Positions 1 to 64,000 of a stretch of DNA of 64,000 nucleotides are shown here, in pieces (within the stretch, counting starts at the first letter, position 1; every line of letters starts with the position of its first letter). Below the pieces are notes generated by a model. That model saw nothing but the letters and a program-made list of their open reading frames with translations, made no database searches and had not been told where the DNA came from. Position numbers and translations under genes: made by a program. The DNA is taken from positions 304,523 through 368,522 of the forward strand of contig CBDCWP010000039.1 in assembly GCA_965223505.1 (NCBI GenBank), written 5' to 3'. Origin of the DNA: Planctomycetota bacterium. GTDB taxonomy: Bacteria; Planctomycetota; PLA2; JAEUHO01.

Positions 1-33
1 GAACTGCGAAACCAGTTCGCAGCGACGTAGGCC

Positions 34-969
34 TTGGCCATCCGCCTCCATCAGGGCCGGGACGGACTCACGCCGTCGGCGTTTCGCAAGCCCGTCGTGA
101 CGATCGGCATGTTCGACGGCATCCACCGCGGACACCGGCACGTGCTCGAGCATCTGCGCTCGTTCGCCGACGGGCTCGACGGCGAAGCGGTCGTGGTCAC
201 GTTCGACACGCACCCGATGGCCGTGATCGCCGACGCGCCGCCCCGGCGCATCCTCTCCGACCGGCACCGCATGCTGCTGATGGAGCGCCTCGGCGTCGAC
301 GCGATGGTGCTACTGCCGTTCGACGAGCCGACGCGCAATACGACCTACGACGACTTCGTGCGCGAGATCCTCGTCGACGGCATCGGGATCGAGGGGCTGC
401 TGTTCGGCTACAACAGCAACTTCGGCTTCGAGGGCAAGGGCACGCCCAACTCGGTCGCGCCGTTGGCGGCGGCGCACGGCTTCCAGGTCGTCGAAGCGCC
501 GGCGATCTCACTCCATGGCCGGCCGATCTCGAGCAGTCGCATCCGGAATGCGATCGAGGACGGTGAGCTGGCGGTGGCCGCGGAGATGCTCGGTCGCCCA
601 CCGGCGTTGTACGGCGTCGTCGTCAAGGGCGACGGACGCGGCCGGACGTTGGGCTTTCCGACGGCCAACGTCGATCTCGAGGGCGAGCTCATGCCGCCGT
701 CGGGTGTGTACCAGGTGATTGCCGACGTTCGCGGTCAGCGCTACGCCGCGGTTGCCAACATCGGTGTTCGGCCGACGTTCGATCCGGACGGCAACGCGGG
801 GCCGTCGACGCCGGTGCTCGAGGTGCACATACCCAATCTGGACTTCGAGTTCTACGACGAGCGGATCGAGGTGGAGCTGGTGCGGAAGATCCGCGACGAG
901 CGCAAATTCCCGTCGAAGGAGGCGTTGGTGGCGCAGATCGAGGAGGACGTGGCGTCGTTGGGCCTGTGA
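34..969 (+). CDS. ribF: Bifunctional riboflavin kinase / FAD synthetase
   Basis: TIGMFDGIHRGH, ISSSRIR, GRTLGFPTAN, NIGVRPTF and IRDERKF motifs. Confidence 0.97.
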   Translation: MAIRLHQGRDGLTPSAFRKPVVTIGMFDGIHRGHRHVLEHLRSFADGLDGEAVVVTFDTHPMAVIADAPPRRILSDRHRMLLMERLGVDAMVLLPFDEPTRNTTYDDFVREILVDGIGIEGLLFGYNSNFGFEGKGTPNSVAPLAAAHGFQVVEAPAISLHGRPISSSRIRNAIEDGELAVAAEMLGRPPALYGVVVKGDGRGRTLGFPTANVDLEGELMPPSGVYQVIADVRGQRYAAVANIGVRPTFDPDGNAGPSTPVLEVHIPNLDFEFYDERIEVELVRKIRDERKFPSKEALVAQIEEDVASLGL

Positions 970-1054
970 GGTCCGATCGCCCCGAACGACGGCGCGAAAA
1001 TCCCTTGCCGGGCCCCAGTCTCCGGGTTCCCATCCTTCCCGACAGTCGCAGCGT

Positions 1055-1130
1055 GGCCAGATAGCTCAGCTGGTAGAGCACCTGACTGAAAATCAGGGGG
1101 TCGGCGATTCGAGTTCGCCTCTGGCCACCA
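1055..1130 (+). tRNA. tRNA-Phe (GAA)
   Basis: 76-nt cloverleaf: GGCCAGA/TCTGGCC acceptor stem, CCTGA-CTGAAAA-TCAGG anticodon arm, TTCGAGT T-loop, encoded CCA. Confidence 0.97.
1086..1130 (+). repeat. attL, 45-bp direct repeat (3' half of tRNA-Phe from the anticodon loop)
   Basis: Identical to 10878-10922. Confidence 0.95.
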
Positions 1131-1175
1131 TTTACTAGCCGTTTGCGGATGATTCGGCCTTCTAGCCGAACCCAC

Positions 1176-1197
1176 TGCCCTCACATTTGCCCTCACA
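1176..1197 (+). promoter_or_regulatory. Putative integrase arm-binding sites (TGCCCTCACA x2)
   Basis: Direct repeats at 1176-1185 and 1188-1197; the same motif recurs near attR. Confidence 0.7.
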
Positions 1198-1229
1198 ATC
1201 GGCGTTTCCTGTGTACGATCCGGGCCGTC

Positions 1230-2258
1230 GTGGCAACCGTGAAGATCCGTCGCCGAGGCAAGCGCGGGGTGTTTCACCTCGAATGGAGGTACGGCGGACG
1301 CGGAAGTCGATGGGGATCAAAGTCCCTAAAGACGACCGATCCGACGATTGCGGAGCAGCTCAAGCAGGACTTCATCGAGAGCCTGCCTCCGAGCATGACG
1401 GGGATGAAGCCGGCCGAGGCCCTTGACGGGTTCCTGGACCATCTGACGTTCCTCAAGCGCCGGCCCAGGACCATCGAGTTCTACGAGGGCCTCCTCCGCC
1501 CTCTGTTCGACCGCTGGGGCACGACGCCGCTTCAGAAGTGGACCAGGGCACGCCTGGGGGCCTACGTGCGCCGGCGCACGAACTGGTCGGCTCGGACGAC
1601 GCAGATGTTCCTGAACGCCTGCAGGTACTTCTATCGGTGGTGTGAGGACGAGGGGATCCGCTGCGCGGACTTCGTCGGGCGCCTCAAGGGGCCGCCTGTT
1701 CGTCGGGCAGAGCGACAGACGCTCACCGCCGAGCAGATCCAAGACCTCCTGGAGCACTGCCACGGGCACTACCTCGAGTTGCCGATCGCGCTGGCGGCCT
1801 ACGCGGGCCTGTCCAGAGCAGACATTCGTTCGCTCAAATGGTCGCACGTCGATCTCAAGGCCGGCCGAATCGCGAAGCCGCGCTCGAAGACGCGGACCAA
1901 GATCCGCACGCCGATCATTCCTCAGTTGCTGAAGATCCTGAGCCGGCGACGGGCGCTGTCCGGTCCGGTCTGCAGGGACCTCCCTGCATCCGACTCGTCG
2001 CTGCTCAAGGCGCTGCATCGGCAGCTCGCGGCCTCCGGCATTCCGCCGGCACCACGCGGGCACAATGGCTGGCACCGGTTCCGGCACTCCGTGGCGACAA
2101 TTCTCGGGCAGCTCCGCGTTCCTATTCCTGTGATAGGGCTGATTCTGAGCCACACACCGGGGAGCACAGTCACGCTCGAGTATGTCCATGCCGACGAGGG
2201 CCAGGTCCGCGACGCGATGGAGGCGTACTCGAACGAACTTCGGCGCGTCGCAACCTGA
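1230..2258 (+). CDS. Tyrosine recombinase / phage-type integrase
   Basis: GLSRADI box I, HRFRHS (HxxR), LSH and C-terminal Tyr (EYVH); probable GTG start at 1230 (ORF open from 1143). Confidence 0.92.
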   Translation: MATVKIRRRGKRGVFHLEWRYGGRGSRWGSKSLKTTDPTIAEQLKQDFIESLPPSMTGMKPAEALDGFLDHLTFLKRRPRTIEFYEGLLRPLFDRWGTTPLQKWTRARLGAYVRRRTNWSARTTQMFLNACRYFYRWCEDEGIRCADFVGRLKGPPVRRAERQTLTAEQIQDLLEHCHGHYLELPIALAAYAGLSRADIRSLKWSHVDLKAGRIAKPRSKTRTKIRTPIIPQLLKILSRRRALSGPVCRDLPASDSSLLKALHRQLAASGIPPAPRGHNGWHRFRHSVATILGQLRVPIPVIGLILSHTPGSTVTLEYVHADEGQVRDAMEAYSNELRRVAT

Positions 2259-2259
2259 C

Positions 2260-3010
2260 GATTGAGCGGCAGCTTTCGACGACCGTCTTTCCCGCCGCCG
2301 TTCGTGGGCAGCCACGCCCCTGCTGAGTCCGGCGTGTGCTTTCGCAAGGCCACCGAATTTCCGGGTCCGTACCTATTCGTCCTCTCCTGATCGGTCAGAT
2401 GGGATGTCACTTACTAGGGACCGCTCTGTTGTCGTTGCTCGAACGGCCGACTTGCGCTTGGTGCGTCAGCCGAAGAACGCCCGGGGAACAGTTGTGCCCC
2501 CCGGGCGAGTGCGGGAAACCACCTGTCGAACGTTCGTTCTGGGGGATGTCCGAGGTAGTACCAGCGGCCACCTCTCATCATAGGAGCGCGCGCGAGTACC
2601 ACTACCGAGTCGAAGGCCACACATTGCGGATCGCATTCGTCCGGAAGTTCGACACCGCTCATGCGCTGATCGGTATTGCTTCGGTCGTCGTCGCTCATCG
2701 ATACACTCGACTCGTCGCGCCAGTGGTCTCTCGAACTCGTTCGAGCTTCCCAGGTGTTTGTGTTGCAACTTCTCTTGGAGAAACGGCCGCTGGCGCGGCA
2801 CTTGCTTAGGACTTCCATTCCGAATTCGCTGTTGACGAACCTACTGGACTGGCTAGGTTCGTAGTTGCAACACAAACACCGCTTGTGGGGAGCAGAGACG
2901 TTCGAGGGGGACCAGGCTTCTCTTCGCGGCGCTTCTTCCGCCAGCGGCCAAAAAGGGCACTCCTTGTGTCCATTAGATGAACGACGCCGCGAATTCGCGC
3001 ATCGGGTGCG
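2260..3010 (+). ncRNA. Candidate large structured non-coding RNA or leader
   Basis: No convincing ORF; 18-bp perfect inverted repeat 2753-2770/2863-2880 plus many nested helices whose G-U pairs work on the + strand; boundaries approximate. Confidence 0.5.
2832..2859 (+). promoter_or_regulatory. Possible sigma70 promoter TTGACG-N16-TAGGTT overlapped by a 9-bp inverted repeat
   Basis: Motif match; ACGAACCTA 2835-2843 / TAGGTTCGT 2854-2862. Confidence 0.35.
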
Positions 3011-3028
3011 TTGGAGGAGAACGACGCC

Positions 3029-3361
3029 ATGCTTGTTGGAACCACGATGTACAAGATGGACGGGACGCCGTACTACAGTCCCGAGTTCCCCCGGGGAGGT
3101 CTTGCGGCGACGTTTGCCGTTGACGTGACCCAGATCGCCGGCACTCCGTCGGTTGTAATCACTGTCGCGCATCGAAACGCCGAAGACACGTCGTTCACAG
3201 ACGCGGGTGCGTTCTCAGCGATCACTGCCGCGGGCGACTACCAAAAGGACCTAACTGGTCTCAAGGAGATCGTTCGCTTCCGATACGACTTTGATGCCAG
3301 CGACAACGCGTCGGACGGGATGCACTTCCTTATGCAGGCGCCCAGCTGGCGTCCGTACTAG
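3029..3361 (+). CDS. Small beta-rich (jelly-roll-like) protein, paralog 1 (110 aa)
   Basis: GGAGGAG RBS; shares YYSPEFPRGGLAATF, HRN.EDT, TGLKE.VR and QAPSWRPY with the next ORF. Confidence 0.85.
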   Translation: MLVGTTMYKMDGTPYYSPEFPRGGLAATFAVDVTQIAGTPSVVITVAHRNAEDTSFTDAGAFSAITAAGDYQKDLTGLKEIVRFRYDFDASDNASDGMHFLMQAPSWRPY

Positions 3362-3386
3362 CAGCTTCCAAGAAGGGAGATGACCC

Positions 3387-3722
3387 ATGATTGTGGGCAC
3401 CACGATTCAGCGCCTTGACGGCAATACGTACTACAGCCCTGAGTTTCCGAGGGGAGGACTGGCGGCGACGTTTGTCGTTGACGTGACGCAGTTGGTCCTG
3501 TCGAGCGGGTCGCTCAGCGTGATCGTTGAGCATCGCAATGAGGAGGATACGACTTGGTCGACGGCGGGCACCTTCACTGCCATCACGGCGGTGGGCGCAG
3601 CAAGTCTCGACGTGACGGGCCTGAAGGAGGTTGTTCGCCTAGCTTTCGGCTTCGTCACGACAACGACCACGACCGATGCTGCGCACTTGTTGGTCCAGGC
3701 TCCGAGTTGGAGGCCGTACTAG
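3387..3722 (+). CDS. Small beta-rich (jelly-roll-like) protein, paralog 2 (111 aa)
   Basis: AAGGGAG RBS; clear paralog of 3029-3361. Confidence 0.85.
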   Translation: MIVGTTIQRLDGNTYYSPEFPRGGLAATFVVDVTQLVLSSGSLSVIVEHRNEEDTTWSTAGTFTAITAVGAASLDVTGLKEVVRLAFGFVTTTTTTDAAHLLVQAPSWRPY

Positions 3723-3747
3723 CCCAGGCGCGCTAGAGGAGGACCTA

Positions 3748-5024
3748 ATGGCGTGTTGCGCCCAATGCGATGGCGGGCTCCAGGCTCACGAACACCAGGC
3801 GGCTGCTCTTCGATGGGGCGTGTCGTTCGCCGACGCAGGGCCCTCTGCTGACCCGTTCTTCAGGGCGGCGTCAGTCGGGGACCTTGTAGCGAAGGCAGTG
3901 CCGCGAGGGGGCAACTCCTGGCCCCGCCGGGATGTTCATAGCGGGCTGATGACCTACTACTTGGACTACTCCGACGGCGGGTCGGGAACCACCTCTCCGA
4001 ATTCGGCCCGTCTTGACGAGTTGGGTGAGTTCGCCTGTATGCACGAGAAGAAGATGACGATGAGCTTCCTTGGTTGGACCAAGGGGACGACGAAGAAGAG
4101 CCTTGGGACTTGAAGGACGAGGACAAGCCCGAGGAAGTTGCACAGTGCTGTTGCAAGGTGCAGTACGCCCACATACGGGTCATGAAGAACGAGGAAGAGA
4201 GGGGCTAGTTCCGCCTGTATGCACGAGAAGAAGATGACGATGAGCTTCCTTGGTTGGACCAAGGGGACGACGAAGAAGAGCCTTGGGACTTGAAGGACGA
4301 GGACAAGCCCGAGGAAGTTGCACAGTGCTGTTGCAAGGTGCAGTACGCCCACATACGGGTCATGAAGAACGAGGAAGAGAGGGGCTACGCTCGATCGAGA
4401 TTCAGGGTAAAAGTGAGGATGTCGTACAAGCCAGGCGACGAGAACCCGGACAAGTGCTCTCTCGTCTGGGAGGAGCGTACTTCGAGGACGTACCACGTCC
4501 CGCCTCGTACCACTGATGGTGCCATCACGGCGACTCCTCCGGAGGACGAGATTGAGGTGCCCCAGGGGCCGACGCAGCCGGGCGCAATCGAGCCCGACCT
4601 TACTCCTGAGTGGGTCGATGTGAGCAAGCAGGCGCGCAAGACACCCGGATGGAAGAACCCTGGCGCTGGCGTTGCAGACGAGCCCAGCTGGAATGATCGA
4701 CTGCCGACGAGCGGCTGCCCCGAGCGCGTCATTTGGCGGAAACTTGACGAGCCGGGCGCGCCAAAGAAGGGGTGGCCGCGAACGCTTCAGGTGAAGATCA
4801 CGATCAAGAATGGGGCAAGCTGCGCCGCGTCGACGGTCCTGAAGTTCCGGCAGCACATTAACGGTCAGGGCCGGGTCACGACTGACCCATCGCATACGAG
4901 TGGAAATTGGCGAAACCCAGGCGTCATTTCTGTCGAGCCGGGCACCGAACAGCCCGACCCCGAGGGCTGGCTGGAGCCAAAGGCGGGGGACAAGGATGCG
5001 AAACCGAAGGATGACGGGAAGTAG
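3748..5024 (+). pseudogene. Cys-rich/acidic protein split by a tandem duplication and 1-bp indel (365 aa if repaired)
   Basis: GAGGAGG RBS and MACCAQC start; removing 4028-4206 joins ORF 3748 in frame to ORF 4254-5024. Confidence 0.7.
4032..4387 (+). repeat. Tandem duplication, period 180 bp (176-bp identical copies 4032-4207 and 4212-4387)
   Basis: Direct sequence identity. Confidence 0.95.
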
Positions 5025-5083
5025 CGAGGATTCCCTTGTTGGGTCAGTGCTACCGGGCGACGATTCGGCAGGGAGGCGTGCGT

Positions 5084-5677
5084 ATGCACCGATGCGGGAT
5101 ACTAGTGAGCCTCAGTTTCCTCCTGTCCAGCACCGTAGCTGGTTGCGGAGACTCGGGGGACGGGGGGGGGGCGCGCGCATCGGTGCATCCCGCGGGCATG
5201 GGCCTCATCTTCGACGGGATTGTCGACCTCGAGAAGACGGCTGAGCCCTACCGTTGCGAGCTTTCTCTTGGCGTCTACGAGGATGCCAATGACCGGCCTT
5301 TACGCATCGCATTCTACAGCGACTCCGGAACACAGGTGGCCGCTTGGGACGTGACCTGGTACGACGCTTTCGTAATTCGCGACAGCGTCTTGTATCGGGC
5401 GACCCTGCAGTTCCCGTGGGGTCCTGCGCGGAGTGGCAATGTCCTGGCGGCCCTCGATCTACGTCGGAATGGCGCAGAGTTGTGGAGTACGCGAATTCCG
5501 GTCCCAGCAGGGGCGTTAGCGGAGGGTCGGGTCCGTGGGGCAACGGTCCGGTTCGAGTTTGACTCCGCCGGCGGCCTGTTGCTTGTTGTCCAGGGAGATG
5601 ATGGACCGGCGGTTCCGTACGCTGTCGAGCGCACGACTGGGGCGCTGAGCGAGCCGTCCCTCCTAAGTGACTCCTAG
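5084..5677 (+). CDS. Hypothetical lipoprotein (immunity-like gene position)
   Basis: GGAGG RBS, hydrophobic signal ending VAGC, beta-rich body. Confidence 0.75.
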   Translation: MHRCGILVSLSFLLSSTVAGCGDSGDGGGARASVHPAGMGLIFDGIVDLEKTAEPYRCELSLGVYEDANDRPLRIAFYSDSGTQVAAWDVTWYDAFVIRDSVLYRATLQFPWGPARSGNVLAALDLRRNGAELWSTRIPVPAGALAEGRVRGATVRFEFDSAGGLLLVVQGDDGPAVPYAVERTTGALSEPSLLSDS

Positions 5678-5711
5678 GTAGGCAGCACGTGCTCCGGAGG
5701 AGCCTGACCTC

Positions 5712-5981
5712 CTAGGCGACGTCGCTATGAGCATTCGCCCTCTCGGGAGGAACGCTGCTGTCTCGAACTCTGACGGTCACCTGTGTGCCCGGAGCCGTTC
5801 CGATCGGAACCGTCGCGTTTGCGGCGCTGCCTGACTGGTGTGGGGTTACGGAGGCGCCAGGAGGGTTGACCGGGGGCGGAGGAACCTCGAAGTCATATGG
5901 GGGATTCCCACCCGATACGGTGACCTCGAAACCCTGCAAAGGGTCGAAGGGATCCGGGTCAACTGTGACGACCAACGGCAT
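5712..5981 (-). CDS. Small single Ig-like (He_PIG-type) domain protein (89 aa)
   Basis: GAGGAGG RBS; VSGGNPPYDF and VTVRVRDSS patterns. Confidence 0.65.
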   Translation of the reverse strand: MPLVVTVDPDPFDPLQGFEVTVSGGNPPYDFEVPPPPVNPPGASVTPHQSGSAANATVPIGTAPGTQVTVRVRDSSVPPERANAHSDVA

Positions 5982-6033
5982 TCGCACCTCCTCTTCAAGG
6001 TGCTATATCACGCCGTTCTTGCCTCCCAAGTTT

Positions 6034-6495
6034 CTACTGTCGCTCAATGGTCGAGATGAGCGCTTCGGCTCGCTTTCGTGCGTCCCCTGATGAGCCGTCG
6101 CGGATCGCCTTGATGGAACGTAGGTGCATCGGGTCGGCGAGGTCCTCCAAGATCGTGAGTATCTCGTCCACGCGACTCCCGCTCTTCGACTCCATGTCCC
6201 AATGCACTAGATTGGCGACCAGGGCGGCGCGGCGAGCTCCATTGGTCTGACGAACCGCCTTGATCAACGTTGGCCGACACGAGACCCAATCACCCTCGCG
6301 AACCACTCGAGCGGCAAGTCCTGCTGCGTTGTCATTCGCGCCTGTGAGAGCGGCTTCCCACCTTTCGCGTGCTTGCGAGTCATCACCGCTTCGCATCATC
6401 AGCCGGGCGTAGATCATCTGCTGCCAGGCATCCCCTGCGTCTTCCTCCAGTCGGCTCGACGCGAAGACAATCGCATCCTTGCCAGGTTGGATCAT
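6034..6495 (-). CDS. Helical/HEAT-like hypothetical protein, probably 5'-truncated
   Basis: Amphipathic helical pattern, weak RBS, abuts the transposon end. Confidence 0.5.
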   Translation of the reverse strand: MIQPGKDAIVFASSRLEEDAGDAWQQMIYARLMMRSGDDSQARERWEAALTGANDNAAGLAARVVREGDWVSCRPTLIKAVRQTNGARRAALVANLVHWDMESKSGSRVDEILTILEDLADPMHLRSIKAIRDGSSGDARKRAEALISTIERQ

Positions 6496-6520
6496 CCCCG
6501 AGAGATAGCGCTTGTGTCCC

Positions 6521-7627
6521 CTACGCGTTAGGCCGCGTCCGCCAAGCGGAAACTAGTGTTGATAAGCGCCCTCTCCGGAACTGTAGATAGCCGTGCTTGC
6601 AGAGCGTTCTCTGCGTCGCGCTGCGGTCGATTGACGCGCGCTCGATGCACGTCGGCATTCTAGCGTTTCTTTCCTTGAATGTCTTGAGCGCGGCATCGGT
6701 CTCGAACTTCAGATCGTGCTCAAATGCCGTTCTCTCTTGCCTCGTGATCGGCCGGCGGTCTTCAAGAGCCTCCGCCGGCGTCGGCCCAGTCGCACCCCAT
6801 GGCCTCGCCGTCGTATTCGCAACGAGCAAGGCGTCGTCGAGGTTTTGAGGTAGCCAGATGCGGGGATGTCCTTCCATCTGCGCGATGTGCTGTACACGTC
6901 GCTTGAAGTTCCCGCCGCTGCGCTCGCACGCGCCGTTGTAGGCGGGCGTGTACGGCGGCGACGTGAGTGGCGTGATGCCGTGCTCCTCGAGCAACGCGGC
7001 CGTCTGTTCCGAGCGAAACGCGCCCGCGTTGTCCTTCTTCAGAATCAGCGGCGCTCCGAACAGCGTGATCAAAGCGAGCAGCGCCGCGCACACAGTCTTC
7101 GTCTTCTCGCCCCGGCAGGCTACGGCCGCCAGCTGCGCTCCGCTTCCGAGATCGCGAACCAGGAACAGTCGATCCTTGCCCTGCCAGAGGCCAGCCTTGG
7201 GCCTGGTGAAGTCCGCCGCCCACACCGCCCCGGAACGAACCCACTCTAGCCGCTTGCGATACCAGCGCCATCGACGCAGCGCCACCCGTAGCAGGCGCCT
7301 CTTCATCTCTGAAAGCACGCGATACGGTACGTCGCTGAACATGCCCCGAAGTACGGCCACACCCGAGAACGGCCCCAGCTTGAACATCGCATGCAGCACC
7401 TTCTGCCGCTTCGCTCGTGGTACGTCATCGGCCTTGCGGCCACGCTTCTCGTACACCGGCTTGCCCTGGCGAACGCGAAGCTCCCAACGCCTGATCGTTC
7501 GCTCGGCCACGCCAAGGACTCGCGCCAGGTAGGCGCGTGTTTCCTTGTCCCAGCCACTTCGCCGCATCACCTCCACGGCCTGAAGCCGGAACTTCACCTG
7601 CTCCTCGTACGACATCTTCTCGCTCAT
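6521..7627 (-). CDS. DDE (rve / integrase core) transposase 2 with N-terminal HTH (368 aa)
   Basis: WAADFT, LKKDNAGAF, YNGACER; GGAGG RBS; ATGA overlap with the upstream HTH gene. Confidence 0.88.
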   Translation of the reverse strand: MSEKMSYEEQVKFRLQAVEVMRRSGWDKETRAYLARVLGVAERTIRRWELRVRQGKPVYEKRGRKADDVPRAKRQKVLHAMFKLGPFSGVAVLRGMFSDVPYRVLSEMKRRLLRVALRRWRWYRKRLEWVRSGAVWAADFTRPKAGLWQGKDRLFLVRDLGSGAQLAAVACRGEKTKTVCAALLALITLFGAPLILKKDNAGAFRSEQTAALLEEHGITPLTSPPYTPAYNGACERSGGNFKRRVQHIAQMEGHPRIWLPQNLDDALLVANTTARPWGATGPTPAEALEDRRPITRQERTAFEHDLKFETDAALKTFKERNARMPTCIERASIDRSATQRTLCKHGYLQFRRGRLSTLVSAWRTRPNA

Positions 7628-8019
7628 CGCTGCCTCCAACCTTCCTGGTGCGCCACATGCAGCGCGTGCCGAACCCGCGGCGCCTCGCCAAGCCCGCAAT
7701 CGAAGATGTCCACCTGCGTGCGCACCACGCGCACTCGGTGCCGTAGCTTCGACACCTCGCGCTCAAGCTCATGATCGTCGTCAGGCAGCACGGCGCGCGG
7801 CCGGCCACAAGCGCCGCCTTCAAGCGCCTCAACGCCGGCCTGCAAGAACCTACGTCGAAGATCCTGGAAGCGCGTTCGGCCGATGCCCAAACGCTCGCAC
7901 GCATCGCCAACGCTCCACTGCCGGCCAAGCGTGAGCAGAATCACCTTCACGCGCTCACGCGCCGTCTCGCTCGCCGACGTGCGCGCCACCAGCGTCGGCA
8001 TCTCGCTTCGCCGTCCCAT
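7624..8019 (-). CDS. HTH domain protein (131 aa)
   Basis: SVGDACERLGIGRTRF HTH, GRPR motif, coiled coil; AAGGA RBS. Confidence 0.8.
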   Translation of the reverse strand: MGRRSEMPTLVARTSASETARERVKVILLTLGRQWSVGDACERLGIGRTRFQDLRRRFLQAGVEALEGGACGRPRAVLPDDDHELEREVSKLRHRVRVVRTQVDIFDCGLGEAPRVRHALHVAHQEGWRQR

Positions 8020-8461
8020 CGCCGTTTCCTTTCTCTTCAAGGCCCGTGCGCAGCGTCTTCAGCACCGTCTTGCCGCGGTGGCCGCGCTTGGCGCTGCGGC
8101 CCTTCTTCGAGGATGCCTGCTTGCGCCCGCCGCGCGCCAGCCCCAGGCTTCGATTGGCCGCACGAAGCAGGGACTGGTGCCGCCGAAGCTCCTTCTCCAG
8201 GTGCTGTTTCTCGGCCTTCAGCGCCAATATCTCGCGCTGCGGCGTCTTCTGGATGCCGCGCTTCTTCGGCTCCATCGCCCGCAGCATGCCCTTCAAAGCA
8301 CGGCCTTCGAGCTGGTAGTAGCGCGAGAGCGACACGCCCATCTGCTCAGCCGCCTCGCTCGTGCCGATCTCGCCTGAGAGCGCTTCCAATATCACTGCCA
8401 CGTGCTTGCGCGACGTCTTGCTCGCCGTGATCGTCGTCACGTTCTTCTTCTTCGTAGGCAT
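7955..8461 (-). CDS. HTH plus coiled-coil basic protein (168 aa)
   Basis: TSEAAEQMGVSLSRYY HTH; TAATG coupling to the transposase 1 stop. Confidence 0.8.
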   Translation of the reverse strand: MPTKKKNVTTITASKTSRKHVAVILEALSGEIGTSEAAEQMGVSLSRYYQLEGRALKGMLRAMEPKKRGIQKTPQREILALKAEKQHLEKELRRHQSLLRAANRSLGLARGGRKQASSKKGRSAKRGHRGKTVLKTLRTGLEEKGNGDGTAKRDADAGGAHVGERDGA

Positions 8462-9822
8462 TACTCCTGCTCCTTCGTGGGCGCCTCGTCAAGGGCCTTG
8501 AGCTCCTCGAGCACGTCGTCGAGCACGCTCTCGCCCGGCCCCTCCTTGGCCGCATCCTTGCGCTTGCCCGATGCCCGCAAGTCGACCTCTTCGCGAACGC
8601 CGTCCTTGTCCGTCAACAGCACCTTGTCGCCCTCGGCGTGAAGCGACACCGGCTCGTCGCCGATTCGACCCGCCAGGTACAAGGGCTTGCGCGGCTCACC
8701 GTGAAGCGCCAACTCCTTGGCGTTCGTTGCAACCGCCTCCTGCAGGGCGCTGCGCACGCTCTGCGAGGCTTCGAAGAATCGGTCCGCTGGAACCAGGCCG
8801 CCAATGCCCTGGTGGGTGCGCTGGAAGTTGTAGAAGCCGATGAAGTGGGCAATGCGCGTCTTGGCGTCCTCCATGCCGCGGAAGATCGCTCCGTCGATCA
8901 GCTCGCGAAACAGCGTGCCCCAGAAACGCTCGATCTTGCCAAGCGTCTGCGGCCGCCTCGGCCTGGCCACGATCTGCTTGATGCCGCGCTTCTCGCAAAG
9001 CTTGCGAAACGAGCTCTTCCCGCGCCAGGTCTGATACTGCGCGCCGTTGTCGGTCAAAATCTCCTCGGGCGCGCCGAAGTTCGCGATCGCCTGCTCGAAC
9101 GTCTCCCGAACCATCGCACCCGACGCCGATGCGTGAAGCCCGAAGCCCACGATGAAACGCGAGAAGTCGTCCAGGTAGCAAACCAGGTGCACGCGCCGAC
9201 GCTCGCGCTTCAGGAGAAACGTGAATAGATCCGTTTGCCAAAGCTCGTTCGGTCGCTTGCGCTCGAATCGCTTCACCTTGGGCGGGTTGCGCGCCGGCGC
9301 AACCGCCTCCACCTCGTAGCCCGCTTCCTTCAGCACGCGCTGAACCGCGCCGCCTGAAACCGAGATACCCTCCGTTCGGATCAGCATGTCGTGGATCCGA
9401 TCCTGGCCCCAGTCCGGATGCGCGTCCTTCATCATCAGGATCGCACGGCGCGCCGGCTCGGGCAGCCCGCTGCCCTTCATGCCGCGCTTGTGCCCGAGCA
9501 AACCGGCGGGGCCCTCCTCCTCGAACTTGCGACGCCACGCGTACAGCGACGCCGTGCTCACGCCGATCAGCGGCGCGAACTCCGTGGCCGCAAGCTCGCT
9601 GCGAAACCAACAGTCAAGCGCCAACAGGCGCTGCTCGCCCGTGAACTCCGCGCTACGCGATGCGTCGCTTCGCACCGTTCGAGCACGACGGCTGCGTGTG
9701 CCGCGGGGCACGTAGCCGCTCACGGCCCGCTTCCTCCGCTCGGCTCCGGCGACTTCGTCGCCTCCGCCTCCCTTCGGAAGCGGGCCGTCCAACCTCTCGG
9801 GCGCCTTCGTATCGTCGTTCAT
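8461..9822 (-). CDS. IS481-family DDE transposase 1 (453 aa)
   Basis: HTH, WQTD, LDDFSRF, LTDNG, GKIERFW, FYNFQRTH. Confidence 0.93.
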   Translation of the reverse strand: MNDDTKAPERLDGPLPKGGGGDEVAGAERRKRAVSGYVPRGTRSRRARTVRSDASRSAEFTGEQRLLALDCWFRSELAATEFAPLIGVSTASLYAWRRKFEEEGPAGLLGHKRGMKGSGLPEPARRAILMMKDAHPDWGQDRIHDMLIRTEGISVSGGAVQRVLKEAGYEVEAVAPARNPPKVKRFERKRPNELWQTDLFTFLLKRERRRVHLVCYLDDFSRFIVGFGLHASASGAMVRETFEQAIANFGAPEEILTDNGAQYQTWRGKSSFRKLCEKRGIKQIVARPRRPQTLGKIERFWGTLFRELIDGAIFRGMEDAKTRIAHFIGFYNFQRTHQGIGGLVPADRFFEASQSVRSALQEAVATNAKELALHGEPRKPLYLAGRIGDEPVSLHAEGDKVLLTDKDGVREEVDLRASGKRKDAAKEGPGESVLDDVLEELKALDEAPTKEQE

Positions 9823-9876
9823 CTCTCTTCCTTTCCCTGGCACATAGGCCAGCCAAAGGAGAGAGCCTTATCAACA

Positions 9877-10191
9877 CCGGTTTCCTGCCCTTCGCAGGTC
9901 ACCTATTCGTCGAGGGAGACAGCTGCGAATGTTGCCGTCGGTAGCACGGACGTATCCCAAACGGCCTTTGTTCAAGAAGGCGACTGGGATGCGCTTGATC
10001 AGCTCCTGGCCGCCCACGACATCCCGCGGGACGACGTAGCTGACCTCAAGAAGGCGGTTGAAGCGGAGCCCGATTCGAATGCCCTTGGTCCGCGGGTGGG
10101 TGGATGGCTCGCAAAGATGGCGAACAAGGCCTCCGAAACAGCTGTCGCGGCGGTCACGAAGGGCGTGCTCGGGTACTACGGCATCGGCTAG
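9877..10191 (+). pseudogene. C-terminal remnant resembling AbiTii-domain proteins
   Basis: NVAVGS..GD..L..GPRVGGWLAKMANKA..GYYG tail recognised from memory; no start codon, cut by the transposon end. Confidence 0.55.
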
Positions 10192-10287
10192 GTCGGGAGT
10201 GGGTAGAACGCGCAAATCAGCGGCCCGCCTTTGGGTGTGGTAGGGTCGAAGCCCTAGCGCCGTGGCGACTTGGAGTGAGCCCCGGGC

Positions 10288-10440
10288 ATGGCCGAGGACA
10301 AAGACAAGAAGAAACGCCCCCCTGGACGCCCTGAGGAGCCTCTGAAGGCCCCGGCGGACGATTGGGAGGACAACCTCGACCGCATCCTCAAGGCGGGAGC
10401 GCCTAGAGAGCGGAAGCCCAAGAAGGGCCAGGGGAAGTAG
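10288..10440 (+). CDS. 50-aa charged hypothetical protein (not in the ORF track)
   Basis: MAEDKDKKKRPPGRPEEPLKAPADDWEDNLDRILKAG...; GGAGTGA upstream. Confidence 0.6.
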   Translation: MAEDKDKKKRPPGRPEEPLKAPADDWEDNLDRILKAGAPRERKPKKGQGK

Positions 10441-10456
10441 CCCCGGAGGCTCATAC

Positions 10457-10684
10457 GTGCCCCAAAGGCGGGATGTTCCATACAGGCCCCCGGTGAATCC
10501 CGGCGGCAAGTTCTGCAAGGCTGGGGTCTGTATCGCAGTCGTGGGGCTCGTCGCGATGGTGCTGGTGCGGATCTATGGCCCCAGGGACATCCGGGACCTA
10601 GCCTGGACGTTTGCAGCAGCGGCGACGGTCTTTCTTCTCGGGGGCTTCATGTACGCCTTTGGAATTTTGATCCGGGGGCGATAG
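10457..10684 (+). CDS. Small two-TM membrane protein
   Basis: GGAGG RBS, two hydrophobic segments. Confidence 0.6.
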   Translation: MPQRRDVPYRPPVNPGGKFCKAGVCIAVVGLVAMVLVRIYGPRDIRDLAWTFAAAATVFLLGGFMYAFGILIRGR

Positions 10685-10746
10685 CAGCAAGATTTGCGCG
10701 TTCTACCTACCCCCGGGCTAGGTAGCGCGGCCTCGGAACTTCGATT

Positions 10747-10769
10747 TGCCCTCACCGAATGTGAGGGCA
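10747..10769. promoter_or_regulatory. Putative integrase arm sites near attR (inverted pair)
   Basis: TGCCCTCAC 10747-10755 and TGTGAGGGCA 10760-10769. Confidence 0.7.
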
Positions 10770-10877
10770 CGCGCCGCAGAGCCCCATTCGTTCAAATGCG
10801 TTTCGGCGCGAAGATCGCCATCAGATGGGCGACCGAGCCCTATTCCTTGCGGGATGTAGCCCGAACCGCAAGTGCGT

Positions 10878-10922
10878 CTGAAAATCAGGGGGTCGGCGAT
10901 TCGAGTTCGCCTCTGGCCACCA
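10878..10922 (+). repeat. attR, duplicated 3' half of tRNA-Phe
   Basis: 45/45 identity to 1086-1130. Confidence 0.95.
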
Positions 10923-11062
10923 CTCTTTTCTTCGTCCTCGAGCGAGATCCAAAGGGCGAGGAACCCCGAGCTCTTCATTCCCGGCCCGTGCCTCGTTCGG
11001 TCTTCCGTCTCCCGGGCTCCCCGCGTTCGTCTCGTCCCGTGCGCTCCCGCGGCGCGCGACCT

Positions 11063-13357
11063 CTACTTCCCCAGCGGGACCCAGCCTTCGACCAGCGGAC
11101 TCCGCCGCCAGGTCCCGGCGTCGATCCACTCACGGGTGCGTCGCCTACCGGCGCCGCCGAACCCGTCATCGAACGGGAGCGTCGGGTAGACGCCCTGCAA
11201 CATCAGCATCCACTCATGGCCCAAGCAGCAGTTACTGTCCAAGCGATCCAGCCAGCGATCGATGAACGTTCGCTCGAACTCCGCGAGCACGTCGTCCTCG
11301 AGGTCCATCAGCAACCACGTTCGATCCTCGTCGAGAAAGGCCGTGAGCTCCGATCGCGCATCGGCGTCACCGGCGAGTGCCAGACCGATCGTTGCCTCCC
11401 AGTACAGCGCATTGTGTCGAGCAGCCCGTAGCTCGCGCAGTCGTGTTCGTACGCGGACGTCGTCAACCAGCCCGAGGAGATACACGAACTCGGAGTCGTT
11501 TCGAGAGGCCTGTATGAGTGCGTCGATCGGTCTCCCATCGAGCAAGAGCTCCCTCGCGCGCGCGAGCCGCTCCGGGGGCTCGATTTCGTGGACGTATCCG
11601 CCCCAAAACACGGGCCGCGTCGCCGCGGGCAAGCCCGACTGGATCGCCAACGCCGCCAGTGCTTGCGCCGCCTGGGCGTCGTGCTCACTCGAGGCCCGGG
11701 CCTCAAGGAAGGCGCGCACGCGCTCGTCCTTGACGAACCCCAGCATCCAACCGTCGTCGGCCCATTCGCACCAGCGCGGCCAGTCCGCAATCATCGCGTC
11801 GACGTGCTGCGTGTCGCCGAGACGCGCCAGAAGCCGGAGGACGCCACTACGGGCTCCCGGTTGTGTGGTCAACCACGTGCGCAGCAGGTCCCGGAAGGCT
11901 CTCGGGCGCCGTAGCTCGAGCGTGGCGAAGAAGGGGATCAGGCCCTCGAGATCGACGTCCTTGTCCCAATCCAAGGCGCCGATCGATCGCAGTCGCTCGA
12001 TCAAGCGTTCGACACGGGCGTCGGAGATGCGTCCCTGTCGGACGTGCGCGTGCCACCAGAAGAGCGTCAGCGTGCGCGCACCGCGTGTCCAGAGCTCGTC
12101 CTCGATCCAATCGAGATCGTCTTCGAGGATCCGGATGTCCCACTGGCGTTCCAGGATCAGCCGTGCCTGGGGAGAGAGTTCCTGATCCGAACGCGCGGGG
12201 ACCGCCCCCAGGATCCGCGTTACGGATTCGTTGCGCGCCAACGCTCGATCGACGATCCACGTGAGCGGCTCGACGTCTACGCCGGCATCGTGCATGGCGC
12301 GAAACCGCGTTGGGTTGCCGAGCATGGCGAGCGCCGTCGCCGCGTAGGTCGCGATCTCGTTCTTGCCCGCGGCCCACGACGCGACCTGCTCGCGGCCGTT
12401 CGGTCCCGGAAGCCGCGCCATCTGCCGTAGCGCCCAGAGAACCAGGGCCGGCGCGACGACGAAGCCGTACTCGCCAGTGTTGGCCTCGACGAGCGCGTTC
12501 AGATAGGACAGGTCCTTCTCAGCCGCCACGAGCGTCAACGCCCAGCGAATCAGCCACCGATGGGGGAGTTGGAAGTAGAGCGGCGGCAGTTCATGAGCCG
12601 GTGGATAGCCCCGGATCTCGTCCTCCAGAAACGACGGCGCGATCCTCACGAATGCGTCGGGCAGTCCGCCGCCTTCGGGCGTTCGCAGTTCCACGCGCAG
12701 CGCCTCGAGCTTGGGGCGCGGTTTGCCCTCGCGTTCGGCGCGCAGCCGCTCCAAGGCGTAGAGCATGCCCTTGACGGCCACGTCGCGATGGCGATCCTCT
12801 CGGTCGTAGAGCGCGCACTGGCCGAAGTTCCATGCCAGTCGGGAGAAGATGAGCGGGTTGCCCTCCTCCAGCAACGGCAGCAGGGCATTCATGTGTCGCG
12901 TGCGAAGGAGCTTGTGGACCCGATTCACGTTTCCGGGCTGGGGTTCCTCGAAGTCGGACGTGGAGACCAGTCCTCTCCAGAAGGGGAGCATGTCGATGCT
13001 CCCAGCCGGCTCATTCGGTCCGTTTCCCCACCAGGCGCGGAAGTTGTCGTTCACGAGCGACAACGGGCGCTTCGCGAGCAGCGTGCACATCCGGCGGATC
13101 TCGCCCAGGTCCAGACAGCGGGGGTCCACGGCTCGGGCTGCGATCGTCGCGAGCTCCGTGTCGTCCGATCCGAGAGCGGCTCGTAGATGGAGGACGCGGC
13201 TCTCCTGGGAGAGTGCGTTCCACCACTCCTTCGCTTCCGAGTGTGCCGCGTGCTTCGGGGCCGCGAGGGCTCTCAGCCGGCTCTCGACGGACTCTTCCGC
13301 CCGAGCGTGGCCGGCGCTGAGAAGGGTGATCAGGACGATGACGACGCCGTGCCGCAC
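11063..13357 (-). CDS. Secreted alpha-helical (HEAT-like) hypothetical protein
   Basis: Signal peptide ending ARA; Leu/Ala/Arg-rich helical repeats. Confidence 0.75.
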   Translation of the reverse strand: MRHGVVIVLITLLSAGHARAEESVESRLRALAAPKHAAHSEAKEWWNALSQESRVLHLRAALGSDDTELATIAARAVDPRCLDLGEIRRMCTLLAKRPLSLVNDNFRAWWGNGPNEPAGSIDMLPFWRGLVSTSDFEEPQPGNVNRVHKLLRTRHMNALLPLLEEGNPLIFSRLAWNFGQCALYDREDRHRDVAVKGMLYALERLRAEREGKPRPKLEALRVELRTPEGGGLPDAFVRIAPSFLEDEIRGYPPAHELPPLYFQLPHRWLIRWALTLVAAEKDLSYLNALVEANTGEYGFVVAPALVLWALRQMARLPGPNGREQVASWAAGKNEIATYAATALAMLGNPTRFRAMHDAGVDVEPLTWIVDRALARNESVTRILGAVPARSDQELSPQARLILERQWDIRILEDDLDWIEDELWTRGARTLTLFWWHAHVRQGRISDARVERLIERLRSIGALDWDKDVDLEGLIPFFATLELRRPRAFRDLLRTWLTTQPGARSGVLRLLARLGDTQHVDAMIADWPRWCEWADDGWMLGFVKDERVRAFLEARASSEHDAQAAQALAALAIQSGLPAATRPVFWGGYVHEIEPPERLARARELLLDGRPIDALIQASRNDSEFVYLLGLVDDVRVRTRLRELRAARHNALYWEATIGLALAGDADARSELTAFLDEDRTWLLMDLEDDVLAEFERTFIDRWLDRLDSNCCLGHEWMLMLQGVYPTLPFDDGFGGAGRRRTREWIDAGTWRRSPLVEGWVPLGK

Positions 13358-13432
13358 GATGCCTCCGGGCGCTGTTCCCTTCTAGCTAACGTCCATCCCC
13401 GGTCTCTTTCGCGTCTTTCGACTCCCCGCGCT

Positions 13433-13861
13433 TCACCGCGCCTGCTTCTTCAGCACGAGGCCCAGCACGTCGAGGCGAAGCGCCCCGTCTTCGACGCGCC
13501 ACCTCTGCGCGCGCGGTTCCGCAACGGGCTTGTCGTCTTCGTGCCTGACGGTCGTCACGACGACATTGTCCGCTCGCCTCCACGTTCCGCGCAGGCGCTG
13601 CGTCGTGTTCCCGCCGTCGGCGCTCCAGTCCAGCGTGAAGCGGCCTTCGTCCTCGACGTCGCCCTCGAAGAGATCCAGCCGCGCATGAAATGTCGCATCG
13701 CTTGAAACCCGCTCCATCGATTCGGGGTCGAGCACATAGGACCCATGGACCGGGATCGAAGGTCCTGCCTCGTCAACATCGCGTCCGCAAGCGGCCAAAA
13801 GGGTTGTGAAGATGAGCACAGTGACAGACGCCACGGAGAGCCGGTATCGCATCCGGGGCAT
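13433..13861 (-). CDS. Hypothetical lipoprotein (lipocalin-like beta barrel)
   Basis: LAAC lipobox, GSYVL and GTWRR patterns; start could be 13852. Confidence 0.65.
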   Translation of the reverse strand: MPRMRYRLSVASVTVLIFTTLLAACGRDVDEAGPSIPVHGSYVLDPESMERVSSDATFHARLDLFEGDVEDEGRFTLDWSADGGNTTQRLRGTWRRADNVVVTTVRHEDDKPVAEPRAQRWRVEDGALRLDVLGLVLKKQAR

Positions 13862-13915
13862 TGTAGGGTCCCGTGGTGTGTTCTTCGGACCTGCCATCGA
13901 GAGACGGGAGAACGG

Positions 13916-14482
13916 ATGAGCCACGCGCTCGTGGTCGGCGGAACCGGGATGCTGCGCGACGCGACGCTGCAGCTCGCCGAACGCTTCGCGACGGTCACCG
14001 TCATCGCGCGCCGCCGCAACGGGCTTCGCAAGCTGGCGGCGGACGCGGCGCACCTGCCCGCGAGCGTCCACGCGCTCGCGCTGGACTACCGCGACAGCGG
14101 CGCCTTGCGCGACGCCCTGATGGATGCCCAAGCGCGCTTCGGCCCGCTCGCGCTGGCCGTGTGTTGGATCCATTCGACCGCGCCGGATGGACCGCAGGTC
14201 GTTGCTTCCTGCGCAGGGCTTGCGCAGGCGGACGGCGGTCGGTGCGACTTCCTGCACGTGGTCGGCAGCGCGTCGGCCGATCCCTCGCGGGACGCCGACG
14301 ACCAGCGGATCGAGATGGCCGGCGTACGGTACCGGCAGGTCATCCTCGGCTTCGTTCTCGAGGGCGGCGGCTCGCGTTGGCTCACGAACGGCGAAATCAG
14401 CAAGGGTGTGATCGCCGCCGTCGACTCGGGTGACGCGCGTTCGATCGTCGGCGTGGTTCGGCCCTGGGAACGAAAGCCGTAG
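13916..14482 (+). CDS. Short-chain dehydrogenase-like Rossmann protein
   Basis: HALVVGGTGML, YRQVILGF, RWLTNGEIS. Confidence 0.85.
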   Translation: MSHALVVGGTGMLRDATLQLAERFATVTVIARRRNGLRKLAADAAHLPASVHALALDYRDSGALRDALMDAQARFGPLALAVCWIHSTAPDGPQVVASCAGLAQADGGRCDFLHVVGSASADPSRDADDQRIEMAGVRYRQVILGFVLEGGGSRWLTNGEISKGVIAAVDSGDARSIVGVVRPWERKP

Positions 14483-14764
14483 CTACAGGACGTCGAGCTC
14501 GTGCTCGATGACGCGCGCGGCCGGATGGGTGCGAAGCGACTCGAGGACCTTCTCGACCATCTCCTTCGCGTGGCGCGCGGAGCCGCTGACCGACGCGAAG
14601 CCCAGAACCGCTTTGCGATGCAGCTCCTGGTCCTCGACCTCCGCCGCGGCGACGCCGAACCGGTTGCGGGTGCGGTCGAGGATGCTCTTCACGACCTGGC
14701 GCTTCTCCTTCAGCGAGTTCGCGTCCGGAACGTGGATCGAGACGTGGAGGAGGCCGACGTGCAT
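14483..14764 (-). CDS. DUF503 (YlxP-like) protein
   Basis: SLKEKRQVVKS and AEVEDQELH signature. Confidence 0.9.
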   Translation of the reverse strand: MHVGLLHVSIHVPDANSLKEKRQVVKSILDRTRNRFGVAAAEVEDQELHRKAVLGFASVSGSARHAKEMVEKVLESLRTHPAARVIEHELDVL

Positions 14765-14799
14765 GAGGTACGGGACTATACGTGCCGGAAGGTGTGGTG

Positions 14800-14870
14800 G
14801 GGGCGGGCGGGGTTGGGGGCGGGATCGGGTTCGGGATCGGGTTTGGGATCGGGTTCGGGGTCGGGGGGGA
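14800..14870. repeat. G-rich hexamer tract (GGGATC/GGGTTC)n
   Basis: Direct inspection; approximate bounds. Confidence 0.75.
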
Positions 14871-14891
14871 CGGCCGATTCGCGATGACGTC

Positions 14892-14917
14892 GTAGGGGGC
14901 GGGGTTCGACCCCGCCC
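14892..14917 (+). repeat. GTAG-type REP palindrome
   Basis: GTAG-GGGGCGGGGTTCGACCCCGCCC. Confidence 0.8.
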
Positions 14918-15018
14918 GCCGCGCCGGATCGCTCGACGGTTCCACGCGGACCGCCCGCGAACGCCAACCCGTTGCGTCCCCTGCGCCGACGGAGTGGCCG
15001 AGTAGATTCATCCGTCCG

Positions 15019-15912
15019 ATGGCATACGATCTCGACGACAAGCTGGTCGTGGGCATCTCCACCCGCGCTCTCTTCGACCTCGACGAAGCGCACCGCGTCT
15101 TCGAAGAGCAAGGCCTCGATGCCTACACCGACTTCCAGGTGCAGCGCACCGACACCGAGATCCCCACCGGCGCCGGCTTCCCCCTCGTGCGCGGGCTCCT
15201 GCGCATCAACGAGCTCGCGGGCGAACCGCTCGTCGAGGTCGTCGTCATCTCCCGCAACAGCGCCGAGACCGGACTGCGCACCCGACACTCGATCAAGTCA
15301 CTCGGCCTGCCCATCACCCGCGCCGCGTTCACCCGCGGCCGTCCCGTCTATCGCTATCTGGACGCCTTCTCTTGCGACCTCTTTCTCTCCGCCCACGACG
15401 AAGACGTGCTCGGCGCGCTTCAAGCCGGCTTCGCCGCCGGCAAGGTCCTCAGCGTTCCGCCCGCCGTCGCGGAGCTCTCGAACGAGGTTCGCATCGCGTT
15501 CGACGGCGACGCCGTGCTGTTCTCCGGCGCGAGCGAGGACCTGTACCAGAAGCAGGGTCTCGAGGCGTTCCAAGCCCACGAAGCCTCCCAGGCCGACGTA
15601 CCGATGGAGGCCGGACCCTTCATGGGGTTCCTCAGGGCGTTGTGCGCGATTCAGCAGCGCTTCGATCCGGAGCAGTGTCCGATCCGGACGGCGTTGATCA
15701 CTGCGCGCGACACCATCAGCCACGAGCGCGTCGTCAACACGCTCCGAGCGATGAACGTGCGCATCGACGAGTACTTTTTCCTGGGGGGGGTGAGGAAGCA
15801 GAAGGTCGTGAAGGCCTTCGCGCCGCACATCTTCTTCGACGACCAGATCGTGCATGCCGGTCCGGCGTCGGAGGTGTCGCCGACGGCCCAGGTGCCGCGC
15901 ACGGACACGTAG
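15019..15912 (+). CDS. 5'-nucleotidase (PF06189-like)
   Basis: LVVGISTRALFDL, RIAFDGDAVLF, PHIFFDDQ. Confidence 0.92.
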   Translation: MAYDLDDKLVVGISTRALFDLDEAHRVFEEQGLDAYTDFQVQRTDTEIPTGAGFPLVRGLLRINELAGEPLVEVVVISRNSAETGLRTRHSIKSLGLPITRAAFTRGRPVYRYLDAFSCDLFLSAHDEDVLGALQAGFAAGKVLSVPPAVAELSNEVRIAFDGDAVLFSGASEDLYQKQGLEAFQAHEASQADVPMEAGPFMGFLRALCAIQQRFDPEQCPIRTALITARDTISHERVVNTLRAMNVRIDEYFFLGGVRKQKVVKAFAPHIFFDDQIVHAGPASEVSPTAQVPRTDT

Positions 15913-16043
15913 GGGCGGGGCTTGACCCCGCCCGCTGCGTACGCATCACAGCCGGTGTGGGATCACGCGGCGTGTTCGCCGGCGGTTGCGTCCGTTGCGT
16001 TCGCACGACCGGGCTCGCGGGCGGGGTCAAAGCCCGCCCCTAC
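15909..16043. repeat. Inverted REP doublet (REPIN-like)
   Basis: GTAGGGGCGGGGCTTGACCCCGCCCGC at 15909-15935 and an inverted copy at 16017-16043. Confidence 0.8.
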
Positions 16044-16117
16044 AAACGCGCCGTGATCCGCCGATCCCGATCCCGACCCCGAGGCCCGGCCCCGAACCCG
16101 CGCCCGACGCCGCGCAC

Positions 16118-17773
16118 CTACCCGTGAATGTGCTCCGCCACTCGGAGCCCGTTCGCGTAGATGGTGAAGGTGAACGGCGCACACCCGCCGCTCGGCATGA
16201 AGCTGCCGTCCGTGACGAACAGATTCTCGCAGTCGTGCGCGCGGCAGTCCTTGTTCAGGACCGAGGTCTTCGGGTCGTTGCCGAAGCGGCACGTGCCGCC
16301 CATCAAGTTCGTCGACGGTGTGCCCCACACCGGCGCCGTACGCGGATTCTCCGCGCCCATCTGCGTCAGCATCTCCACCCCGCGGTCGAGCAGGTAGCGC
16401 GCCGTCTCCTTGTTGCGCGGGTGGCTGTACTCGCGAACGTGCGCCACCGGCAGTCCCCAGGCATCTTTCGTGTCGCTCGAGAGCGTCACGCGGCAGTCCG
16501 GCGACGTGAGCCACTCGCAGAACAGCTCGAACTTCAGCCGCTGGACGTCGCGGAAGTAGTGCGAGAGCTTCTGCTTCAGCGCGGCGCCCCACACCGGGAG
16601 CTTCTCCGGTCCGGTTTGATCCCAAAACGCCTGGTACTCGGCGCCGGCGATCGGGTTGGGATGCATCAGAAGGAAGTTGATCGACCCACCCTTGCGGTAG
16701 CCCAGCTTCTCGTCCTTGATCTCGTAGAAGTCCTGCACGACGCGGTTGACGAACGGTTCCTTCGACCGCAGCCACTCCCCGTGCTTCGAGTACGCGAAGT
16801 CGCCCCAGCCAGCGCCGAACGTGCTCGAGACCAGGTTGCGTCCGACCTGCCCCGTCGTGTTGCCCAGTCCCTTGGGGTGTCTCGGCCCCGTGGAGAGAAG
16901 CAGCAGGCGCGCCGTTTCGATGGCCTGACAGGCCACGACGAACACGTCCGCCTGCACCCGCTCGACCTTCCCGTCGGCGTCCCGGTACTCCGCCGCGACG
17001 ACGCGGCCCTGGGCGTTCGAGATCAGCTTCTGGACCATCGCCTGCGAGCGCACCTCGCAGCGGCCCGTGCGTTCGGCGCGGTGCAGGAACGACTCCTCGG
17101 CGTTGCCTTTGGCGCCCGTCGTGCAGCCGTAGCTGCCGCAGTAGCCGTTGTAGTCGCACGCCTTGCGTTCCCCGACGTCCTGCGACAACACCGCGCGCGG
17201 GAGCTTGAGCGGGTGCAAGCCCATCGCCGAGCACTTCTCGTCCACGAGCCTGGCGAACGGATGCTCGCGCGTGGGCGGCAGGGGGAAGTCGGGCGTGCTG
17301 CGCTTCTCCGTGAGCTCGGCCGGCATGTCGCGCAACGCGCCGGACACACCCGCGAGCTTCTCCACCTCGTCGTAGTACGGCACGAGCTCGTCGAGCTCGA
17401 TCGGCCAGTCCACCACCTCCGAGCCGTCCACCGGCCCGAAGCGCGACCGCATCTTCAGATCGCTTTCCTTGAGCCGCAGGAAGAAGCCGCTCATGAGATG
17501 CGACGCTCCGCCGACCAGCGTTCCGTTCCAGTACTTCGTCGACGGCTTGCCGCGCCAGCTTCCGTCGGTGTACAGGATCTCGGAGATCGACGGGTGGGCG
17601 TTCGACGGCCAGAACGTGGGCCGGCGGCACTGGACGATCTCGTCCTTGAGGAACTCGGTGCGTGCGAAACGCTTGCCGCGCTCGAGCACGATCACGTCGT
17701 GGCCCTTGCGCGTGAGCGCGTCGGCGACCGACGACCCGCCGGCGCCGCTGCCGATGATGCAGACCGTGGTCAT
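16118..17773 (-). CDS. GMC-family oxidoreductase (gluconate 2-dehydrogenase flavoprotein-like)
   Basis: IIGSGAGG FAD motif, CDYNGYCGSYGC, GQVGRNL, NLFVTDGS. Confidence 0.92.
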   Translation of the reverse strand: MTTVCIIGSGAGGSSVADALTRKGHDVIVLERGKRFARTEFLKDEIVQCRRPTFWPSNAHPSISEILYTDGSWRGKPSTKYWNGTLVGGASHLMSGFFLRLKESDLKMRSRFGPVDGSEVVDWPIELDELVPYYDEVEKLAGVSGALRDMPAELTEKRSTPDFPLPPTREHPFARLVDEKCSAMGLHPLKLPRAVLSQDVGERKACDYNGYCGSYGCTTGAKGNAEESFLHRAERTGRCEVRSQAMVQKLISNAQGRVVAAEYRDADGKVERVQADVFVVACQAIETARLLLLSTGPRHPKGLGNTTGQVGRNLVSSTFGAGWGDFAYSKHGEWLRSKEPFVNRVVQDFYEIKDEKLGYRKGGSINFLLMHPNPIAGAEYQAFWDQTGPEKLPVWGAALKQKLSHYFRDVQRLKFELFCEWLTSPDCRVTLSSDTKDAWGLPVAHVREYSHPRNKETARYLLDRGVEMLTQMGAENPRTAPVWGTPSTNLMGGTCRFGNDPKTSVLNKDCRAHDCENLFVTDGSFMPSGGCAPFTFTIYANGLRVAEHIHG

Positions 17774-18432
17774 TCGCCCTCCGGGCGCCAGTTCGGCTCG
17801 GTCGGCCGCAGCTCGGGCGGTTCGTAGTTCGCCCACTTCCACGCGATCTGTTCGGGATTGCCGCCGTGCACCGGATCGCCGAAGAACGCTTCCAGCGTCA
17901 AAGAGAGCATGCGTCGGATCCAGTTGACGCCCGCGCGGCCGTTGGTGGGGTCACGCCGGTTGTCGATGAACGCCTGGATGGGGCCGTCGCGTTCCGCGTC
18001 GGTCAGGACCGCGTACTCCTCGGCGTTGAATTGCCGTCGTGCGCGGTGATCGAGCACCGTGGCGCCCCACTTCACCAGCGCCATCGTGTCTTTGCTGATC
18101 TCACCCGAGGCGAAGACCGCGTCGAGGTAGCCGATCGCGTTGACGTCCCGCGCGCCGGGCGAGGCGGGGCCCCCCGAAGGCAGGAGCCGGTCCTGCGCCG
18201 CGCCCAGCGTGCGGAACTCGCGCGCCGTGAGGTTCTGCAGGGGCGCCCCGGGCTCGGTCGGATCGATCAGCTTGCGACGCGCCGGTTCGCCGAAGCACTC
18301 GAACCAGAACGTGCCGACGGTCAACAAGCCGGCGGTTGCCGCCGCGCCCTTGGCGAGCTGCCGGCGGCTCACGCCGCGGGCGGCCTGATCGTCGCTGCCG
18401 CTGCTCGGCGGGAGAGGTTCTTGATCCGACAT
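17770..18432 (-). CDS. Gluconate 2-dehydrogenase subunit 3 family protein, Tat-exported
   Basis: SRRQL twin-arginine signal, PGARDV, FFGDPVHGGN. Confidence 0.9.
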   Translation of the reverse strand: MSDQEPLPPSSGSDDQAARGVSRRQLAKGAAATAGLLTVGTFWFECFGEPARRKLIDPTEPGAPLQNLTAREFRTLGAAQDRLLPSGGPASPGARDVNAIGYLDAVFASGEISKDTMALVKWGATVLDHRARRQFNAEEYAVLTDAERDGPIQAFIDNRRDPTNGRAGVNWIRRMLSLTLEAFFGDPVHGGNPEQIAWKWANYEPPELRPTEPNWRPEGE

Positions 18433-18515
18433 GACGCTCGGGGGGCTCTACCGGGGGACCTTGGGGACCGGGGATGATACCCGTCCTCTTGGCGGTCCCG
18501 CGCTCCCGACCCGCG

Positions 18516-19769
18516 CTATTGCATCGTCGGCGTCGAACTCATGATCGGCGAGAGGGCGTCCGTGCCCGGCTGGCGCGGTTCCGCGACCTTGAAGTTGTCG
18601 CGGCCGTTCTCCTTGACGTAGTAGAGCGCGCGGTCCGCGTCGTCCAGCAGCTTCGAGAGGCTCGTGTCGGGGTCGACGGACGAGCGTTTCGGGTCGAGTA
18701 CCGCGACGCCGATCGAGCAGGTGACCTTCAGGTTCGGCTTCATCTGACTCCACGGATGGGTCCGGAAGCGTCGCAGGATGCGTTGGGCGAGCTCGCTGCC
18801 GTGGCCGTCCTCCGCAGCGACCGCGGCGACGGCGAACTCCTCGCCACCGACGCGCGCGAGGTGATCGATGGTGCCGACGGTGTCCCGCAGAAGCTTCGAC
18901 GTCTGACTGAGCACGGCGTCGCCGAAAGCGTGACCGTGCTGGTCGTTGACCTGTTTGAAGTGGTCGAGGTCGATGACCATGATCGAGATGGGCCAGGCGT
19001 AGCGTTCCGCGCGCTGGATCTCCTGGCGCATCTTCTCCATGAAGCCGCGGCGGTTGGGCAGCATGGTCAGGGGATCACGGGTCGCGTGATCGGTGAGCGA
19101 CGAGACCTTGGCCTGGAAACCGTGCGCAAGCCGCAGCGCGATGAACATGAACGCGAACAGGAAGCCGCAGTGCAACGCGAGTGCGGTGAACTCTTCCTGG
19201 GACAGCGCGCGTCCTTGACTGAGCATGGACTCGACGCCGGGCATGCCGCCGAGCAGAAAACCGTTCGGCGGACGCATCCATGTCGCGAAGACGTAGACCG
19301 CGGCGATGACCGACGTCAGCAAGACCGCGGACCGGCCCTGCATGACCAGGGCAGCGAAGACGCAGTTGAGCACGATCAGCATTGCGAACGGGCTCGCGAG
19401 TCCGCCGGTCTCGGAGCTGACGAGTACCAGGTACAGCCCCAGGAAGAAGAGGAACGTGCCCTTCGGCTTCTTGCGTGGCGTCCCAGGCATCTCGGCCGGC
19501 CCCGTGAGCTCGTAGCCCAGGTATCCGAGCAGCAACAGGAACGCGTCGGTTCCGAGCACGTACGGGGCGAACTGGTCGCCGAACCCGCCGACGAAACCGA
19601 TGATCGCGTGCAGGACCAGGACGGCCGCGCCCGTCGTGAGGACGATGCGATAGTAGAGCCGCAGCAGTCCGCGCGGGCCTGTCGTAAAGCCGGTACTTTT
19701 CGTGTCTTCCGACAAAGCGCGTCTCGTGTTCCTGCAGGGGGTGGAGTGGGTTCCTCCACCACGGACCAA
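18516..19769 (-). CDS. Membrane diguanylate cyclase (GGDEF)
   Basis: About 6 TM segments, DPLTMLPNRR, DLDHFKQVND, GGEEF; start uncertain (possibly ~19715). Confidence 0.92.
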   Translation of the reverse strand: MVRGGGTHSTPCRNTRRALSEDTKSTGFTTGPRGLLRLYYRIVLTTGAAVLVLHAIIGFVGGFGDQFAPYVLGTDAFLLLLGYLGYELTGPAEMPGTPRKKPKGTFLFFLGLYLVLVSSETGGLASPFAMLIVLNCVFAALVMQGRSAVLLTSVIAAVYVFATWMRPPNGFLLGGMPGVESMLSQGRALSQEEFTALALHCGFLFAFMFIALRLAHGFQAKVSSLTDHATRDPLTMLPNRRGFMEKMRQEIQRAERYAWPISIMVIDLDHFKQVNDQHGHAFGDAVLSQTSKLLRDTVGTIDHLARVGGEEFAVAAVAAEDGHGSELAQRILRRFRTHPWSQMKPNLKVTCSIGVAVLDPKRSSVDPDTSLSKLLDDADRALYYVKENGRDNFKVAEPRQPGTDALSPIMSSTPTMQ

Positions 19770-19830
19770 CTATCGACCTCCGGCGTGAACGCCCTGTACC
19801 CCTTTGTGGGGCCGGCGCGGTCGTTCTCTG

Positions 19831-20163
19831 TCAGCCCTCTGTTTCGTGCGCGCCCAGGACCCAGGCCAGGTACGCAGGGAGCCCGGAATCGGGCCGAAGG
19901 GCGAGGAACTCGGGCGTTTCGTACGGGTGAATCGCCTCCAAACGGCGGGCGAGCGCCTCCACGCGGGCCGAGGACGTCTTGAGGATCAGCAAGGACTCGG
20001 GCTCATCGCGCACGGCGCCTTCCCAGCGATAGACACTCCGAATGCCGGGCACGACGTTCACGCAGGCGCACAGACGTTCCTCCACCAGCGTGTGGGCCAG
20101 ATCGTGGGCGCCGTCGGGCGGCGCGGTGACGAATACGATGCGGACGTCGCCTGCGTCACTCAC
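19831..20163 (-). CDS. cutA: Divalent-cation tolerance protein CutA
   Basis: LCACVN, SVYRWEG, HPYETPE; GAGGAG RBS before GTG. Confidence 0.93.
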   Translation of the reverse strand: MSDAGDVRIVFVTAPPDGAHDLAHTLVEERLCACVNVVPGIRSVYRWEGAVRDEPESLLILKTSSARVEALARRLEAIHPYETPEFLALRPDSGLPAYLAWVLGAHETEG

Positions 20164-20280
20164 GGCCGGTCTCCTCGTTTCCACGGTCGGATCGTGGGCA
20201 CATGATAGGTGCGGGTCGCCGCTCCCTTTCGTCGATCAATTCCGGTACCCCACGATCATCCTCTAGGGCCTGTTCTTCGT

Positions 20281-22095
20281 ATGTGCGGTATTGCCGGAAT
20301 GCTCGGAGTCGGCGGCGGTCGCGTCCGGGATCCGGTTGCGCGCGCGATGACCGTCCTCGCGCCGCGAGGGCCCGACGGCGGCGCACGCGGCGAGGCGGCC
20401 CTGGGCGCGCAGCCCGTGACGTTCGGCGCGCGGCGCCTGGCGCTCGTCGATCCCGGATCCGCACGGCAGCCGGTCCGACGACCGTCGGGCGCGATGCTCG
20501 TCTGGAACGGCGAGCTCTACAATCACGACGAGTTGCGCACCGACCTCGCGGAGCGCGGCGAGACGTTTCGAACCGCGAATGACGGCGAGGTGCTCGCGGT
20601 GTTGCTCGAGCGCGACGGCGTCGCGGGGCTTTCGCGCGTGGAAGGCAGCTACGCGTTCGCGTTCCTGGTCGGCCCGGAGGGGCCGTTGCTGTTGGGCCGC
20701 GATCCGCTCGGTGTCCGGCCGCTCGTCTACGCGCACTCTCGCAACGTCCTTCACTTCGCGAGCACAGTCGACGCGTTGCTTGCGATGGGGGGGCTGGCGC
20801 CCCGCGCGAACCTCGAGGCCATCGCCGACGTACTGCGCGACGGCGTCGTTACGACGCGTCACACGGCCGTGCACGGCGTGCATCGGGTGACCCCGGGCGA
20901 AGTCTTGTCGTTCGACGCCGATCTGCACATGGCGTCGCACGAGATCCCCACAGCGAAGGTCACGCCCGAGATGGAGGATCTGGACGTGCTGGACGCGCTT
21001 CGCGGCGCCGTCTGGGATCGCCTGCGCACCGACCGGCCGTCGGGCGTGTTCCTTTCGGGCGGCGTCGACAGTGCGTTGGTCGCCGCGTTGGCGCGCGAGG
21101 TCGGCGACGTTCCGGCGTACACGCTCTCGTTTCCGGGGCATGCGGGCGTGGACGAGGCCGATCGCGCCCGCCGGACCGCTGCGCGCATCGGCATCAAGCA
21201 CGTCGTCGTGCCCTGCCCGGCGGATCCGACGCCCTGGGTGCTGGGCGCCGCGCGCGCGTTCGACGAACCGTTCGCCGACGCGAGCGCGATTCCGACGTGG
21301 GGGCTGGCGCGCGCGGCGGGCCGTGACGTGCGTGTCGCGCTGACGGGCACCGGCGGCGACGAGGTGTTCGGCGGGTACCGCCGGTACTGGCTGGTCGGCA
21401 CGGGCCCCTGGCTGCGTCATGTCCCCGCGTTCATTCGAGAGCCGGTGAGCCGCGTGTTGGAGCGTACGGCGCCCGGCGGGGCGCGACTGTTGCGCGCGTC
21501 GTCGGACCCGCAGGGCATCTACCGGGGCTTGTTGCGGTTGCAGCCGGTGCAGGAGATCCGCGCGGTCGTGGGGCCGCTGCTGGCGGACGTGGCGTTACCC
21601 GTGCCGCGATCGGGGCCGACGACGGCGAAGGCGGCGATGCGGGACGACCTGCAGCGGTATCTGCCGGACGATCTGCTCGTGAAGGAAGACCGGGCGTTGA
21701 TGTCGCACGGCATCGAGGGCCGGCATCCGTTCCTGGACGCCCGCGTGCGGGCGGCGGCGAGCTCGTTGGAGTTGCGCGGCCGGCCGGGGCGCGGGAAGCA
21801 GAAGAAGGTGTTGCGCGCCTATGTGCAAGAGGTGATCGACCCCGATCTGGCGCGCGTGGCGAAGCACGGGTTTGCGTTTCCGGTCGACGATCTGTATCGG
21901 GGACCGCTGCAGTCGTTGGCGCGTGACGCGTTGCTGGGCAAGTCGGCGCGCGAGCGGGGATTCATCTCGCCGGCGGGTGCGCGGCGTTTGTTGCAGGACC
22001 ACGTCACGGGCGCCCGCGACGTGGGTCAGACGGTCCACGTGCTGGTGATGTTGGAGCTTTGGGCGCGTCGGGTTCTCGACGGCGACGCCGTCTGA
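20281..22095 (+). CDS. asnB: Asparagine synthase (glutamine-hydrolysing) family amidotransferase
   Basis: MCGIAG Ntn start, RGPD, NGELYN, LSGGVDS, TGTGGDEVFGGY. Confidence 0.9.
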   Translation: MCGIAGMLGVGGGRVRDPVARAMTVLAPRGPDGGARGEAALGAQPVTFGARRLALVDPGSARQPVRRPSGAMLVWNGELYNHDELRTDLAERGETFRTANDGEVLAVLLERDGVAGLSRVEGSYAFAFLVGPEGPLLLGRDPLGVRPLVYAHSRNVLHFASTVDALLAMGGLAPRANLEAIADVLRDGVVTTRHTAVHGVHRVTPGEVLSFDADLHMASHEIPTAKVTPEMEDLDVLDALRGAVWDRLRTDRPSGVFLSGGVDSALVAALAREVGDVPAYTLSFPGHAGVDEADRARRTAARIGIKHVVVPCPADPTPWVLGAARAFDEPFADASAIPTWGLARAAGRDVRVALTGTGGDEVFGGYRRYWLVGTGPWLRHVPAFIREPVSRVLERTAPGGARLLRASSDPQGIYRGLLRLQPVQEIRAVVGPLLADVALPVPRSGPTTAKAAMRDDLQRYLPDDLLVKEDRALMSHGIEGRHPFLDARVRAAASSLELRGRPGRGKQKKVLRAYVQEVIDPDLARVAKHGFAFPVDDLYRGPLQSLARDALLGKSARERGFISPAGARRLLQDHVTGARDVGQTVHVLVMLELWARRVLDGDAV

Positions 22096-22100
22096 CTGTT

Positions 22101-22246
<146 letters not shown>

Positions 22247-22283
22247 GCGGGGCGAGGCCATTCCCCGCCATACGAGATCGCCA

Positions 22284-24581
22284 CTACTCGTCGCGTGTCT
22301 TCGCCTCCGCGACCTCGTAGATCTTCCCTTCCCACAGGAACGACACGCCCTCACCCAGCGCGAGGTACTTCGCGATCTTCTCGTTCTTGGCCGCCAGCTC
22401 CATCAATGCGTCCGAAAACGGCTCGATCGCGATCACGTCCAACTTCGCCTTCGCTTGCTTGCGGTGCTTCTCGATGGCGGTGTCGACCCAGCGCTCGCCC
22501 GTCAAGACGAACGTCTTGTCGGCCGCGGTCTTCACGCGTGAGCCGTCGCGATTCGCCACGTCGTCGCTACGCCCATGTTGCTTGCCCTTGCGGTCGCGCA
22601 GCGACTTCGACGCGGTGGTGGGGCTCGGCGCCGGCCTCGACGGCGGTCGCATGCCCGAGGTCGCGGGCGTCGTGGGTGTCAGCGGCGTCGGCGTGGTCGG
22701 CGGGCCGCTCGGCGGCGGCGGCGGCGGCGGTGTGGGGTCGGTGGGCTCCCGCACCGACGGCGCGAACGGGGACGGCAGCGTCCCGGTGGGTCCGCGCGGG
22801 CGGCGTCCGCCCAGATCGGCGATCCGCGCGGCCTCGAGCTCGCTGTCCTCGACGACCAGGCCCGACGTGTACGGCGTGACGATGCCGAACTCGGTCGCCA
22901 GCCGGATGACCTCGTCCTTCAGCTCTTTGTCCTCGCCGTGCAAGCGGATCTCGTCCAGCAGGAACGCCACCTTGCGGTGCGCCCACAAGCGGGGCAGGTA
23001 GGCGGCGGTCTCCTTGTCGGAGAGCGTCACTGGGTAGACCAGCTCAACCGGCTTCCCGGCGCGCGTGCCCTTCAGGCGGATCTCTCGCTCCCCGGGTGTC
23101 TTGAACCGACCCAGGACCATGACCTGCCCGCCGGCGAAGACGTCGCCGAGCTTGCGCGGATAGAAGTCCTCGACGCCGTCGCCGAACGCGACGGTCACGT
23201 TCTCGAGAACCGGCTGGTCGACCTTCGTGAAGAAGCGACTCGTGACGATCTCGATGTCCTCGCGCGGCGCCACGTAGTCGCGCGCGCCTTCCGTCACCTC
23301 GGCGATGCGGTCCAGCAGGCGTACGTCGAGGTCGTGACCGACGCCGAACGTGAAGACACGCGCGTTCGAGACGTTCGCCTGCTTGACGATGTCCACGAGC
23401 TGTGCCGTGCCGCGAACGCCGACCGTGGGCCTGCCGTCCGTCAGCAGCACCAGCATGAACAGCCGGCCCTTGGCGCCCATCGGCAGCGCGCGGCGCATGC
23501 CGCCCTCGATGTCCGTGCCGCCGCGCGCCTGTAGCCCGGCCAGCCACGCGCCCGCGGCCTCCTTCGACGCGTCGCTCACGTCGACGAGTCGTTCGCGGAA
23601 CACCGAAACACCGGCCGAGAACCCCACGATGTTGAAGCGGTCGCCGGCGTTCAGGCGATGGATGCCGTGGCGCAGCGCGTTGCGCGCCTGGTCGATCTTG
23701 CCGTCGTTGTTCATCGACCCGCTCGTGTCGAGCACGTACACGACGTCCTTGGGCACCCGCTCGCCGTCCGCGACGTCGTTGGACGGCGCGAATACGGCCA
23801 TGAACGTGCCGCGGTCGCCGACCGGCTTGTGGCTCTGCAGCGACACACCGAGCCGGTCCGTGCTGCGGCCGACGTAGAGCAGGAAGTCGGCGTCCTGACG
23901 GCCGCCCTTCGCTTCGAACGAGACGCGCGCCTTGCGCTCGTCGTCGCGGTGGATCGCGATCTCGTGCGACGGGCTGTAGATCGCCTTGAGATCGACGTCG
24001 CCCCGGATCCTCACGTCGACGACGACCTGGGAGACGGGTTGGCCGTGCAGCCGCCCGGTGGCCAGCGGATACCGCATCTCGATCGTGCCGGCGTCCTCGG
24101 GCAGCGTCTGCTGGTACGTGAGCTCGATGGTCAGGTCACCGTTCGGCGGAATCGGAAAGACGCTGGCGCGGAAGAGTCCGCGACCGACGTACTCGAGCAG
24201 GCCGGGATCGCGGCGGCGCCGGACGATGCTCTCGTAGACGGCGCGTGCGCGGTCCGCGCGGATGATCTCCCCCTTGACGAGCTTGCCGCCCATCGTCATG
24301 GCGAAGTCGCTGACGACGGCGCCTTCGGGCAACGGGAACAGGTACGTTCCTTCGAGCTGCCGGCCCACGTGGTTGCGAAAGACCTGTCGCACCTTCACGC
24401 TCGCGACCTGATTCTCGAGCTCCGCCTCGACGGTGTGCTCACGGAGCGAGAGCGACGACCGCGCGGTCGGTGGTGTTCGTCCGCCGCCGGGCCCCGTCAC
24501 GAGCAGCCCGTGCGCGACCGCATCCGCGGCGCCGATCACCAACGCGGCGACGACCGCCACCCACAAAGCAAGCGTACGCAT
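22284..24581 (-). CDS. Secreted VIT + VWA domain protein with Pro-rich linker
   Basis: Signal peptide, LEGTYLFPLP (VIT), LDTSGSM MIDAS, LTDG, FGIVTPYTS. Confidence 0.92.
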   Translation of the reverse strand: MRTLALWVAVVAALVIGAADAVAHGLLVTGPGGGRTPPTARSSLSLREHTVEAELENQVASVKVRQVFRNHVGRQLEGTYLFPLPEGAVVSDFAMTMGGKLVKGEIIRADRARAVYESIVRRRRDPGLLEYVGRGLFRASVFPIPPNGDLTIELTYQQTLPEDAGTIEMRYPLATGRLHGQPVSQVVVDVRIRGDVDLKAIYSPSHEIAIHRDDERKARVSFEAKGGRQDADFLLYVGRSTDRLGVSLQSHKPVGDRGTFMAVFAPSNDVADGERVPKDVVYVLDTSGSMNNDGKIDQARNALRHGIHRLNAGDRFNIVGFSAGVSVFRERLVDVSDASKEAAGAWLAGLQARGGTDIEGGMRRALPMGAKGRLFMLVLLTDGRPTVGVRGTAQLVDIVKQANVSNARVFTFGVGHDLDVRLLDRIAEVTEGARDYVAPREDIEIVTSRFFTKVDQPVLENVTVAFGDGVEDFYPRKLGDVFAGGQVMVLGRFKTPGEREIRLKGTRAGKPVELVYPVTLSDKETAAYLPRLWAHRKVAFLLDEIRLHGEDKELKDEVIRLATEFGIVTPYTSGLVVEDSELEAARIADLGGRRPRGPTGTLPSPFAPSVREPTDPTPPPPPPPSGPPTTPTPLTPTTPATSGMRPPSRPAPSPTTASKSLRDRKGKQHGRSDDVANRDGSRVKTAADKTFVLTGERWVDTAIEKHRKQAKAKLDVIAIEPFSDALMELAAKNEKIAKYLALGEGVSFLWEGKIYEVAEAKTRDE

Positions 24582-24694
24582 CACGACCTCCGAGTCCCTG
24601 TGCGCCGCCTGTGTCGCAATCGGCATACCGGGCCGCATCCGGCGCGTAGCGCCGCGGCGTGAGTCACCGCGCGGTAGCACGCCCCCGTGGCGCG

Positions 24695-26425
24695 CTACTT
24701 CTCCGGTACCAGCGTCGTGAAGTAGGTCACCGCGCCGCCGCGGATCTTGTGCAGCGTCTCGGTCTGGTAGCCGGGCCGGCTGAGGCGCACCCGGTACTCG
24801 CGATTCGGCAGCTGTTCGAGCTCGATCCGGCCGCGCGCATCGGTGCGGTGGTCGGTCGCGTCGGGCGGCGCCACCAGCGGCGCGCCGTCGTCGGTCGGCG
24901 TCACCTCGACCTCGACGCCTTCGAGCGGCAGGCCCAAAGGCGACTCGACCACCAGCGCCAATCGCACCGCGCGCTCGAGTGTGATCCGGGCCGGCGCCGC
25001 GTCGGGTCCGACGCGTGCCAGCGCCTTGCCCCACGTGTGCCCCGGCGCCGTTGCGTACACCTCGACGAGCCCATCGGGAAACGGCCCGCGCGCATCTCGA
25101 TCGACCACGACGCCGCCGACGTTCGCGCGCGCGACGATCGTCGTGTCGTCGATCGTCTTGCCGTCTGCGTCGACGACGGATACGTCGACCGGTCGTCCGG
25201 CGTCCAGCTTCACGCGCTCGAGCACGGTCGTCTCGGTGCCGACCTCGATGACCTGCGGCACGTAGCCGTCGGCTTCGACGAGCACCGTCGCGTCGATGCC
25301 GGTCGGAACGGCGGGCCGCGCCCGGCCGTCGGCGCCGCAGCGAAGCGCCGTCTCGGCGAAGAAAGGCTCCGCGAGATCGAAGCCCTTCACAGGCAGCGCG
25401 TATCGCGCGCGCACGACGGCGCTCCCGAGGCGCTTGCCCAGCGTGTCGGTCACGAAGACCTCGAGGTGCCGGTGTTCCGGAAGGAGCACGTCGTCGTCGA
25501 CGTTTTCCAGCAGCTCGCCCCAGGCGACCGTCGCGCCGTGCGCGACCTCGGCGTGAAGCTCCGCCCAGGCGCCCTCGGGGTATCCGGACGAGCGCACGTG
25601 CTCGTCGGCCGGCGCTCCGTCCAAGAGCCGGCCGTCACGGCCGCGAATCGAACCAATCGCCGCGGCGGTGAAGCGGCGCCGCGGCGTGTCGTCGATCTCC
25701 AAGACGACCGGACCCTGCCGGGGATGAACGAACGACGCTGCGTGCAGCCCGTCCGCCGTCGAAGCCTTCACGTGGCGCGCGTATTCCGGAAGCACCGCCT
25801 TTCCCTCGGGGGCCTTGATGCGCTGCGCGTCCCCCCTGACGTCCACGTACTCGATCGTGGCGGCCGTCGGCGTTCCGTCGCGTCGAGAGCGGACCTCGAC
25901 CTCGATGGGTCTGGATTTCCTACGCGCGGGTACGGCGGCCTTCGGCAGCACCACGCGCCAAACCGGGTCCGACGAAACCGAGCCCGCGGCCATGTGCGCG
26001 GCGAGCACGCCGTCCGCGCGTACGCGAAACCCCTCCAGCGTGGCGCCGTCCTTCTTCGTCTTGCGAAGGCGCAGCCCGCTCGTCTGCTTGCTCGGCGTCA
26101 GATCCTCCGCGCCGCCGTCGCCGATGCCGACGCGCCATCCGGAGAGCTCGTTGCCGTCGGCGTCGAACACCTGGATCAAGACCGCGTCCTTGCCGAGCGC
26201 CTTCACGAGGTCGTCGATCGGATCGGGTGGGCTCAGCCGCGTTGCCTTCGCGCCCGAGCGGTTGCCGTCGACGTTCAGCGCGTCCGACTTGCGGAAGCCG
26301 CCTTCGCCGCCGCCGCCGGGCCAGCCGCCGGGCAGGAAGCGGTTGAGCTCGAGCAGCAGCAGCAGCAGCGCGATCAGGGCGAGGACGGTCAGCTTGCGGC
26401 GAACGCGCAGTTTCCGGCGGGCCAT
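24695..26425 (-). CDS. Membrane-anchored protein with carboxypeptidase-regulatory-like / Ig-like repeats
   Basis: Basic N-terminus plus TM; TDARGRI, V.A.GY and SRPGY motifs. Confidence 0.75.
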   Translation of the reverse strand: MARRKLRVRRKLTVLALIALLLLLLELNRFLPGGWPGGGGEGGFRKSDALNVDGNRSGAKATRLSPPDPIDDLVKALGKDAVLIQVFDADGNELSGWRVGIGDGGAEDLTPSKQTSGLRLRKTKKDGATLEGFRVRADGVLAAHMAAGSVSSDPVWRVVLPKAAVPARRKSRPIEVEVRSRRDGTPTAATIEYVDVRGDAQRIKAPEGKAVLPEYARHVKASTADGLHAASFVHPRQGPVVLEIDDTPRRRFTAAAIGSIRGRDGRLLDGAPADEHVRSSGYPEGAWAELHAEVAHGATVAWGELLENVDDDVLLPEHRHLEVFVTDTLGKRLGSAVVRARYALPVKGFDLAEPFFAETALRCGADGRARPAVPTGIDATVLVEADGYVPQVIEVGTETTVLERVKLDAGRPVDVSVVDADGKTIDDTTIVARANVGGVVVDRDARGPFPDGLVEVYATAPGHTWGKALARVGPDAAPARITLERAVRLALVVESPLGLPLEGVEVEVTPTDDGAPLVAPPDATDHRTDARGRIELEQLPNREYRVRLSRPGYQTETLHKIRGGAVTYFTTLVPEK

Positions 26426-26454
26426 CGAGGCACCATACCCTCCCGTGCCGCGGT

Positions 26455-27522
26455 CTACGCGTGCGCGGTCTCGGCGGCCGCCGATTTCGCGATCGCGTCG
26501 CCGACGGCGTCGAGGTGGTCGCGCTGCGGCGCGACGACGAACAGGTATTCCTTGTTGCGCAGGTGGCTCACACGCCCGACGCGCTCGCCCTTCGGGTTGT
26601 GGATCCCGATGCGGGCCCCGACGTACCGGTCGTAGTCCGACTCGAAGACCCGTACGTGGCCCTTGCGGCCAAGCAGCGTCTCCATCTCGGCGCGACTGAC
26701 GAAGCCCTCGTTGTTGAACGAGACGATCAGGTAGCGCGCGCGCACGGCATCGACCACGCGCTCCAGTGCCGCGTGGATCTTGCGCTTGCTGTTGAATTCC
26801 GACTTGAACGAGCGGCAGTCGACACGCTTGCGCGCGATGCCGTAGGTGCGCGGCTGGTCGTTGCGGACGAGCGTTTCCCAGACGTGGTAGTTGCCGCGAT
26901 AGCTGTGTTGGTTGTACGGCGGGTCCAGATACGCGAGGTCCGCGGAGAAGACGCTTGCCGCGGTCTCCGCCTCGAGCCGCGTCGCGGTGCCGACGCCCGG
27001 AAGGACGTCGGGAACGCGCAGCTCGAGATCGTTCGACGCGCGGGACGCCCACGACTTGAGATACGCCATCTGGACCCCGGTCGTCGAGTCGACGCGATCC
27101 GTCGCTTCCATGAGCGACGTCAGGCAGATCGCCTCGATGTCGGGATCGAGGTGGCGCAAGGCGATCTCGGAACGAATCGCGTCGACGCGCGCGCCGTTGC
27201 GGGGGTGCACGTAGCGCGCGTCCTGGCAGAACGTGCGTGTGAAGTAGCCGGGCGACGGACCGACCTGGTTGAGCTCGCGCAGGACCTTGCGCGCTTCGTC
27301 GAGGTGCAGCGCGGCGTCGGCCTGCACGTAGCAGCGCGCGATGACGTGCGCGAACGTGTTGTGGTCGTTCGCGACGACGTGGTACCCCGCGCGTTTCAGG
27401 GCGTGGCCGACGCGCGAGGTGCCGGCGAACAGGTCGAGGACGCGCCGCACGCCGGGGAGCGCACCCGCCGCTGCCACGATGCGCGGAATGAGCAGGCGCT
27501 TCGATCCGAGGTACTTGATCAC
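26455..27522 (-). CDS. DNA adenine methyltransferase (D12 class), orphan
   Basis: IKYLGSK, DLFAGT motif I, YLDPPY motif IV. Confidence 0.92.
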   Translation of the reverse strand: MIKYLGSKRLLIPRIVAAAGALPGVRRVLDLFAGTSRVGHALKRAGYHVVANDHNTFAHVIARCYVQADAALHLDEARKVLRELNQVGPSPGYFTRTFCQDARYVHPRNGARVDAIRSEIALRHLDPDIEAICLTSLMEATDRVDSTTGVQMAYLKSWASRASNDLELRVPDVLPGVGTATRLEAETAASVFSADLAYLDPPYNQHSYRGNYHVWETLVRNDQPRTYGIARKRVDCRSFKSEFNSKRKIHAALERVVDAVRARYLIVSFNNEGFVSRAEMETLLGRKGHVRVFESDYDRYVGARIGIHNPKGERVGRVSHLRNKEYLFVVAPQRDHLDAVGDAIAKSAAAETAHA

Positions 27523-27587
27523 CGGCTCATTGTCCCGGTGCCGGGGACGGGGGTACCGTGGGCGGCCCCGAACAGGAAGGCGAACCG

Positions 27588-27830
27588 ATGAACGCACCGG
27601 GCTTGAAGGTCGAGGATTGCTGGAGCGAAGGGGGCAAGCTGCGCCTCGAGGTGCACGAGGGCGGTCAGCGCATTCGCATGGCGGGCAACGCCGAGGGCAT
27701 GGTCGGCCTCGCCCGTGTGTTGCTGTATCTCGCGCACAACGGCCTGGACGAGGGCAAGGTCGTCTCCTTGGAGGCGTTCGACGCGTTTGGGGCAGGCGAC
27801 CCGACACTGGAGTTGGGGCCGCCCACGTAG
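27588..27830 (+). CDS. Imm32-like immunity protein (80 aa)
   Basis: W..GG.L...GNAEGMVGLARVLL.LA pattern; AGGAAGG RBS. Confidence 0.6.
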   Translation: MNAPGLKVEDCWSEGGKLRLEVHEGGQRIRMAGNAEGMVGLARVLLYLAHNGLDEGKVVSLEAFDAFGAGDPTLELGPPT

Positions 27831-27991
27831 GGGCCGCCCTTGTGGCTGCCCGACCGTGATGTAGGGGCAGCCCTTGTGGCTGCCCAATTGGGCGACCACG
27901 AGGGTCGCCCCTACATCCAACCCCGACCCCGATCCCGGAGCCCGGATCCGGTAACGAGCCCGGATCCGGCAACGAGCCCGGATCCGGCGAC
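27827..27991. repeat. Three GTAG REP-like palindromes plus 3 x 18-bp tandem repeat
   Basis: REPs at 27827-27851, 27861-27885 and inverted 27890-27914; GAGCCCGGATCCGGYRAC x3 at 27938-27991. Confidence 0.8.
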
Positions 27992-28005
27992 CGCGAGGTT
28001 CGCCG

Positions 28006-29490
28006 CTAGTCGAACAGACCTGCCCACCTCGTGCCGCGCATCGCTTCGTACGCATTCTTCTGCACCGCGCGCCGCACCGGGCTGTCCGTCGGCAGCAAGC
28101 GCAGATCCTGCGCCAGCTCGACCGCCTCCAGGCCACGCTCCGCGTCGATCGCCTCGGCGTGGCCGTCCATCTGCTCGCTCACGCTCTCGAGCAACTTCGT
28201 CGCGTGAACATACGCCTCGTCCAGGATCGCCTGGCGCGCCGCCTTGAGTTGCGCGTGCGCCCATACGTGCGCCTGATGCACCAGACGACGCAGCGCCGGA
28301 TCCGGCGTTCCCTTCGTCTTGGCCGCATGCGCGAGCACGTCACGCCACTGCCCGCGCGCCGCCGCCTCCTCGATCCGCCGTAGTCCGGTGCTGCGCCCCG
28401 CCGCGCGTTTCGGCGCCGTCGCCTTCGCGCTCGCGCGCTTCGTTCCGGAGGGCGTGAAGACACCGCCGTGCGGCCTCGTCGTCACCCGCGGTCCGGCCGA
28501 GATGTTCGCCGGCGGAAGGCCCACGTCGTCGGCCTGCAGCTCGCTGTCGGGGCTGCCGAAGGCCTCGTTCAAGTCGACCGCCGTCGGGCGGGACGGCGGG
28601 AGATTGGGCGCAGGGACGGTCCGCACCGGCTGCGGCGGGGGCGGCGGCGCGAACGTCGGCGGCGCGTCGCCGTCCGGGCTGCCGAACGAACTCGGCGCAG
28701 GCGGCGGTGCGGCCGGACGCGGACGCGGCTTCGCAGCGGCCGTGCGTCCCGGCGTGACGCGCGGACCGGGCTGCACCTTCGGTCGCGAGAGCTGTGATGG
28801 CGGAATCGGGTCGAAGCGCGGCGCGCCGCACTGCCCGTTCGCGCACTCGCCGTCGCAATCGTGGAAGAGCGGGCCGCGCCACCCGTCGGGCTTTTTCGCG
28901 ACAGGCTGCTTCGGGTCGCACGGAACGGTGAGCGTCTTGGACTTGCGCGGCTGCACCCTGCGCGGCTTGGCCGGCGCCGGTTTCCTGCGCGACGTCGAAC
29001 GCGCCGTCTTGCGGTGCGCCGCTTCGACGATCGTGAGGTCGCGGGCGAACTGCGCCGTCGTGCGGCGTCCCGCGAAGCCGTGGATCCATGTGCCGGACGG
29101 CGTCAGGAACGCGATGAACGGCAACATGCGGGCGTGTGCCAGCTTGCTGCGGAAGACGGCCTTCACCTCGGGTTCCGGCTCGTCGCACTCGGCCGCCAGC
29201 CCCACGCAGAGCTTGCTCATGCGACTGCGGATCGTCTTGTCGGGCAGCACCTGCGCGCAGAGCTTGCGGCACTGGGTGCAGCGGCTGCGGCCGTACTCGA
29301 CGAAGATCACCTTGTCGAGCCGCCGCGCCGCCCGCTTCGCCTCGGCGAGCTCGGTGTACCAGACGAGCGTGCCCCGGTCATCGAAGTAGGGGTGCCGCCC
29401 GCCGCCCGCGTCCGCCCGTTCCGCTCCCGCCAACATCCAACCCGCGAGGGTGGCCAGCACCAACCCACGCGTGAACTTCCGCATCGTCAT
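28006..29490 (-). CDS. Exported thioredoxin-fold (CTQC) protein with Pro-rich linker and helical C-domain
   Basis: Signal peptide, WYTELAEAK..A..K.IFV..CxxC. Confidence 0.8.
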   Translation of the reverse strand: MTMRKFTRGLVLATLAGWMLAGAERADAGGGRHPYFDDRGTLVWYTELAEAKRAARRLDKVIFVEYGRSRCTQCRKLCAQVLPDKTIRSRMSKLCVGLAAECDEPEPEVKAVFRSKLAHARMLPFIAFLTPSGTWIHGFAGRRTTAQFARDLTIVEAAHRKTARSTSRRKPAPAKPRRVQPRKSKTLTVPCDPKQPVAKKPDGWRGPLFHDCDGECANGQCGAPRFDPIPPSQLSRPKVQPGPRVTPGRTAAAKPRPRPAAPPPAPSSFGSPDGDAPPTFAPPPPPQPVRTVPAPNLPPSRPTAVDLNEAFGSPDSELQADDVGLPPANISAGPRVTTRPHGGVFTPSGTKRASAKATAPKRAAGRSTGLRRIEEAAARGQWRDVLAHAAKTKGTPDPALRRLVHQAHVWAHAQLKAARQAILDEAYVHATKLLESVSEQMDGHAEAIDAERGLEAVELAQDLRLLPTDSPVRRAVQKNAYEAMRGTRWAGLFD

Positions 29491-29979
29491 CTGGAGGCAA
29501 CCTCCCGCCTTCTTCCGTCCTACGGGCTGGACGCGACGCAAGCTCGGGACGGCGACTGCGCCGAGCACCCGGCAAGCCGGGAGCCTCGAACTCGGTACCG
29601 GCGACGAAGCGTTCCTTCGTGCGTCGCTCGCGAAGTGTCGGCGGCGCGTCCGATGAGCGCGCGCCGTACTCGATACGAGTACTTCGCGAATGGAATGCGA
29701 CTCACGCGGAGCATTCAGGCGCCGAACCCCTCCCGATTGGCGGGCACCATTCCGCTGCAGACGTCACGTCCTCCTAATCGGGCTCTCGGCCGGAATAACT
29801 CGGGCCTTGAACGATCGTGCGAAAAAAATTGCGGCGCGACGGGGACGGGCCGTTTCCGATCCGCCGAACGTGGCCGAATCGTCTCGACCTTCCCCTGGCT
29901 TCCGCGCGCGCGGCGCTCGCCTGCACCGTGTTGCCTGCGCGTCGTATCGCGAAGGCGACCGAGAGAAACGAGCGTCAGC

Positions 29980-31281
29980 TCACGCCGAGAAGAGCTCGCC
30001 CCACATCGAAGCTCCGAGGTCGCGCTTGGCGCGCTCGAGCCACTTGCTGCGCTCGTTCTTGTCGTGCGCGCCGCGCACCTTCTTGTAGTTGTAGATCGCC
30101 ACCGTGCCGCGCGCGGCCTCGCGGGCCAGGTCCGTGTCCGGCAGCTTGCTCTTCACGGCGCGCAAGGTGTACTTCGCGGCGTCGTACTCGCCGCTGCGGA
30201 TCTTCGCGAGCGCGTCGCGCAGCGCCTGGCGGGCCCAGCTTTCCAGCGCCTCGCTCGGCACGGGCCGGGGGCCGCTGGCCACCGGACGCGGCTTCGACGC
30301 CGTGGTCGACGGCGTCGGACCCGACCATTCCGGGGTGGAGGCGGCCGGCGCGGGGCCGGGCTCGCGCAGCGGGGGCAGCGACGACGGCGGCGGCGGCACG
30401 CCCGGTCCCGTGTACGCGAGACCGTCCGCGACGACGGGCGCTGCGTCGACCACCGCATCCGGGCTGCCGAGCGCGGCCGGTCGCGGAGCCACCAGACCGT
30501 CCGGCCGCAGCGCGTCGCTCTCCGGCGCGGGTGTGGTGTCCGCCAGTAGCGTGTCGGCCTCCGGCATCAGGTCCTCCGGGCGCGGCGCGGGCGCGTCCGG
30601 CGACGGACGCCCGGTGATGGCGTCGATCGGCTCCGGGTCGTCCGTCGGCCAGACGTCGCCGGGCATGCCGTACTCGCGCTCGCCGAACTCGTTGATCACC
30701 GACGCCATGCGCGGGCCCTCGGGCATCGTCGCGCCGATGCGCCGGTTCGACGCGACCGGGTAGATGCGCTGGGCGGTCGCGATGTCACCGAGGAACTCGC
30801 TCGTGTTGCGCGGGCCCCAGAAGCCGTGCACCCAACCCATCTCCGGCGTGAGGAACCCGACGAGCGGCATCAGCGCCGCGCCCTTCAGGTTGGCCCGCAG
30901 GGTCTTGTCGACCAGCGGTGTCTCCGGATGGCGGATGTCGTAGATGTAGCCCACCGACATCTGGCCGCAGCGCTGCGCGGTCGCCGGGACGATCTGGTTC
31001 TTGAACTTGTCGCAGAGGCCGCAGCCGGGCTTCGTCGAGACGCAGAGGATCAGCTTCTGCTCGGCCCGCGCGGCCGCCTGGGCCTGCGACATGTTCGTGT
31101 ACCAGCGGTAGGGCCCGGCGAGGTTGGCCGTCGTGCCGCCGGCCCCACCCGTGGAGGGGCCGTAGTTCACGACCGACGGCGTCGGCCGCGACGGCGCCGG
31201 CGTCGAGGCACCGGAGCTGCATGCGGCCAGCAGGGCGAAGACGCCTGCCAGCGCGACGAGGGTGACGAGGTTCCTAGCCAT
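29980..31281 (-). CDS. Thioredoxin-fold (CGLC) lipoprotein, paralog of 28006-29490
   Basis: LAAC lipobox, WYTNMSQAQ..CGLC, FLTP..WVHGF.G. Confidence 0.82.
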   Translation of the reverse strand: MARNLVTLVALAGVFALLAACSSGASTPAPSRPTPSVVNYGPSTGGAGGTTANLAGPYRWYTNMSQAQAAARAEQKLILCVSTKPGCGLCDKFKNQIVPATAQRCGQMSVGYIYDIRHPETPLVDKTLRANLKGAALMPLVGFLTPEMGWVHGFWGPRNTSEFLGDIATAQRIYPVASNRRIGATMPEGPRMASVINEFGEREYGMPGDVWPTDDPEPIDAITGRPSPDAPAPRPEDLMPEADTLLADTTPAPESDALRPDGLVAPRPAALGSPDAVVDAAPVVADGLAYTGPGVPPPPSSLPPLREPGPAPAASTPEWSGPTPSTTASKPRPVASGPRPVPSEALESWARQALRDALAKIRSGEYDAAKYTLRAVKSKLPDTDLAREAARGTVAIYNYKKVRGAHDKNERSKWLERAKRDLGASMWGELFSA

Positions 31282-31512
31282 GGATCAACTCCCTGTGTTC
31301 ACCGTCCGGTTCAGGTCGGAAGGTAGCGCCGCCGTCCGACGGAACAATCATTGGACGCCCGCCCTCCCCGGCTCGCGGGTGGACAGATTGTCACGGATTG
31401 CGGGTCGCGGGTCGAGCGCCCTGACAACATGGCATGGGCCGCGGCGACCGAGATCGACGCACTGGAACCCAACCTGAATGACAACAGGGTGTTACGTCGA
31501 TTCACCGCTGCC

Positions 31513-31528
31513 CGGCACGCGCTTGGCA
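31513..31528 (+). promoter_or_regulatory. Possible sigma54 -24/-12 promoter for the chaperone operon
   Basis: CGGCACGCGCTTGGCA fits GG-N10-GC, ~45 nt before groEL. Confidence 0.4.
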
Positions 31529-31572
31529 ATGCGTGCGGGACCGGGAGTCCCGGTTCGTCCAGAGGAGATGAC

Positions 31573-33201
31573 ATGGCGGCCAAGCAACTGGCGTTCGATC
31601 AAGAGGCTCGCGAGAAGATTCGCGCCGGCGTGCAGAAGCTCGCCCGCGCCGTCAAGGTGACCTACGGCCCGCGCGGCCGCAACGCGGTCATCGACAAGGG
31701 CTGGGGCAGCCCGACCATCACCAAAGACGGGGTGACGGTCGCCGAGGAGATCGAGTTCTCCGACCCGTACGAGGACATGGGTGCGCAGCTCGTCAAGGAA
31801 GCCGCGACCAAGACGTCCGACGTCGCCGGCGACGGCACCACGACGGCGACGGTCCTCGCCGAGGCCATCTATCTGCAGGCGCACAAGTACGTCGCCGCCG
31901 GCGCCGGCACCGCGGCGCTTGCACGCGGCATTCGCGCCGCGACCCAAGCGACGGTGGATGCGCTGAACAAGATGGCGCGCAAGGTCTCGTCCGACCGCAA
32001 GCACGTGAAGCAGGTCGCGACGATCGCCGCCAACGGCGACACCGAAGTCGGCGCGATGATCGCGGAAGCGATGGACAAGGTGGGGAAGGACGGCGTGATC
32101 ACGATCGAGGAGGGCAAGACGCTCGACACGACCGTGAGCGTCATCCAGGGCATGCAGTTCGATCGCGGCTTCCTCTCGCCGCACTTCGTCACCGACCCGG
32201 AGCGGATGGAAGCGGCGATCGAGAACCCGCTGATCCTCGTCTGGGAGGACAAGATCTCCGCGGCCGCCAAGCTGGTGCCGTTGCTCGAGTCCATCTCGAA
32301 GACCGGCCGTCCGCTGGCGATCATCGCCGAGGACATCGAAGGCGACGCACTCGCCACGTTGGTGCTCAACAAGCTGCGCGGCGTCGTGCAGACGGTCGCG
32401 GTGAAGGCGCCCGGCTACGGCGACCGCCGCAAGGCGATGCTCGAGGACATCGGCGTGCTCACGGGCGCGACCCCGATCTTCAAGGATCTCGGCCGCGACC
32501 TCGACACCGTCACGCTCGACGACCTGGGCACGTGCCGGCGCCTGACGGTCGACGGCGACACGACGGTCATCGTCGAGGGCGCCGGGACGGCCAAGGACAT
32601 CAAGGCGCGCATGGAGCGCATCCGCTCGGAGATCGAGGCGACCGACTCGGACTACGACCGCGAGAAGCTCCAGGAGCGTCTGGCGAAGCTCTCGGGCGGC
32701 GTGGCGCAGATCGAGGTCGGCGCCGCGACCGAGACCGAGATGAAGGAGCGCAAGGCGCGCGTCGAAGACGCTCTGCACGCGACCCGCGCGGCGGTCGAAG
32801 AGGGCATCCTGCCCGGCGGCGGCACGGCGTTCGTCCGCGCGGAGAAGGCGGTCGACGCGCTGTTGGCGTCCGGCACCTACGAAGGTGACGAGGCGCTGGG
32901 CGTGCAGGTCGTTCGCGACGCGCTCGCCGTGCCCGTGCGCGCGATCGCCGACAACGCCGGCTACGAAGGTCACGTCGTGCTGCGCAACGTGCGCCGCGCG
33001 AAGAAGTCCGAGGGCTTCGACGCCCACAAGGGCGAGATCGGCGACATGTTCGAGGCCGGCATCGTGGACCCGACGAAGGTCGCGCGCTCGGCGTTGCAGA
33101 ACGCTTCGAGCGTCGCGGCGCTGCTGATGTCGACCGACGCGCTCATCGCGAACCTGCCCGAGAAGGAACACGAGGAAGAAGACATGGAGGAGGGGTTCTA
33201 G
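31573..33201 (+). CDS. groL: Chaperonin GroEL (copy 1)
   Basis: [43 protein letters not shown]. Confidence 0.98.
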
Positions 33202-33222
33202 GCCCCTTTCGAGGAGAAGAAC

Positions 33223-33510
33223 ATGGGTATCCGTCCCCTCTACGACCGCATCGTGGTCAAGCCCGTCGAAGCCGAAGAGAAGTCGGCTGGCGGCATCCTG
33301 CTTCCCGACAGCGCGAAGGAAAAGCCGCTGCGCGCCAAGGTCATCGCGACCGGCGACGGCGAGCTGCGTGACGGCAAGCGTCTGCCCCTCACCGTCAAGA
33401 AGGGCGACGAGATCCTGTTCGGCAAGTACGCCGGCACGGAGATCAAGTACCAGGGCGAAGAGCTCAAGATCCTGAAGGAAAGCGAAGTCCTCGCCATCTT
33501 CGAGAAGTAG
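33223..33510 (+). CDS. groS: Co-chaperonin GroES
   Basis: [23 protein letters not shown]. Confidence 0.98.
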
Positions 33511-33562
33511 GAACCGGAACCAACGCATCCCCGCGGCGAAGTCGCGGCAAACGGAGAGGCCC

Positions 33563-35173
<1,611 letters not shown>

Positions 35174-35223
35174 CGCTCCGGCCCGTCTCCCGAATCCCGT
35201 AGTTCCCCGGAGTACCATTCGCC

Positions 35224-36369
35224 GTGCCCGACGTGGGAAAGCGCGACTACTACGAGGTGCTCGGGGTTGCCCGCACCGCAAGCGACAAAGAGATCAAGGC
35301 CGCCTACCGGCGGCTCGCGCTCAAGCTGCACCCCGACAAGAATCCGGGTGATGCGAGCGCCGAGGAGCGCTTCAAGGAGGCGTCCGAGGCCTACGACGTG
35401 CTCTCGGACGGCAACAAGCGCGAGATATACGACCGCCACGGTCACGCGGGGCTCGACGGCCAGGTCGGGTTCGGCAACGTCGGCGACATCTTCGGCGCCT
35501 TCCAGGACATCTTCGGCGGGGACCTCTTCAGCTCGTTCTTCGGGGGCGCCCGCTCCGGTCGGGCTCGGCGGGGCGCGGACGTGCCCGTCGAGGCGCGCCT
35601 GACCTTCGACGAGATGGCCGACGGCGTCGAGAAGACCCTCAAGATCCGTCGCCGCATGAGCTGCGAGACGTGCGACGGATCCGGTTCGCGCGAGGGCAAG
35701 CCCCCGCTCACGTGCACGACGTGCAACGGCAACGGCATCGTCATGTCGAGCCAGGGGTTCTTCTCCGTTCGCCGCACGTGTCCGCGCTGTCGCGGCGAGG
35801 GCAGCGTCGTGCAGGACCCCTGCGCGAAATGCGACGGCGAGGGCGCGGTCATGGGACGCCGCGACCTGACGGTGAAGATCCCCGCCGGCGTCCACGACGG
35901 CGTGATCCTGCGCGTGCCGCGCGAGGGCGAGCCCGCGCCGCGCGGCGGTGTGCCGGGCGACCTGAACGTGCACGTACGCGTCGAGGAGCACCCCATCTTC
36001 GTGCGCTCGCCGGAAGACCCGTCGGATCTGTACCTGCGCGTACCGATTCCGATCGCGACGGCCTTGCTCGGCGGCAGCGTCGAGATCCCTTCGTTGGAGG
36101 GGTCGATGGAGATCGACGTCGATCCGGGTACGGCGCCCGGGGCGACGTTGCGCGTGCGCGGTCAAGGCCTGCCGCGGTTCCAGTCGCGCGGACGCGGCAG
36201 CGTCTACGTGCGCGTGGCCTACGACATTCCGAAGAGCCCGAGTCGCAAGTTGCGCAAGGCGCTCGAGACGTTGCGCGATGTGGAGCAGAACGAAACCGGC
36301 CCGGAGCGCCGTCGTTTCGCCGACCAGCTGCGAGAGCATCTGCGTGCCTTGGAGAAGAAGCGGCGCTAG
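35224..36369 (+). CDS. dnaJ: Chaperone DnaJ
   Basis: J domain HPD, four CxxCxGxG repeats. Confidence 0.97.
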
Positions 36370-36408
36370 CGCTCAGCGCCCTCGAACGAAAGTGATTGAG
36401 CAAGACCG

Positions 36409-37029
36409 ATGAACGAACCCGACGAGCTGCCGGCCCCCGAGGACGACACCGAAGCGATCGTCCCCGACGAGGCCGAGGCGCAAGACCAGGAGCAAGCCGA
36501 CGAGGAAGCGCTCGACGTCGACGCCTTGAAGGCGCGCGCGAAGCGGGCGGACGAGCTCGAGGACCGCCTGCGCCGGGCGGAGGCCGACTTCATGAACGAG
36601 ACGAAGCGACTTCGCCGCCTCGCCGAGAACGATGCGAAGTTCGCGGTCGAGCAGGTCGTCGTCGAGCTCATCCCGCTCATCGACGCGCTGCACAGCGCGG
36701 GTACCGGGCTCGGGGACGGCGAAGCCGCCGCCAACATGCGGCAGGGGCTCGACCTCGTCGGCAAGCAGCTGCTCGACGTGTTGAAGAAGCACGGCGTCGA
36801 GCCGATCGACGCCGAGGGCGAGACGTTCGACCCGAACCGCCACGAGGCGATCTACGTGCGTGAGCTCGAGGACGTCGAGCCGGACAGCGTCATCGAGGTG
36901 CTGCGTCCCGGGTTCAGCCTGCATGGCCGCGTCGTGCGACCCGTCGAGGTCGGCGTCGCGAAGGCGCCGGCCGGTGAGCCCGCCGAGCCGAGCGACGAAG
37001 GCGGCGGCGAGTCGGAGGAGGGCGCGTAA
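36409..37029 (+). CDS. grpE: Nucleotide exchange factor GrpE
   Basis: ADFMN..KR, FDPNRHEA, GRVVRP.V. Confidence 0.95.
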   Translation: MNEPDELPAPEDDTEAIVPDEAEAQDQEQADEEALDVDALKARAKRADELEDRLRRAEADFMNETKRLRRLAENDAKFAVEQVVVELIPLIDALHSAGTGLGDGEAAANMRQGLDLVGKQLLDVLKKHGVEPIDAEGETFDPNRHEAIYVRELEDVEPDSVIEVLRPGFSLHGRVVRPVEVGVAKAPAGEPAEPSDEGGGESEEGA

Positions 37030-37328
37030 TGCCGACCTACGACTACGAGTGCTCCGGCTGCGGACATCACTTCGAGCATTTCCAGAGCATGTCGAGTCGC
37101 AAGCTGCGCAAGTGCCCGTCGTGCGAGAAGCCGAAGCTGGTTCGCCTCATGGGTTCCGGATCCGGCGTCATCTTCAAGGGCTCGGGGTTCTACGAGACGG
37201 ACTACAAGCGCTCGTCGACGCCGTCGTCCGATGCGTCGAAGGACGGCGAGAAGAGCGCGTCGAAGGACAGCGCCTCGGAGACCAAGTCCGAACCCGCGTC
37301 CGACACCACGTCGAGCACGGACGATTGA
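37029..37328 (+). CDS. FmdB-family zinc ribbon protein
   Basis: MPTYDYECSGCGH..CPSC..FKGSGFYETDY. Confidence 0.93.
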   Translation: MPTYDYECSGCGHHFEHFQSMSSRKLRKCPSCEKPKLVRLMGSGSGVIFKGSGFYETDYKRSSTPSSDASKDGEKSASKDSASETKSEPASDTTSSTDD

Positions 37329-37549
37329 GCGACGCGGCGTCCCAGGCCGCGAAGTGCCCGACCTGCGACGGGGAGGTCGCGGCGGACAGCGTTGCGGCGC
37401 CCTTTTGCTCCGATCGCTGCAAGTGGGTGGACCTCGGCCGGTGGCTTCGGGGAGACTATGTGATTCCCGCGGAGGACGCGGTCGACTTCGGCGACGAGGT
37501 CGTGCCGCCCGAGTCCGAAGCCGTCGGAGGCGACCCTGACCACGATTGA
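37325..37549 (+). CDS. yacG: DNA gyrase inhibitor YacG
   Basis: CPTC..PFCSDRCKWVDLGRW; TTG start overlapping the upstream stop. Confidence 0.9.
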   Translation: MSDAASQAAKCPTCDGEVAADSVAAPFCSDRCKWVDLGRWLRGDYVIPAEDAVDFGDEVVPPESEAVGGDPDHD

Positions 37550-38633
37550 CCTTTGGCACCGAGCCGGCCGCGCCGCGGGCGACGACCGCAAGCGCTTTCT
37601 AGCGTTGCAGGGCGTCCTCTGGTCGGTGCCGGTCCTCGTGCTCGGCGCCTTCGCGACGCATGCGGTCACGGTCGGGTTCGCCGCCGCGATCGACGGCTTG
37701 AAGCAGCCGTACGAGCTCGTGGTCGCGCCCTTGCGCGGCGCCTACGAAGCCGACGCCGATCTCGCGCTGTTCGGCTACGTGCTGTGGCAGAGCTTCCTGT
37801 TGTGTCTCCTGTGGGGCTACTTCGGCGGGGCGCTCGCCCGTCTCGCCGCGGTGGATCTCGCGTTGGGCCGCAAGGAGGAGGGCGCGGCGGCCGCCGAGTT
37901 CGCGCGGCGCCACTGGCGCGGCAACGTCGGCGCGCGGCTTGCGATCTGGGCGGCGATCCTGATGCCGCTCGTCGCCGCGACGGTCGTCGCGCTCGCCGGC
38001 CGCATCGGGGGGCCGATCGGCGCGGCCCTCCTGGCGGCGGCGGTCGTCGTGGCCGCCGGGCTCGCGCTGTTGGCCGTCGTCCTCGGCAGCGTCTACGTGT
38101 TGGCGGGCTTCCTCACCGGGCCGACGGTCGCGTGCGAGGACTCGGACGCGTTCGACGCCGTGAGCCGCACGTTCAGCTACGCAGGCGCGGGCTTGCCGCG
38201 GCTCGTGTGGTTGCGATTGATGTTCCTGGGCGGCGTGCTGCTCGGCGTCGGTTGGCGCCTCGCGCGGACCGTGCTGATCATCGCGTTGACCCTCGTTTGT
38301 CTGCGCGTCGGCGCGGGCGCGGAGCGCATCGAGCGCGCGACGGCCATCCTCGGCGCGATGGGAGCGCCGCACGACGCGGATCGTCTCGGCATCGGCGCGA
38401 TGGACTACGTCGTCGCGTTGACCATGGTGCTGGCGTTCGGCGGGCTCGTCGTGCTGTGGATCGCGGACTGGGTCTCGCGCGTCGCTTGCGCGCGCGTCGC
38501 CGTGTATCTGCTGCTTCGGCGCGACACGGATCACGTGCCTGCCGATCAGCTGCGCACGCCGCCGCGCGCCACGGGTCATCAAGGTCCGGAGGAAGCGGGC
38601 TTCGTCGAGGTGGCGCGCGTCGCGGATGAGTGA
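37536..38633 (+). CDS. Multi-pass membrane hypothetical protein
   Basis: About 6 TM segments; start either CTG 37536 (GGAGG RBS) or TTG 37605. Confidence 0.75.
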   Translation: MTTIDLWHRAGRAAGDDRKRFLALQGVLWSVPVLVLGAFATHAVTVGFAAAIDGLKQPYELVVAPLRGAYEADADLALFGYVLWQSFLLCLLWGYFGGALARLAAVDLALGRKEEGAAAAEFARRHWRGNVGARLAIWAAILMPLVAATVVALAGRIGGPIGAALLAAAVVVAAGLALLAVVLGSVYVLAGFLTGPTVACEDSDAFDAVSRTFSYAGAGLPRLVWLRLMFLGGVLLGVGWRLARTVLIIALTLVCLRVGAGAERIERATAILGAMGAPHDADRLGIGAMDYVVALTMVLAFGGLVVLWIADWVSRVACARVAVYLLLRRDTDHVPADQLRTPPRATGHQGPEEAGFVEVARVADE

Positions 38634-39390
38634 AGCGCGCGTTCCGGTGCTGGAGGTCTTCTCGACGTTCCAGGGCGAGGGCCCGTTCGTCGGCGAGCGC
38701 CAGATCTTCGTGCGGCTCGCGAAGTGCGACCTGCGCTGCGCGTTTTGCGACACGCCCGAGTCGTATCCGACGCCGCTCACGGCGCGTTTCCAGATCGAGC
38801 CGGGCGGTGAGCGCGACGAACACGTCGAGAATCCCGTCGCGATCGACGAGCTGATTCGGTTGGTGTTGCGCCTCGACCGGCCCGCGGGCGTGCACGCGGG
38901 CATCTCGATCACGGGCGGCGAGCCGCTCCTGCATCCCCACGCCGTGCATACGCTCGGCGAGGCGGCGCGCGAGCGGGACCTTCGCGTACACGTCGAGACC
39001 GGAGGGCACAAGCCGGGCGCCGTGAAGCACGTCCTGCCGGTCGTCGATTGGGTCTCGCCCGACTTCAAGCTCGAAAGCGCGACCGGCGCGCCGACGCCGT
39101 GGGGCGCGCACCGGGAGACGTATCAGCTGCTGGAGCACTTCGGGAAGGGGCTCGCCATCAAGATGGTCGTCGGCGCCGCCGCGGTCGCGGAAGAGGTCGA
39201 ACGCGCGGCGCGGTTCTGCGCCGAGAACGCGCCGTCGATTCCGCTCGTGCTGCAGCCCGCAACGCCCTACGGCGACGGACCGGCTGCGCCCACGCCGTCT
39301 CAGCTCTTCGCGCTGCACACCCGCGCCGCGCTGCATCACCGCGACGTACGGGTCATCCCCCAGGTGCACCGACTCCTGGGACTGCGGTAG
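38626..39390 (+). CDS. queE: 7-carboxy-7-deazaguanine synthase (radical SAM)
   Basis: EVFSTFQGEG, CDLRCAFCDT, ITGGEP, VIPQVH. Confidence 0.93.
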   Translation: MSEARVPVLEVFSTFQGEGPFVGERQIFVRLAKCDLRCAFCDTPESYPTPLTARFQIEPGGERDEHVENPVAIDELIRLVLRLDRPAGVHAGISITGGEPLLHPHAVHTLGEAARERDLRVHVETGGHKPGAVKHVLPVVDWVSPDFKLESATGAPTPWGAHRETYQLLEHFGKGLAIKMVVGAAAVAEEVERAARFCAENAPSIPLVLQPATPYGDGPAAPTPSQLFALHTRAALHHRDVRVIPQVHRLLGLR

Positions 39391-39455
39391 CCTAGACGCG
39401 TACGAGAGGCCGGATCCCCGCCGGCGCGAGCAAACGCCCCCGGAGGGTCGGAGCG

Positions 39456-40703
39456 ATGAAGAACGTCGTCATCTGTGCTGTGTCGTGGTTGTTGACGGTC
39501 GGCGCCGCGTACTGGGTGGGATCGGAATACGCGTCCAAGGGCGAAGGCAACGACACCGTCGCCGACACGGGGGATCTCGCGGAGCTGCGCGCCGAGAACG
39601 ACCGGCTGCGCGAGGCGCTGAACCGGCCGGTGCTGGAGTCGAACGTTCCGGCGACCGAGCTCACCGGCCTCCAGGGTGGATCGTCGCCCGCCATCGACCT
39701 GACCGGCAAGGACATCGAGCCGACGCCGACGTTCACGCTCGAAGGCGTCGAGACCGTCGAAGACGCGAGCAACCGGCTGATGGCGTACCTGGCCGCGATG
39801 CTGCAGCAGGGCGAGAAGGGGCACCTGGCCGTGCTGAAGACGTGGCACGACCTCTTCGAGGGCGACGAGCTGAAGAGCCTCGTCGAGGGCGCGGACGAAG
39901 AGTCGTTGATCGCCAATCACATGTACGACTGGATCCGCTTCGCTGTGCGCAACGACCGCTACGTCGTGGACCTCGAAGAGACGTACTTCAAGACGATGGC
40001 GACGAACCCGAAGTGGTTCGAGGGCATGGACGACGACCCCTTCGAGATGTTCAGCGAGGGCATCGCCTACATGTTGCCGAGCATGACGACGAAGGAGCGG
40101 ATGGAGCGGTTCAAGAGCTACGCCACGACGATCCTCGAGACGCCGGAGGAGCGGCAGCCGAAGGCCGTACAGCGTGCGCGTCGCGACATCCAGCGCCTGA
40201 TGCGCGTCTGGGTCGGCCCGATCTCGCCCGAAGACGCGCTCGCGAAGCTGATGTCGGGTGAATACAACCCGTCCGAGGTCGGCATGCTGCTCGGCCGCGT
40301 GCGGCCGGAGGACGTGACGAAGCTCGACATGACCAAGTTCATCGGGCCGATCCTGGAGAACCACGACTGGCGCGCGATGCAGTCGCTTCGGCGGATGGAG
40401 CTCGACGCGCGCACGCTCGACGCGATGGACCGCCAGGCCATTCAGTCGGCCTCGGGCGGCAAGTTGCGCGAATGGACCCTGCGGCAGTACCTCGAGGTGA
40501 CGCGGCGGGGCAAGTGGGAAGATGCGCGCAGCTTCATGGAGTCGGGTTGGGAAGCGGGCGGCAAGGCGACGGACGTGTTCGCGTCGTTGACGATGCAGCT
40601 GCGCGAGCGCCCGTCGAGTGACTGGGTGCAGTACATGCTCGAGCGGCATCAGGTGAGCGATCACATCGTGCGGGGTCTGAAGCAACGCTTCAAATTGAAG
40701 TAG
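39456..40703 (+). CDS. N-terminally anchored helical hypothetical protein
   Basis: TM plus short coiled coil; host-like codon usage. Confidence 0.8.
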   Translation: MKNVVICAVSWLLTVGAAYWVGSEYASKGEGNDTVADTGDLAELRAENDRLREALNRPVLESNVPATELTGLQGGSSPAIDLTGKDIEPTPTFTLEGVETVEDASNRLMAYLAAMLQQGEKGHLAVLKTWHDLFEGDELKSLVEGADEESLIANHMYDWIRFAVRNDRYVVDLEETYFKTMATNPKWFEGMDDDPFEMFSEGIAYMLPSMTTKERMERFKSYATTILETPEERQPKAVQRARRDIQRLMRVWVGPISPEDALAKLMSGEYNPSEVGMLLGRVRPEDVTKLDMTKFIGPILENHDWRAMQSLRRMELDARTLDAMDRQAIQSASGGKLREWTLRQYLEVTRRGKWEDARSFMESGWEAGGKATDVFASLTMQLRERPSSDWVQYMLERHQVSDHIVRGLKQRFKLK

Positions 40704-40815
40704 AGACGACGGCGGGATCGAACGCGGGGCACGGCGCTGCGGGTGCCACCGAGGTGTCGTGCACGCGCTCGCGCACGACGGGCCGGATGAGTCGCATCCG
40801 GCTACCCTGACCGGG

Positions 40816-42192
40816 ATGTCCGCCGAAACCGGCCCCGACTGCGAAACCGCCGCCGAACGCCCGCCCGTCGTGGCGATCGTGGGCCGGCCGAACGTCGGCA
40901 AGTCCACGCTGTTGAACGCGCTCGCCCGCAGCCGCATCGCGATCGTCGAGATGACCCCGGGCGTCACCCGCGACCGCGTCGGCGTGCTGTGCACCGTCGC
41001 CGAGAAGACCGTCGAGCTCGTCGACACCGGCGGCGTCGGCATCGTGGACGCCCAGGGCCTCGACGAGCACGTCGAAGCGCAGATCAATTCCGCGGTCGAG
41101 CAAGCCGCCGCGATCCTCTTCGTCGTCGACGCCCGCGACGGGCCGATGATGCTCGACGAGCGCGTCGCCAACCTGCTGCGCCGCTTCGCGGATCGCGTCA
41201 TCCTCGTCGCCAACAAGGTCGAGTCCGACAAGATCGGTTGGAGCGTGGCGGAGTTCACCGCGTACGGCTACGGCGAGCCCGTGGCGATCTCGGCCAAGGA
41301 GGGCTACCACCTCGACGACCTCGAGGCGCGCATCGACCCTCTCCTGCCCGAAACCGCCCAGATCCTCACCCGGCCTGCGCCACCGGATCTCAAGCTCGCG
41401 CTCGTCGGACGCGTGAACGCAGGGAAGAGCACGTTCGTCAACAAGCTGCTCAACGACGAGCGCATGATCGTCAGCGAGATCCCGGGCACGACGCGCGACT
41501 CGGTCGACCTGCGCTTCGAGCGCGACGGCAAATCGTTCGTGGTCATCGACACGGCCGGCATCCGCAAGGAGAAGTCGGTGCAGGGGTCGGTGGAGTTCTA
41601 CGCGCAGCGGCGCGCGGAGAAAGCGATGCGGCGCGCGGACGTCACCGCGCTGTTGCTGGATGCGACCATCGACACCGGCCGCCTCGACCGCCAGATCGCC
41701 GACTACGCGCTGCGCCATCACCAGCCGATGATCATCGTCTGCAACAAGTGGGATCTGCGGCCGCGCGGCATGAAGCCCAAGGACTTCTCGGCGTACCTCG
41801 AGAAGACGTTGCCGGGCTTGCGTTTCGCGCCGGTGGTGTTCACGTCGGCGTTGACCGGACACAACGTGGAGCAGGTCGTCGACATCGCGATCGACCTGGC
41901 GGAGCAGTCGCGCCATCGCGTGTCGACGGCCGAGGTCAACCGGGTGTTGGAGGAGGCGTACGCGCGCCGCAAGCCGCGGCCGCGCCAAGGCCGCATCGGC
42001 AAGCTGTACTACGGCAGCCAGGTGGACGTCTCGCCGCCGACGTTCCTCTTGTTCGTGAACGAGCGCTATCTGTTCCAGCCGGCGTACATCCGCTACCTCG
42101 AGAACCGTTTCCGCGACGCGCTGCCGTTTCCGGAGATTCCGTTGCACATCGTGCTCAAGGAACGGGAGCGGTCTCCTTCGAAGAACCAGTGA
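40816..42192 (+). CDS. der: Ribosome biogenesis GTPase Der
   Basis: Two G domains (GRPNVGKS, GRVNAGKS), KH-like tail YIRYLEN. Confidence 0.97.
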   Translation: MSAETGPDCETAAERPPVVAIVGRPNVGKSTLLNALARSRIAIVEMTPGVTRDRVGVLCTVAEKTVELVDTGGVGIVDAQGLDEHVEAQINSAVEQAAAILFVVDARDGPMMLDERVANLLRRFADRVILVANKVESDKIGWSVAEFTAYGYGEPVAISAKEGYHLDDLEARIDPLLPETAQILTRPAPPDLKLALVGRVNAGKSTFVNKLLNDERMIVSEIPGTTRDSVDLRFERDGKSFVVIDTAGIRKEKSVQGSVEFYAQRRAEKAMRRADVTALLLDATIDTGRLDRQIADYALRHHQPMIIVCNKWDLRPRGMKPKDFSAYLEKTLPGLRFAPVVFTSALTGHNVEQVVDIAIDLAEQSRHRVSTAEVNRVLEEAYARRKPRPRQGRIGKLYYGSQVDVSPPTFLLFVNERYLFQPAYIRYLENRFRDALPFPEIPLHIVLKERERSPSKNQ

Positions 42193-42207
42193 CGACGGGG
42201 ACGGGCC

Positions 42208-42234
42208 GTGGGGGCGGGGCTCGACCCCGCCCGC
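42208..42234 (+). repeat. REP variant (GTGG head)
   Basis: GTGGGGGCGGGGCTCGACCCCGCCCGC. Confidence 0.7.
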
Positions 42235-42577
42235 GCCCAACCGGCTGCGATTGGGCCTCATTGGCGTGTCGTGCACGATCACGTGCACGTTCAGGTGCGC
42301 GTGTGACAAGGTGATCAAGACGGTACTGCCGGATCGATCGATCTCTCGCACTCGCGAAGGCTCGCATCCTCGCTTCCGACGGGGTGCGGATGCTTCGAGT
42401 CCATCGATCGGCCTCGTCGTCCCACGTGGACGTGCACCTGGACGTGATCGTGGTCGACACCAGGATCAGGGAACGATTCGTGAGGAGCTCGTCGTCGCCG
42501 TCGAGCACGCGTTCGAACCGCCATCCGGACGCGCGGAAGACCCCGCCCCTCCATCCGTTGCGTACGATGCCCCGCCG

Positions 42578-44032
42578 ATGAAGCTCGCCTCCGCCCTCGT
42601 CCTGTGCTTTCTGAGCTGCGCCTGCGGTCCCGAAGAAGCGGCGCCGCGCGACGCCGCGCCGCAAGGCACATGGGTCGAGATCGACGAGGACGAGCCCATC
42701 GAGCTCACGGGGAATCCCACGGCCCCGGGCGACGCCATCCTCACGCCGCCGCGCGGTCGTTGGTTGTTCACGCGCGAGGTCGTCGACGGCGCCGAGTTCT
42801 ACCTGCGCTACGAGGATCCTGGCACGGTGCTCATGCAGGCGCAGGTCTTCGAGGTGCAGGGACCGCGCGATCCCACACCGGTGCTCAAACAAGCGGTCGA
42901 CCGCTTGCACCGGTTGCGCAACATCGACGGCGTCGGCTGGGGCGCCGGCAAGGTGCTCGACATCTGGGGCCGTCCCGCCGCCGAGCGCAGCTTCCAGAGC
43001 GCCTCGGCAGGGCAGCGACGCGCGGGTTTCGCGCGACTCCTGCTCATGACCGATCACAAGTGGGCGTTCGCGTGGTGCGACTTTCCGGGCGACGCCGACG
43101 AGGCGATGCGCGAGACCGCCTACGCGTTCGTGCGCTCGCTCGAGCCCAAGGAACCCGCGTTCTACACGCCGGCCTTCCGCGCCCTCGCGCGCCTGAACGG
43201 CCGCGTGACCGCGGTGGCCGGCGAAGAGCCGGTGCTCGGCCGCCACGTCGCGGCCGTCCAGCTCTGCCTCGAAGCGACCGTCGGGGTGCGCGCGCCGCTG
43301 AGCGAGCGCACCAAGATGTTCGACGCCGTCGTGACCGGGTTGCACAACGACACGGTCGAGACGCGCAAGGGCTTCCGCGAGTCCGGTGAACGCGTCCGCG
43401 AGTGGATGGCGCTCGACCTCGAGGAGCGGCTTCCGAACTTGGAAGCGCTGGGCGCGCAGGTGATGAAGGGCCTGGTCGCCCGCGCCGAGAAGGGCGACAT
43501 CGCCGCCGCGCAGGTGCTGCTGACCTTGAACGGTGCGGGCGCCTTCCCGATCGGCGACCGGGCCGACGGTCTCTCGCAGTTCCATCTCGACGGCTGGATC
43601 GAGATGTGCGCGTTCCTCGTTTCCATCGCACGCGACGAGAAGGTCGTGCTGACGGACGAGCACCGCGCGCGGATGCGGAAGGCGCTGCACGCGCGCTGGG
43701 AGACGTCGCTCGATCGCGAGAGGGTCGAGCTTCGTAGCACCGACCGCCAGTGGGCGGCGCTGCGCCGTGCCTGGGACCTCGCCGACGGTCCGCAGCGGCC
43801 GCGCGCGCACTTTCGGCGCCTGGTCGCCGAGTACCTCGCGCCCGACCCCGCCAAGGGCGACGTCCGCTCGCTGACGAACCTGCGCGACCTTAAGAGCTGG
43901 ATGCTCGATCTGCGCGAGCAGGCGTCGCTGGAGAGCCTGCTCGACCGTGCCGGCGCTTTGCCCGCGGCGGACCGCGCGGCGCTGTTCGACGCGCTCGGCG
44001 TGCCGTCGGACGGTTACCAGCTCGGCTGGTAA
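42578..44032 (+). CDS. Hypothetical lipoprotein
   Basis: MKLASALVLCFLSCAC signal / lipobox. Confidence 0.75.
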   Translation: MKLASALVLCFLSCACGPEEAAPRDAAPQGTWVEIDEDEPIELTGNPTAPGDAILTPPRGRWLFTREVVDGAEFYLRYEDPGTVLMQAQVFEVQGPRDPTPVLKQAVDRLHRLRNIDGVGWGAGKVLDIWGRPAAERSFQSASAGQRRAGFARLLLMTDHKWAFAWCDFPGDADEAMRETAYAFVRSLEPKEPAFYTPAFRALARLNGRVTAVAGEEPVLGRHVAAVQLCLEATVGVRAPLSERTKMFDAVVTGLHNDTVETRKGFRESGERVREWMALDLEERLPNLEALGAQVMKGLVARAEKGDIAAAQVLLTLNGAGAFPIGDRADGLSQFHLDGWIEMCAFLVSIARDEKVVLTDEHRARMRKALHARWETSLDRERVELRSTDRQWAALRRAWDLADGPQRPRAHFRRLVAEYLAPDPAKGDVRSLTNLRDLKSWMLDLREQASLESLLDRAGALPAADRAALFDALGVPSDGYQLGW

Positions 44033-44099
44033 GCCCGCTCGCGCCACGCAGGCCCGCGGGCTAGGATCCGCCTCCCCGCGCCGAACCTGGGAGGACCGC

Positions 44100-45689
44100 A
44101 TGCGGCACGCCGCGATCTCCATCTTGCTTCTTCTGCCGTTGCTCGCCGTCGGCGCGTGCAGCTCCGACGAGGAAGGCGACGGCTCGCTCAAGGTCGTGCT
44201 GAGCCACGGCGCGAACAGCCGGCCGTATCTGCCGTGGCCGCGCGACGTCGCCAAGCAGGTCGCCGGCGACCTCGAAGACGTGGGCTTCACGGTCGAGATC
44301 CGGCCCGAGCCGTGGAGCGCCTACATCCCGACGGTGACGAACGGGCGCCATCAGCTGGCGCTGCTCGGTTGGTCGCCGGACCTTCCGGACACCGACAACT
44401 ACCTCGTTCCGCTCCTGCACTCCGACAGCTCGGAGATCGGCTCGGCCAACAACATCAGCTTCTACCGCAACGAGGCGTTCGACGCGTTGCTCGACGAGGC
44501 GCGCCTGCCGCACACCCGCGAGGAGCGCGCGGCCCTCTACGAGAAGGCGCTGCGCATGGTGTTCCGCGACGTGCCGATGGTGCCGCTGATCTACGCCGAC
44601 CGGCGCATCGCGTTCCGCAAGGGCCTCGCGCCGCTCCAGGTGGAGTGGGTGACGCATCCGCTCATCCGGCGCGTCACCGAGGCGCCGAGCGACACGCTGG
44701 TGTTCCTGCGGGGCGCCGACTCGAACAGCCTCGACCCCGGCGACGTGACGGACGGCGAGAGCAGCAAGGTGATCGAGCAGGTCTTCGATCGTCTCGTACG
44801 CTACGTCCCCGGCACGCAGGACGTCGAACCGGCGCTGGCTACGTCGTGGTCGCAGAGCGACGATCACAAGGTCTGGACGTTCCAGATTCGCGAGGGCGTG
44901 ACGTTCCACGACGGGTCGGCGCTCGACGGGGCCGCCGTCGCGACGACGTTCGAGCGCATGCGCGACCCGAATCACCCGTATCACTTCCCGGACGGCAAGT
45001 GGGACAACTGGAAGGGCAGCTTCCAGCGGCTGATCGGCAAGGTCGAGGTCGGCAGTCATCCGATGGAGGTCGTGTTCCGCTGCAACCACGCCGCGCCGAG
45101 CTTCTTCCTGCACATGCTGGCGATGTTCGGCTGCTCGATCATCTCGCCCGCCGCGCTCGAGAAGCACGGGGCCGACATCCGCATCAACCCTGTCGGCACG
45201 GGCGCGTTCAAGTTCGTGAAGTGGGACAGCGGCCGCGAGATTCACCTCACGCGCAACGACGACTACTGGGACGGGGCGCCCAAGCTCAAGGACGTCTACT
45301 TCCGCATCTCGCAGGACGCGACGGTGCGCGCCGACCGGTTGATCGCCGGCAGCGGGGCGGATCTGATCGACAACCTCGGACCCGACACGATTCCGCAGCT
45401 CGAACAGACGGAGTCGGTGGTCGTGTCGAAGCTTCCGCAGTCGAGCTTCTGCTACCTCTCGATGAACTGCTTGAAGCCGCCGTTCGACAATCCCAAGGTG
45501 CGCGAGGCCGTGGCCTACGCGCTCAACAAGGAGAACTTGATCAAGCTCGCCTACCGCGGGTACGCGAAGCCCGCGCTCGTTCCGACGTTGCCGAGCTTCG
45601 TGGGCTTCCCGAAGGACCTGGAGGATCGCCCCCACGACCCCGAGAAGGCCAAGGCGCTGCTGCGCGAAGCGGGCTACGACGTGAAGTAG
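44100..45689 (+). CDS. Family-5 (DppA-like) ABC substrate-binding lipoprotein, circularly permuted
   Basis: VGAC lipobox; RPYLP..LLGW..YRN..ER..LY..VP block precedes TLVFLRGAD..LDP..FHDG..PVGTGAFKF..DPEKAKALL. Confidence 0.92.
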   Translation: MRHAAISILLLLPLLAVGACSSDEEGDGSLKVVLSHGANSRPYLPWPRDVAKQVAGDLEDVGFTVEIRPEPWSAYIPTVTNGRHQLALLGWSPDLPDTDNYLVPLLHSDSSEIGSANNISFYRNEAFDALLDEARLPHTREERAALYEKALRMVFRDVPMVPLIYADRRIAFRKGLAPLQVEWVTHPLIRRVTEAPSDTLVFLRGADSNSLDPGDVTDGESSKVIEQVFDRLVRYVPGTQDVEPALATSWSQSDDHKVWTFQIREGVTFHDGSALDGAAVATTFERMRDPNHPYHFPDGKWDNWKGSFQRLIGKVEVGSHPMEVVFRCNHAAPSFFLHMLAMFGCSIISPAALEKHGADIRINPVGTGAFKFVKWDSGREIHLTRNDDYWDGAPKLKDVYFRISQDATVRADRLIAGSGADLIDNLGPDTIPQLEQTESVVVSKLPQSSFCYLSMNCLKPPFDNPKVREAVAYALNKENLIKLAYRGYAKPALVPTLPSFVGFPKDLEDRPHDPEKAKALLREAGYDVK

Positions 45690-45695
45690 CCAGGC

Positions 45696-46712
45696 ATGCT
45701 CGTCTTCCTCGTTCGCCGGATTCTGATCGCGATTCCGCTCCTGGTCGCGGCGTCGCTGATCGTCTTTCTGGTCGTCTCGGCGTTTCCCGGCGACCCGTGC
45801 GCGGAGCAGGTCAAGTACAAGACCAAAGAGGCCATGGCGGCCTGCCGCAGCTCGCTCAACCTCGACGGGCCGCTGCACGAGCGCTACGCGCGCTACATCA
45901 CCCGCGCGGCGCAGCTCGACTTCGGGCACGACGTCTACAACGACCGGCTGCAGGTCGGCGACGAGCTGAAGAAGCGGTTCCCCGCGACGGCCGAGCTGGC
46001 CATCGTCGCGCTCGTGATCGCGTACTTGATCGGCACGTGGGTCGGGACGCGCTCCGCGCGGCGGCCCGGCACCTGGATCGACGCGTTGGGACAGATCCTC
46101 AGCCTCGGAGGCATCTCGATCCCGGTCTTCTGGCTCGGCATGATCCTGATCGCGGTCTTCGGCGTGAAGCTCGGGTGGTTGCCGTTCGAGGGTTGGAGCG
46201 ACACGGCCATTGCCGGGGAGGACTACTACCGGACACGCTGGTGGCTGTTCGAGCCGCTGTTCCGCTTGGACTTCGGAACGTTCTTCACGGCCCTGTCGCA
46301 CATCACGATGCCGGCCATCGCGCTCTCGACGATCCCGTTGGCGACGATCACACGCATGACGCGCTCGTCGATGCTCGAGGAGCTCGGCAAGGACTACGTG
46401 ACCACCGCCCGCGCGAAGGGCCTCTCGGAGCGGCGCGTCGTGAAGAAGCACGTGTGGCGCAATGCGCTGATCCCGATCATCACGATCACGGGCCTGCAGC
46501 TCGGAACGCTCCTGTCGGGCGCCGTATTGACCGAGCGCGTGTTCAGCTGGCCGGGCCTCGGCACCTACATGATCGACGCGGCCCTGCGAGTGAACCACTC
46601 CGTCCTCATGGGCTGCATGTTGCTCTTCGTCGTGACGTTCGTCGTCGTGAACCTCGTCGTGGACCTGCTCTACGGCGTCATCGATCCTCGCATCAGGCAC
46701 TCGAGAGGATGA
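45696..46712 (+). CDS. Peptide ABC transporter permease (DppB/OppB type)
   Basis: FPGDP, FPATAEL, DYVTTARAKGL, VFSWPGLG. Confidence 0.95.
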   Translation: MLVFLVRRILIAIPLLVAASLIVFLVVSAFPGDPCAEQVKYKTKEAMAACRSSLNLDGPLHERYARYITRAAQLDFGHDVYNDRLQVGDELKKRFPATAELAIVALVIAYLIGTWVGTRSARRPGTWIDALGQILSLGGISIPVFWLGMILIAVFGVKLGWLPFEGWSDTAIAGEDYYRTRWWLFEPLFRLDFGTFFTALSHITMPAIALSTIPLATITRMTRSSMLEELGKDYVTTARAKGLSERRVVKKHVWRNALIPIITITGLQLGTLLSGAVLTERVFSWPGLGTYMIDAALRVNHSVLMGCMLLFVVTFVVVNLVVDLLYGVIDPRIRHSRG

Positions 46713-47551
46713 GGGAGCGTCTCCGCGAGATTTGGCGGTCTCTGAAGCGAGAGCGCGGCGCGATGTTGGGCCTCGGCCTGCTGGTGATCGTGCTGCTCAT
46801 GGCGTTCTGCGCGCCGTTGGCGCCGTACGGCCCGAAGGAGAGGGATACGAGCGTCGGCACCGCCGGTCCGTCGTCGGCGCATCTGCTCGGAACGGATGCC
46901 AGCAGCTACGACGTCTTCTCCCGCTTGCTCTACGGCGCGCGGACGTCGTTGCTCACCGGTCTGGCCGCGATCATGTTGGCGTTGCTGATCGGCGTACCGA
47001 TGGGGGCGTTGAGCGGATACGCCGGCGGCTGGGTCGACGGGTTGCTCATGCGCACCGTGGATGTGATGCTCGCGTTCCCGAGCGTCGTGCTCGCCATCGC
47101 CATCGCGACCATGCTCGCGGACCGCACCGTGACCACGGTGATCATCGCGGTCGGGATCGTGAACATCCCGACCGTGGCGCGGCAGGTGCGGGGGTCGGTC
47201 CTGCAGGTGCGCGAGCAGGACTACGTGCTCGCGGCGCGTTCGTTGGGCTACAGCCCGCTGCGGATCATCGCGAAGCACGTGCTGCCGAACTGCGTCGCGC
47301 CGATCATCGTCCTCTCGACACTGGGCGTCGGGTACGCGATTCTCTCCGCCGCCGGATTGAACTTCCTCGGCTTGGGGCCGGAAGCGCGCGTCGCGGAGTG
47401 GGGCGTGATGCTGGGCGAGGTGATGAAGCACATTCGCCAAGACGAATGGTGGATTTACGTTCCACCGGGCGTCGCGATCGCGGTCACGGTGCTCGGATTC
47501 AACCTGATGGGCGACGGGCTGAGGAAGGCCCTGGACCCCAGAGCCCGATAG
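46709..47551 (+). CDS. Peptide ABC transporter permease (DppC/OppC type)
   Basis: HLLGTD, RLLYGARTSL, HVLPN, FNLMGDGLR. Confidence 0.95.
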   Translation: MRERLREIWRSLKRERGAMLGLGLLVIVLLMAFCAPLAPYGPKERDTSVGTAGPSSAHLLGTDASSYDVFSRLLYGARTSLLTGLAAIMLALLIGVPMGALSGYAGGWVDGLLMRTVDVMLAFPSVVLAIAIATMLADRTVTTVIIAVGIVNIPTVARQVRGSVLQVREQDYVLAARSLGYSPLRIIAKHVLPNCVAPIIVLSTLGVGYAILSAAGLNFLGLGPEARVAEWGVMLGEVMKHIRQDEWWIYVPPGVAIAVTVLGFNLMGDGLRKALDPRAR

Positions 47552-47841
47552 CGGCAAAGTGGGGGTTGGGGCGAGCCGTTTGGCGAAGCCAAACCGAGCC
47601 CGCAAGGGGGTCTTGGACCCCCTTGAAGAAGAAGCTCTCAGGTCGGACCCGCGCGAAGCGCGGGTCTCCCGAAGGCGAAGCCTGAGGGCCGAGCCAAGCG
47701 AGGGACCGGTCGCGGCCCGTAGGGCCGCGAGGGAGCTTGTGGATCTACGTCCCGCCCGGCGTTGCGATCGCGGTCACGGTGCTGGGCTTCAATCTGATGG
47801 GGGATGGGCTCAGGAAGGCCCTGGATCCCAGAGCGAGATAG
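47552..47841 (+). repeat. Hairpin-rich spacer followed by a diverged copy (47740-47841) of the dppC 3' end
   Basis: 34-codon copy of 47450-47551 with 14 changes, all synonymous. Confidence 0.9.
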
Positions 47842-48056
47842 GGGTTGGGCTCGAGACCGGACGCGAGCGGCGTCCCCGCACGATCGACGGCGTGAACGCG
47901 GACGCGCGCGTGATCGCGCACGATCGCAACACGGGGGGCGGGCCCCTGGGCGCCGGCATCGCCGTCGGATTCGGGGGCGGGTTCGGTACCGGGTCTGCGG
48001 GCGGGCCCGTGCGCCCAAATGACTATTCGATGACGGGTCAGCCGGACCCTATTGAC

Positions 48057-48644
48057 ATGAATCGTTCCGCCATCCTCACCTGCTGTCTCCTCCTCGGACT
48101 CACCGCGTGCAGCAGCACGAGCGCCGACAAGGCCGGCCAGAAGTCGGACGGGTTCCCCGCACCGAGCAAGGAGCTCGTCTACCGCGCCGCCCTGAACACG
48201 ATGCGCCAGTCGGGCTTCGTTCCCGACGCCGCCGAGTCGTCCATCACCTCCGGCTACGCGACGTCGCGCTGGAACACGTCGCTACAGCCGTTCGCCGGAC
48301 GAGGACGCCGCGACAAGGCGACGATTCGCATCCACGAGGTGCCCGGTCGCAAGGGGTACTACCGCGTCGAGACGAACGTCACGCGCGAATACAACATGAA
48401 CGTGACCGAGCCCAGCAACCCCGTCGCCGCGCAGTGGAAGAACAGCGAGCGCGTGTCCGACCTCGAGAACCTGATGACGCGCAAGATCGAGATGCAGTTC
48501 ATCACGATGGGTCCGAGCGCCGAGTTCCGCAGCCGGTACGACCTGCCCGAAGACAAGCAGCGCCTCAGGAACCTCGATCCGAAGGAGAAGGACAAGAACT
48601 TCCTCGACGGGTTCATGGAAGGGTTGACCGGGGACGGGGGATAG
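48057..48644 (+). CDS. Hypothetical lipoprotein
   Basis: LTAC lipobox. Confidence 0.8.
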   Translation: MNRSAILTCCLLLGLTACSSTSADKAGQKSDGFPAPSKELVYRAALNTMRQSGFVPDAAESSITSGYATSRWNTSLQPFAGRGRRDKATIRIHEVPGRKGYYRVETNVTREYNMNVTEPSNPVAAQWKNSERVSDLENLMTRKIEMQFITMGPSAEFRSRYDLPEDKQRLRNLDPKEKDKNFLDGFMEGLTGDGG

Positions 48645-48679
48645 CAAGAGACGGGTGTCGTTCACCAACACGTGCACGG

Positions 48680-49858
48680 TCACGTGCGGTCTTCCTCGAC
48701 GCACCCGTACGCCACGTATCGGTCCGTCCGCTCCCGCGTGATCACGAGCGTCCCTGCGTTCGGCCCCTTCGGCCTCAACCGCTTGCGCCACGCCTCGACG
48801 GGGTCGTCGACGCCCCGCGTTCGGATCGTCAGCCGCCCGATCGCGTTCACGGTCAGCCAGGCGTTCATCTCCTTCGCCCGCGCCCGCATCACTTCGTCGA
48901 CCCGCATCCACGTCACCGGGATCGGCGCCTCCGGCCGCGTTCCTGTCAGGTAGGCGATCCGCGGATGCACCGGCGCCAGGCCGTGCGCGCGAGCCAGGTC
49001 GCCCACCAGCCCGGCCAACGTGACCGACGGGTCCGGGTCGCCGAGCCACGCACCGGGTCGAACCGAGACCGGATCCGGCCACCGCGCGCCCGCGCCCTCG
49101 ACGAACGCGCCGTCGGGCAGACGCGTCGCGCGGCGCGGCGCGACGTCCGGCCACGCGCCGACGTACAGCCGCCCTTCGCGTGCCCGCCCGCGCAACGCCA
49201 CCACCTCGAACGGCGCCTCGACGGTCTCCGCCAGCTCGCGCACCACCGGGCCGACCTTCACGATCGATGCCGTGAACCCGTCGAGGAGCGCCCGCCAGCG
49301 CTGCAGGGGCGGCTCGAACGCGGCCGCGTCGCGCGTGCGCTTGCCGTCGGGACGCCGGTCGGGATCCAGGAACGCGAGCTCGCCGCTCGGCCGGGCGTCG
49401 AGCACGTCGCCTTCGATCACCTCGATCCGGTCGCTCAGCTCCATCGACGCGATGTTGTGCCGCAGCAGCACGACGCGCGCCGGGTCGCGCTCGTAGGCGA
49501 CGACGCGGCGGCCGGCGGCGGCCGCCGCGAGCGCGTCGAGACCGATGCCCGCACCGAGGTCGTGCAGCACGGCCGACGGCGACGGCCAGCGCCCTGCGCG
49601 TTCGCTCGCCACCGCCCACGCCGACGCTTGCTGCAACGCGCCGGATGTGAAGAGCAGGTTGCTCCCGTCGGGGATCTTCTCATTCGCGCGCCGCCGAAGG
49701 TCGTCTTGGGATAGGAGGATGCGGACGTGCTCGGGAGCGTTGGCACCGCGCAGCGCTTCGATGCGTCGGTGAGGTGGCAAGCCGCGGGTTGCGCGGGCGC
49801 TCTGAAGGCCCGTCCGGCCCTCCGGGCTCACCAGGAAACGTGCGCCTTCCAGGTCCAT
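48680..49858 (-). CDS. Class I SAM-dependent methyltransferase with THUMP-like C-terminus
   Basis: ALQQAS, DLGAGIG, FLDPDRR, DPDPSV. Confidence 0.85.
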   Translation of the reverse strand: MDLEGARFLVSPEGRTGLQSARATRGLPPHRRIEALRGANAPEHVRILLSQDDLRRRANEKIPDGSNLLFTSGALQQASAWAVASERAGRWPSPSAVLHDLGAGIGLDALAAAAAGRRVVAYERDPARVVLLRHNIASMELSDRIEVIEGDVLDARPSGELAFLDPDRRPDGKRTRDAAAFEPPLQRWRALLDGFTASIVKVGPVVRELAETVEAPFEVVALRGRAREGRLYVGAWPDVAPRRATRLPDGAFVEGAGARWPDPVSVRPGAWLGDPDPSVTLAGLVGDLARAHGLAPVHPRIAYLTGTRPEAPIPVTWMRVDEVMRARAKEMNAWLTVNAIGRLTIRTRGVDDPVEAWRKRLRPKGPNAGTLVITRERTDRYVAYGCVEEDRT

Positions 49859-49940
49859 CTTCCCATCGTAATTCCCTTTGCTGAAAGGCCTTAGGGGATT
49901 CGGTGACGGACCGGGCCTGGGCTGGCCGATAGGATTCGTA

Positions 49941-52382
49941 GTGGTGGATTCCGAAAACAGCGTTCCGTTCGAACACACCGACATCCCCGAGACGCTTCCG
50001 GGGCTGCGGTTGGCGACCACCGTCGTCTTCCCGTTCGACGTGGTCTCCGTTCAGCTCGACCGCCCGCGCAGCATGCGGATGATCGACGACAACGCCGGCG
50101 ACGCCACGCTCGTCGCGTGCTTCTTCCCGCGCGATCCCGAGAAGACCGACGCCGCCACCAAGGACGACTTCCACTCGGTCGGCGTCGCCTGCCGCGTGAT
50201 CCACCGCATGAACATGCCCAACGAGACGGTGCAGGTCGTCTTCCAGGGCCTGCGCCGCATCCGGCTCCTCGACGTGAGGCAGTCGCAGCCGTATCTCGAG
50301 TTCCGCGTCGAGGCCGAAGACGAGCGTGATCCGCGCGGCGCCGACGTCGACGGGCTGATCTACCGCTGCATGGAGATGGTGGACCAGCTCGTCAAGGCCG
50401 AGGGCGGGTACCCGCCGGAGATGGTCAACATCCTGCGCATGAACATCGCCGGCGCGGGCCGCTTCGCCGATCTGGTCGGCGCGCACATCAACCTGGGGCT
50501 CGACGTGAAGCGGCGCATCGCCGCGACGGAGAGCGTGCGCGAGCGCCTGCGCATCGTCGAGGACGTGCTGGCCGAGGCGCTGGCCCGCGTCGAGATCGAA
50601 GGCGAGGTCGCGCAGAAGGTCAAGGTCGACATCGACAAGCGCCAGCGCGAGCACCTCTTGCGCACCCAGCTCAAGACGATTCGCAAGGAGCTCGGCATCG
50701 ATGCGGAGTCCGAGGACGACATCCTCGAGCTGCGCGAGCAGCTGAGCGACGCCGAGCTGCCCGAGGAGGTCGAGAAGATCGCGCTGCGCGAGGTCGATCG
50801 CCTGGCGGCGATGACGCCGGCGGCCGCCGAATACAACGTCATCCGCACCTACGTCGCGTGGATTCTCGATCTGCCGTGGGCGGCGCCCAAGCGCCCGAAG
50901 GTCAATCTCACGAAGGCCAAGCGCGTCCTCGATCGTGATCACTACGGGCTCGAAGACGTGAAACAGCGCATTCTCGAGTTTCTCGCGGTGCGACGCCTGA
51001 ACGAGGACCACGCCGCGTCCGTGCTGTGCCTCGCGGGGCCGCCCGGTGTCGGCAAGACCAGCCTCGGCCGCAGCATCGCCGAGGCGATGGGGCGTGAGTT
51101 CGTGCGCGTCTCGGTCGGCGGCATGCGCGACGAGGCCGAGGTCAAGGGACACCGGCGCACGTACGTCGGCGCCATGCCCGGCAAGATCCTCCAGGCGCTC
51201 AAGCGAGTGAACGAGCCGGACCCCGTCTTCGTGATCGACGAGATCGACAAGATGGGATCCGACCACCGCGGCGACCCGTCGAGCGCGATGCTCGAGGTCC
51301 TCGATCCCGAGCAGAACGACGCCTTCGTCGACCACTACCTGGACCTGCCGTTCGATCTGTCGCACGTGTTCTTCGTGTGCACGGCGAACATGCTCGAGAA
51401 CATCCCGGGTCCCTTGCGCGATCGCATGGAGATCGTGCGGTTGTCCGGCTACACGCGGTTGGAGAAGTTCGAGATCGCGCGACGGCACATCGTGCCGAAG
51501 GTGCTGAAGGAGAACGGGCTCACGCGCCAGCGGCTCGCGATCTCGGACGACGGCCTGCGCCTGCTCGTCGACAGCTACACGCGCGAGGCCGGCGTGCGCG
51601 AGCTGCAGCGCCAGCTCGGCCGCATCTGCCGCCGGCGTGCGCTCGAGGTCGCGACCGGCGGCAAGAAGGCGCCGAAACGCGTCGTGCTCGATCCGAAGTA
51701 CGTCGAGGCCGTGCTGGGGCCGCCCGTCTACGAGACCGCGACGCGAGCGCGCTCGGCGCAGGTCGGTGTCGCGTCCGGCCTGGCCTGGACCCCGACCGGC
51801 GGCGACCTGCTCCTGTTCGAGTCGACGCTGGTCCCGGGGAGCGGCAACCTCAAGGTGACCGGACGGCTCGGCGACGTGATGAAGGAGAGCTGCGAGGCCG
51901 CGCTCTCGTACGTGCGCTCCATCGCCGAGCAGCTCGAGATCGACGGACAGCAGTTCGAGAAGTACGACATCCACATGCACGTGCCGGACGGGGCGACGCC
52001 GAAGGACGGCCCGAGCGCCGGCGTGACGATCGCGACGTGCCTGGCGAGCCTGCTGACCGGCAAGCCCGCGCGCGCGGACATCGCCATGACGGGTGAGATC
52101 ACGCTCAAGGGCAACGTGCTGCCGGTGGGGGGCATCAAGGAGAAGGTGCTCGCCGCCCACCGCGCCGGGATCAAGCAGGTGCTGCTGCCGCACGCCAACC
52201 GCAAGGACGTGGCCAAGATCCCCGAAGAGGTGCGCGACGAGCTCGACATCACCTTCACCGAGAACGCCCGCCGCAACATCGAGGCGGCGCTCATGCCGAT
52301 CTACCTGCCGGACGCGCGCCGGCAGCCGCCCGCCGTGCCGCCGGCCGCGGACGAAGGGACCGGCGCCTCCGCGGCGCTCTAG
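49941..52382 (+). CDS. lon: Lon protease (endopeptidase La)
   Basis: GPPGVGKT Walker A, IDEIDK, PKDGPSAG catalytic Ser, GGIKEK. Confidence 0.97.
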   Translation: MVDSENSVPFEHTDIPETLPGLRLATTVVFPFDVVSVQLDRPRSMRMIDDNAGDATLVACFFPRDPEKTDAATKDDFHSVGVACRVIHRMNMPNETVQVVFQGLRRIRLLDVRQSQPYLEFRVEAEDERDPRGADVDGLIYRCMEMVDQLVKAEGGYPPEMVNILRMNIAGAGRFADLVGAHINLGLDVKRRIAATESVRERLRIVEDVLAEALARVEIEGEVAQKVKVDIDKRQREHLLRTQLKTIRKELGIDAESEDDILELREQLSDAELPEEVEKIALREVDRLAAMTPAAAEYNVIRTYVAWILDLPWAAPKRPKVNLTKAKRVLDRDHYGLEDVKQRILEFLAVRRLNEDHAASVLCLAGPPGVGKTSLGRSIAEAMGREFVRVSVGGMRDEAEVKGHRRTYVGAMPGKILQALKRVNEPDPVFVIDEIDKMGSDHRGDPSSAMLEVLDPEQNDAFVDHYLDLPFDLSHVFFVCTANMLENIPGPLRDRMEIVRLSGYTRLEKFEIARRHIVPKVLKENGLTRQRLAISDDGLRLLVDSYTREAGVRELQRQLGRICRRRALEVATGGKKAPKRVVLDPKYVEAVLGPPVYETATRARSAQVGVASGLAWTPTGGDLLLFESTLVPGSGNLKVTGRLGDVMKESCEAALSYVRSIAEQLEIDGQQFEKYDIHMHVPDGATPKDGPSAGVTIATCLASLLTGKPARADIAMTGEITLKGNVLPVGGIKEKVLAAHRAGIKQVLLPHANRKDVAKIPEEVRDELDITFTENARRNIEAALMPIYLPDARRQPPAVPPAADEGTGASAAL

Positions 52383-52457
52383 CGCCGCTGCGAGTATCCT
52401 CCGACCGCGTGCGAATTCCGTCGGGATGATCCCGTGCGGGCTGCACGTTGGATCGTC

Positions 52458-54440
52458 ATGACCGCGAAGCACGCACGCCGCCCTTTCCTCCTCGCGCTCC
52501 TCTTCGGCGCCGTCGTCGGCCTCTCGACGGGCGGGTGCGGTGATCCGCCGTCGGACGACGCGGACGCGCCGGCGAACGACACGCCCGCGCCCGTCGTCGA
52601 CGCGGGACCGACCAAGATCCGCTTCACCGACGTCACGAAGCTCTGCGGCATCACGTCCCGCAACCACTCGGGCCGCGAAGGCGTGAAGGAGTTCCTCATC
52701 GAGGCGGTGGGGCCCGGGCCCGCGTGGCTCGACTTCAACAACGACGGGCTGCTCGACGTGTTCATCCCGGACGGCGACGTCTTCAGCAACTACGAGCTGC
52801 ATCTCGTCGGGGATCCGCAGCGTCCGATCCTGATCGCCAAGGAGAATCGAGCCGAGGCGTTTCACGACCACCTGTGGCGCAACAACGGCGACGGCACGTT
52901 CGACAACGTCACCGAGGCCGCGGGCATCGTCGACGAAGACTGGTCGTTCGGCGCGACCGCGTACGACTTCGACGCCGACGGCGACACCGACATCTACGTG
53001 TCGAACTACGGCAAGAACCGTATGTGGCGCAACGAGGGCAACGGCCGCTTCGTCGACGTCGCGGAGAGCCTGGGCGTGCAGGGCGATCCGGGCACCTGGT
53101 CGACCTGCGCCGGCGTCGGCGACCTGGACGGCGACGACCGCCTCGATCTGTTCGTCGCCGCCTACGCCGATCCCGCCTTCGAGGTGAACCGCCAGCGCGA
53201 GGAGCGCGGCCTGCCGCTCGGCACCCCGGTCGAGGCGATCTCGGGCCGTTCGTGCCTGTGGCGTTCCGTTCGGGCGTACTGCGGACCGCTCGGTCTGGCC
53301 GGCCAGCACGACACCGCGTTCCGCCAGCTCGAGGACGGGACCTACGAGGACGTCACCGATCGGTGGCGGATGCGCCCGCGCGTACCGCAGTACGGCTTCA
53401 CGGTGCTGATCTTCGACTTCAACGAGGACGGCCTGCCCGACGTGTTCGTCGCGAACGACTCCGTCGAGAACCACATGTGGCAGCAGGAGCGCGATCCGAA
53501 GGGCCGCGCGGTGTTCCGTGAGACGTCGGACTACCTGGGCATCAAGTACGGCCAGAAGCTCGACCCGCAGGCGAGCATGGGCATGTTCGTCGGTGACATC
53601 AACCTCGACGGCTTCTTCGACATCTTCATCACCAATTTCAGCCACGACTACAACAACATCCACTTCGGCCGCCGTGTCGGTGGCGAGGGCGGCACGCACT
53701 ACTTCAAGGACCGCGGCCTGCAGATCATGGGACAGCCGGTCTTCTACGACCTCTCCTGGGGCTGCGGTTGGTACGACTTCGAGAACGACCGTGACCTGGA
53801 CCTCTATTACGCCAACGGGCACGTGTACAAGGAGATCGATCTGCAGGAGAAGGCCGGCGTGAGCTATCAGCAGCTCAATGCCTTGTTCGAGTGCATCGAC
53901 GCGCGCAAGAACGTCTATCGGGAGATCGGCGCGAAGGCCGAGAAGAACCCGCCGAAGGGCGTGGACCCGAAGGATCTCTGGGCCGGCGACGGCATGCACG
54001 TGATGGAGTGCTCGCGCGCAGCGGCGTTCGCGGACTTCAACAACGACGGGTTGATGGACGTCCTGATCGGCAACCTGAACGGCGTGTCGACGATGCTGCT
54101 GAACACGTCGGAGGTCGGTCCGGACAACAACTGGGTGAAGATCGTGCTCGAGCAGGAGGGCATGAACCGCGAGGCGCTGGGCGCGGTGATCGAGGTGACG
54201 GCAGGCGGGCTGACGCAGCGCTTCCCGGTCCTGCGGCAGACGTCGTTCCTGGGGACGGACGATCCGCGGCTGCACGTGGGGCTGGGCGCGGAGCGGACCT
54301 GCGACGTGCGAGTCATCTGGCCGGGCCAGGCGCGCGAGCGCACCGAGTACACGGGGTTGAAGGCCGGCACGATGTGGAAGCTCCATCGCACGGGCGCGAA
54401 GGCGGAGGAAGTGAAGCTCAAGCGGTTCGACGTCCGGTAA
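52458..54440 (+). CDS. CRTAC1-family FG-GAP repeat / ASPIC-UnbV lipoprotein
   Basis: Repeated DxxxDGxxD motifs, LHVGLG, V.WP UnbV tail. Confidence 0.92.
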   Translation: MTAKHARRPFLLALLFGAVVGLSTGGCGDPPSDDADAPANDTPAPVVDAGPTKIRFTDVTKLCGITSRNHSGREGVKEFLIEAVGPGPAWLDFNNDGLLDVFIPDGDVFSNYELHLVGDPQRPILIAKENRAEAFHDHLWRNNGDGTFDNVTEAAGIVDEDWSFGATAYDFDADGDTDIYVSNYGKNRMWRNEGNGRFVDVAESLGVQGDPGTWSTCAGVGDLDGDDRLDLFVAAYADPAFEVNRQREERGLPLGTPVEAISGRSCLWRSVRAYCGPLGLAGQHDTAFRQLEDGTYEDVTDRWRMRPRVPQYGFTVLIFDFNEDGLPDVFVANDSVENHMWQQERDPKGRAVFRETSDYLGIKYGQKLDPQASMGMFVGDINLDGFFDIFITNFSHDYNNIHFGRRVGGEGGTHYFKDRGLQIMGQPVFYDLSWGCGWYDFENDRDLDLYYANGHVYKEIDLQEKAGVSYQQLNALFECIDARKNVYREIGAKAEKNPPKGVDPKDLWAGDGMHVMECSRAAAFADFNNDGLMDVLIGNLNGVSTMLLNTSEVGPDNNWVKIVLEQEGMNREALGAVIEVTAGGLTQRFPVLRQTSFLGTDDPRLHVGLGAERTCDVRVIWPGQARERTEYTGLKAGTMWKLHRTGAKAEEVKLKRFDVR

Positions 54441-54585
54441 GGGCGGCGCGAGGCCGCGCCCGCGACGGTCGCCCTCGGGCGGTGCGTCCGATCGACGGCG
54501 CCGGTGTCCCGCGTGTTCGCGCTCCCGTCCAACGCCCCACGGTTTCCCTTCGTTCTGGGCCGCCGACGCCGTTCAATGACGGCCT

Positions 54586-54984
54586 ATGGACCTCATGAGC
54601 TCAGCGCTGCCGATCGGCGCCCTCGCCGAGTACGTGCCCGTGCTCGCGATGCTGATCTTCGCGATCTCGTTCGCGGCCCTGAACCTGGTGCTCTCGTTCG
54701 TTCTGGGCAAGAAGGCGCCGCACAACCCGGTCAAGGACGCCGCGTACGAGTGCGGCATGCCGCCGATCTCGGACGCCCACCAGCGCTTCAGCGTGAAGTT
54801 CTACCTGGTCGCGATCCTGTTCGTGCTCTTCGACATCGAGGTCGTCTTCCTGTACCCGTGGGCCGTTCGCTTCGACGCGATGCCCGCGTTCCTGTTCGTC
54901 GAGATGCTGATCTTCATCGGCATCCTGTTCCTGGGCTGGTGGTACGTCATCCGCAAGGGCGCGCTAGACTGGGCGCAGGAGTAG
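54586..54984 (+). CDS. nuoA: NADH-quinone oxidoreductase subunit A
   Basis: [19 protein letters not shown]. Confidence 0.96.
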
Positions 54985-54986
54985 CC

Positions 54987-55658
54987 ATGAGCGAGACGCA
55001 GACCGCCGACATGCTCGAGGCCAGCGGCAGCAGCGAGGGCTCGTTCCTGCTCAGCACCGTCCAGGCCATGGCCAACTGGAGCCGCAAGAACAGCGTGTGG
55101 CCGCTTCCGCTGGGCCTCTCGTGCTGCGGTATCGAGTTCATGGCCACCGCGGCGAGCCGCTACGACATGGCGCGCTTCGGCATGGAGGTCGCCCGGTTCT
55201 CGCCCCGGCAGGCCGACCTGCTGCTCGTGGCGGGCACGCTCACCTACAAGATGGCCCAGGTGATGACGCGCCTCTACGACCAGATGGCGGAGCCCAAGTG
55301 GGTCATCGCCATGGGCGCCTGCGCGTCCTCGGGCGGCATGTTCCGCTCGTATCCCGTCGTGCAGGGCATCGACGAGTTCATTCCGGTCGATTTCTACATC
55401 CCCGGCTGCCCGCCGCGCCCGGACGCCGTGCTGACCTGTCTGCTCGAGCTCCAGAAGAAGATCGACAAGGACCGCTCGTACCAGCTCACGCTCGAGACGC
55501 CCGAGGTCACCACCTCGGTGGCGGTCGAGGAGCGGCCCATCCTGCCCGGATTCGGGGAGGGCCCGGCGATGGCGCTGCAGACCGACGACGAGCACTTCGG
55601 CGACGAAGGCCTCTCGAAGCGTGCTTTCCGGGGCATCAAGCCCGAGGAACAGAGGTAG
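54987..55658 (+). CDS. nuoB: NADH-quinone oxidoreductase subunit B
   Basis: [21 protein letters not shown]. Confidence 0.97.
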
Positions 55659-55668
55659 CCGCGCCGCC

Positions 55669-56211
55669 ATGCAGACGCTGACGCAGAGTTGCATCTCGTA
55701 CGGGAGCGAGCCGCCGGAGGGCGTGGCGGACGCCACGATCAAGGCGCTCGAGCCGTTCGACGTCCGGTGGTCGGGCGCGGGCATCGTCGAAGACGGCAAG
55801 GCCGAGCATCCCAACGCCGCGCAGTTTCCGGGCGTCTTGATTCCCCGCGAACAGTGGTTCGATGCCGTGCGGTCGCTCAAGGAGCAGGCCGGCTTCATCA
55901 TGCTGACCGATCACACGGCGGTGGACTATCCGGGGCGCGACCCGCGGTTCACGGTGGTGGGGGTGTTGCTGAACCTGGAGACCCAGGACCGCCTGATTGC
56001 GAAGACCCGCGTGGCGGAAGGTGAGTCGGTGGCGTCCCTGGCGTCGCTCTGGGCGTCGGCGGACTGGGCCGAGCGCGAGACGTACGACATGTTCGGCATC
56101 GCCTTCGACGGGCATCCGGACCTGACGCGCATCTACATGCCCCAGGACTATGACGGGTGGCCGATGCGCAAGGACTTCCCGCTCCAAGGTCATCTGCGTT
56201 TCCAGGATTAG
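55669..56211 (+). CDS. nuoC: NADH-quinone oxidoreductase subunit C
   Basis: [29 protein letters not shown]. Confidence 0.95.
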
Positions 56212-58590
56212 CGGCCGCGCGGCAGCAACCGACAGCCACCCGCCATCGTGTTCAAAAGGAGGGCAGAGCCCCCCTTTCGGGCTCGCGGCGCTCGCCCTAA
56301 CCCCCACCTGGACGGGTGGCCGATGCGCAAGGACTTCCCGCTCCAAGGTCATCTGCGTTTCCAGGATTAGCGGCCGCGCGGCAGCAACCGACAGCCACCC
56401 GCCATCGTGTTCAAAAGGAGGGCAGAGCCCCCCTTTCGGGCTCGCGGCGCTCGCCCTAACCCCCACCTGGACGGGTGGCCGATGCGCAAGGACTTCCCGC
56501 TCCAAGGTCATCTGCGTTTCCAGGATTAGCGGCCGCGCGGCAGCAACCGACAGCCACCCGCCATCGTGTTCAAAAGGAGGGCAGAGCCCCCCTTTCGGGC
56601 TCGCGGCGCTCGCCCTAACCCCCACCTGGACGGGTGGCCGATGCGCAAGGACTTCCCGCTCCAAGGTCATCTGCGTTTCCAGGATTAGCGGCCGCGCGGC
56701 AGCAACCGACAGCCACCCGCCATCGTGTTCAAAAGGAGGGCAGAGCGCTGGTTGCGCATCTGGCCGTCAACTTAGGTGAGGAGGCCCCCGCGGGGCACCT
56801 GATGTGCGTGGCGGCAGTTCCGCTCCATCGTCCGCCGCCAGTCCGGCCGGCAGGTGTCGCGGGGTGCCGGATTGCCGCGGGTCTTGTCGGCGAGGATCCT
56901 CCAAAGTGGCACTTGGAGGCAGCAGGCGTCATGCGCTGTGGCAACCTGCGAGCTTCACTCCGGGGTTCGCGCGCTCGGTGTTTCGGGAACCCCTTCGTTG
57001 AGAGTGTGAGCCTTCGGGCCGGCTCGAGTTTGCCCAACGCCACCAGGATGCTTCGCCTCGGAGCGCGGCTCGACAGCATCCTGATCCTGCGCGATGGCTC
57101 GAACCTGGGCGATGCCATCGCGGCGTGTGAAGATCACGATCGCGGAGGAGTACGGCAACGCCGATCCCCGCGTTCGCGTTGCTCGCGTGCTACGACCTCA
57201 TGCGAGGCAGCCTGGCCGATCTGCGCTACGCCCATGACGTTGAAGAACAGGCGAGCTCGACCTCCCAGCGATCGGCGTAGGCTGCTCGCGAGCTCCGCTG
57301 CAAGGCAGCTCTGGTTCCGGGGACCGTCTGGCTACGGAACACCGTAAGTCTTCTCTCCCAGCGAGAGCCCAAGAAGCTAGCCTTTAGCCGCAAGGGTGGT
57401 TTCGGCGCCAGCGTGACATGCTCATGTGGAGGTGCCTTGGAGCAGTTGCGCCTACGGCGCCGTAGGCGCACGCTGCCAGGACAAAGTCCGTCACGTGCAC
57501 CTCGGCACATGCAAGCCAGGCTGGCGCCGAAACACCCCGTAAAGGCTAGATTCGGCTCTCGCTGGGAGAGAAGACCTACGAGTTCGCAACCAACGTCCTG
57601 GATCCCCGAGCGCCAGGCTGCCCTTGCGGAGATCTGCCCGAGCACTGTACGCCGATCGCGGAAAGGTCGAGCTCGCGCATGTTCTACGACGTCAAGGAGA
57701 GTAGCGCAACGGCCATCGCTTCCCTCGCAAGGTCATCTGCGTTTCGCGGCATTAGCGGCCGCGATCGGCGTTGCCGCGTGATCTTCAAACGCCGCGCTAC
57801 GGGATCGAGGTTCGAGCCATCCAGGATCAGGATGCGGTCGCCACCTCAGCCATCGTGTTGGGCAAAAGGAGGGCAGAGCCCCCCGAAACACCTTCAAGCC
57901 CGTCCGAAGAGCTCACATCGAAACACCTTCGCGAAGAACTCCCATGCAGGTTGCCACTCGCGAAGCGCTGGTTGGAGGTTTCCACCGCCGCGGGTATCGC
58001 GGACGACCCCCCAGCCGCCTCTCGAGGGAGCGCTTGGCTGAGCCGACCTCAGGCCACCGCCCGCAAGATCACAGCTGTCCAGACGCCACCCTGTTGCAGC
58101 TCCAGACGCGCTCGCGCTCGCCATCTCGGAGTCCTGCGCAACGCAGCCGCCACCAGCGACTGCGTTCCAGGTGCTCATGGAGCGCGGCCACAGCAACCGA
58201 TCATCTCGATTGGCCTTCGCCACCCGCCATCGTGTTCAAGCGGCCTAAATTGACGGCGATGGGGCAGAGCCCCCCTTTCGGGCTCGCGGCGCTCGCCCTA
58301 ACCCCCACCTGGACGGGTGGCCGATGCGCAAGGACTTCCCGCTCCAAGGTCATCTGCGTTTCCAGGATTAGCGGCCGCGCGGCAGCAACCGACAGCCACC
58401 CGCCATCGTGTTCAAAAGGAGGGCAGAGCCCCCCTTTCGGGCTCGCGGCGCTCGCCCTAACCCCCACCTGGACGGGTGGCCGATGCGCAAGGACTTCCCG
58501 CTCCAAGGTCATCTGCGTTTCCAGGATTAGCGGCCGCGCGGCAGCAACCGACAGCCACCCGCCATCGTGTTCAAAAGGGGGGCAGAGCCC
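56152..58590 (+). repeat. 159-bp tandem array of the nuoC 3' end plus downstream hairpin, interrupted by a ~1.5-kb insert
   Basis: Units start at 56152, 56311, 56470, 56629 (partial), 58312 and 58471 (partial). Confidence 0.95.
56763..58257. repeat. Large degenerate inverted repeat centred at 57458/57459
   Basis: 24-bp perfect central palindrome 57447-57470 and nested arm matches outward. Confidence 0.85.
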
Positions 58591-58597
58591 AGGCCGC

Positions 58598-58688
58598 ACC
58601 CACTCCCGAACCCGCTCCCGTCCCGCTGCCGATCCCGCTCCCGCACCCACTCCCGCTCCCGCTCCCGCTCCCGATCCCGCTCCCCCGA
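58598..58688. repeat. (CCCGCT/CCCGAT/CCCACT)n hexamer tract
   Basis: Direct inspection. Confidence 0.8.
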
Positions 58689-58696
58689 ATCACGCT

Positions 58697-59188
58697 CTGT
58701 GCACGGCCCCGGGCGCCGGCGATCATCGCGACGACCAGCCGACCATCCGCCCCAACGAGGACGACGACTTCGAGCCGACCGTGACGCTGTGGCGCGCGGT
58801 CGCGGCGGCGACGTACACGTTCTTTCCGCCCGCGCTGCAACACACCGAGGCGGAGGATCGCGCGTACTTCAGCGATCACATCGCGACGAACGAGGTCTGG
58901 GTGGCCGAGGAAGACACCGGCATCGTGGCGTTCATGGCCCTCGAGGGCGACCTGCTGGACCGGCTGTACGTCGCGGTCGATCGGCAGCGACAGGGCATCG
59001 GCCTGGCGCTGCTCGAACAGGTGAAGGCGCGGCGGCCAAACGGCCTGCGCCTCTTCACCCACCAGGCCAACACCGGCGCCCGCCGTTTCTACGAGGCGCA
59101 CGGATTCGAGGCCGTCCGCTTGGGCCTGAGTCCGCCCCCGGAGCGCCTCCCCGACGTCGAGTACCGCTGGCCCGCCGGCGGCGATTGA
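58697..59188 (+). CDS. GNAT acetyltransferase (start codon unresolved)
   Basis: LDRLYV..RQRQGIG..LL, NTGARRFYEAHGF, PDVEYRW. Confidence 0.85.
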   Translation: MCTAPGAGDHRDDQPTIRPNEDDDFEPTVTLWRAVAAATYTFFPPALQHTEAEDRAYFSDHIATNEVWVAEEDTGIVAFMALEGDLLDRLYVAVDRQRQGIGLALLEQVKARRPNGLRLFTHQANTGARRFYEAHGFEAVRLGLSPPPERLPDVEYRWPAGGD

Positions 59189-59333
59189 CTGGCCGTTTCC
59201 AGCTTTTCCGCCCCCCGTCTCCCGCCGCCGGTTTCTTGTCCCAACCCGCCCCGTACACCTTTTCGGGGTCTGCCGTCCCGCACGTAAAGTTGCGCGCGAC
59301 TGTCTCCCGTTTCGGTCCTCACGCGAGACCCTC

Positions 59334-60599
59334 ATGAACGCCCCCGAGTCCCCGGCACCTACCGCGCCTCCCAAACCGCAGGGCGCGAACCCGGAATTCG
59401 GCCCCGAGATCCGCCTCGACACGGGTGACGACCTCGGCGAGCGCATGGTCCTGAACATGGGCCCGCAGCATCCGTCGACCCACGGCGTGCTGCGCATCGT
59501 GCTCGAGATCGACGGCGAGCGCGTCATCTCCGCCACGCCCGACGTCGGCTACCTCCACCGCGGGATGGAGAAGCTCGGCGAGAGCCTCGGCTACCACCGC
59601 TTCATTCCCTACACCGACCGGCTCGACTACCTCGCGCCGCTGTCGAACAACTGCTCCATCGCGCTGGCCGGCGAGCGCATCTGCGGGATCGAGGCGCCGC
59701 CTCGCGCCAACGCGATTCGCGTCATCTGCTGCGAGCTGGCCCGGATCTCCAGCCACCTGCTCGGCCTCGGCGCCTACTCGATGGACGTCGGCGCCATGAC
59801 CGTGTTCCTCTACACGTTCACGGAGCGCGAGCGCCTCTACAACTTTTTCGAGTATCTGACCGGCGCCCGCTTCACGACGACCTACACCCGCGTCGGCGGC
59901 GTCGCGCGCGATGCCGAGGACGGCTGGCTGCGCGAGGTGCGCGAGTTCTGCGACACGTTCCACGAGAAGGTGGACACGTGGGAGAACCTGCTCACGAACA
60001 ACCGCATCTGGCGCATCCGCAACGAAGGCGTCGGCGTCGTCGACAAGGACATGGCGCTGTCGTACGGCCTGACGGGTCCGGTGCTGCGCGGTTCCGGCAT
60101 CGGCTACGACGTCCGCAAGGACCGCCCGTACTTCGGCTACGAGGACTACGACTTCGAGATTCCCGTCGGCGAACACGGCGACGCGTACGACCGCTACCTC
60201 GTGCGTCTCGCCGAGATGCGCCAGTCGGCGCGCCTCGTCGTCCAGGCGATCGACAAGATCCCGGACGGCCCGATCCTGGCCGACGAGCCCAAGTTCGTCC
60301 TGCCCGAGAAGTACGACGTGCTCACGGGCATGGAGCAGCTGATCCACCAGTTCATGCTCGTCACCGGCGAGATGGACACCCCCAAGGGCGAGATCCACTC
60401 GTACATCGAGAACCCCAAGGGCGAGCACGGCTACTACGTCCGCTCGGAAGGCGGCGCGGCGCCCTGGCGCCTCAAGATGCGCGCGCCCTCGTTCGTGAAC
60501 CTCCAGGTGCTGAAGGAGATCCTGCCCGGCTGCCTGCTGGCCGACATCGTCGCCATCCTGGGCTCGATCGACTTCGTGATGGGAGAGTGCGACAAGTGA
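59334..60599 (+). CDS. nuoD: NADH-quinone oxidoreductase subunit D
   Basis: NMGPQHPSTHGVLR, GYLHRG, GECDK. Confidence 0.97.
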   Translation: MNAPESPAPTAPPKPQGANPEFGPEIRLDTGDDLGERMVLNMGPQHPSTHGVLRIVLEIDGERVISATPDVGYLHRGMEKLGESLGYHRFIPYTDRLDYLAPLSNNCSIALAGERICGIEAPPRANAIRVICCELARISSHLLGLGAYSMDVGAMTVFLYTFTERERLYNFFEYLTGARFTTTYTRVGGVARDAEDGWLREVREFCDTFHEKVDTWENLLTNNRIWRIRNEGVGVVDKDMALSYGLTGPVLRGSGIGYDVRKDRPYFGYEDYDFEIPVGEHGDAYDRYLVRLAEMRQSARLVVQAIDKIPDGPILADEPKFVLPEKYDVLTGMEQLIHQFMLVTGEMDTPKGEIHSYIENPKGEHGYYVRSEGGAAPWRLKMRAPSFVNLQVLKEILPGCLLADIVAILGSIDFVMGECDK

Positions 60600-61138
60600 C
60601 CCCCCGCGCACCCGCCGCAACGCACAAGGACGTCGAGGCGCGCAAGGACGCGCCGACGCCGGTGGACTTCCCGCCCGAGGAGATCAAGCAGAAGTGCGAC
60701 GACATCGTCGCCCGCTACCCGACGCGCATGGCGGCGCTGCTGCCGGTCCTGCACGTCGCGCAGCGTCACTACGACAACTGGGTCAGCCCCGAGGTGGAAG
60801 CCGGCGTCGCCGCCTACCTCGGGATCTCCGACGCGCACGTGCGCGGCGTCCTCAGCTTCTACGCGATGTACAACACGAAGCCCGCCGGCAAGCACGAGGT
60901 GTGGGTCTGCCGCACGCTCACCTGTTGGCTGCGCGGCGCGCAGAAGCTGCGCGCGAAGGCGCTCGAGGTCGCGGGTGTCGAGGGCACGAAGCAGCCGAGC
61001 GAAGACGGCCGCTTCCTCGTCAAGGACATGGAGTGCCTCGGGTTGTGCGAGGTCGCGCCCGTGGCGTTCGTGGGTGATCGCGAGCTCGTCGACGTGACGC
61101 CCGAGAAGCTCGCCGAGGCCATGGAGGCTTGCGACTAG
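60596..61138 (+). CDS. nuoE: NADH-quinone oxidoreductase subunit E
   Basis: SFYAMY, CRTLTC, ECLGLC; GTGA overlap with nuoD. Confidence 0.93.
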   Translation: MTPRAPAATHKDVEARKDAPTPVDFPPEEIKQKCDDIVARYPTRMAALLPVLHVAQRHYDNWVSPEVEAGVAAYLGISDAHVRGVLSFYAMYNTKPAGKHEVWVCRTLTCWLRGAQKLRAKALEVAGVEGTKQPSEDGRFLVKDMECLGLCEVAPVAFVGDRELVDVTPEKLAEAMEACD

Positions 61139-61163
61139 GAACGTCGAAGCCGGGAACCGAGGG

Positions 61164-62630
61164 ATGGCAGCAAAGAAGAAAGCAGCGAAGAAGAAGACGG
61201 CGGCGCCCAAGAAGGCGTCGGCCCGCAAGAAGTCTGCCGCCGAGTCGTCGTCCAAGCAGAAGGGCGGCCGCTATCCCGAGACCAAGATCCTCTCGCGCAA
61301 CTTCGACGTGAAGGACGCCCACACGCTGAAGGTCGCGCTCGAGCGCGGCGCCTACCAGAACCTGAAGCGCGCCATGGAGACGATGACCCCCGACGAGGTC
61401 ATCGAGGAGGTCAAGACCAGCCGTCTGCGCGGCCGCGGGGGCGCCGGCTTCCCGACGGGCGTGAAGTGGAGCTTCATCCCCAAGGAGTCCGACAAGCCCA
61501 AGTACATCGTGCTCAACGCCGACGAGAGCGAGCCCGGCACCTTCAAGGACCGCTGGCTCATGGAGCGCGATCCGCACCTGGTGCTCGAGGGCTGCCTCAT
61601 CTGCGCCTACGCCACCGGCGTCTCGAAGATCTGGATCTACATCCGCGGCGAGTACCTGCGCTGCATCGAGCGGATGGAGAACGCGATCGTCGAGGCGCGC
61701 GAGGCCGGCATCATCAGTGACGGCGCCAATCCGGTCACGGTCGACGGCGTCTCCGTCGAGGGCTTCGTCTGCGAAGCGGACGTGCACCCCGGCGCCGGTG
61801 CGTACATCTGCGGCGAAGAGACCGGCATGCTCGAGTCGCTCGAGGGCAAGCGCGGCCACCCGCGCATCAAGCCGCCCTTCCCGGCCATCGAGGGCGCGTT
61901 CGCCTGCCCGACGGTCGTCAACAACGTCGAGACGCTGGCGCACGTGCCGTGGATCATCGAGAACGGCGGCCAGGCGTTCGCCGACCAGGGCATCCCGCCG
62001 GATCCGGACAACCCCAAGAGCAACGGCTCGACGGGCACGAAGCTGTTCGGCGTCTCCGGCGACGTGAAGAACCCGGGCGTCTGGGAGTTCGAGTTCGGCA
62101 TCACGGTCAAGGAGCTGCTCTACGACTACGCCGGCGGACCCGCGGACGGTCGCTCGATCAAGGCCGTCATTCCGGGCGGGCTCTCGATGCCGGTGCTCAA
62201 AGGCGACGAGCTCGACGTGCCGATGGGCTTCGACGACCTCGTCAAGGTCGAGAGCGGCCTCGGCACCGCGTGCGCCATCGTCATGGACGACACGTGCGAC
62301 ATGGTCGAAGCCGCCGAGAACATCGCCCACTTCTTCGCCGACGAGTCCTGCGGGCAGTGCACGCCCTGCCGCGAGGGCTGCCACTGGATGGAGAAGATCT
62401 TCCGCAAGTTCAACGCGAACCAGGGCACGCGCGCGGAGCTCGACCTCCTCGAGAGCCTGTTCGTGAACATCGAGGGCCGCACGATCTGCGCTCTCGCCGA
62501 CGCCGCCGTCTGGCCGCTGCGTTCGATCATCCGCAAGTTCCGCGACGAGTTCGTCGCGAAGATGACGCCCGAGGAGCAGGAAGCGGAGCGCGCCGCAAAC
62601 GAAGAGGCGTTCGTGGGGGCCGGTAGCTGA
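61164..62630 (+). CDS. nuoF: NADH-quinone oxidoreductase subunit F
   Basis: LRGRGGAGF, NADESEPGTFKD, ESCGQCTPCREG. Confidence 0.97.
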   Translation: MAAKKKAAKKKTAAPKKASARKKSAAESSSKQKGGRYPETKILSRNFDVKDAHTLKVALERGAYQNLKRAMETMTPDEVIEEVKTSRLRGRGGAGFPTGVKWSFIPKESDKPKYIVLNADESEPGTFKDRWLMERDPHLVLEGCLICAYATGVSKIWIYIRGEYLRCIERMENAIVEAREAGIISDGANPVTVDGVSVEGFVCEADVHPGAGAYICGEETGMLESLEGKRGHPRIKPPFPAIEGAFACPTVVNNVETLAHVPWIIENGGQAFADQGIPPDPDNPKSNGSTGTKLFGVSGDVKNPGVWEFEFGITVKELLYDYAGGPADGRSIKAVIPGGLSMPVLKGDELDVPMGFDDLVKVESGLGTACAIVMDDTCDMVEAAENIAHFFADESCGQCTPCREGCHWMEKIFRKFNANQGTRAELDLLESLFVNIEGRTICALADAAVWPLRSIIRKFRDEFVAKMTPEEQEAERAANEEAFVGAGS

Positions 62631-64000
62631 TGCCTACGATCACGATCGACGGCAAGGAGCTCGAATTCGAGCAGGGGCAGACCGTCATCCAGGTCGCGCA
62701 CGCGGCCGGGATCGACGTGCCGCACTACTGCTACCACCCCGGCCTCTCCATCGCCGGCAACTGCCGCATCTGCATGGTCGAGGTCGAGGGCTGGAACGGC
62801 CCACAGATCTCCTGCAAGCTCGGCGCGTCGGACGGCATGGTCGTTCACACGGAGAGCGAGGTCGCCAAGCAGGGCCAGGCGGGCACGATGGAGATGCTCC
62901 TCGTGAACCACCCGCTCGACTGTCCGATCTGCGATCAGGCCGGCGAGTGCCACCTGCAGGACTACAGTTACGAGCTCGGCCACGGCAAGAGCCGCGCGAC
63001 CACGCCGAAGACGCACCTGCCGAAGAACGTGCCATTCGGCGAGAACATCGTCTACGACGCCGAGCGCTGCATCAAGTGCACCCTCTGCGTGCGCTTCTGC
63101 GAGGAGATCACGGACACGCACGAGCTCGCGATGGGCGACCGCAGCGACAACGAGATCGTGATCATGAGCTCCAAGGGCGAGTTCCAGAGCAACTACTCCA
63201 TGAACATCGTCGACATCTGCCCGGTCGGAGCGCTCACGTCGCGCGACTTCCGGTTCCAGAGCCGGCTGTGGTTCATGGACTTCACCGCGTCGATCTGCAC
63301 CGGTTGCGCGCGCGGCTGCAACGTCACGATCGGCGGACGCGGCGGGCGCTTCATGCGCATGGAGCCGCGCGAGAACCAGGACGTCAACCGTTGGTGGATG
63401 TGCGACCCGGGCCGTCTCGGCTACGGGCACGTCAACAGCGAGTCGCGCCTCGCGACGCCCGCCATCCGCGGCAAGGACGGCGAGTGGCGCGCCGCCAACT
63501 GGGAAGAGGCGCTCACGTTTGCGTTCGGCGCGTTGGCCGGGCGCTCGAGCGACGACGTGCTCGTCGACGGCGGCTGTTCGCTCGAGGAGATGCAGGCGGC
63601 GAAGTGGCTCGCGGCGTCGCTTGGCGGCGACGCGTGCTTCGCGGCCGCGACCGGCGACGACGCCGACGACTTCCTGATCGTCAACGAAAAGGGCGCGAAC
63701 GCGGTCGGCGGCGAGATGCTCGGCCTCGGGCGCGTCAACGAGCCCGGCAAGGCGGCCGTGCTCATCGTCGAGCGCGACGCGAACGTCCCCGCCGCGCTGC
63801 GCGATGCCAGCGAGGCCGTCGTGGTCTTCGTGTCGGACGCCGCGCACGCGCCGGCCTCCGCGCGGGTCGCGTTCCCGTTCGGCACCTGGGCCGAGCGCGA
63901 CGGCCTCATGGTCAACATCGACGGCAAGGTGCAGCAGATGCGGGCCGCCGAGAAGGTGGGGCCCGGCAACCTGATGCCCGCGATCGAGGTTTTCGAAGAG
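62630..64000 (+). CDS. nuoG: NADH-quinone oxidoreductase subunit G (runs off the window end)
   Basis: MPTITIDG, PHYCYHP, GNCRICMVE, NHPLDCPICDQAGEC. Confidence 0.95.
   Translation, partial: MPTITIDGKELEFEQGQTVIQVAHAAGIDVPHYCYHPGLSIAGNCRICMVEVEGWNGPQISCKLGASDGMVVHTESEVAKQGQAGTMEMLLVNHPLDCPICDQAGECHLQDYSYELGHGKSRATTPKTHLPKNVPFGENIVYDAERCIKCTLCVRFCEEITDTHELAMGDRSDNEIVIMSSKGEFQSNYSMNIVDICPVGALTSRDFRFQSRLWFMDFTASICTGCARGCNVTIGGRGGRFMRMEPRENQDVNRWWMCDPGRLGYGHVNSESRLATPAIRGKDGEWRAANWEEALTFAFGALAGRSSDDVLVDGGCSLEEMQAAKWLAASLGGDACFAAATGDDADDFLIVNEKGANAVGGEMLGLGRVNEPGKAAVLIVERDANVPAALRDASEAVVVFVSDAAHAPASARVAFPFGTWAERDGLMVNIDGKVQQMRAAEKVGPGNLMPAIEVFEE

Follow-up and report, generated by a model that had tools for sequence, protein, structure and literature searches.

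Bacterial DDE insertion sequences are, to our knowledge, thought to need only one transposase. IS481 elements carry a single transposase open reading frame (ORF) and no other genes, and they duplicate 4–15 bp of target. IS21, Mu, Tn7 and Tn5053 are multi-protein systems in which the extra part is an ATPase, not a second DDE enzyme. Tn7 is the one well-studied bacterial transposon we know of with a transposase built from two different catalytic proteins, TnsA and TnsB. TnsA has a restriction-enzyme fold, not a DDE fold, and Tn7 depends in addition on the ATPase TnsC and on target selectors and duplicates 5 bp of target. Paralogous recombinases in tandem, two or three to an element, are found in Tn554 and the "recombinase in trio" elements, and Tn554 leaves no target duplication.

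The insertion sequence described here carries two DDE transposase genes. The window, the whole stretch of DNA analysed, comprises 64,000 nt of Planctomycetota bacterium GCA_965223505.1 (contig CBDCWP010000039.1, positions 304,523–368,522, forward strand), and all coordinates below are window positions. The autonomous insertion sequence at window 6513–9921 is intact and was recently active. The element is a member of a large IS481/IS3 (rve, DDE) superfamily branch with two paralogous DDE transposase genes, both enclosed by one pair of long two-box inverted repeats.

Results

Five full copies in the genome, compared with one another, fixed the limits of the element. These copies are 98.8–100% identical, have exactly the same ends and lie in different places with unrelated flanks; two truncated copies are also present. 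The ends fall at 6513 (TGTGTCCCC...) and 9921 (...GGGAGACA), giving an insertion sequence of 3,409 bp on the minus strand with tips TGTG...ACA. Contigs assembled from four public runs of one study break at 6512/6513 and 9921, with a depth inside the element about 5 times that of the flanks. Copy comparison and contig breaks thus move the element's limits from the 6521–9876 proposed in an earlier sequence-only reading of this DNA, and the further copies supply the defined ends. Identical ends in five full copies support the conclusion that the four genes of the element form one mobile unit and are not a chance nesting.

We also looked for joints left by transposition. The assembled contigs of the four runs contained no empty-site joint and no end-to-end (circle) joint; two odd joints occurred in single low-depth contigs. 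None of the seven public runs listed for this DNA is recorded as RNA. A circle junction of the two tips gave 0 matches in one metagenome pattern scan. Two contigs of about 3.6 kb, L010 and L012, were considered as circular assemblies and rejected, having no terminal overlap; L012 begins in flanking DNA. Many other insertion sequences occur in the window genome.

Four co-directional, translationally coupled ORFs on the minus strand fill the element. They encode, in order, Tnp1 (453 aa), H168 (168 aa), H131 (131 aa) and Tnp2 (368 aa). The Tnp1 stop overlaps the H168 start in TAATG, H168 and H131 overlap by 65 nt, and the H131 stop overlaps the Tnp2 start in ATGA, with GGAGG 6 nt before the Tnp2 ATG. 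Stop–start overlaps are also seen in relatives. The ORFs confirm the overlapping operon, the two junctions and the D-D-E residues of both enzymes as the sequence-only reading had given them. Its claim that the element lacks an AAA+ ATPase also holds: the four ORFs take up the element, and Pfam and NCBIfam returned neither an ATPase domain nor a TnsA-type match in the four proteins. A programmed frameshift from H168 into H131 was rejected, as H131 is read in the +1 frame and more distant relatives lack the overlap. A promoter scan gave one weak match, facing outward. Most differences between copies are synonymous (synonymous to non-synonymous, 19:10 in Tnp2, 12:0 in Tnp1 and 8:2 in H168); purifying selection between copies on all four genes is supported at the sequence level.

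Tnp1 (8461–9822, minus strand; 453 aa counted from ATG) is an IS481-like DDE transposase by its Pfam and NCBIfam matches and its DDE residues. Two HTH modules precede an rve core, a small C-terminal beta domain and an acidic tail; the beta domain and tail are conserved and are extra relative to IS481. Pfam scores are 75.8 bits for rve (cut-off 32.6), 49.5 for rve_3 and 42.7 for HTH_32. The best NCBIfam model is IS481 (NF033577), which scores 207.2 bits over profile positions 2–284, below its cut-off of 224; the IS3 model NF033516 scores 146.9 bits, under its cut-off of 160. The triad D198/D258/E298 is invariant in 30/30, and the AlphaFold model has a mean pLDDT of 70.5.

Tnp2 (6521–7627, minus strand), the second DDE protein, is a divergent integrase-core protein with an N-terminal HTH, an rve core and a helical C-terminus. 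Its assignment draws on Pfam rve (43.3 bits, cut-off 32.6), the DDE residues and an AlphaFold model. The best NCBIfam scores, 68.6 bits for IS3 (cut-off 160) and 64.8 for IS481 (cut-off 224), are far below both cut-offs. The model (pLDDT 84.8) has retroviral integrases as its best solved folds, matching those of PFV, RSV and HIV at E values of 7e-11 and weaker. Profile searches also matched integrase chains, and both Tnp1 and Tnp2 show the features of the rve RNase H-like D-D-E superfamily. The Tnp2 triad D139/D199/E235 is invariant in 36/36, and among sequences sharing as little as 23% identity neither protein's triad varies. Evolution has been much faster in Tnp2 than in Tnp1, with a median identity of 32% versus 53% to the window copy and a mean pairwise distance of 0.64 versus 0.44. 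The family is large, with 1,088 sequence clusters at E <= 1e-30, and public records name it generically ("transposase InsO family protein", "DDE-type integrase/transposase/recombinase"). A tblastn search of a plasmid collection with Tnp2 gave no match.

In this clade each enzyme gene is adjoined by a small HTH gene, the two small genes sitting between Tnp1 and Tnp2. H168 (7955–8461, minus strand) has an HTH, a coiled-coil and a basic tail, is conserved in relatives and matches Pfam HTH_28 weakly (19.5 bits, below cut-off), with no NCBIfam match. H131 (7624–8019, minus strand) has an HTH and a coiled-coil and matches HTH_28 at 35.2 bits. The two are paralogues by hhalign (99.1%). Similarity of the small proteins to the transposase N-termini, examined as a possible origin by copying, was not significant (hhalign 1% against Tnp1 and 49% against Tnp2). 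A role for H168 and H131 as "adaptors" is a guess.

The element ends in imperfect terminal inverted repeats, located from the ends and by inverted-repeat and pattern searches. IRL (9857–9921, minus strand) lies upstream of Tnp1 and carries the tip box TGTCTCCCTCGACG (9908–9921, read on the minus strand) and the inner box GGAAACCGGTGTTGATAAGGCTCTCTCC (9857–9885). IRR (6513–6576, plus strand), at the Tnp2 end, carries the tip box TGTGTCCCCTACGCG and the inner box GGAAACTAGTGTTGATAAGCGCCCTCTCC (6548–6576). The inner box begins 36 bp in from each tip, and this two-box layout is kept in relatives. IRR overlaps the last Tnp2 codons; the Tnp2 stop codon occupies 6521–6523, and the IRR inner box therefore lies inside the Tnp2 coding sequence. 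The sequence-only reading had described one pair of TGTTGATAAG..CTCTCC repeats. Repeats are indeed present, with GGAAAC..GTGTTGATAAG at 6548–6566 and 9867–9885 (2 window matches, where chance predicts 0.07), but they are not a single short pair: given the true ends, they belong to the inner boxes of repeats of about 64 bp. Inverted-repeat and pattern searches of the element found no internal inverted repeats and each box once per end.

The two tips carry a conserved asymmetry. Those of the window copy, TGTCTCCC and TGTGTCCC, begin with TGT, as do those of all 26 elements with both tips placed, a start that was selected for, since these are the elements whose two tips a TGT search could place. 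At base 4 the Tnp2-side tip has G in 26/26 elements and the Tnp1-side tip has C in 19/26, giving TGTG and TGTC tips, respectively. Flanking direct repeats of at least 4 bp were found in 0/26 elements, with 3 bp in one and 2 bp in five. We considered target duplication through cross-pairing of inverted copies and rejected it: the left flank of L005 and the right flank of L003 share AGGT, but the reciprocal pair does not. A metagenome scan for close Tnp2 relatives that might add insertion sites yielded one short contig (L080).

Tnp1 and Tnp2 are paired in the same gene order across phyla. In counts that run over related elements and are not independent, 40 of 61 Tnp2-profile loci, from several phyla, have Tnp1 upstream on the same strand; the upstream DNA is too short at 7, and Tnp1 is absent from 14. 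Eight of these 14 are Tnp2 fragments, and two loci (L022 and L040) together with two of the fragments (L053 and L062) are truncated versions of full elements that their own genomes carry. Tnp2-only genes flanked by host genes occur twice in one genome (L027 and L031) and once elsewhere (L035); Tnp2 can therefore survive in the absence of Tnp1, as a relic if nothing more. Among 401 genomes of the same phylum, the window genome left out, 21 places held a Tnp1 of at least 54% identity: 15 are followed by Tnp2 on the same contig and strand, 5 sit at contig ends and 1 is a broken fragment. Loci around Tnp1 homologues of 39–45% identity have a Tnp2-family gene with D, D and E in 6/6 cases. The order holds down to 29% Tnp2 identity, in answer to the question of synteny raised with the sequence-only reading. 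Across 20 elements, distances for Tnp1 rise and fall with those for Tnp2 (Mantel r = 0.765, a value reached in 0 of 2,000 permutations), and co-divergence of the two proteins is supported by their sequences. Tnp1 and Tnp2 are themselves paralogues as judged by hhalign (97.8%, 265 columns, DDE residues in register).

Natural fusions join genes of the element. Among the 150 best Tnp2 cluster representatives, 7 have H131 and Tnp2 fused in frame, and the same fusion is seen at L036, L037 and L043. Tnp1 and Tnp2 are fused in one cluster, a protein of 964 aa in two records with both triads intact. The cluster lacks the HTH genes and may be a dead deletion derivative.

Discussion

A two-enzyme transposase is the best reading of this element. 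Both DDE proteins would be catalytic and would act together in one transposition complex, a reading to which we assign a probability of about 0.55. Both enzymes look functional by their conserved features. The results are consistent with the proposal of a heteromeric transposase with each subunit at a different end or step; the pointers to a heteromer are the natural H131–Tnp2 and Tnp1–Tnp2 fusions and the conserved difference between the two tips. In such a complex H131 would partner Tnp2, much as OrfA partners OrfB in IS3 elements, and H168 would partner Tnp1. The HTH modules may recognise both boxes, tip and inner, at each end. The TGTC and TGTG ends suggest that the enzymes could split the work by end or by chemical step, and insertion would leave little or no target duplication.

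A stronger form of this proposal is tentative and less likely than not. It holds that the element's family is the first among bacterial transposons to require a transposase made of two paralogous DDE enzymes, each having its own small HTH partner and each being dedicated to one non-identical end (TGTC or TGTG tip) or one chemical step. Element and target would be joined with little or no stagger, hence the lack of a target duplication.

Alternatively, one enzyme, probably Tnp1, transposes the element, and Tnp2, integrase-like in fold, plays an accessory rather than a co-catalytic part, such as that of a regulator, an inhibitor, a target-capture factor or a processor of intermediates. The faster evolution of Tnp2 also fits such a less constrained role, its Pfam and NCBIfam scores are weak, Tnp2-only genes persist beside host genes in a few genomes, and most insertion sequences manage with one DDE enzyme. 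We nonetheless regard an accessory Tnp2 as rather doubtful. A purely regulatory protein need not keep a catalytic triad, yet that of Tnp2 is invariant in all 36 sequences and retained in all six loci of the distant clade. Tnp2 also has the full HTH–rve transposase layout, is under purifying selection between copies and has C-terminal codons that overlap the inner box of the end.

The element might already be catalogued, for instance in ISfinder as an IS481 or ISNCY entry with several ORFs, in which case the mechanism alone would be in question. Curators may have met so large a family, and its public names are generic. We think this unlikely, given that full-text literature searches returned no description, that neither Tnp1 nor Tnp2 reaches any NCBIfam model and that no plasmid record matched. 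The search covered full-text literature, with the catalogues ISfinder and TnCentral outside it, and found no description of two DDE/rve transposases in one element; "heteromeric transposase" appeared there only in papers on Tn7 or Tn7-like elements. Passages of PMC10045372 and PMC9208149 contain nothing on two-DDE elements.

Chance nesting or recent chimerism of two unrelated insertion sequences, moving as a composite on its outer ends, is highly improbable: nested insertion sequences do occur in this family, one relative (L078) has an IS630-type gene between H168 and H131 and the window genome holds many other insertion sequences, but the element has no internal inverted repeats and each box only once per end, and transposases arising independently with their own repeats are contradicted by the recurrent pairing and gene order, the covarying distances, the same pairing in the older clade and the presence of Tnp2 beside all testable close Tnp1 relatives.

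Read as a two-enzyme transposase, this widespread family, with two active-looking DDE paralogues kept together over deep divergence, would offer a natural system for asking how two integrase-type enzymes share two ends or two strands, how asymmetric ends are read and why no target duplication remains. The family also matters for annotation. Current annotation breaks each of these 3–4-kb units into individual transposase genes with generic labels, and software built to find a single transposase in an element will divide such units or overlook them.

The element resembles IS481 and IS3 and departs from both. As in IS481, which is the best family match of Tnp1, an HTH_28/HTH_32 head precedes an rve core and the element tips are TGT...ACA. 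However, Tnp1 scores below the curated cut-off, and the element is 3.4 kb long, with two-box ends of about 64 bp and four conserved genes that include a second DDE enzyme, and without the 4–15-bp target duplication. The succession of H131 and Tnp2 recalls OrfA and OrfB of IS3 elements such as IS911, and the H131–Tnp2 fusions recall OrfAB; the tips are TG...CA and IS3 is the best NCBIfam match of Tnp2. Unlike IS3, the element adds an IS481-like enzyme and a second small HTH gene and lacks a 3–5-bp duplication. The H131/Tnp2 boundary shows no frameshift signal and no slippery run; the ATGA junction has its own upstream ribosome-binding site, GGAGG.

Multi-protein transposons differ as well. IS21 pairs IstA with the AAA+ ATPase IstB, whereas this element has no ATPase and reaches only 43.3 and 30.3 bits against the IS21 model (cut-off 160). 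Tn7, Tn5053 and Mu combine an rve transposase with TnsC, TniB or MuB, and Tn7 adds TnsA; the element has neither an ATPase nor TnsA, and lacks the target selectors and 5-bp duplication of Tn7. The likeness to Tn7 is one of functional analogy, in that two enzymes might share end cutting. Tn554 and the "recombinase in trio" elements offer a second analogy, for paralogues that work together, built from tyrosine recombinases where this element would use a pair of DDE enzymes.

Gene content and boundaries

The insertion sequence carries four minus-strand open reading frames arranged head to tail. Tnp1 (8461-9822, 453 aa) shares one base of its stop codon with the start of H168 (7955-8461, 168 aa) in a TAATG, H168 overlaps H131 (7624-8019, 131 aa) by 65 nt, and an ATGA overlap, with GGAGG immediately 5' of it, joins H131 to Tnp2 (6521-7627, 368 aa). 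In Pfam, both large proteins match rve (Tnp1 75.8 bits, Tnp2 43.3 bits; cut-off 32.6) and H131 scores 35.2 bits against HTH_28, while the HTH match of H168 falls below threshold. Pfam and NCBI model searches found no ATPase domain in the four proteins. The frames, junctions and domains confirm the overlapping four-gene operon without an ATPase proposed by the sequence-only reading. The structure model of Tnp2 (pLDDT 84.8) best matches retroviral integrases, and that of Tnp1 (pLDDT 70.5) has an IS481-type body plus a small C-terminal beta domain and terminal helix. Tnp1 and Tnp2 are paralogues, as a profile comparison shows (97.8% over 265 columns, 21% identity), with aligned catalytic residues and the same HTH-rve layout. 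H168 and H131 are likewise paralogues (99.1%), each combining an HTH with a coiled coil and a conserved EP.P.GR stretch.

Searching the window's own assembly revealed five full copies, 98.8-100% identical, and three partial ones: one of 1,277 bp from the right-hand side, one of 789 bp from the left and a fragment of 42 bp. Every full copy starts with TGTGTCCCC and ends with GGGAGACA between unrelated flanks, so the element spans 6513-9921 (3,409 bp). In four public runs, all from the same study, contigs break at 6512/6513 and 9921, and element depth is about 5x that of the flanks. The copies and contig breaks displace the ends first proposed, 6521 and 9876. The TGTTGATAAG..CTCTCC repeat named in that proposal is real but is not the element's end; it is the inner box of imperfect terminal repeats of about 64 bp, which also hold a tip box. 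On the Tnp2 side, the last codons of that gene contain the inner box. Synonymous changes predominate among the differences between the genome's copies, with synonymous/non-synonymous counts of 19/10 in Tnp2, 12/0 in Tnp1 and 8/2 in H168.

Two contigs of the window's genome (G000:C26:109776-129095 and G000:C44:275658-306833) each bear two full copies in inverted orientation, spaced 12 kb in one pair and 24 kb in the other. This arrangement of four of the five copies points to local hopping or to inversion between copies; the 789-bp left-end fragment lies between the C26 pair. Near the Tnp2 end, a promoter-like AAGACA-17-TAGAAT (6657-6685, minus strand) faces out of the element (1 match vs 0.2 expected, for a pattern that may not suit this phylum). 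Upstream of the element, within open reading frames, a 180-bp unit present twice in exact tandem (4028-4387, 99% match) duplicates a 60-residue stretch of a predicted protein.

Conserved pairing of two DDE enzymes

Tnp1 and Tnp2 travel together across genomes. A Tnp2-relative profile run on one-genome-per-species contigs returned 61 loci, 40 with a Tnp1 homologue upstream on the same strand and nearly always H168-like and H131-like genes between. At seven, the DNA upstream is too short to tell, and 14 lack Tnp1. Eight of these 14 are Tnp2 fragments; two of the fragments (L053, L062), together with L022 and L040, each represent a truncated version of a full element that their own genome also carries. 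L027 and L031 form a Tnp2-only pair in one genome, the L035 Tnp2 is short at its N-terminus and sits among host genes, and the L064 Tnp2 is only 26% identical. Hosts, as their records name them, include Planctomycetota, Gemmatimonadota, Polyangia, Myxococcales, Methylomirabilota, Acidobacteriota, Victivallales and Pseudomonadota. Conversely, searching 401 genomes of the window's phylum for Tnp1 gave, beyond the window's own genome, 21 places with an identity of 54% or more: at 15 of them Tnp2 follows on that contig and strand after about 1-2.5 kb, five are at contig ends and one is a broken fragment. The counts in both directions show that this is not the chance nesting of two independent transposases that was raised as a possibility at the outset. 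Pairwise Tnp1 and Tnp2 distances across 20 elements correlate (r = 0.765, reached by 0 of 2,000 permutations), and by this measure the two look co-inherited. One relative, L078, is a true case of nesting: an IS630-type transposase gene (2826-3953; DDE_3, 75.7 bits) between a truncated H168 and H131 marks an insertion sequence within a two-DDE element.

Pairing extends to a distant clade. Tnp1 homologues at 39-45% identity appeared unpaired on first look; at all six fetched loci, a gene downstream scores 46-129 bits against the Tnp2 profile and carries D, D and E. Because these elements, of about 2.9-3.2 kb, have apparently one small gene between the enzymes, the two-DDE pairing is older than the four-gene form. 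Their Tnp1 homologues (L073-L077 and P0245-P0254) are called as 575-870-aa frames that run on for 150-400 aa at the C-terminus, and these extensions match none of the four profiles; a weak H168-like match overlies the L076 extension in another frame.

Both enzymes look functional from their residues. The Tnp1 triad D198/D258/E298 is invariant in 30/30 sequences and the Tnp2 triad D139/D199/E235 in 36/36, even among sequences as little as 23% identical to the window copy. Among 1.84 billion representatives, the Tnp2 profile matches 1,088 clusters at E <= 1e-30, and in seven of the best 150 a full H131 module precedes a full Tnp2 in one protein. The same fusion occurs at three loci (L036, L037, L043) and in one cluster, where three records show it. 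These fusions argue that H131 and Tnp2 work together. Among longer Tnp1 relatives, a search turned up a 964-aa protein, present in two records, that joins near-complete Tnp1 to complete Tnp2, with both triads intact and the HTH genes missing; this single fusion is weaker evidence than the H131-Tnp2 proteins and may be a deletion derivative.

Asymmetric tips and insertion sites

Relatives have in common a two-box end: a tip box, TGT(G/C)..CCC..CGAAAT, and an inner box, ..GGT.GAG.AAT..CCTCC, about 60 bp in. Both tips could be placed in 26 elements, which are not independent (21 relatives and five own copies). The fourth tip base is G in 26/26 on the Tnp2 side; on the Tnp1 side, 19 have C, five G and two T. 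No flanking direct repeat reaches 4 bp in any of the 26, which is unusual for an IS3/IS481-type element: the repeat is 3 bp in one (GCT, the window copy), 2 bp in five and 0-1 bp in twenty. Repeats of at least 2 bp number six vs 2.5 expected, a count reached in 63 of 2,000 shuffles. Rearrangements may account for part of the missing repeats. The right end of c44b, a copy on C44, adjoins the middle of a multicopy IS256-family element (...GGGAA|CGAGCG), and no copy flanks the other half of that element. The two inverted pairs of copies also bear on this. Neither circle junction nor empty site was found in the contigs of the four public runs, and a metagenome pattern scan for the junction found none.

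The IS256-family element lies outside the window (G000:C44:306834 onward; NF033543, 343 bits), with an intact copy in L079 (571-1812). Seven copies in the genome are identical across the compared stretch, and about 10 are at ~89%; another variant, on C7, is interrupted at the same site, 2 bp further along. In five relatives (L013, L033, L039, L044, L073) the inverted-repeat alignment extends 2-13 bp past the TGT tips, so the DNA immediately outside both ends is inverted-symmetric; a palindromic target, or ends that are slightly longer in these lineages, may explain this.

A candidate heteromeric transposase

A heteromeric transposase of Tnp1 and Tnp2 is a plausible reading of a mobile unit whose ends, conserved pairing, intact triads and selection on all four genes are established. 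Both DDE enzymes would be catalytic subunits of one complex, with H131 serving Tnp2 and H168 serving Tnp1. Different HTH modules may read the tip box and the inner box, and the asymmetry of the ends could reflect labour divided by end or by step. This idea is now open to direct test.

Relation to known systems

This is a real, active and widespread type of insertion sequence with two conserved DDE enzymes. No two-DDE element is described in the full-text literature searched, nor in passages of PMC10045372 and PMC9208149; ISfinder or TnCentral may already list one. IS481 is nearest to Tnp1, yet Tnp1 scores under the NCBI cut-off, and Tnp2 scores far under all NCBI models. In gene content, and apparently in target duplication, the element departs from the definitions of IS481, IS3, IS21 and Tn7/Tn5053/Mu.

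Follow-up and report, generated by a model that had tools for sequence, protein, structure and literature searches.

Does a gene in the window (the whole stretch of DNA analysed, 64,000 nucleotides) encode a substrate-binding protein (SBP) whose chain is rotated, and, if so, what does such a protein do? The first-pass annotation had read its product as a natural full-length circular permutation of a DppA-type SBP. It placed the block that is C-terminal in DppA directly behind a lipoprotein leader, the canonical N-terminal block at base 44694, and the motif that normally precedes the first block at the chain end, an order opposite to that of E. coli DppA. It further held that the membrane anchor had shifted to the other lobe, and proposed as checks a two-stretch comparison with DppA, a structure prediction, a survey of homologues and confirmation of the sequence across about base 44690. 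The gene, at 44100..45689 on the plus strand with an ATG start, encodes 529 amino acids and has the following parts.

44089..44095, plus strand: Shine-Dalgarno-like GGGAGGA, 4 nt 5' of the ATG, from direct reading of the sequence
44100..44159, plus strand: putative signal peptide with lipobox, residues 1-20 (...LLAVGAC), from the translation; Cys20 is the presumed lipidated residue
44160..44183, plus strand: acidic tether SSDEEGDG, residues 21-28; pLDDT is below 50 for residues 19-26
44181..44675, plus strand: block 1, residues 28-192, corresponding to what is the C-terminal third in canonical family-5 SBPs (canonical-profile hmmsearch, PDB phmmer)
44661..44693, plus strand: junction of old C-terminus and old N-terminus, residues 188-198 (...LIRRVTEAPSD); profile position 517, one unaligned residue, then position 25
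44679..45680, plus strand: block 2, residues 194-527, corresponding to what are the N-terminal two thirds in canonical SBPs (canonical-profile hmmsearch, VIA-align)

The order of the two blocks was determined with a profile for which 175 canonical relatives were aligned. In an hmmsearch, residues 28-192 matched positions 353-517 of this profile and residues 194-527 matched positions 25-352, of 521. The protein is an exact rotation of the canonical profile, with no part lost and none duplicated; block 1 contains most of lobe 2 together with the final lobe-1 strand, and block 2 contains lobe 1 and the initial part of lobe 2. Two stretches of the protein matched Pfam SBP_bac_5 (PF00496), at E 1e-86 and 291.8 bits (cut-off 32.4), and a profile scan of the protein's own genome placed SBP_bac_5 profile positions 2-286 and 299-365 at two places in swapped order. 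Phmmer comparison with H. pylori DppA (6ofq) aligned query residues 199-526 with chain residues 32-369 (i-E 1.5e-49) and query residues 55-166 with chain residues 392-503 (i-E 4.4e-17). With E. coli DppA, query residues 196-527 corresponded to 27-369 and query residues 40-162 to 382-502. With these E-values the swapped stretches lie far outside what chance would give. The query's segment order was absent among the best 60 of 84 distinct PDB sequences (E <= 0.001), as judged from the printed alignments and listed stretches. The block order described in the first-pass annotation was borne out throughout: block 1 follows directly behind the leader, TLVFLRG begins at residue 199 (base 44694), the chain ends in ...DPEKAKALLREAGYDVK at profile position 352, and E. 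coli DppA has the opposite order.

AlphaFold2 predicted a confident single fold (pLDDT 93.9, pTM 0.88), with pLDDT of 94-97 for the junction residues and a helix of low pLDDT for model residues 2-17. DppA and GbpA were the top matches of the model in Foldseek and VIA-align (Z 29-30, rmsd 1.6-2.4, about 330 residues). Residues 193-529 superposed on 3m8u with a Z of 29.7 and an rmsd of 1.6 over 330 residues, and VIA-align paired model residues 198-529 with residues 1-343 of 1dpp_A at a Z of 29.1 and an rmsd of 2.3 (329 aligned). Superposition on the solved structures is limited to residues 193-529 because the aligners are sequential; block 1 was placed, without superposition, by sequence homology (i-E 4.4e-17) and the pTM of the model. 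As modelled, the protein has the bilobed cluster C fold with its extra domain and is superposable on solved members.

The leader (MRHAAISILLLLPLLAVGAC) carries the lipobox Cys as residue 20. By eye and by regular expression, ...LLAVGAC(20) agrees with the usual lipobox pattern, with a Ser at +2 after the Cys, and the product is a putative lipoprotein. Canonical sister lipoproteins are anchored N-terminally, in lobe 1. In MppA, lobe 1 comprises residues 23-284 and 509-537 and lobe 2 residues 288-506 (PMC6022919); these limits and the VIA-align mapping would therefore place the new N- and C-termini of the query inside lobe 2. Its chain starts with the putative lipoprotein leader and a 9-residue tether, enters a strand, probably of lobe 2, at canonical position 353, reaches the old C-terminus, crosses a short conserved linker directly into the old N-terminus and ends after the ...AKALLREAGY helix at position 352. 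Rotated in this way, lobe 1 would be a single continuous segment, lobe 2 would be split and the lipid anchor would hang from lobe 2. The earlier claim of an anchor shifted to the other lobe is thus supported, solely by homology mapping (VIA-align and the MppA lobe limits), and lobe 2 is the probable site of attachment.

Two residues of block 1 correspond to residues that hold the peptide termini in E. coli DppA.

44220..44222, plus strand: codon of Arg41, aligned to E. coli DppA R383 (phmmer)
44379..44381, plus strand: codon of Asp94, aligned to E. coli DppA D436 (ungapped alignment, hand count)

R383 of E. coli DppA holds the peptide carboxylate and D436 the peptide amino group (PMC12136057). 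Arg41 and Asp94 are invariant in all 53 aligned family members, and 29 columns including the ligand residues are invariant among sequences down to 31% identity. We infer that the ligands are probably di- or oligopeptides, small and with amino group and carboxylate both free, and that they would be gripped between the lobes by Arg41 and Asp94. The NCBIfam DppA equivalog (NF043070) gave 200.4 bits against a cut-off of 1005, and the DppA, GsiB, OppA and NikA models of NCBIfam all scored far under their cut-offs, so the specificity could differ from dipeptides. Of the earlier label 'DppA-type', the family (SBP_bac_5) and the fold stand, whereas the implied DppA orthology was overstated, at 200 bits against 1005. 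'DppA-like' is the best name. The protein is a topological variant of SBP_bac_5 and no outsider, although it does not follow the canonical segment order (lobe 1a/1b/1a, lobe 2, lobe-1 tail).

Rotation has occurred repeatedly among family-5 SBPs, and the query is one of many, which the first-pass annotation had not noticed. Canonical lipoprotein SBPs surround the permuted clade (SH-aLRT 100) in the tree, and its sister group consists of canonical lipoproteins (99). A second rotation, type B, is found in the same clade and the same operon, with a break about 90 positions earlier than that of type A, the order of the query. Further rotations were found as types B' (Methanofastidiosia, P0160), C (P0168) and D (Anaerolineae including Leptolinea tardivitalis, L029). 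Types B, B', C and D resemble the query in family, full tiling of the profile and N-terminal leaders; they differ in their breaks, at profile positions of about 257-263, 282-289, 183 and 139, respectively, against 352/353 in the query. Most of the other rotations sit in separate parts of the tree, beside canonical sisters. A tree of 78 rows required at least 10 canonical/permuted switches, 8 of them forced by well-supported branches; in an AU test on a 34-row set (LG+G4), type B as a single clade was not rejected (p 0.109) and type A as a single clade was borderline (p 0.049). In the main clade, a regular expression picked out a lipobox-type Cys in 51 of the 56 members of type A and in all 7 of type B, and a lipobox was present in 8 of 10 outlying representatives, P0149 and P0206 having a hydrophobic leader without one. 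In the query protein the first core strand begins 9 residues after the Cys; this distance has medians of 12 in type A and 12 or 7 among permuted lipoproteins, against 28 in canonical sister lipoproteins.

These relatives bear on how the rotation arose. The probable route is duplication or fusion followed by trimming: the gene of a canonical SBP lipoprotein would first have been duplicated in tandem or fused in frame, and an in-frame deletion behind the leader of copy 1 together with truncation of copy 2 would have produced the present form. Fission and re-fusion, in which the gene was split at the lobe-2 loop and the halves were reordered and rejoined, is unlikely. The breakpoint lies in a surface loop into which a whole SBP can also be inserted, as in the nested self-insertion of P0254, which would suit a fission. 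So would the lack of a close duplicated intermediate: a search for longer relatives returned 8 matches, of which none exceeded 39% identity or was a tandem of the clade, which is weak evidence. Full head-to-tail SBP-SBP fusions are nevertheless known in the family (P0130, P0125, P0245 and P0174, all distant, at 32% identity), and copies 59-550 and 551-1042 of P0130 are each other's closest relatives. Both halves of the query share their nearest canonical relatives, with a well-supported composite tree, and several breakpoints (types A and B) occur within one orthologous operon. P0160 shares 78-80% identity with P0158, a canonical relative, and the two retain the same leader and C-terminal anchor, around a core that is rotated in P0160; two internal deletions in a tandem copy easily explain this pattern, whereas fission and fusion do not. 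Extending the duplication-and-trimming route to the family, we tentatively suggest that family-5 SBPs may be a 'rotating' scaffold in which tandem duplication and trimming repeatedly re-cut one ring at a few permissive loops, the cut in the lipoproteins perhaps being selected and not neutral. If this were true, a lobe-2 anchor and a much shorter tether would alter the presentation of the receptor to the permease.

The genes directly 3' of the SBP gene encode permeases.

45696..46712, plus strand: DppB/OppB-type permease gene, starting 6 nt past the SBP stop (BPD_transp_1 8.1e-42, BPD_transp_1_N)
46709..47551, plus strand: DppC/OppC-type permease gene, overlapping the DppB stop by 4 nt (BPD_transp_1 5.9e-31, OppC_N 1e-10)

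The top NCBIfam matches of the DppB-type gene were Opp2B and DppB, both under cut-off. A DppB-type gene lies directly 3' of the SBP gene in 16 of 20 type A/B loci, and the query gene is the sole SBP gene of this conserved operon. A Pfam scan of the neighbouring genes found no ATPase gene in the operon; oligo_HPY ATPases are encoded on other contigs of the same genome. A conserved lipoprotein gene precedes the SBP gene in 14 of the 20 loci. Neither the upstream nor the downstream lipoprotein had an NCBIfam or Pfam match, and the best ESM Atlas scores for the upstream one, 0.86-0.88 and without a family, are a lead only. Just downstream lies a 106-nt duplicated piece of the dppC 3' end, a sign that the locus has undergone duplications.

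We assign a probability of about 0.87 to the query protein being a working tethered SBP lipoprotein of a Dpp/Opp-type ABC importer, with an ordinary three-domain, two-lobe cluster C fold whose chain is circularly permuted. It would hand its ligand to the adjoining DppB/DppC-like permeases, and transport would be energised by the ATPases whose genes lie elsewhere in the genome. It is improbable that the protein has been repurposed as a functional tethered sensor or chaperone-like binder that merely adjoins the permeases and is no longer a transport receptor. An operon without ATPase genes would be compatible with such a change, as would the lipoprotein of unassigned role conserved 5' in 14 of 20 loci, and SBPs are reported to feed signalling proteins (PMC8050422). 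The SBP and permease genes, however, abut (6-nt gap, 4-nt overlap) in an arrangement shared by 16 of 20 loci, Arg41 and Asp94 do not vary, and ATPases of the right type are encoded elsewhere in the genome.

That the rotated gene is real and maintained was seen both at the locus and among homologues. The junction was crossed with 0 differences by contig record 1 of run X1 (43800-45147) and record 12 of run X2 (44476-45451), so that contigs from two runs bridge base 44690 with no sign of misassembly. The word depth of mapped contigs was only about 4-6; run X4 gave short pieces only, which had 90-99% likeness and probably belong to relatives. Separately, contig joints such as 43995>45151 and 44395>45742 were rejected as unrelated sequence and not taken for alternative forms of the gene, each having only 21-48 letters on one side and occurring in single contigs of metagenome runs. 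The rotated order was found in 65 of the best 120 homologues, drawn from NCBI, JGI, ENA and Logan assemblies. Eighteen of 79 genome loci were colinear with the query, 17 from MAGs labelled Planctomycetota, Planctomycetia or Planctomycetales and 1 from a Hodarchaeum MAG, and 2 further loci carried the second rotation. All four same-family genomes sampled had a colinear near-full-length match; among the four sister-family genomes, the best matches covered only the canonical large block (query residues 195/198-526) in three and reached query residues 158-526 in the fourth (G108). Measured against an 88% identical orthologue (L001), dN/dS was 0.15 overall, 0.14 in block 1, 0.087 in block 2, about 1 in the leader and 0.058 for junction residues 180-210. 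The rotation is confirmed as real and conserved, under purifying selection at both blocks and at the junction. The swapped stretches, the exact profile tiling, the confident single-fold model, this conservation and the bridging contigs together support the central claim of the first-pass annotation, that a DppA-type fold has been circularly permuted in nature over its full length.

It is very improbable that the gene is a decaying remnant of a tandem duplication, non-folding or non-functional and carried beside the permease genes: past duplications at the locus are attested by the 106-nt dppC 3' duplicate, but the overall dN/dS of 0.15, the 29 invariant columns (ligand residues included, down to 31% identity), the full tiling of the profile with no element missing, the pLDDT of 93.9 and the position as the lone SBP gene of a conserved operon all speak against decay. 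An assembly or gene-calling artefact, with adjacent canonical SBP genes or the copies of a collapsed tandem repeat misjoined, might be expected of a draft genome (44 contigs, 92% complete) at a word depth of about 4-6 when tandem SBP genes are common among relatives (L022, L024, L033, L044), but has next to no chance given the contigs of two runs spanning the junction without a difference, the same order in 17 other planctomycete-labelled loci, which come from different assemblies, and in all 4 same-family genomes sampled, a gene with its own leader, ribosome-binding site and stop codon, flanking non-SBP genes 67 nt upstream and 6 nt downstream, and strong purifying selection at the junction.

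Clean, conserved natural permutations that are still alignable on both sides are uncommon, which makes this one good material for the evolution of protein topology. Family 5 offers one fold re-cut at several loops, with a comparison set at hand: canonical sisters, tandem fusions, a self-insertion into this very loop and a canonical/permuted pair of very recent origin. For transporter biology, it is a natural experiment on the importance of tethering point and lobe continuity for docking and Venus-flytrap motion. For annotation, proteins of this kind match the family profile in two out-of-order pieces, and the query scores far under all NCBIfam equivalog cut-offs tried, so that permuted members may be given a wrong size or no specific name. 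For engineering, breakpoints that recur point to loops that tolerate termini or insertions in a widely used class of biosensor scaffold.

The query was compared with solved cluster C/family-5 SBPs (1DPP, 1DPE, 8Z1Y/8Z1Z, 6OFQ, 3M8U (GbpA), OppA, MppA and NikA). It shares the Pfam family and the fold with E. coli DppA and these proteins (Z 29-30, with 31-35% of about 330 residues identical), and with E. coli DppA also the ligand-terminus residue pair R383/D436 and the type of partner permease. Unlike the solved cluster C SBPs, it is rotated by about one third, with termini at canonical positions 352/353 and the old termini fused, and as a putative lipoprotein it would carry its short tether on lobe 2. 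Among published natural SBP permutations, we found only TpMglB-2 and none for family 5, DppA or OppA, among the results listed in a search that covered subscription journals thinly and is no proof of absence. Tp0684/TpMglB-2 of Treponema pallidum is a 'Type Ic / Cluster Bc' protein, a natural conserved permutation of an ABC binding lipoprotein, in which the N-terminal three strands of one lobe have moved C-terminally and a fourth hinge crossing has been added; it keeps ligand binding and Venus-flytrap movement, and the authors asked if permutation relates to tethering (PMC4990184). The likeness to the query, itself a putative lipoprotein, lies in the conserved natural permutation of an ABC-transporter binding protein. 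However, TpMglB-2 is a sugar-binding cluster B protein of the type I fold without family-level homology to the query, and its permuted part is barely alignable (13% identity), whereas both blocks of the query align at E 1e-17 or better; the query should keep two hinge crossings where TpMglB-2 gained a fourth. Only PF00496 was matched in the query, with no homology of the MglB-type cluster B, and each of the best 60 PDB matches listed bears the name of a DppA/OppA/NikA-type protein that binds peptides, nickel, opines, sialic acid or heme. The resemblance between the query and TpMglB-2 is an analogy of kind and not membership.

At the place in question, 43947..45689 on the forward strand is the sole long open reading frame with a family match. 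Translation probably starts at the ATG at 44100, just downstream of GGGAGGA (44089-44095); the first-pass annotation had given the gene correctly, including the TLVFL motif at 44694. The product, P0001, has 529 residues and begins with MRHAAISILLLLPLLAVGAC, a lipoprotein-type leader with Cys20, after which comes a short acidic stretch, SSDEEGDG. SBP_bac_5 (PF00496) is the single Pfam family found in P0001 (E 1e-86), and it matches in two stretches.

The best matches of P0001 in a phmmer search of all PDB chains likewise fall into two stretches with their order swapped. Residues 32-369 of the H. pylori DppA chain (6ofq) correspond to residues 199-526 of P0001 and residues 392-503 to 55-166; in E. 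coli DppA, residues 27-369 correspond to 196-527 and 382-502 to 40-162. We then built a canonical profile of 521 positions from 175 relatives in canonical, colinear order that our searches had recovered. Residues 28-192 of P0001 (block 1, the canonical C-terminal third) occupy profile positions 353-517, and residues 194-527 (block 2, the canonical N-terminal two thirds) occupy positions 25-352. Nothing is duplicated relative to the profile, and the sole parts missing are the canonical leader and the final four positions. Within ...LIRRVTEAPSD-TLVFLRG the old C-terminus joins the old N-terminus, with a single unaligned residue between them, and the chain ends two residues past ...AKALLREAGY. 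P0001 is thus an exact rotation of the canonical chain. The swapped PDB stretches and the profile tiling bear out the earlier proposal of a circularly permuted DppA-type substrate-binding protein (SBP), including its expectation of two DppA matches in swapped order.

An assembly artefact is ruled out by contigs bridging the junction and by the same order in other assemblies. Logan contigs from two sequencing runs, X1 (record 1, 43800-45147) and X2 (record 12, 44476-45451), cross the junction at ~44690 with 0 differences; the two runs come from a single sample, possibly that from which the window derives. Scored against a canonical reference (P0089), 65 of the 120 best homologues have the rotated order and 55 the canonical one, a tally in which P0042 is mis-scored, its leader having matched. 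When 79 loci, from one genome per species, were re-examined by tblastn, 18 proved colinear with P0001; 17 lie in metagenome-assembled genomes (MAGs) labelled Planctomycetota, Planctomycetia or Planctomycetales and one in a Hodarchaeum MAG (33% identity). The other 61 comprise 2 with a second rotation, 8 from Chloroflexota/Anaerolineae with a third, and 51 canonical loci. The Hodarchaeum locus (Candidatus Hodarchaeum mangrovi, L019 5619-7169), the only colinear one outside the planctomycetes, could reflect independent origin, transfer or binning contamination.

Two hundred other genomes of the phylum were sampled evenly, and all four from the window's own family carry a colinear, near-full-length match (53-89% identity). 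In the four sister-family genomes no best match follows the query order along its full length; three span only the canonical large block (query 195/198-526), and that of G108 reaches query 158-526. Elsewhere in the phylum, G126:C836:3911-4849 matches query 33-355 colinearly, which suggests a further breakpoint among planctomycetes. The window's own genome holds eight family 5 (SBP_bac_5, cluster C) SBP genes, seven of which match the profile in one piece; only the P0001 gene is rotated.

Selection acts on P0001, and the protein is predicted to fold. Compared with its 88%-identical orthologue at L001, dN/dS is 0.15 overall, 0.14 in block 1, 0.087 in block 2, 0.058 in residues 180-210 around the junction, and about 1 in the leader. 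When 53 rotated relatives, with identities down to 31%, are aligned, 29 columns are invariant. From this alignment AlphaFold2 gave a model with a mean pLDDT of 93.9 and a pTM of 0.88; pLDDT is below 50 at residues 19-26 only and 94-97 at the junction. Foldseek and VIA-align returned GbpA and DppA as top structure matches (3m8u, Z 29.7, rmsd 1.6 Å over 330 residues; 1dpp_A, Z 29.1, with chain residues 1-343 on model residues 198-529). Block 1 could not be superposed because both programs are sequential, and its predicted placement in the DppA fold rests on sequence homology and pTM.

The surroundings of the gene contain the following features.

42578-44032, forward strand: probable lipoprotein of ~484 aa (MKLASALVLCFLSCAC...), no Pfam or NCBIfam match
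45696-46712, forward strand: DppB/OppB-type permease gene, starting 6 nt after the SBP gene
46709-47551, forward strand: DppC/OppC-type permease gene, overlapping the DppB/OppB-type gene by 4 nt
47449-47554 and 47739-47844: 106-nt direct repeat, 86% identity
48057-48644, forward strand: small probable lipoprotein (MNRSAILTCCLLLGLTAC...), without family match

The SBP-DppB-DppC arrangement recurs in 16 of 20 loci with the window's rotation (type A) or the second one (type B); of the four exceptions, two loci end at the SBP gene, one is a short contig without a match, and in Hodarchaeum the permeases are on the other strand. The upstream lipoprotein gene, for which the ESM Atlas gave weak PsbP/DcrB-like leads only, directly precedes the SBP gene in 14 of the 20. 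The small lipoprotein gene lies downstream of the permeases, at variable distance, in 11, on the same strand in 10 and on the opposite strand in L013. The direct repeat is the 3' end of the dppC-like gene, copied 290 nt downstream into the intergenic region, and is a relic of local duplication.

No ATPase gene was found in the operon. Genes for oligo_HPY-type ATPases are present on three other contigs of the genome; those on C13 and C44 adjoin further SBP genes. C17 carries a single long open frame of 632 aa that matches oligo_HPY twice, perhaps two ATPases fused into one, which could work with the ATPase-less operon. In E. coli DppA, R383 and D436 form salt bridges to the carboxylate and amino group, respectively, of the bound dipeptide, and double charge reversal abolished binding and transport (PMC12136057). 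Their counterparts in the ungapped phmmer alignment, R41 and D94 of P0001, are invariant among the 53 rotated relatives. We conclude that P0001 is the putative receptor of a peptide-type ABC importer; its ligand may differ from dipeptides, because it scores far under the cut-off of every NCBIfam equivalog scored (DppA, GsiB, SapA, NikA and OppA).

For phylogenetic analysis, the domain hits of each protein were set into the canonical profile columns, and trees were computed with FastTree (255 rows) and IQ-TREE quick (LG+C20 PMSF, 78 rows). In the 78-row tree, types A (break at profile 352/353) and B (break at 257-263; P0036, P0043, P0048, P0053, P0054, P0055 and P0058) form one clade (SH-aLRT 100), which is sister (99) to a canonical lipoprotein clade and nested among further canonical proteins. 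Two type B loci, L012 and L013 (each 6001-7482, labelled Planctomycetota), share the window's operon; their DppB and DppC are 59-60% and 68% identical, respectively, to those encoded in the window. Type B lies within the type A clade in two groups; in AU tests on 34 rows, a single type B clade was not rejected (p 0.109) and a single type A clade was rejected only marginally (p 0.049). P0001 is a genuine circular permutation of a cluster C binding lipoprotein, conserved and functional-looking.

In MppA, lobe 1 comprises residues 23-284 and 509-537 and lobe 2 residues 288-506 (PMC6022919). By this division a canonical chain begins and ends in lobe 1, and its lobe 2 is uninterrupted. Mapped onto P0001 via the DppA superposition and the profile tiling, the rotated protein would have both termini within lobe 2 and a continuous lobe 1. 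The canonical sister proteins P0065 and P0129 are likewise lipoproteins, so the lipid anchor would switch lobe, which supports the shift of anchor proposed in the first-pass annotation. By an estimate from profile tiling, the type B cut would lie close to the boundary between the lobes, in which case the chain would pass between them just once. Type A proteins have a median of 12 residues between the lipobox Cys and the first strand of the core (51 of 56 had a recognisable lipobox), type B proteins 7 (n=7) and the canonical sisters 28 (11 of 13). The shorter tether of the rotated forms may be adaptive, or a by-product of the deletion creating the new N-terminus.

Rotations recur elsewhere in family 5. 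A representative search gave 62,816 matches at E <= 0.001; among 156 proteins examined together, combining the best 150 representatives and 8 longer relatives, at least 14 more are out of order, each tiling the canonical profile completely. The break lies at ~353 in P0131, P0149, P0206, P0210, P0211 and P0230, at 282-289 in P0160, at 183 in P0168, and at 139 in P0176, P0208 and the C-terminal modules of P0218, P0259 and P0261. All 10 inspected begin with a leader, and 8 have a recognisable lipobox; in P0149 and P0206 the leader is hydrophobic without one. The canonical/rotated label changes at least 10 times on the 78-row tree, 8 changes being forced by starred branches; this count is provisional because several of the lineages consist of one cluster representative each, taken from short contigs. 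The Chloroflexota/Anaerolineae loci (L021-L025 and L027-L029) break near query 306-313, profile about 139, as in Leptolinea tardivitalis YMTK-2 (L029 647-1921); such genes are often two tandem copies adjoining DppB/DppC genes.

Fusions of complete SBPs would supply the starting point from which duplication could lead to permutation. P0130 (1202 aa) consists of two complete copies head to tail (59-550 and 551-1042), which are each other's closest relatives; P0125, P0245 and P0174 (2754 aa, four copies) are similar fusions. In P0254 (1036 aa) one SBP is inserted into another at profile 355-357, the breakpoint loop of the window protein. P0160 (585 aa, labelled Methanofastidiosia) and canonical P0158 (574 aa) are 78-80% identical in both blocks and have a common lipoprotein leader and C-terminal membrane anchor, with the core of P0160 rotated. 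The pair suggests a very recent permutation in which both precursor ends stayed in place, and two in-frame internal deletions in a tandem copy would yield such a pattern. The search for longer relatives (8 proteins) found no close tandem intermediate for the window's own clade, so its origin by duplication is one we infer.

In a literature search that left subscription journals mostly outside, we found one published natural SBP permutation, TpMglB-2 of T. pallidum, and, among the records examined, no report of permutation in family 5, DppA or OppA, which is not proof of absence. TpMglB-2 is a sugar-binding lipoprotein of cluster B, for which its authors proposed the designation 'Type Ic / Cluster Bc' and speculated on adaptation to tethering (PMC4990184). 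P0001 is similarly a permuted lipoprotein SBP, but of cluster C. Both as a protein and as an evolutionary event it is a variant of a kind already known, with added interest from the second rotation in the same operon and the recurrent rotations across family 5.
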